A stretch of 22,968 bases of DNA from Candidatus Eiseniibacteriota bacterium. Its GTDB lineage: Bacteria > Eisenbacteria > RBG-16-71-46. Numbering within the stretch: position 1 is the first letter of the stretch; each line of letters starts with the position of its first letter. The DNA lies in the NCBI GenBank assembly GCA_041483195.1, contig JBGPFC010000049.1:1-22968 (forward strand), given 5' to 3'. Positions 1-22,968 of this stretch are shown here, one piece after another. A program made the position numbers and the translations under genes. The notes beneath the pieces were generated by a model. It searched no databases. It was not told where the DNA came from and saw nothing but the letters and a program-made list of their open reading frames with translations.

Positions 1-47
1 GACTCTTAATCAGTAGGTTCTTGGTTCGATTCCAAGGCGGCGCACCA
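1..47 (+). tRNA. tRNA-Lys(CTT), 5' part cut off by window edge
   Basis: Anticodon loop CTCTTAA (3-9; anticodon CTT at 5-7) closed by GA/TC pairs, variable loop AGGTT, T-arm CTTGG-TTCGATT-CCAAG, acceptor 3' strand GCGGCGC, discriminator A and encoded CCA (45-47). Confidence 0.9.
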
Positions 48-207
48 TTTCCCCCGAGCGGTTGTAACTCAAGTGTGAGTCATCACGCAGGCTGCGGGGG
101 GGGAGCGACTACGGTCCGGCAGCTTGCCCACCCGGCTGGCGGAACCCTTCGAAGCGAGGGGCGCCGGGCTGACGGCGTTCCTCCACGTCCTCTACGCGGC
201 GTCCTGA

Positions 208-678
208 TCAGGAGAGACGGAGGACGACCTCTTCGATCTCCTGACCGCGCGCGTTCGCGAAGCCGATCTCCTCGCCGGTGACCTCGAAGCCGCACTTCGC
301 GAGGACGCGGAGCGAGCCGACGTTGTCCTTCGCGGCGCGTGCGTGGAGCGGGCGGTCCGTGACGACCGCGAGAAACGCGCGGAGCGCCTCCGTCGCGAGG
401 CCGCGGCCCCAAAGGCGGCGGGCGATCCCGTAGGTAACCTCGCGGTCTCCGCCCATGACGAAGCTCGCGATGTTCCCGGCGACCTGCCCCTCGAAGACGA
501 TCGTCTGGTTCTTGTTCTCCGGGTTGGCGCGGATCTTCTTCCAGTGAGCGTCGAACGCCGCGCGGTCGTCCGGATCCTTGTGGGTGAACGCGGCCATGTG
601 GTTGTAGGTGAGGTCGCGCTGGAGGTCGAAGAAGATCGGCAGGTCCGCGTCCGTCACGTCACGCAGGGTGATGACCAT
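208..678 (-). CDS. GNAT family N-acetyltransferase (RimJ/RimL-like), 156 aa
   Basis: MVITLRDVTDADLPIFF start, acetyl-CoA motif A 'YGIARRLWGRGLATEAL', motif B 'DNVGSLRVLAKCGF'. ATG at 678 chosen over GTG at 711 because a -10 box lies 6 nt upstream of it. Confidence 0.9.
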   Translation of the reverse strand: MVITLRDVTDADLPIFFDLQRDLTYNHMAAFTHKDPDDRAAFDAHWKKIRANPENKNQTIVFEGQVAGNIASFVMGGDREVTYGIARRLWGRGLATEALRAFLAVVTDRPLHARAAKDNVGSLRVLAKCGFEVTGEEIGFANARGQEIEEVVLRLS

Positions 679-684
679 GCGCCG

Positions 685-690
685 ACTATA
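685..690 (-). promoter_or_regulatory. Putative sigma70 -10 box (TATAGT) for a leaderless GNAT transcript
   Basis: Minus strand reads TATAGT-cggcgc-ATG; no Shine-Dalgarno sequence. Confidence 0.55.
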
Positions 691-700
691 CGACGAGATC

Positions 701-736
701 GGACTGGGCACGGCACCGAAGCGCCGTGCCCGGTCC
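701..736 (-). terminator. GC-rich stem-loop with C(UUCG)G tetraloop (terminator/stabiliser-like, no U-tract)
   Basis: Perfect 9-bp arms GGGCACGGC (706-714) / GCCGTGCCC (723-731), extended by GGAC/GTCC; minus-strand loop gcTTCGgt. Confidence 0.45.
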
Positions 737-950
737 TCCGCGAGGGATCAGGGCGTAACGCGACGAGCTCGATGTCGCGCTGGATCGTGAAGTGGCAACC
801 CTTCTCGACGAACTCATCGGCCCCGACCCCGATGGGGACGAGCGTCGGCGTCGACCCCGCGATGTCCCAGATGCGCGAGGATGCGCCGAGCGCAGTCGTG
901 CTGAGTACGGAATGGAAGTCGGGATTGGCGTCGCCACTGCGTAGCGCCCC

Positions 951-984
951 TAGGTTGAGGGTTCGATTCCTTCGCGGCGCACCA
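951..984 (+). repeat. Variant copy of the tRNA 3' end (att-like) with a compensated T-stem
   Basis: TAGGTT-GAGGG-TTCGATT-CCTTC-GCGGCGCACCA versus host TAGGTT-CTTGG-TTCGATT-CCAAG-GCGGCGCACCA. Confidence 0.8.
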
Positions 985-1046
985 ACTTACCTTCGGGCCT
1001 ACAGCAAGTCGAAGTACGTGAAGTGCTGAGCCAGCGCGCTCAGCGG

Positions 1047-1582
1047 TCACTTCGGCGGTCGATCGGTCCCTGCTTTCCGATTGGTTTGCCGAAGTGCCAC
1101 GGCTCCGACGAATAACAGCGCGAGGATCAGGATCATCGCCGCGCGTGCGTCCGACATCGGTGCGGGTGTCGGGGGGACGACGGAGTCCGCGGTTTCGATC
1201 GCGATCTGTCCAACCACGTACTCCTCACCCCCCAGGGCGCTCACCCGAATCCGGAGCTGATTGGATCCGAAGTGGGAGGCGAGTTGGCCCCTGCCGTGTA
1301 CGGGATGCTGCCCGGCACCTCGGGCTGGAGGACCAGCGACCCGGACACCGGCGTTCCGGGCGGTAATCCGCTGAGGCCCACCGTGCGCCAGGTGGTGTCA
1401 CGCGTCGGAGGCACTTCCTCGATCCGATAGTGGCCGACGAATGGCGCGGCGCCTCGATGGACCAGCCCGAACGTCATCGACTGTACGGTGGGCGCACGAT
1501 CTTGGCCCACATCCCCCCGCAGTTCGGCGAAACCGGGCGCCGGCACTAATTTGGCCACTGCGCCAAACGTCTGCACGCACAC
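1047..1582 (-). pseudogene. Probable frameshifted exported protein with C-terminal membrane anchor (IPTL-CTERM-like)
   Basis: ORFs 1241-1582 and 1047-1244 overlap. The second frame is open further upstream (GQLASHFGSNQLRIRVSALGG), which fits a frameshift near the G-run at ~1288-1291. It ends in PPTPAPMSD, a hydrophobic helix, then a basic tail. Confidence 0.4.
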
Positions 1583-1670
1583 CGAACTCCCTCCACTTCA
1601 TCGTCTCGATGAAGGCGATGCCAGGACAGGCGTTATCCCACGACCAAACGAGCACCGGCTCGGCCGAAAG

Positions 1671-1686
1671 CGGCTTGTTTCTTGCA
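1671..1686 (+). promoter_or_regulatory. Possible sigma54 -24/-12 promoter
   Basis: CGGC-ttgtttc-TTGCA gives exact GG-N10-GC spacing, ~33 nt upstream of the ATG at 1719. Confidence 0.35.
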
Positions 1687-1718
1687 TGGGCAGCGCCCTC
1701 GACCATCGGGGGAATGCC

Positions 1719-2789
1719 ATGAAAACGCTCGTCGCCCTACTCATGGGCCTCTATTGCGCCTTCATCGCCCGCGACATCGCCGGCAGGCTGTTTGGAAGCA
1801 TCGACGGTCAAATGTCCTTGCCAATGGCCGTCAACGTCATTGTGTTCCTTGTCAGCGCGCCAGCGGGAACATGGCTGGTGCTGCGCAAGGCGCCATCGTG
1901 GCGACGATTGATTTTCAATGGGTGTGCACTCGGGGCCGTTGAATGGTTATCGGCGATCGTAGCCGGAGGGATTTATCAGCACCGAGTCCGGTCCGCACTC
2001 CTGGCCTCGGGAGTCAGCCAGCAGGAACGAATTAGCTCGGTTTCCAACGGCTTGGATGGCGCGACGTCGTTTTTCTGCCTCGTTGTGTGCCTCGTCGGAT
2101 TGCTGCAGACGAGAAACTCGAGCGATGTGCGCGAGCGCGATGCGCGGCGCTCGCGAGAAGCGGCCGCCCCCGGAACTGCAAGCACCACGCTCATCGTTGC
2201 CTCCGAAGCTATCCTGGCTGTGCTCCTCATCGTGGGTTTCATCGCGATCAGACGCATCGACCTCGGCCTCGCCGCCATCTTGCCTGCACTCGTATTGGCT
2301 GCGATGGCGTGCGCGCTTGTGGTTCTTGCAATCGCGGGCATGGGGCAGGGTCTGCGCCTCCTCAAGACTCAAACTCACCGTGTCCTCGGACTCATCACGG
2401 TTGCGGTGTCGGCCGCTCCCGTTCTCTGCGCGGCGGTTCTGATGGCGACGGGGTTATACGACCTGAGACAACTGGACGCTCATGTTGCTGACCGCCGCAA
2501 ACAGTACCGGCAATTGGAACCGTTCTTTCGAACTCCGCAGGTGCTCAAGGACTCCTACGCAACAGCACCGTACGAGATTGTTTTTGTTTTCGCCGATGAC
2601 CGGCAAGTACGCATGTCAGCCGCGGGTGCCCACGCACTGTCAGATTTCTGCGACACGTCGCTCGTTGGCAAGGCACTGGACGTAAGGTTGCCCAGTGAAG
2701 GCCAGTTCCTGGCGAATCCCAACGCAAATGTGCTTTACGAGGGCACAAATCTTCAGAAGTACTGGAGAGAACACCATACGGGCGGATGA
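1719..2789 (+). CDS. Hypothetical multi-pass membrane protein (~7 TM) with soluble C-terminal domain, 356 aa
   Basis: ATG after GGGGGAA, about seven hydrophobic stretches then a ~110-aa hydrophilic tail. Codon usage is visibly more AT-rich than the backbone. No family recognised. Confidence 0.7.
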   Translation: MKTLVALLMGLYCAFIARDIAGRLFGSIDGQMSLPMAVNVIVFLVSAPAGTWLVLRKAPSWRRLIFNGCALGAVEWLSAIVAGGIYQHRVRSALLASGVSQQERISSVSNGLDGATSFFCLVVCLVGLLQTRNSSDVRERDARRSREAAAPGTASTTLIVASEAILAVLLIVGFIAIRRIDLGLAAILPALVLAAMACALVVLAIAGMGQGLRLLKTQTHRVLGLITVAVSAAPVLCAAVLMATGLYDLRQLDAHVADRRKQYRQLEPFFRTPQVLKDSYATAPYEIVFVFADDRQVRMSAAGAHALSDFCDTSLVGKALDVRLPSEGQFLANPNANVLYEGTNLQKYWREHHTGG

Positions 2790-3140
2790 GGCGTCACGTC
2801 GCGTACGCCTCCGCGGAGCGCTTCGGTGACGCACTTCCTCGGCAGCGTTTGCACCACCTGCCGGTGCGCCACCCGAGCCGGTAGCCGCTCGTCGAGCCAC
2901 AGGCTCCACTCGGCGAGTCGCCGCGCATGACATGACGGGCAGAAGTGCCGTCCCTGGCAGCGCAACGCCACCAAGAACTCGGCCCGGCATGTACTGCAAC
3001 GCACCCGGACGTAGCCGTGCTCGAGCAGACCGTAGTCGAGGAAGCGGCCGACCGCCGCGCGCGCCGCGCGCCGCAGCGGCCCGTGCGTGGGCTCGAAGCG
3101 CTCCTCGTGCAACCCGCTCGAGGGTCTCGATCCCATCGCT
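2790..3140 (-). pseudogene. IS91-family (Y2/rolling-circle) transposase remnant, zinc-binding domain only
   Basis: RFLDYGLLEHGYVRVRCSTCRAEFLVALRCQGRHFCPSCHARR...VAHRQVV matches the IS91 Zn-binding pattern (CG..GF.R..CxxC..VAFSCK.R.FCPSC..RR). The first Cys is replaced by Tyr and the catalytic domain is absent. Confidence 0.8.
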
Positions 3141-3215
3141 GGAGAGATCGCGGCTCACCGTCAGGGCGAGTCAACCAAGTCGACGGCAGCGCCCAGCATG
3201 TTGCTCCGCGCGGAA

Positions 3216-3399
3216 ACGGGACTAGTGGTCCCGTTTCGCGTTCCTTCCAGTGCCCACGGGTTCCCTCGGATGCCCACGCGTTCTCTGTGCAACTTCTGGC
3301 CAGTCTTCGCAATACGTTGCCCGACAATCGCTTCGTGCCTGCGGCGGTTAGAGTCTCTTAATCAGTAGGTTCTTGGTTCGATTCCAAGGCGGCGCACCA
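3216..3399 (+). repeat. att-like end, copy A: ~140-bp arm plus 45-bp perfect copy of the tRNA 3' end
   Basis: 3355-3399 is identical to 3-47. 3216-3399 aligns without gaps to 5439-5622 (offset 2223; about 150/184 identical by hand count). Confidence 0.92.
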
Positions 3400-3850
3400 A
3401 CTTGCGGCGGGTGAACGGGGAATCTGGTCCCGTTTCACCCTCCGAGTGGTCGCGCGGCACCGCGCGAGTCGCTGAGCTCCCGCCCAACCAAGCTCTCGCC
3501 GATCGTGCCTCAGAATGCGTCACCGCGATCGAGCCATGCCCGACCACCGCCCGCAGCGTGGCCTGCGGGCCGCCAGCCCCCCCTGGATTCCGAGCGGCCA
3601 TTTCATGATCCACGATCCCGATTGGCCATAGTTCTCCGAACGCTGGCCGCACGCGCTGGTCCCGCGGCCACCTACACCGCCCCGCCAGCGGCTCCGAAGC
3701 TCAGATGGAATGGAGCAGCGGTTCCCTACGCCGCCTTTCGCGCCTGACCGTCGCCACTTCGTGTTTCTCGACGAATCTGGGCGCAGAGCGCCGAATCTGA
3801 TCTGACTTCGACAACCAGTCCACGAATGCGCAGGCCGGCGAGGTCACCAT

Positions 3851-5167
3851 CTGAGAGACGCCCGCAGTCACCGCATCGCCCAGCCGTCGCTCCGCCGTCG
3901 GCTCCTCCGTTTTATTCGCTCCCTCGGTCTTGCCTGCCTGACCGGCGGCGCGGTGGCAGGGCCGGCGGCGGCCCAGTGGACGCGCGTCGACGAGGTGCCG
4001 ATCGCCAACATCTACAGCGTTTGGACAACGGGAGACACGATCGCGGCCAGCTCCGACAGCACCGTGTTCGTGAGCTTCGATCGCGGTATGACCTGGATCA
4101 CGAGCGCGAAGGTGGCCGCCGGCGTGATGTCGATCGAGGCGGTGAGGGTTCACAACTGCCGCTTGTACGCCGGCACGCGTGGCCAGGGCGTGTTCGTGAG
4201 CAGCGATCGGGGCGCGACCTGGCAGAGCTTCAGCCAGGGCCTCGTCGGCGGATTCGCCAACTCGCAGCTCGTCATCATGGACTTGCTGATTCGCGGAGAC
4301 GATCTCTACGCCGCGACTGGAGGCGCGGGGCCCTGGACCCGCAACCTCGCGAGTGCGGGCGGGTGGTCGCACTACGGAAACGCGCTCGAGCCCGCGCAAG
4401 CCTCGAACATGGAGTCGATCGCCGGATCACCGACGAGGTTGCTGGCCTGCGCCGGCTTCAATGGCGACGACTACCACCGGGACCTCGGAGATTCGGACTG
4501 GACGTTCGACTACCTCTTCGGCCATGTGGCCGCGGGGCTCGCGTCGCTCGCCGCGGTCTGGACGGGGAATTCCTGGCTCGTAGGGACCAATATCGGCGTG
4601 TTCCACAGCGCGCTCGGGCAATCGCCTTGGGCATATACCGACTTCGGGCTCCATCCGACCCTCTTTGCTTCCTTCGCTCTTCATGGCGGAGTCGTGTACA
4701 CGCACTTCGCCAGCGGAGAGGGCACCGGGATCGAATACAGCACCGACGACGGCACGAGCTGGAATGTGCTCGATGCGCTGCCCGCCACGTTCACCTACAA
4801 CATCGCGACCATCGGCGACACGCTCTACGCCGGACGAGTGGATGGGCTGTGGCGCCGGCCAATCGATCCCGCCCCCGTCTCCGTCCCCATCGCTGGTGCA
4901 CCGGGAAGTCTGCACTTCGCGATCACGGGGCCGAATCCTATCCACGACGAGGCGCGGCTCAGATTCGAGCTGCCCGAGCCGGGACGGGTGCGCATCGACG
5001 TCTTCGACATATCCGGCCGCCACCTGCCGGGAGGCGTCGACGAAACGTTCGCCGCGGGAGCACACGAGGTGCTCTGGCGGGCTCGGGACTTCGCGCCCGG
5101 GATCTACCTCGCTCGCCTCAGCGCCGGCGGCCGATCGGCGGTGGTGCGGCTCGTCCGGACGAGGTGA
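3851..5167 (+). CDS. Secreted beta-propeller-like (BNR/Asp-box) protein with C-terminal FlgD-Ig/T9SS-type sorting domain; start uncertain (CTG 3851 or GTG 3953)
   Basis: Asp-box motifs SFDRGMTW, SSDRGATW, STDDGTSW; C-terminus GPNP...VFDISGR...APGIYLARL. The frame is open upstream of 3953 and encodes a signal peptide ending AAA-QW. Confidence 0.8.
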   Translation: MRDARSHRIAQPSLRRRLLRFIRSLGLACLTGGAVAGPAAAQWTRVDEVPIANIYSVWTTGDTIAASSDSTVFVSFDRGMTWITSAKVAAGVMSIEAVRVHNCRLYAGTRGQGVFVSSDRGATWQSFSQGLVGGFANSQLVIMDLLIRGDDLYAATGGAGPWTRNLASAGGWSHYGNALEPAQASNMESIAGSPTRLLACAGFNGDDYHRDLGDSDWTFDYLFGHVAAGLASLAAVWTGNSWLVGTNIGVFHSALGQSPWAYTDFGLHPTLFASFALHGGVVYTHFASGEGTGIEYSTDDGTSWNVLDALPATFTYNIATIGDTLYAGRVDGLWRRPIDPAPVSVPIAGAPGSLHFAITGPNPIHDEARLRFELPEPGRVRIDVFDISGRHLPGGVDETFAAGAHEVLWRARDFAPGIYLARLSAGGRSAVVRLVRTR

Positions 5168-5272
5168 GCGGCAGCTCAGCGGAATGGAGCAGCGGTCTTC
5201 TAACTCGGCCCTGCGAGATTTCGCAGAAACCAGAAGCTCGCGCGCAAGTCACTGGAACGCACGCCGAAGCCC

Positions 5273-5353
5273 GGCACCTACCTGGCCCAATGGGGCTCGT
5301 TCGGCAGCGGGAACGGGCAATTCCAGTACCCCGCGGGCGTCGCGACGGACGGC
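5273..5353 (+). pseudogene. Isolated single NHL-repeat fragment
   Basis: Translates GTYLAQWGSFGSGNGQFQYPAGVATDG, a typical NHL repeat. No ATG/GTG start after the in-frame TAA at 5201, and similarity stops after one repeat. Confidence 0.65.
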
Positions 5354-5438
5354 GTCATAGGAGTGGCAGTCGGGATTGGCGTCGCCACTGTGTCGCGCGG
5401 CCTCGCGAGCGACCCGGCCGCATCGGCATCCACCACAT

Positions 5439-5622
5439 ACGGGACAAGTGGTCCCGTTTCGCGTTCCTTCGGGTACCCACGGGTGCCCGCTGATGCCCGC
5501 GCGTTCTTTGCGCAAGTTCTTGCCAACTCCCGTAGTGCACTGCGCGACGATCGCTTCGTGCTGACGGCGGTTATCGTCTCTCGTTCAGCAAGTTCTTGGT
5601 TCGATTCCAAGGCGGCGCACCA
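5439..5622 (+). repeat. att-like end, copy B: arm plus partly degenerate tRNA 3' end; right boundary of islet
   Basis: 5592-5624 is identical to 17-49, while the anticodon-loop part carries 5 mismatches. The arm is homologous to 3216-3354. Confidence 0.9.
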
Positions 5623-5627
5623 TTCTT

Positions 5628-6830
5628 TCAGACCCCCCGGCTCCAGATCGCGAGTAGCCCGGCGAGTCCCGTCGCGGCCGCCCACAGCGCGGCGCGAGCG
5701 GGCCACGGCACGGGCTGCGCCGGCGCGGGACGCTGATCCGGCACGCCGAACGACTCGCGGGCCTGCCGCGCCGCGACGCCGAATGCGACCAGCCACGCGA
5801 GGCCGAGCGCGAGCAGCTCCGCGGTCCGGCTGGTCCGCGCGAGCGTCCGCGCCACCGCGAGCCACAACATGGCGCCCGGCGTGCCCGGCACCCCCGCGAG
5901 CGACGCCATCGCGTAGAGACCGAGCGCCCCGCTCAGCGGATGCCGGCGAAACAGCACCGCGGGCGGCGTGGAGCGGCCGGTCCCGACCGGGACGAAGCGC
6001 GCGACCGTCGACGCCCCCGCAAGGGCGAGCACCAGATGCGCGGCCCATCCGGCGGCGAAATCCGGAAACCCGATCAGGCGCAGGCCGCCGCCGCGCGAGG
6101 CGACCAGCGCCGCGAGCAACAGCGCTCCATTCAGGCTCGCGAGCGTCCCGACGCGGCGCTCGAGTCGGCGCTGCCGCAGCAGCGTGGCCGCGCCCACTAC
6201 GAACGCGGTCGCCGATGCGATCCCGAGCATCGAGCCCGTGAGGCGCGCGCCATCGGGAAACGCCGCGATCCCGGCGAGACGCTGGGTCATCCAGCCCGCG
6301 CCGCTCACCTGAAGCGCCGCCACCGCGAGCGGCGCGAGCCACGCCCGTCCGCCCTGGAACAGGTCGGCAGCCCAGAAATGGAATGGCGCACCGCCGAGCA
6401 GCACCAGCCCGACCAGCAACGACAGCGCGAGCGCCCCGCTCCACAGCAGCGGGGTGCCGAACCCGAGGCGCAGCACGCCCCATTGTTCGGCCACTGTCGA
6501 GGTCCCGGTCGCGATCACGAGCAGCTCGGCGCCCGCCCACGAGAGCGCGAGCGAGCCGCCCAGCACCCAGAGCAATTTCAGCGCGCACTCGGACTGAAAC
6601 GCGTCGTCCCCTGCGCGCGCCAGCATCGCCGCCACCATCGCGGCGGCGAGCGGCGCCCACGCGGGGCTCGCCTGAATGCCGAGCGCGACCATCGCGGCGA
6701 GCGGAGCGAGCACCGCGAGCGGGGCCATGCCGAACGACGCGCCGCGCGAACGGCGCTCGAGCAGCAGCAGGAGCGCGGCCACCAACAGGGAGGCGGCGGC
6801 GGCGAGCGGAACCCAGGCCGATGCGATCAT
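5628..6830 (-). CDS. NuoN/MrpD-like antiporter-type membrane subunit (divergent), 400 aa
   Basis: Motifs ECALKLLW, GGAPFHFWAADLFQG and ASLAGVPGTPG correspond to NuoN EAxxKY, PFHxWxPDVYQG and SLAGIP. ATG at 6830 overlaps the upstream stop (ATGA). Confidence 0.8.
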   Translation of the reverse strand: MIASAWVPLAAAASLLVAALLLLLERRSRGASFGMAPLAVLAPLAAMVALGIQASPAWAPLAAAMVAAMLARAGDDAFQSECALKLLWVLGGSLALSWAGAELLVIATGTSTVAEQWGVLRLGFGTPLLWSGALALSLLVGLVLLGGAPFHFWAADLFQGGRAWLAPLAVAALQVSGAGWMTQRLAGIAAFPDGARLTGSMLGIASATAFVVGAATLLRQRRLERRVGTLASLNGALLLAALVASRGGGLRLIGFPDFAAGWAAHLVLALAGASTVARFVPVGTGRSTPPAVLFRRHPLSGALGLYAMASLAGVPGTPGAMLWLAVARTLARTSRTAELLALGLAWLVAFGVAARQARESFGVPDQRPAPAQPVPWPARAALWAAATGLAGLLAIWSRGV

Positions 6831-8146
6831 TGGAGCAGCGGCAGCAGCAGCGCGAGGACCGCCACCCCGACCAAGAAGAGCAGGTACTCCTGCGCGTCGC
6901 CGGTGTGGAGATCGCGCAGTGGAGCGGTGAGCGCTCCCGCGAGCCGGTCGAGCAGCTCGACCATTCCGCGTTCGCGGCTCACCACGCCGCGAAAGGTCGA
7001 GCGCGCGGCGGCCCGCACCACGCCATCCTCGGGCCGCGGGCGCCGCAGGATCGCGACCGCGCCGCCGGCGAGCGCCGGCAGGACCGCGAGCCATGCCGAT
7101 GGCCAGCCCGCCTCGAATCCCGACCACCACGCGATCGCGAGCGCGACGGGCGCGAGCGCCAGTGTGAGCGCCGCCGCGAGATGAGAGAGCGTGAGCGCAT
7201 GATGGGGCCTCATGAGCAGTCGCCGCTCTGGCGCCTCGACCTGCCGGCGCACGGTGACCGCCGCGGTCAGCGCGACCGGCACGGCCGCGGCCGCCCACAC
7301 CAGCAGACGCACCGGCTCGAAGGGCCGGCCGGCGAGCGCGACCAGCGCCGGCCACGCGAGGCCCGCCGATGCGGTCAGGCTCGCGACGCGCCACATCCGC
7401 GAGAGCACCGGGCCGCGGCGCGGCGCGGCGCCGCGCAGCTCGCCGGCGAGCAGGAACGCGCGCCCGCCGCACGCGCCGAGCCAGAGCAGAAAGCTCACCT
7501 GGCGCGGCACCGCGTCGAGCGCGACCAGCACCCCCGCCAGCGCGCTGTCCGTGACCAGCAGCCAGCGCAGCCCGGCGGTCCAGTGGCGGCGCGAGAGCGC
7601 GCGCAGCGCGGCGAGCCAGGCTGTGAACAGCAGCAGCGCCACCGCCGCCTGACGCACCTCGATCACCGGCACCCAGAGGGCGGAATTCCGCCACAGCACC
7701 ACGAAGCCAGCGGCCGGCATCAGCGCAGGCAGCCACGGGCGCATCGCCAGGAGCGGACCCGGAACGTCGGAGAATGGCCGTGAGAGCGGGAGCGCCGCGA
7801 GCAGCTCGAGCCCCGCCCACACCACGGCGAGCGCGCGCAACCACGCGAGCACGATGGGCAGCTCTGGAGAGAACACGCTCGGCATGAAACCCGGGACCGG
7901 TGTGACCGCCTGGAGCGCGACCGCGAGCCAGAGCGCGGCCGCGGGTCGACGCAGCCACGACCACCGCTCGATCTGCTCGCCCGGATGCTCGGCGGCGCGC
8001 GACCACCACCAGAACGCGGCTGCGATCAGCTCCAGCCCGATCGCGCCGGCGATCAGCGATGGGAACCCGAGCGCGGCCAGACCGGCGAGGCAGAGGATCG
8101 CGCCGACCACGCGCGCATCGAGCCGGAACCGCCAGCGCGCCGTCAT
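6827..8146 (-). CDS. Polytopic membrane protein with NuoL/HyfB-like C-terminus (divergent), 439 aa
   Basis: Highly hydrophobic. Ends LRDLHTGDAQEYLLFL followed by a TM helix, resembling the LRxLQTGxxQxY end of NuoL-type subunits. GGAG RBS; operonic with the NuoN-like gene. Confidence 0.6.
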   Translation of the reverse strand: MTARWRFRLDARVVGAILCLAGLAALGFPSLIAGAIGLELIAAAFWWWSRAAEHPGEQIERWSWLRRPAAALWLAVALQAVTPVPGFMPSVFSPELPIVLAWLRALAVVWAGLELLAALPLSRPFSDVPGPLLAMRPWLPALMPAAGFVVLWRNSALWVPVIEVRQAAVALLLFTAWLAALRALSRRHWTAGLRWLLVTDSALAGVLVALDAVPRQVSFLLWLGACGGRAFLLAGELRGAAPRRGPVLSRMWRVASLTASAGLAWPALVALAGRPFEPVRLLVWAAAAVPVALTAAVTVRRQVEAPERRLLMRPHHALTLSHLAAALTLALAPVALAIAWWSGFEAGWPSAWLAVLPALAGGAVAILRRPRPEDGVVRAAARSTFRGVVSRERGMVELLDRLAGALTAPLRDLHTGDAQEYLLFLVGVAVLALLLPLLQ

Positions 8147-8153
8147 CGCTCCA

Positions 8154-8810
8154 TCAATCGTGGAGATCGTGCGCGTCGCCGACCCACGGGCTCCCCGCGA
8201 AACGCTCGCGCACGAATCCGAGCTTCGCCACCAGCGACACCGCGATCGCGCTCGCGAGCAGGGCCGCGCCGTTCGTGGCGGGCACGCCGGGAATCTCGGC
8301 GGCCCTCGCCGCGCCGTCCAGAATCTGGAGCCCGAGGCCGAGCACGGCGAACGCGAAAGCTGCGCGCCGCACGTGACGGCGGAGCATGAGGTGCACGAGC
8401 CCGAGACAGAGCACGAGCACCGCGTACGAAGAGCGACGGCCCGCCTCGGGCTCGAGGTCCTGGCGCGCGATGGCGGCGCCCAGCAGCAACAGCAGGCTCA
8501 GGCCGAGCAGCAGTCCGACGGTGCCGGATTCGAGACCGCCCGCATGCGCTCGCGGAGGCGGCGCCAGTTCGCGATCGGTGCGACCGACCACCCAGGCCAC
8601 CGCGAGCCACAGCGCGACCCATCCGGCGGTGATCGGCCACGGGGTGCCGAGTTCCTTCATGAACGGCATCGCGATCGCGAGCCCGATGGCCACGAAGCGG
8701 GCGACCCGCCCGCCCGGGGCGAACGTCGCCAGCACGAGCAGCGCGACCGGCCACAGCAGACGCGCGATGTCCCCGAGATCGAGTGCGATCCAGGTGTCGA
8801 TGAAGTGCAT
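8154..8810 (-). CDS. HyfE/NuoK(MrpC)-like membrane protein (divergent), 218 aa
   Basis: ATG at 8810 with GAGG upstream. C-terminal three helices include GLVHLMLRRH (compare GLxGxLxRRN), and the tail RERFAGSPWVGDAHDLHD resembles NuoK/HyfE termini. Confidence 0.55.
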   Translation of the reverse strand: MHFIDTWIALDLGDIARLLWPVALLVLATFAPGGRVARFVAIGLAIAMPFMKELGTPWPITAGWVALWLAVAWVVGRTDRELAPPPRAHAGGLESGTVGLLLGLSLLLLLGAAIARQDLEPEAGRRSSYAVLVLCLGLVHLMLRRHVRRAAFAFAVLGLGLQILDGAARAAEIPGVPATNGAALLASAIAVSLVAKLGFVRERFAGSPWVGDAHDLHD

Positions 8811-8878
8811 GCGCGAAGCCTCGGCCCGGGCGTGCGTGAAGGGCGGATCCGCGATCCGGAATCGCGGGGAGGGCGGCG

Positions 8879-9346
8879 CTACGGGATGTAAACGCTCTCC
8901 GCCGATTGAAGCGCGGCGAGGAAGGCCTCGGGACTCCTGGCCTCGCGAAGAGACTTCCGCACCGACTCCTCCTTGAGCAGACGCGACAGGTTCGCGAGCA
9001 CGCGCACGTGGAGGGTCGCCGCGTTCTCGGGCGACACGAAGAGCACGAGCAGGTACACCGGCTGCCCGTCTTCGGATTCGAAGTCGAGACCGTCGGGGAC
9101 GACCGCGCATGCGGCCGCCATGCGATCCACGGAACGGGCCTTGCCGTGGGGAATCGCCACGCCGTTGCCGATGCCGGTCGTCATCATCGCCTCGCGGCGC
9201 ATGACGCGGTCCAGGATCTCGCCCTGGCTCTTGAACCCATGCGCGTTCTCGAGCACCTGGACCAGTTCGACCAGCGCCTCGCGCTTGGTCCGTGCGCTGA
9301 GCTTCAGCGTGACCGCTTTGGTATTGAGGAGTTCGGAAAGCCTCAT
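8879..9346 (-). CDS. PTS EIIA component (PtsN/fructose-mannitol EIIA-2 family), 155 aa
   Basis: RREAMMTTGIGNGVAIPHGK contains the phosphorylated His; LHVRVLANLSRLL; GGAGG RBS before ATG 9346. Confidence 0.93.
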   Translation of the reverse strand: MRLSELLNTKAVTLKLSARTKREALVELVQVLENAHGFKSQGEILDRVMRREAMMTTGIGNGVAIPHGKARSVDRMAAACAVVPDGLDFESEDGQPVYLLVLFVSPENAATLHVRVLANLSRLLKEESVRKSLREARSPEAFLAALQSAESVYIP

Positions 9347-9393
9347 GGCGCCTCCGCTCCGGCGGAGCAACAGTGGTCGGGATAAGGAATTGG

Positions 9394-9423
9394 AACGTAA
9401 TGACCACGCCGTCGGAGTGTCAA
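9394..9423 (-). promoter_or_regulatory. sigma70 promoter for the EIIA/membrane-subunit operon
   Basis: Perfect -35 TTGACA (9423-9418), 18-nt spacer, -10 TACGTT (9399-9394), 47 nt upstream of the ATG. Confidence 0.65.
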
Positions 9424-9589
9424 GCCAATTCCCCCGGCCCCGGGAATTCCTTGCATGCGTCACCCGGCGGGGCGCGGCATCCGCTGCGGCCGCCGCGGCC
9501 GCTTCCGGTCACGATCCATGCGAGGAGACGTAGCCGTGGACACGCGCGATCGAAAGCTGGACAATCGCGCATCTCGGGAGGTCACTCGC

Positions 9590-10222
9590 ATGGTTCGCTC
9601 GCTCACGCTCACGGCCTTCGCCCTCGCGCTGATCGCGGGGCTTTCCCTCGCCGATCCCGCCATCAACGTGCGCTACGAGCGGGGCGTCCCGATCATCCAG
9701 CTGGCGGGCAACTACGCGAGCAGCCACTACACGATCTACCGTGGCACCGCGCCCGAGCGCACGGACCTGGCCATCACCGATGACCAGGCGCTGTGCATGG
9801 GCGACTGCTACGCGATCGACTTCGCAGCAGAGCCCGGCCGGACCTACTGGTACCGCTTCGATCTCAATCTCGCAGACGGCCGATACGTGAGCTTCGGTCC
9901 GTACGCGGTGACCATCGCGCCGGGGCTCGCGTATCGCGTCTCGGTCGCGATCCGCCCCAACCCCGGACGCGGACCGGCCCGCGTCGATCTCTCGGTCGCG
10001 GCCGGCCCGGGCGCCACCGCCGTCGCAGCGGAAGCCACGCTGTTCGACGTGCGCGGTCGCGTGGTGAGCACGCTGCATCGCGGACCGCTCGCCGCGGGCG
10101 TGACGACGATCCCGTGGGACGGCCGCGACCGCGAGGGCGGCGTGGTCGCCCCTGGCCTTTACTTCCTCCGGCTCAGCACCCCGATCGGGGCGTTCGTCGC
10201 GCGCGTGGTCCGCATTCCCTGA
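9590..10222 (+). CDS. Small secreted protein with C-terminal FlgD-Ig/T9SS-type domain, 210 aa
   Basis: GGAGG RBS (9577-9581), signal peptide MVRSLTLTAFALALIAGLSLA, C-terminus PNP...LFDVRGRVV...WDGRDREGGVVAPGLYFLRL. Confidence 0.85.
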   Translation: MVRSLTLTAFALALIAGLSLADPAINVRYERGVPIIQLAGNYASSHYTIYRGTAPERTDLAITDDQALCMGDCYAIDFAAEPGRTYWYRFDLNLADGRYVSFGPYAVTIAPGLAYRVSVAIRPNPGRGPARVDLSVAAGPGATAVAAEATLFDVRGRVVSTLHRGPLAAGVTTIPWDGRDREGGVVAPGLYFLRLSTPIGAFVARVVRIP

Positions 10223-10237
10223 GCGCCGGCCGCCTAA

Positions 10238-11906
10238 CCTCGATTATTCATGAAGAGCAGTGAACACGAAGACCTCCGTGTGGTAGGAAGGCGTTGTTCA
10301 GGCACCTTTCTTCCACGGACGGAGGTCTTCGCGTGCGCGACCTTACCACGACACCGTGTCTGCTGTTCCCGGGGCTTTTCGCCCGGCCCCTGACGGCGAC
10401 GTTCGACGTCCCGAACGCCAGCTCCGACGGTGGCGCCGTGCTGCTCAAGGCCGCCGATCGGCGGCTCGGCCTGATCCAGCGGCTGGCGGCCGCGCGGGTG
10501 GATGAGCGCCAGCGCGGCAAGGTCCGTCACGGTCTGGCGGAGCTGCTGGGCCAGCGCATCTACGGCCTGGCGCTCGGCTACGAGGACGCCAACGACGACG
10601 CCCGGCTGGCCGAAGATCCCATGCACAAGTTGCTGCTCGGTCGCGATCCGGTGACGGGGGACGCGCTGGCCTCGCAGCCGACGCTGTCGCGGTTCGAGAA
10701 CGACGTCACCCGCGGCGAGCTGCTGGCGATGAGCGAAACGCTGTTCGAGACCGTGCTGGCGCGGCACGCACGTCGCCGCCGCAAGGTGCGCCGCATCACC
10801 GTCGATCTCGACGTCACCGACGATCCCACCCACGGCGCGCAGCAACTCGCGTTCTTCAACCGCTTCTACGACCGCTGGTGCTATCTGCCGCTGCTGGCGT
10901 TCCTGACCTTCGACCGCGAGCACGAGCAGTACCTGTGCGCCGCGGCGCTGCGGCCCGGCAATGCACCGACCCAGCACGGCGCGCTCACGCTGCTCAAGCG
11001 CATCCTCGGCCGGCTGCAGGAGCGCTTCCCGAACGCCCGTATCCTGGTGCGCCTCGATGGCGGCTTCGCCGCGCCCGAGCTGTTCGAGTTCCTCGACTTC
11101 GTCGGCGTCGACTACGTGGTCGCGATCGCGAAGAACCCGGTGCTGGAGCGTGAGGCCGAGCTCGACCTGATCATTGCCCGCCTCTTGAGTGAGCACTCCG
11201 GCCAGACCGAGCACGTCTACACCGACTTCACCTACGCCGCCGGGACCTGGGATCGCGAGCGCCGGGTCGTGTGCAAGGCCGAAGTGGTCCGACTCGACGG
11301 TCGCGAGCCGCGTCCGAACGCCCGCTTCGTGGTCACCAACCTCACGGGCAAGGCGCAGCGGATCTACGAGCGCATCTACTGCCTGCGGGGCGAGGTCGAG
11401 AACCGCATCAAAGAGCTGTTCGACGTCGCGCTCGATCGCACCAGCTGCGCGAAGTTCCGCGCCAATCAGCTGCGCGTGCTGCTCGCCGCCGCGGCCTACG
11501 TGCTGCTGCAGGAGCTGCGCCTCGCTGCCCGCGGCACCGCCTGGGCGCGCGCTCAGGTCTCGACCCTGCGACTCGAGCTGCTCAAGATCGGCGTGCAAGT
11601 CATCGCTTCGACGCGGCGGCTGGTGCTGCGCTTGCCCACCGCGTTCCCGTACCGCGACGGCTGGCGCGCGCTCGCGCTGCGCAGCGGCGCCACGTTCGGC
11701 TGAGTTCGCCGCCCTCGCCCGCCACGCGTCGCCCCTCGGAGCGCAGCGCTGCCCAAAACGCACCCTTGAAGTCATCTCAGCCCCCGCCGTGGCCCGGCGC
11801 GAACCCGCTGTCCCTGCCGGACCCCTCGCCGTATCCTCCCGCGGTGACAAGGTCCCGCGTTTCTGCGATCACGCCGTCCGGACCGAGCGTTCATGAATAG
11901 GTCGGG
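10238..11906 (+). mobile_element. Complete IS1380-family insertion sequence, 1669 bp
   Basis: Imperfect terminal IRs CCTCGATTATTCATGAA (10238-10254) and TTCATGAATAGGTCGGG (11890-11906), flanked by a 4-bp target duplication CTAA (10234-10237, 11907-11910); single transposase. Confidence 0.93.
10333..11703 (+). CDS. IS1380-family DDE transposase, 456 aa
   Basis: SSDGGAVLL, LASQPTLSRFEN, VDLDVTDDPTHGAQQ, VRLDGGF, YCLRGEVENRIKE, ANQLRVLL; GTG start after GGAGG (10321-10325). Confidence 0.95.
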   Translation: MRDLTTTPCLLFPGLFARPLTATFDVPNASSDGGAVLLKAADRRLGLIQRLAAARVDERQRGKVRHGLAELLGQRIYGLALGYEDANDDARLAEDPMHKLLLGRDPVTGDALASQPTLSRFENDVTRGELLAMSETLFETVLARHARRRRKVRRITVDLDVTDDPTHGAQQLAFFNRFYDRWCYLPLLAFLTFDREHEQYLCAAALRPGNAPTQHGALTLLKRILGRLQERFPNARILVRLDGGFAAPELFEFLDFVGVDYVVAIAKNPVLEREAELDLIIARLLSEHSGQTEHVYTDFTYAAGTWDRERRVVCKAEVVRLDGREPRPNARFVVTNLTGKAQRIYERIYCLRGEVENRIKELFDVALDRTSCAKFRANQLRVLLAAAAYVLLQELRLAARGTAWARAQVSTLRLELLKIGVQVIASTRRLVLRLPTAFPYRDGWRALALRSGATFG

Positions 11907-12024
11907 CTAAGGGCCGTGCATTTCGCACGCTCGCTCCGGCAAGCGATGCGCGCATGCGATTCGCCTCGCGCGCGGCGTACGAAGCGCGTCGCGCCCGCGA
12001 TTCATGGGGCCGGGCGCGATCCCG

Positions 12025-12035
12025 TGTGCTAAACT
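12025..12035 (+). promoter_or_regulatory. Putative extended -10 promoter (TGTGCTAAACT) of the diguanylate cyclase
   Basis: TGn-TAAACT; a near-identical motif precedes clpB. Confidence 0.5.
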
Positions 12036-12146
12036 CGCATGCGTCCAAACCCAGGGTTCATCCCTGATTCTCGTGCACTGACATCCCCCACCATGGGTCC
12101 TTCGGACACTCCAATGGGCCGCCCGGCAGGGAGGCAGGGAAGCCCC

Positions 12147-13484
12147 ATGAAGCAGAAGACGATCGGGTTTCGCGAGCTGCTCGAGAAGGTGCTCCCGCTC
12201 GACGAGCTGGCGACCCGCGATCGGCTCAGCGTCGAGCGTGCGCTGCGGAGCGGCCTCTCCGGCCAGCTCGAACAGGCCGCGTTCCACGCCCTGCGGCGCC
12301 TCGAAGACGCCGGCGCGCTGCAACGCGTCGCCACGCCCGGCAACGGGGGCGCCGCCGCCGTCCGATATCAGGCCCGCGATCGCATCGACATCATCACCGT
12401 GCATCTTCCCGGGCCGACGGCCCGCGATGGTCTGGTGGCGTTTCCTCGCGCGAGCCTGCCGGCGCAGGCCCAGGCCAGCCTCGAGCAGGTGCGGCGCCTG
12501 CTTCAGCTCGACGACGCCGCGATCCCGGCGAGCCCGCGCAGCACGAGCGCGCTCATCGGACTGATCGCGCAACTCGACCAGGTCGGCGGCGAGTTCCTCG
12601 ATGCGAGCGACGTGCGGCTCGTCACCGCGGCCGGCCAGGAGGAAGGCGGGGCCGACCTGCCTTTCGACGAGGCACTGGGGCGCGAGGCGGCCGCCGATCC
12701 GAGCGTCATCCATTATTGCCCGGACACCGCGCGGTGCCCGCGGCTCATGGAGATGGGGCGGCGACACGGCGTGCGCTCCGTCGTGTTCGCCGGCGTGCCG
12801 GCCGGCGCCGGAGCCGCGCCGGCGCATCTCGAGATCTTGAGCCGCGAGGCCGATCCCTATCGGCCGGAGAATCTGGCGATGGTCGCGCTGCTCGCGGATT
12901 ATTGCGGCGGGGCGCTGGAGCGCGCCGCACGCCTTGAGAAGCTCGTGTTCATCGATCCGCTCACCTCTGCGTACAACCGCGCCTACTTCGATCTCGAGGT
13001 GCAGAGTGAGATGGCGCGCGCGCAGCGGGAACAGTCATCGATGGCGCTCTGCATCGCGGACATCGACGACTTCAAGAAGTTCAACACCGCTTACGGCTAC
13101 GAGGCCGGCAATCAGGTCCTGGTCCAGGTCGCGCAGGCGCTCAAGCGCGGGGTGCGGCCCTTCGACACCGCAGCGCGCTGGGGCGGCGAGGAGTTCGCGC
13201 TGCTGCTGACCGCGCCCATTCACGCCGCGGACGTGGTGACCATCTCCGAGCGACTTCGCGGGCTGGTCGAGCGCCATACGCTGGTGCTCGAAGGACTGGA
13301 TCGACGCTCGCACCGGGTGGGCGTCACGGTGAGCATCGGCGTCGCGCTGTTCCCGGAGCATGCCGAGGACCCGGCGGAGCTGTGGCGCGCCGCGAACCAG
13401 GCCTTGCTCAAGGCCAAGCGCCTGCCGAAGAACCAGGTCGTGTTCTACCAGCCACCCGCGACGCACCGGTTCCAGCGGGGCTGA
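12147..13484 (+). CDS. Sensor (GAF-like) diguanylate cyclase, GGDEF domain, 445 aa
   Basis: DPLTSAYNR, DIDDFKKFN, YGYEAGN, I-site RPFD, active site RWGGEEF, VTVSIGVA. Start chosen at ATG 12147 downstream of purine-rich GGAGG/AGGGAAG. Confidence 0.93.
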   Translation: MKQKTIGFRELLEKVLPLDELATRDRLSVERALRSGLSGQLEQAAFHALRRLEDAGALQRVATPGNGGAAAVRYQARDRIDIITVHLPGPTARDGLVAFPRASLPAQAQASLEQVRRLLQLDDAAIPASPRSTSALIGLIAQLDQVGGEFLDASDVRLVTAAGQEEGGADLPFDEALGREAAADPSVIHYCPDTARCPRLMEMGRRHGVRSVVFAGVPAGAGAAPAHLEILSREADPYRPENLAMVALLADYCGGALERAARLEKLVFIDPLTSAYNRAYFDLEVQSEMARAQREQSSMALCIADIDDFKKFNTAYGYEAGNQVLVQVAQALKRGVRPFDTAARWGGEEFALLLTAPIHAADVVTISERLRGLVERHTLVLEGLDRRSHRVGVTVSIGVALFPEHAEDPAELWRAANQALLKAKRLPKNQVVFYQPPATHRFQRG

Positions 13485-13527
13485 GCGGCGGCGCGATCCG
13501 GTTCGCTCGGTCGGCGCGCCGGCGCGG

Positions 13528-14526
13528 TCAGCGCTTGGTGGCGATGACGAGGTAACGGTCCGCCAGGCGGAGCGCCAACGATCCGAGCGCGGCGCCCACG
13601 GCGTTGATCAGCGGCAGCAACGGACTGCGCCCGTATCCGAAATGCGCGCGCGCCGAGGCGTCGAAGCCGAGCTCGCGCAGGCGCCCCGCGATCGCCCGCG
13701 GATCGAGTGGCTCCTCGTTGCGCTGGCCGTCCTCGGGACGCCGCTGGCTCATGCCGCGACGATAGGCGTGACCGGGCAGCGCGCCGGTCTCGAAGTAGCT
13801 CCGGCAGGCCGCGATCAGCTCGTCCCCGCCGAGCCCGGCGGTGCGCAGCCCGAGCTGGAAGATGTCGTCGTCCCTCGCTTCCGGAAAGCGGCGACGGATC
13901 ATCGCCCACCTCCGGAACAGATACGGCAGGTTCTTGCCCGGGGCGAATCGCCCGGCCGTGAACGGGCCGGTCTCTGACTCCTCCCAGAAATCGAGAATGT
14001 GGCCCTTCACGCGCGGGTTCGCGCCGTTGTTGCCGTCGGCGATGATCAGGCGGCCGCCGGGCCTCACGACGCGCGTCATCTCCGCGAGAAACGCGCCCCA
14101 GTCGTGGAAGTGCGAGATCGCCTCGGTGCAGTAGGCGAGCGAAACGGTCGCCGCCCCGAGCGAGGTGCCGGCGATGTCACCATGCTGCGCGCGGATCGGA
14201 AGCGAAAAGCGCGTCGCGACCTCGTTCAGTCCGTGCACGTTGTCTGGGAAGAAGTCGATGGCCTCCACGCGCTCCGCGCCCAGCAGCGCGAACATGACCG
14301 AGTAGATTCCGGTGCCGGCGCCGGCGTCGAGAACCGTCCCGCCGCGCGGATCGCATCGCGCGACGCGCAGCTCGTACTCGAGCAGGCGCGTCCGCCGCGC
14401 GCCGAGCACGGGATCCGCCAGCACGCGGTACTTCGCGCGAAACGTCTCGGGGACCCCGGGCAGGGCCGCGACGAACGCGTCTAGATCGCGAAGGCGGTTC
14501 TGGTGAGTGGAGAAGAGGTCCGGCAC
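13528..14526 (-). CDS. Class I SAM-dependent methyltransferase, 332 aa
   Basis: Motif I VLDAGAGTG, acidic residue in AIDF, and EAISHF...LAEMTRVVRPGGRLII; GTG start 3 nt after the upstream stop. Confidence 0.88.
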   Translation of the reverse strand: MPDLFSTHQNRLRDLDAFVAALPGVPETFRAKYRVLADPVLGARRTRLLEYELRVARCDPRGGTVLDAGAGTGIYSVMFALLGAERVEAIDFFPDNVHGLNEVATRFSLPIRAQHGDIAGTSLGAATVSLAYCTEAISHFHDWGAFLAEMTRVVRPGGRLIIADGNNGANPRVKGHILDFWEESETGPFTAGRFAPGKNLPYLFRRWAMIRRRFPEARDDDIFQLGLRTAGLGGDELIAACRSYFETGALPGHAYRRGMSQRRPEDGQRNEEPLDPRAIAGRLRELGFDASARAHFGYGRSPLLPLINAVGAALGSLALRLADRYLVIATKR

Positions 14527-14529
14527 CGG

Positions 14530-16449
14530 TCAGGGCGAAGCGGACAAGTCTCTCACCGCCCCGGGCGGCGTGCCGTCGTTGGCTCGGGTCGTAGCGGTCA
14601 CCACGTTGCTCATCCCCGACCAGTTCCCCGCCTCGTCCCGGGCGCGCAGCGCGAAATAGTAGGTGGTGTTCGGAGTGAGCCCCAGCAGCACGTAGGCCTG
14701 GCCGCTGCCACCGCGCGCCGACGGATCGGGGTATGGCGTGAAGATCGGCGCGCTGGCAAAGTTCGAGGCGTCGATCGGCTGGTTCGACCAGCGCAGCTCG
14801 TAGGCGGTGACCTGCCCGCTCATGCCGTCGTCGCCCGGCGCGATCCAGCTCAGCAGGGCGCTGTTGTCCAGCACCTGGCTGATGGTGAAGGTGGTGACGT
14901 CCGCGGGGGGCGTGACGTCGGGGCCCACGGTCGCGTAGGGGATCGCGCCGATGTCCGAGCCCCCGAACCCCGCGCCGATCGCCGGCGAGCCAACGCGCAG
15001 GCGCGGGTCGAATCCGGTGAATGTGGAATCGACGAACCGCGGCGATGCGTAGGGCGAGTTCGCGTCCTCGCCGACCGCGGCGTACCACGGATGGCCGGTG
15101 CCGGGCGCGGAATACGTCGCAGCGCCGCTGTTCACGCCGAAGCGGATCGCGCGGCTGTTCGCGTATCCGGGGAGATAGTAGAGATTGCGGTCGCTCGTGA
15201 GCGCGTTGGTCAGGCTGCTGAGCTGCCAGCTGATGGCGCACTCGCTGCCCGCCGAGCCCGGGACCAGCCCGTAGATGAGGTTGTTGGTGAAGCGGAGCGA
15301 TCCGCTGGGCGGAAACGCGTCGCCAAAGGTGCCGACCCCGACCGGGAACTCGACCACTCCGTATCGCGAATTACCGAGGAACGTGCAGTGATCGACGAGC
15401 GTCGCGCCGTTTTCGATGCTCAGGCATTGGAACGCCTTGTCGAGGCTGTCGATCACGACGCAATTGCGCAGCGTATCGCGGCGCGAGCCGTTCTGGTAGA
15501 AGAGCGCAACGTCGCCACCGGTGACGCTCGACTTCAGGAACAGGCCCTCGAAGTAGTTCTGGTCGGTGGTGCCCGGCCAGCTGCCGGCCGACGACGGCGC
15601 GTAGCGCACGTTGTAGCCCGTGAGCAGGATGGTGTCGCGGTAGACACGGTTGTACATGGTGGAATCGCGCCAGCGGAACAGGTGATTGGCGTTGTGCTCG
15701 CTGCGCACGCTCCACTTGTTGTCGGCGAACACGCACCACTTCATGTAGAAGGCGATGAACGGATCGGTCTCGGCCACGATGTTGGCGGAGAGCGTGATGT
15801 CGACCTTGTTGCTGTCGATCACGCAGTGCTGGGCGCCCTTGATCATGACGATGTGATTGCCCGAAACCTCGCTGCGCCCCAGGACCATCGTGCAGCCGCG
15901 CACCGTGTCGCGCTCGGGGATGGTGAAAGAGGCCACCGGCACCGAGGGCACGGCGAGCGTGAAGTGACCGTCGCCGCCCGTCACGCGCAGGCGGTAGGCC
16001 ATGCAGTCCTTCGCCTGGTTCATGTTCAGGTCGTTGTCGACGTTGCACCACGCGACCGAGTCGAACTGCGCGTATTGAGTCGCGCTGCTTCGATCGAGCG
16101 AGCAATTGCCGGCGATCCGCAGGCCCTTCACGCTGATGTACCGCCGCGTGAGGGTGAAGCTCTGGATCGCGCTCAGATCGGGATTGGCGAGGCTGCCCAG
16201 GTAGGTGATTCGCGCATTCGCGGTGCCATCGCGTGCGGGGGCGGCCGTGGAGGAGTAGGTGCCGGGCGCGAGACGGACGACGTCACCGGCCTGCGCCTGG
16301 CTGTTCGCGGTCGAAAGCGCGCACGGGCTTCCGGGTGAGCAGGCCGTCCCGGAGCCGGTCGGGCTCACGTCGAGCGTGGCCGCCCCGGCCTGCAGGGCGG
16401 CGCCCAGCCCCATCGCGAGCACGAATCCCTTCAGAGCCACCGACTTCAT
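14530..16449 (-). CDS. Secreted protein with pectin-lyase-like parallel beta-helix and C-terminal fibronectin type III domain, 639 aa
   Basis: Signal peptide after GGAGG, VSPTGSGTACSPGSPC...AQAGDVVRLAPGTY N-cap, LRVGSPAIGAG...DIGA tail, then FN3 (LSWIAPGDDG...YELRWS...GLTPNTTYYFALRARDEAGNWS). Confidence 0.85.
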   Translation of the reverse strand: MKSVALKGFVLAMGLGAALQAGAATLDVSPTGSGTACSPGSPCALSTANSQAQAGDVVRLAPGTYSSTAAPARDGTANARITYLGSLANPDLSAIQSFTLTRRYISVKGLRIAGNCSLDRSSATQYAQFDSVAWCNVDNDLNMNQAKDCMAYRLRVTGGDGHFTLAVPSVPVASFTIPERDTVRGCTMVLGRSEVSGNHIVMIKGAQHCVIDSNKVDITLSANIVAETDPFIAFYMKWCVFADNKWSVRSEHNANHLFRWRDSTMYNRVYRDTILLTGYNVRYAPSSAGSWPGTTDQNYFEGLFLKSSVTGGDVALFYQNGSRRDTLRNCVVIDSLDKAFQCLSIENGATLVDHCTFLGNSRYGVVEFPVGVGTFGDAFPPSGSLRFTNNLIYGLVPGSAGSECAISWQLSSLTNALTSDRNLYYLPGYANSRAIRFGVNSGAATYSAPGTGHPWYAAVGEDANSPYASPRFVDSTFTGFDPRLRVGSPAIGAGFGGSDIGAIPYATVGPDVTPPADVTTFTISQVLDNSALLSWIAPGDDGMSGQVTAYELRWSNQPIDASNFASAPIFTPYPDPSARGGSGQAYVLLGLTPNTTYYFALRARDEAGNWSGMSNVVTATTRANDGTPPGAVRDLSASP

Positions 16450-16489
16450 TCGATTCCTCCCGATGGGACGATAAACCCCAGCCACCCCG

Positions 16490-16505
16490 AGCAGGTTCCG
16501 TGCCT
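16490..16505 (-). promoter_or_regulatory. Putative sigma54 -24/-12 promoter
   Basis: Minus strand AGGCACG-GAAC-CTGCT versus consensus TGGCACG-N4-TTGCW; exact GG-N10-GC, 40 nt upstream of ATG 16449. Confidence 0.55.
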
Positions 16506-16635
16506 CGGAACAACCCGCCCCCCGCCTTGCGTTCCAATCACTTATCAGTCGCGCCCAGGGACCGCTGAACGCTTCGCCCGATTCGCCGTCCGGCGACGGG
16601 CAGCTTGCACGAGCACCGCGGGTGCGGCCCCGGCG

Positions 16636-19239
<2,604 letters not shown>

Positions 19240-19272
19240 GCTTCGATGCCTCCACCTGCGGCGGCCGCGCGG

Positions 19273-19283
19273 AGGTTAGCACA
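19273..19283 (-). promoter_or_regulatory. Putative extended -10 promoter (TGTGCTAACCT) of clpB
   Basis: TGn-TAACCT 33 nt upstream of the clpB ATG. Confidence 0.5.
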
Positions 19284-19313
19284 GCGCGGAGGACGGCGGA
19301 GGCGGGGTCGCGA

Positions 19314-20810
19314 CTAGGCGGCGATGTCGAGGTACGGCAGCAGCAGGGGAAGCACGCGGCGTCCGAGCGGCGGGAACTCCATGACGAAGTAGACCGTCTC
19401 GCGCAGAGCATCCCAGCTCAAGTCCTGGCGATCCAGCTGGCGGGCGAGATCGAGCAGGGCGGCCCGGGCGCGCGCTCGATGACCGTCCGGCACACCCAGG
19501 CGATCCACCTCGGTCGCGAGTGCCGCGATGGCGAGCGCGACGCCCGAGCGCATGCCCGCCGTGGTGGGAGCGGGAGCGGGCTCAGGGCCCGGCGCGCGCC
19601 GCACCGGGCGCGGCAGCGACGTGAGCACCGGAGAGGTGCGGAGGAACTCCTCGGTCGCGCGCTCCGCGGCTTCCGAGTCTTCCGGCGCGTCGGCGTCCAA
19701 TGCTACGGCTTCGACTCCGGGCTCGACTTCATCCCGTGCCGAAGCCTCGGGAGGCACCGGGAGCGGGATGGGATCCGGCTCCACGTGCGTCGATTCCTGC
19801 GCGGGTTCGTCGGGCAACGAGGGGTCCCGATCGATCGTCGTGGGAGGAACCTGGAATTCTGGCAGCGTCACATCGTGGACCACTTGCGAAGGACGCCAGC
19901 GGCGGGCACGCGGTCCGGGTCGCTCGAGCGCCGGCGTACTCTCGGGAGCGGGCGCCTGGACGCGTGCGGCAGGGGGTTCGGACTCCGCGGTCGGAGCCAT
20001 CGCTTCGACCGAAGGGACCGGCGCCTCGGGAACGACGGGTGCGGCGACGGGACGCGGCGGCTCCGCGGCGACAGGACGCGGCGGTTCCGCGGCGACCGGG
20101 CGCGGCGGTTCCGCGACGACCGGGCGCGGCGGTTCCGCGGCGACGGGACGTGGTGGTTCCGCTGCCGCCGGAGCGTCGATGAACCCGAGCATGTCCTTGA
20201 GGCGCCCCCTGGCCCCGTTCTTCTTCGAGGATTTCCCATGGCGGTGCGTCACGCGTCCGGCATCGGGCGCGGGCTTCGCGGGTGCGGTCGGCGCCGTCAG
20301 CGTCGGGCTCGAGGCCTCGATCCGCGGCGGAGCGTCCTGTCCTGGCTCGTTCGAAGCGATTTCACGCGCGGCCTCGCGCGGCGCGGCGTCCCCGGCCGCC
20401 GGATCGCTCGAAACCGTGGGAGGAAGCTCGACGGTTGGGAAATCGTCCTCGGACGCGCCCGGGTCCTGTTCGGCGGAACGCGCGTCGGCCCGGGCTTCGG
20501 GCACGCCGGACTGGGCGATCTCATCGAGCAGGGCGCGCAGCATCGACATGGCTTCCCCGCAGCCGCGCTCGTAATACTCCCTCGTTTCCTTTTCGGTGGG
20601 CCTTCCCATCGGCGCCGAAAAAGGAACGCGGCGGAAGCGCTCGGACCGCGCGCTATCGCCCGGCCAGATCCGCTGGATGACGGTGAGTGTCGCCTGCCGC
20701 CACTGCTTGAAGTTGCTCGAGCGCACGCCGGCGTTGAAGAGTCCGCCGAGCTCTTCGAGCTGCTGCTCGAGCCGCTTGCTCGCGTTGCGGGCGACCGCGG
20801 GATCTTTCAC
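19314..20810 (-). CDS. Hypothetical protein: helical N- and C-terminal domains joined by a long Pro/Ala/Glu-rich linker, 498 aa
   Basis: GTG start after GAGGAG; globular-looking first ~100 and last ~75 aa; fills the gap between the oxidoreductase and clpB. Confidence 0.75.
   Translation of the reverse strand: MKDPAVARNASKRLEQQLEELGGLFNAGVRSSNFKQWRQATLTVIQRIWPGDSARSERFRRVPFSAPMGRPTEKETREYYERGCGEAMSMLRALLDEIAQSGVPEARADARSAEQDPGASEDDFPTVELPPTVSSDPAAGDAAPREAAREIASNEPGQDAPPRIEASSPTLTAPTAPAKPAPDAGRVTHRHGKSSKKNGARGRLKDMLGFIDAPAAAEPPRPVAAEPPRPVVAEPPRPVAAEPPRPVAAEPPRPVAAPVVPEAPVPSVEAMAPTAESEPPAARVQAPAPESTPALERPGPRARRWRPSQVVHDVTLPEFQVPPTTIDRDPSLPDEPAQESTHVEPDPIPLPVPPEASARDEVEPGVEAVALDADAPEDSEAAERATEEFLRTSPVLTSLPRPVRRAPGPEPAPAPTTAGMRSGVALAIAALATEVDRLGVPDGHRARARAALLDLARQLDRQDLSWDALRETVYFVMEFPPLGRRVLPLLLPYLDIAA
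20041..20160. repeat. Coding tandem repeat, 5 x 24 bp (encodes EPPRPV[A/V]A on the minus strand)
   Basis: Unit GCGGCGACGGGACGCGGCGGYTCC with mostly synonymous variation. Confidence 0.92.
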
Positions 20811-20879
20811 ACGCTCCTCGCTGCGCCGCGCGCGGGCGCGCCACCGGGGCCCGCGATCGCGCGTCGTTCCGCGAGATCG

Positions 20880-21488
20880 CTACCAGTCCGAGAATCGCTC
20901 TTCCTTCCAGGGATCGGCGGCATTGTGGTAGCCGTTCTGCTCCCAGAAACCGGGACGATCCTCGGACACCAGCTCGAAAGCGCGCACCCATTTGGCGCTC
21001 TTCCAGAAATAGCGGCGCGGAGCCACGAGACGCAGCGGCCATCCGTGCTCGGGCGTGAGTTCCGCACCGTCGTGTTTCTCTGCCAACAAGACGTCATCGT
21101 GCATCAGCTCCGCGAGCGGGAGGTTCGTGACGAATCCCTGCTCGGCGTGGATGATCGCGAACCGCGCCTCGGGTGAAGGCCTGGCGCTCGCGATCAGATC
21201 TCGCGCGCGCACACCTTCCCAGAGGTTGTCGAACCGGCTCCACCGCGTCACGCAGTGTATGTCGCTTCGCACCTGAACTCGCGGCAGCGCCCGCAATTCC
21301 TCCCAGGTCCAGCGCGCGGGCTTCTCCACCAACCCGTGCACTCTGAAATCCCAGCGCGACAGATCGACGCGAGGGACCGACCCGTAGTGCAACACGGGCC
21401 ATTTGTCGGTGACGATCTGGCCCGGCGGAAGCCTGGGCTCCTGCCGCGGACTGATGTGAATATCGGCCGGATCTGGCTTGGAATTCAT
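20880..21488 (-). CDS. Sulfite-oxidase-family molybdopterin-dependent oxidoreductase (YuiH-like, cytoplasmic), 202 aa
   Basis: RLPPGQ..KWPVLH, Mo-ligand Cys in DIHCVTRWS, EHGWPLRLVAPRRYFWKSAKW, GFWEQNGYH..DPWKEERF; no signal peptide. Confidence 0.92.
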   Translation of the reverse strand: MNSKPDPADIHISPRQEPRLPPGQIVTDKWPVLHYGSVPRVDLSRWDFRVHGLVEKPARWTWEELRALPRVQVRSDIHCVTRWSRFDNLWEGVRARDLIASARPSPEARFAIIHAEQGFVTNLPLAELMHDDVLLAEKHDGAELTPEHGWPLRLVAPRRYFWKSAKWVRAFELVSEDRPGFWEQNGYHNAADPWKEERFSDW

Positions 21489-21585
21489 GCGGGAGTTGAC
21501 CTCGCTCGAGCCGGCCACTTCTCGGGCCGGACTAAGACCAGGCGGCGCGTGCGGCGCCCGGAAGGTGGGCGCCGGTCTGACCATA

Positions 21586-22968
21586 TCAGAAGTCGGTCGA
21601 GACGCTGGCCACCACCGAGCGTCCGGGCTCATCCAGCGAGCCCAGCGGCTGGCGATAGCGGGCGTCGGTGAGGTTGCGTACTCCCAGCAGCACGCGCCGC
21701 GCGCCGAGCCGCGCCCCGGCGAACACATCGCCCGCCAGCCACTCGCTCTTGAAGCTCGAGAGCTGGCCAACCCCCGGGATCGGGGGCGGCAGGCGATTGG
21801 TGCGCCACGAGCCACGCGCGCTGCCCTCCACCCAGAACCGATCCCGCGCTTCGCTCCAGCGCAGCGCAGCGTTGCCGCGGAACGGCGGCACCGACTCCAG
21901 CGGCACCCGGTCGACATCGATCGCGTAGATCTTGCGGATCGCCTCGCGGCTGGTGATGTCGCCCACCGTGCCCGACATCGAGCTCCGCGCCGTCCAGCGC
22001 GGCAGGAAGCGCCACTCGCCTTCCAGCTCGCCGCCCCAGGTGGTCGCGGTCGCGACGTTCGTGTACTGGTAGGTGCCGGGCCCGGCCGGCAGCGCGTTGA
22101 TCAGATCGTCGAAGCGGGTGACGAACGCGTTGCCCGCGATCGCGAACGCTCCCGGCCCCCAGCGCAGCCCCGCGTCGTACGACACGCTGCGCTCCGGCTT
22201 CAGGTCGGGATTGCCGAGCACCGTGCCTACCGAGGCCGGACCGTTGAAGAACAGGTCCTGCGCGTTGGGCTCACGGTAACCGCTCGCCAGGTTGGCGGTG
22301 AGGTGCAGGTCGCGGATCGGGGTGTAGACCAGCCCCACCGAGCCGCTCGCCGCGTCGTCGTCCACCGACTTGGGTTGGAAGTAGGTAGCGGGCGAAGGGC
22401 CGGCCGCCGGTGAGTTGAGGCCGAGGTCGGTGCGGTAGCGGTAGTGGGTGTAGCGGCCGCCCGCCGACAGCGTCCACTGCGGCTGCAGATACCACTCGCT
22501 CTGCAGATAGCCGCCGTAGTTGGCGAACCGGCCGCGCGGCAGCGAGGCGGTGAGCCGCGCGCTGGTCGATGCTCCGCCGAATGGCCCGGCGCTGGGCGCA
22601 CCGCTCGCGTTGTACCAGTTGCGGAGCCGCAGGTTGTCGCCCCCGGTCTGGTCGCGCGCCGCGTCGAGCCCGGCGGTGAAGCGGGTCCACTTCGTCTTGA
22701 TCGAGGTCAGCTGCAGCTGCGTGCCCCAGGTCCGCAGATCGAAGTAGCGATCCTGCCGCTGCGTCAGACGCTGCGCGCTCGCGGAGGCGGGATTGAAGGT
22801 GCGATCGAAACCCAGGTACGGGTCGCGATAGAACATCGAGGAGTCCACCTCGTTGACGGAGAAGAAGTCGCGGTGCTCGCGCTGCCAGTACACCCGCGCC
22901 CGGGTGCCCGCCAGCCACGAGCTGCGATAGCCGTGGTCGAGCGTCAGGTGCGCGAAGTTGCGCTCGTA
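21586..22968 (-). CDS. TonB-dependent outer-membrane receptor, 5'-truncated by window edge
   Basis: Frame open to base 22968; amphipathic beta strands, GYREPN, GNPDLKPERS, GVRNLTDARY, PGRS and terminal Phe. Confidence 0.93.
   Translation of the reverse strand, partial: YERNFAHLTLDHGYRSSWLAGTRARVYWQREHRDFFSVNEVDSSMFYRDPYLGFDRTFNPASASAQRLTQRQDRYFDLRTWGTQLQLTSIKTKWTRFTAGLDAARDQTGGDNLRLRNWYNASGAPSAGPFGGASTSARLTASLPRGRFANYGGYLQSEWYLQPQWTLSAGGRYTHYRYRTDLGLNSPAAGPSPATYFQPKSVDDDAASGSVGLVYTPIRDLHLTANLASGYREPNAQDLFFNGPASVGTVLGNPDLKPERSVSYDAGLRWGPGAFAIAGNAFVTRFDDLINALPAGPGTYQYTNVATATTWGGELEGEWRFLPRWTARSSMSGTVGDITSREAIRKIYAIDVDRVPLESVPPFRGNAALRWSEARDRFWVEGSARGSWRTNRLPPPIPGVGQLSSFKSEWLAGDVFAGARLGARRVLLGVRNLTDARYRQPLGSLDEPGRSVVASVSTDF

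Follow-up and report, generated by a model that had tools for sequence, protein, structure and literature searches.

CIMEs are elements that have lost their integration and transfer genes and kept attL and attR; CIMEs and tandem accretion at att sites are exemplified by the elements related to ICESt1/ICESt3 of Streptococcus thermophilus and by the IME/ICE tandems at tRNA-Lys of S. agalactiae (from the part of PMC5704250 drawn on here). The Islander survey accepted tandems only if each member had its own integrase, reporting across 2168 genomes 125 tandems of at least two members and 4 tandems of at least three; going by the part of that source drawn on here, arrays like the one described below would therefore be filtered out (PMC4383910).

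We analyzed a 22,968-nt stretch of DNA (the window), which is the entire contig C49 of a Candidatus Eisenbacteria MAG whose uncultured host comes from soil or sediment. We read its first 5.6 kb, with moderate confidence, as a tandem array of three eroded CIME-like elements at the sole tRNA-Lys(CTT) gene, which a rare helper integrase probably still mobilizes. This kind of element is already described, as CIMEs and tandem accretion, in the part of PMC5704250 considered. As in the systems covered there, the modules are lined up behind the 3′ end of a target gene, would have been stacked by successive site-specific integration and might move as composites with a functional element, which for the present locus is a prediction from sequence (PMC5704250). 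Unlike the CIMEs described in that part of the source, the modules considered here are mostly single-gene (0.3–5 kb), stand up to four deep and occur across a candidate phylum; they share one common arm of ~140 nt and reach 89–95% identity between genera, and their mobilization is likewise a prediction (PMC5704250). The array also resembles islands of the “A” sublocation (anticodon-centred attP), in which the block of identity extends from the anticodon loop to the 3′ end of the tRNA, the gene is restored by the element and the far boundary can be recognized by the displaced fragment (same part of PMC4383910).

The array is analogous to an integron, but it is not an integron. Integrase-less attC clusters of integrons are known as CALIN, a term associated with IntegronFinder. 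The array shares with integrons and CALIN the stacking of small, mostly single-gene units with one recombination site each, the absence of an integrase from the array and the types of cargo (GNAT, DinB, glyoxalase, SnoaL, DUF1801 and Cass2/GyrI). In contrast to those systems, the recombination site here appears to combine a duplex attP arm of conserved sequence with a tRNA fragment, and not to be a folded attC; a tRNA gene takes the place of attI as platform, and the linked recombinase is a lambda-type integrase rather than IntI. In the SCC/pseudo-SCC composite islands at rlmH (orfX) of staphylococci and the pdif modules on Acinetobacter plasmids, tandem cassettes lie between copies of the end of a conserved target or between short recombinase sites, and some members need a recombinase in trans. 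Their recombinases, the Ccr serine recombinases and XerCD, are of other classes and act on other targets; a profile search found no PF00239 match anywhere in the host genome. Islands in tRNA genes with an anticodon-centred attP were reportedly treated by Williams in 2002.

Tandem copies of the tRNA-Lys(CTT) 3′ end

Contig C6 of the same assembly ends in a complete tRNA-Lys(CTT) gene (139803–139878), the single such gene among the 63 tRNAs of the host genome (G000; other G-numbers denote related genomes and L-numbers the loci compared). Its final 48 nt are identical to positions 1–48 of the window, which therefore begins within the real tRNA-Lys(CTT) gene. The 3′ part of this functional gene (tRNA positions 30–76) occupies 1–47 on the forward strand, as does every tRNA copy below, and forms the attL of the array, with the 5′ part at the end of C6. 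ARAGORN found no whole tRNA gene in the window, and an Rfam scan of 1–6000 returned the tRNA as its sole match (27.2 bits, 5′ end cut off).

The window contains one direct-repeat family, with 3–47 as the reference and further copies at 3355–3399 (100%), 5578–5622 (89%) and 940–984 (67%, the tRNA-like portion being 951–984/988). The repeat search thus bore out the earlier note, which had claimed four tRNA 3′ copies in the same direction, although the fourth is longer than the 5592–5622 it gave; the positions of the copies also agree with its modules of ~0.9, 2.4 and 2.2 kb. The complete gene on C6 places the start of the 45-nt repeat, as likewise claimed, at tRNA position 32, the opening base of the anticodon loop (CTCTTAA), and identity between element and tRNA extends from position 32 to the 3′ end in arm-type ends.

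The copy at 3355–3399 reproduces the tRNA 3′ part without mismatch over 45 nt, starting at the anticodon loop and ending with CCA. That at 951–984 is truncated, running from the variable arm to CCA, and derives from a lineage with another T-arm (GAGGG/CCTTC, against CTTGG/CCAAG in the host). The most distal copy (5578–5622) has diverged in its anticodon-loop part and, on the integration model, is the displaced original tRNA end and outer attR. A 184-nt repeat (3216–3399 versus 5439–5622, 82% identity) reaches upstream of two of the copies, and near 5600 the GC content steps from 0.57–0.70 to 0.72–0.79. Because of this upstream repeat, the GC step and the recurrence of the arm in relatives and metagenomes, the tRNA copies are not due to chance.

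The contig starts within a repeat, as might be seen if the array were an assembly or binning artefact, with repeats collapsed or misjoined in the MAG; Logan contigs (k-mer contigs) of four runs all end inside repeats; they show no excision or circle junction and do not independently confirm the order of the modules. However, arrays of the same design occur in G022, a closed genome of 3.6 Mb, and on a G035 contig of 1.7 Mb, the chromosome past 5622 is syntenic with G035, and repeats of 45 nt are short against k = 127 and 141 (values from contig names of related MAGs; the assembler and k of the host may differ). We regard an artefact as extremely improbable.

Modules, cargo and recombinase remnants

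Module A (48–984, forward, 0.94 kb) carries a GNAT acetyltransferase on the reverse strand (208–711; Acetyltransf_3, E 1.9e-16, full domain). Its right end has lost both the arm and the anticodon-loop part of the tRNA copy, so that the module is now fused to module B; positions 909–939/947 are 90% identical to 5360–5390/5398, just upstream of arm C, and the tRNA copy resumes at TAGGTT (951). Module B (985–3399, forward, 2.4 kb; GC 0.57–0.63 over 1600–2800) carries an open frame for a predicted membrane protein of 356 aa (1719–2789, forward), called as such by eye from the translation; no Pfam family matched this ORF, in a domain scan that covered 21 of the 60 listed ORFs. Module C (3400–5622, forward, 2.2 kb) carries a secreted BNR/sortilin-type β-propeller with a T9SS C-terminal sorting domain (Por_Secre_tail; 3851/3953–5167, forward), whose frame is open but has CTG where the 95%-identical homolog of G035 has a GTG start. 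The claim of one intact cargo gene per module thus stood for the GNAT gene and the 356-aa ORF and holds for the propeller except at its start position. As in CIMEs, which are bounded by attL and attR repeats from the target gene, modules B and C lie between core-bearing copies, whereas the right copy of A is truncated.

Also as in CIMEs, the modules have no integrase or transfer genes of their own, remnants only. A profile search for PF00589 found no match on either C49 or the end of C6. The assertion that the array encodes no recombinase holds for intact genes, but two remnants are present. A tyrosine integrase beside the att site, as in tRNA islands, is absent from the window and was found only in relatives (G034:C34, G033:C495 and G036:C272).

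The first remnant (3477–3577, reverse) is the frameshifted 3′ end of a tyrosine integrase gene, IntE-Lys, which covers the LGH...Y region and reads toward the tRNA copy. It matches the G034 integrase with 14/20 identities at residues 315–334 and 8/11 at residues 338–348 (E 1e-5 on 401 nt and 5e-4 on 5.8 kb). Integrase remnants lie at the same place in L076, L093, L060 and G042; within the array they were found in module C only, with none in A and B. Since module C retains a remnant of an integrase that is intact in a relative at the same place, the modules are probably erosion products.

The second remnant (2753–3136, reverse) is the N-terminal 127 aa of an IS91/ISCR-family Y2 transposase (Zn_Tnp_IS91, E 3e-12; NCBIfam ISCR/IS91 below cut-off), with 74–78% amino-acid identity to full-length copies in G003, G024, G017 and G006. 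It is separated from arm B by 80 nt, and L088 and L060 have fuller copies there in the same orientation, which would suit an array built by IS91-family rolling-circle (one-ended) transposition that repeatedly copied the flank, including the tRNA end. Nevertheless, the arm-IS junction of the window is also that of L088 and L060, and the three cases represent one shared ancestral junction; neither an arm nor a tRNA lies near the full-length copies in G003, G024, G017, G006, G011 and G029, and most arms have no such gene alongside. The window has a 127-aa stub only, rather than a complete Y2 HUH transposase whose element ends coincide with the repeat boundaries. A rolling-circle origin is thus largely refuted and retains very little probability, and the IS91-family remnant is a passenger, not a mobilizer.

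The attP-type arm and the IntE-Lys integrase

At two module ends, the tRNA copy is preceded by a sequence of ~140 nt that we interpret as an attP arm of the lambda type. Arm B (of the attP P-arm kind; 3214–3354, forward) consists of a hairpin (3214–3236), three phased TGCCC repeats (3250–3275) and a near-invariant 25-nt block from 3323; arm C (5437–5577, forward) has its hairpin at 5437–5459, its three repeats at 5473–5498 and its conserved block from 5546. On the P′-arm side, the left end of module C carries an imperfect hairpin (3413–3436, forward) with the motif GTCCCGTTT, shared with the arm hairpin; the arm-profile match at 3411–3520 is weak (E 0.14). An alignment of 50 arms had a mean column identity of 73% and 30 invariant columns, with 90.6% of the hairpin cells paired and two pairs changed on both sides in 16 of the 50 sequences. 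We consider the arm a putative array of integrase-binding sites. A search for it elsewhere, which could have shown no other small cargo, recovered it from related genomes and metagenomes (arm-containing matches in 14 of 61 genomes) in the company of many other small cargos, as the earlier note had anticipated.

The host encodes an integron integrase on C4 (TIGR02249, 452.6 bits), and in a true integron this IntI would move the modules, with the arm as attC or attI. One metagenome arm (L056) directly adjoins an N-terminal piece of IntI that points away from the arm, the direct repeats and GTTAGAG box of the arm recall attI by eye, and the cargo is of the types found in integron cassettes. Yet C4 is separate from C6 and C49, with no intI adjoining the array; no arm-like sequence occurs at E ≤ 10 in 16 intI loci (the host and 15 relatives), and an IntI fragment stands at just 1 arm locus among all compared. 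Five genomes (G022, G014, G029, G001 and G034) have arms, but IntI matches that do not exceed Xer-level similarity. In addition, identity to the tRNA begins 2 nt past the GTTAGAG box rather than at G|TT, and the arms, with short local hairpins only, are conserved in sequence, unlike attC sites. We find a true integron highly improbable, and the earlier description of the array as an integron-like stack survives as an analogy only.

An intact relative of IntE-Lys lies 6 nt from tRNA-Lys in G034, beside a Replic_Relax gene. Thus, the integrase sought near the tRNA or the arm was encountered at tRNA-Lys in a relative, and none is intact on C49 or the C6 end. The IntE-Lys clade (at least 75% identity) is present in only 3 of the 61 genomes, with one gene intact, one cut by a contig end and one a remnant. 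No cognate integrase was found in the host genome, where the best relatives are 45–49% identical fragments on C5, C14 and C10, and the closed genome G022 likewise bears arrays without one. Arm searches did not find the far end of the intact G034 element, and a complete integrase-plus-arm element has therefore not been seen in one piece. L076, a 280-nt “empty” element, consists solely of an integrase 3′ remnant fused to the core-proximal part of the arm, which indicates that integrase and arm belong to one element type.

Horizontal sharing of already eroded modules

Tandem arrays, with at least two copies of the tRNA part on one contig, occur in 13 of the 61 genomes. Their intervals measure at most 5.2 kb in 18 of 22 cases, and a PF00589 match falls in 1 of the 22 (16 genomes checked); at E ≤ 1e-5, there was none in the metagenome loci, of which 59 of 61 contributed a total of 201 ORFs.

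All three modules of the window have 89–95% identical copies in other genera or metagenomes, at other array positions, against 69–77% for the flanks. Module C matches G035 (L023) at 95.2% over 3355–5169 and 95.5% over 5254–5453, integrase remnant included, whereas the flanking chromosome is 69% and 77% identical. For module B, positions 951–2732 align over 1786 nt with metagenome locus L113 at 93.5% identity, and in L113 an intact arm stands ahead of the match. L081 shares arm B at 95% identity but continues with a different T-arm and flank. The GNAT gene is 93% identical to L096 and 89% to G029 (L047), compared with 67.5% to the GNAT of the congener G001. Some of the high-identity matches are short metagenome contigs with no known host.

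This similarity of already eroded modules across genera, exceeding that of their flanks, together with the association of the arm with many cargos, fits mobility without an own integrase, and the near-identical copies in other genera suggest that modules still move between genomes. Of the two origins offered by the earlier note, eroded islands or mini-elements mobilized in trans, it had preferred the second; both probably apply, erosion being marked by the integrase remnant of module C and mobility suggested by the shared eroded modules. Comparison of the tRNA-Lys locus across strains, which the note had proposed, did reveal different cargo: in G001, the tRNA and the GNAT gene are separated by a 4.9-kb kinase module without an integrase match. 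The displaced end in G001 has the CTTGG/CCAAG T-arm of the host tRNA, and the rebuilt G001 tRNA has GAAGG/CCTTC.

The modules could instead be dead relics, that is, full-size integrase islands that decayed in place, the near-identical modules elsewhere having spread by general homologous recombination (following transformation or transduction, for instance), anchored by the tRNA gene and the arms and with no site-specific step. The integrase and transposase remnants, the deletion of the arm in module A, the lost start codon in module C and the absence of the cognate integrase from the host and from closed genome G022 are all compatible with this, and arms of 140–185 nt with 75–95% identity, plus the tRNA gene, might act as short anchors. 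Such anchors are nonetheless short and often merely 75–85% identical, the T-arm swap at the displaced end of G001 is exactly what an anticodon-loop crossover predicts, and the arm retains its 30 invariant columns across families while the adjacent integrase genes are almost wholly lost. We consider this explanation rather unlikely.

Under the favored reading of mobile CIME-like modules, the left end of the ancestral element would have encoded IntE-Lys, oriented toward the tRNA, the stop codon lying within a few bases of CCA. Its right end would have been a complex attP arm, namely the hairpin or palindrome with GTCCCGTTT, the three helically phased TGCCC repeats and the 25-nt invariant block, adjoined by a tRNA copy that begins at the anticodon loop and ends with CCA. 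A crossover around the anticodon loop would restore the tRNA from the element’s own copy and displace the earlier tRNA 3′ part beyond the incoming element; modules would thus stack with each integration. Integrase and any transfer genes would later have been deleted, until one cargo gene and the att sequences remained, the CIME state. The anatomy, the remnants, the recurrence of such arrays and the sharing of eroded modules are observed; we infer that modules may still be excised, transferred and integrated, in trans or as composites with a rare IntE-Lys helper such as the Replic_Relax-bearing element of G034. Having lost its own right-hand core, module A would now be mobile only jointly with B. 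The arm loss in module A and the CTG start of the propeller gene are signs of decay rather than maintenance.

Organization of the tRNA-Lys(CTT) locus

The source assembly (G000) comprises 4.17 Mb in 93 contigs at 70% GC, and the window is one of these contigs, C49, in its full length of 22,968 bp. ARAGORN detected no complete tRNA in the window, and the final 48 nt of contig C6, whose end carries tRNA-Lys(CTT), recur as window positions 1–48, indicating that the window begins within this functional gene, the sole CTT isoacceptor among the 63 tRNAs of G000. Repeat searching identified a 45-nt family at 3–47, 3355–3399 (100%), 5578–5622 (89%) and 940/951–984 (67%), the first base of which corresponds to tRNA position 32, the start of the anticodon loop. 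At about 5600, the GC content steps from 0.57–0.70 to 0.72–0.79, and the DNA beyond is syntenic with the chromosome of a relative. Together, the repeat family, GC step and synteny confirm that tandem tRNA 3'-end copies divide the first 5.6 kb, as an earlier note had proposed from the sequence alone; all of its copies are present, although the fourth spans 45 nt rather than 31. The module order rests on the MAG contig itself, with support from arrays of like design in one closed genome and a 1.7-Mb contig. Public sequencing data (24 runs) were kept as k-mer contigs, and those of four runs (X1, X2, X7 and X9) were compared with the window. These contigs break 25–30 nt into each tRNA copy, ending within the repeats, and none crossed a junction with 31 nt or more on both sides. 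Loose contig ends after positions 47, 989 and 3403 may derive from other organisms, and a joint from 1341 to 2817 was disregarded because one of its sides measured only 21 nt.

Module A (48–984) carries a GNAT gene (208–711, minus strand). Module B (985–3399) contains a 356-aa open frame of no family (1719–2789), minus-strand ORFs at 1047–1582 without a Pfam family, and the N-terminal 127 aa of an IS91/ISCR-family transposase, left as a stub at 2753–3136 (minus strand). The cargo of module C (3400–5622) is a BNR/sortilin propeller with a T9SS sorting tail, which starts with CTG where a 95%-identical homologue has GTG. Two exact copies of a 16-nt motif (about 29 nt when imperfect) flank the propeller gene at 3707–3722 and 5181–5196; the one other match to this motif in G000, on contig C2, was taken as chance. 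In addition, a frameshifted C-terminus of a tyrosine integrase lies at 3477–3577 (minus strand), 78–178 nt past the tRNA copy (14/20 and 8/11 identities; E 1e-5 on 401 nt), whereas modules A and B yielded noise-level matches only. The proposal that the array encodes no recombinase agrees with the lack of PF00589 matches on the window contig or near the C6 end, but has to accommodate this integrase remnant and the IS91-family stub; PF00239 had no match in the G000 genome. Small or low-GC genes could escape our ORF scans, which were filtered by length and GC3, but the six-frame PF00589 searches were not so affected. At the right end of module A, positions 909–939 match 5360–5390, just upstream of the arm of module C, and what remains of the tRNA copy starts at its variable arm. 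The conserved arm described below has thus been lost at this end, leaving A and B as one unit.

Anatomy and distribution of the att-like arm

The tRNA copies closing modules B and C are preceded by a shared stretch of ~140 nt, the arm (3214–3354 and 5437–5577), and segments 3216–3399 and 5439–5622 are 82% identical including the tRNA copy. Fifty arms (window, relatives and metagenomes) aligned with a mean column identity of 73% and 30 invariant columns. The arm consists of a hairpin or palindrome, AAACGGGAC-N5-GTCCCGTTT (3214–3236, 5437–5459), three TGCCC-type repeats spaced about 10 nt apart (3250–3275, 5473–5498), a second, weaker hairpin, and a near-invariant block GACAATCGCTTCGTGCTGGCGGCGG, after which come GTTAGAGT and the tRNA part. 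In the first hairpin, 90.6% of the cells are paired, and two pairs are altered on both sides in 16 of the 50 sequences, which may trace back to only one event or a small number of them. Module left ends carry the GTCCCGTTT motif as well, directly past the tRNA part (3413–3436, and locus L076). A core with repeated, phased motifs on both sides is the layout of complex lambda-type attP sites, which the arm, tRNA part and left-end motif would together resemble. Within G000 the arm is confined to the window contig, and viral contigs gave 0 matches.

We surveyed 61 genomes, comprising G000 and 60 relatives. Matches reaching into the arm were found in 14 (including the unpublished G038), and 13 carry at least two tRNA-part copies on one contig; among arm-bearing relatives, 10 of 13 hits are labelled Candidatus Eisenbacteria/Eiseniibacteriota. 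Most intervals between successive tRNA copies (18/22) measure at most 5.2 kb, the four long ones being 12.1, 14.7, 19.0 and 19.6 kb, and six-frame searches in the 16 genomes examined placed a PF00589 match in a single interval of the 22, in G036. A metagenome scan added 61 arm loci, several with two to four arms spaced 1.0–5.9 kb apart, and none of 201 ORFs from 59 metagenome arm loci matched PF00589 at E≤1e-5. The cargo includes carboxylesterase, FG-GAP and other T9SS-tailed proteins, Ser/Thr kinase, DUF4143 ATPase and DinB, as well as MerT/CsoR, SnoaL, glyoxalase, Cass2/GyrI, SRPBCC and DUF1801. The arm therefore does occur with other small cargo, the absence of which the earlier note had regarded as speaking against its proposal.

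Several variants were observed. Six metagenome loci (L055, L059, L066, L075, L085 and L104) hold a common arm whose tRNA part ends after 11 nt (CTCTTAATCAG or CTCTTCATCAG), located about 0.9 kb downstream of a tRNA-Ser/Ser/Arg(ACG) cluster in L075 and about 0.3–0.4 kb past tRNA-Arg(ACG) in L059; four of them (L059, L066, L075 and L085) also retain a C-terminal remnant of the IntE integrase family. These arms have the look of a fossil that became fixed in a single lineage, or of a relative using another tRNA. In the array of relative G045 (contig C173, L014), one stretch of ~50 nt, containing a GC-rich terminator-like hairpin, recurs after every tRNA-part copy, and the arm is missing at two of three ends, while some ends in relative G014 are preceded by a different common sequence. 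The G045 stretch and the G014 sequence indicate that this tRNA is used by at least one more att-arm family. A group II intron reverse transcriptase/maturase gene directly follows the last tRNA-part copy of the array in relative G029 (C105, L020; 5353–6318).

Integrase linkage and other candidate mobilisers

An intact 374-aa tyrosine integrase, IntE-Lys, reads toward tRNA-Lys in relative G034 and ends 6 nt from the CCA; the low-GC element that encodes it also specifies a Replic_Relax protein. C-terminal remnants of IntE-Lys lie directly past tRNA-Lys copies and read toward them in L076, L093, L060, G042 and the window. In L076, the 280 nt between the intact tRNA and the next tRNA copy consist solely of an integrase remnant joined to that part of the arm which is proximal to the core. 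This fusion is decisive for linkage, as it places the left-end integrase and the right-end arm in one element type. Members of the IntE-Lys clade (at least 75% identity) occur in 3 of 61 genomes, as one intact gene, one cut by a contig end and one remnant. A search for the far end of the intact G034 element, covering 20 kb and that contig, revealed neither another tRNA copy nor an arm. The closed genome G022, which has two arm-type modules, lacks a cognate integrase. The integrase of the G036 type beside tRNA-Lys was rejected as a different element class, its 19-kb island having a far end without an arm.

The modules are probably erosion products of integrase-bearing elements that retained their att sites. 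Such elements would have lost their integrase while keeping these sites, and would have been stacked by successive integration. This fits the published definition of cis-mobilizable elements (CIMEs), and the stacking matches "accretion", a published route of successive integration (PMC5704250).

The comparison with integrons holds for design, not for kind. G000 encodes a full-length integron integrase (TIGR02249, 452.6 bits; C4:134149–135408, equivalent to L048:6150–7409), with homologues of 53–90% identity patchily distributed among relatives, but no arm-like sequence occurs near 16 intI loci, and the arm was rejected as attI or attC of this integron. In L056, an arm (1908–2099) lies directly beside an IntI N-terminal fragment (1443–1922, minus strand) that reads away from it, a layout recalling intI-attI and the single such case among all loci examined. 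In at least five relatives (G003, G024, G013, G052 and G023), the contig breaks off no more than a few hundred bases from the intI homologue, hinting at repeated cassette arrays in these places.

An IS91-family mobiliser was also rejected. The three arm-adjacent cases have one junction in common, and full-length copies elsewhere adjoin neither arms nor tRNAs; the stub in the window is thus a passenger. A multi-copy IS91-family element (Zn_Tnp_IS91 and Y2_Tnp; roughly 410–470 aa, as judged by open-frame length) is found in G003, G017, G024, G006, G011 and G029 (L114–L123), with five matches within 20 kb, all on the minus strand, on contig C2 of G017.

Sharing of modules between genomes and its implications

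Over 1818 nt, module C and the integrase remnant within it match a module of G035, a member of a different genus, at 95.2% identity. In G035 the module adjoins the tRNA directly, and the chromosome to either side of it is only 77% and 69% identical. Module B matches L113 (93.5% over 1786 nt), where a complete arm lies ahead of it, and its arm is 95% identical to that of L081, which continues into a different T-arm and a different flank. The GNAT gene of module A has 93% identity in L096 and 89% in G029, with other neighbours ahead, and only 67.5% in the congener G001. There, a kinase module of 4.9 kb that lacks an integrase match separates the tRNA from the GNAT gene. The T-arm at the displaced tRNA end is that of the G000 tRNA, while the rebuilt G001 tRNA has another, exactly as predicted for a crossover 5' of the T-arm.

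Since eroded modules are shared across genera, these comparisons favor, as the most likely reading and one we consider reasonably probable, that a rare helper still moves the modules. Their spread could instead reflect homologous recombination with the arms and tRNA serving as anchors, which we regard as rather unlikely. A further, tentative possibility extends helper-driven movement: tRNA-Lys(CTT) of Eisenbacteria might be the fixed platform of a phylum-wide gene-capture system, analogous to integrons yet independent of them, in which single-gene cassettes each bear an attP of roughly 250 bp (arm, tRNA 3' part and left-end motif) with sites under selection. Rare IntE-Lys on a plasmid-like helper would shuffle the cassettes, and the integrase-less state would be how the system normally operates, not a product of decay.

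If a rare helper integrase does still move the modules, the locus shows that ordinary tRNA-targeting integrases can, by reduction, give rise to integron-like cassette stacking, and a phylum without genetic tools would yield a defined, compact attP/attB pair; if they are only relics, they represent ordinary, well-documented island erosion. Islander requires an integrase per island. Island finders built on such a rule would miss these arrays, so that much strain-variable accessory content beside tRNA-Lys, including secreted T9SS-tailed propellers, kinases, esterases, GNAT, DinB and metal-resistance genes, would go unrecognised as mobile in these uncultured bacteria.

The chromosomal part of the window contains an apparently intact DDE transposase gene (10294–11703; DDE_Tnp_1_4, E 8e-125) between genes for a small FlgD_ig protein and a GGDEF protein. 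Further along, a 498-aa ORF without a Pfam family (19314–20810, minus strand) includes tandem 24-nt repeats at 20041–20171, seen as 4 overlapping 59-nt copies of 83–92% identity.
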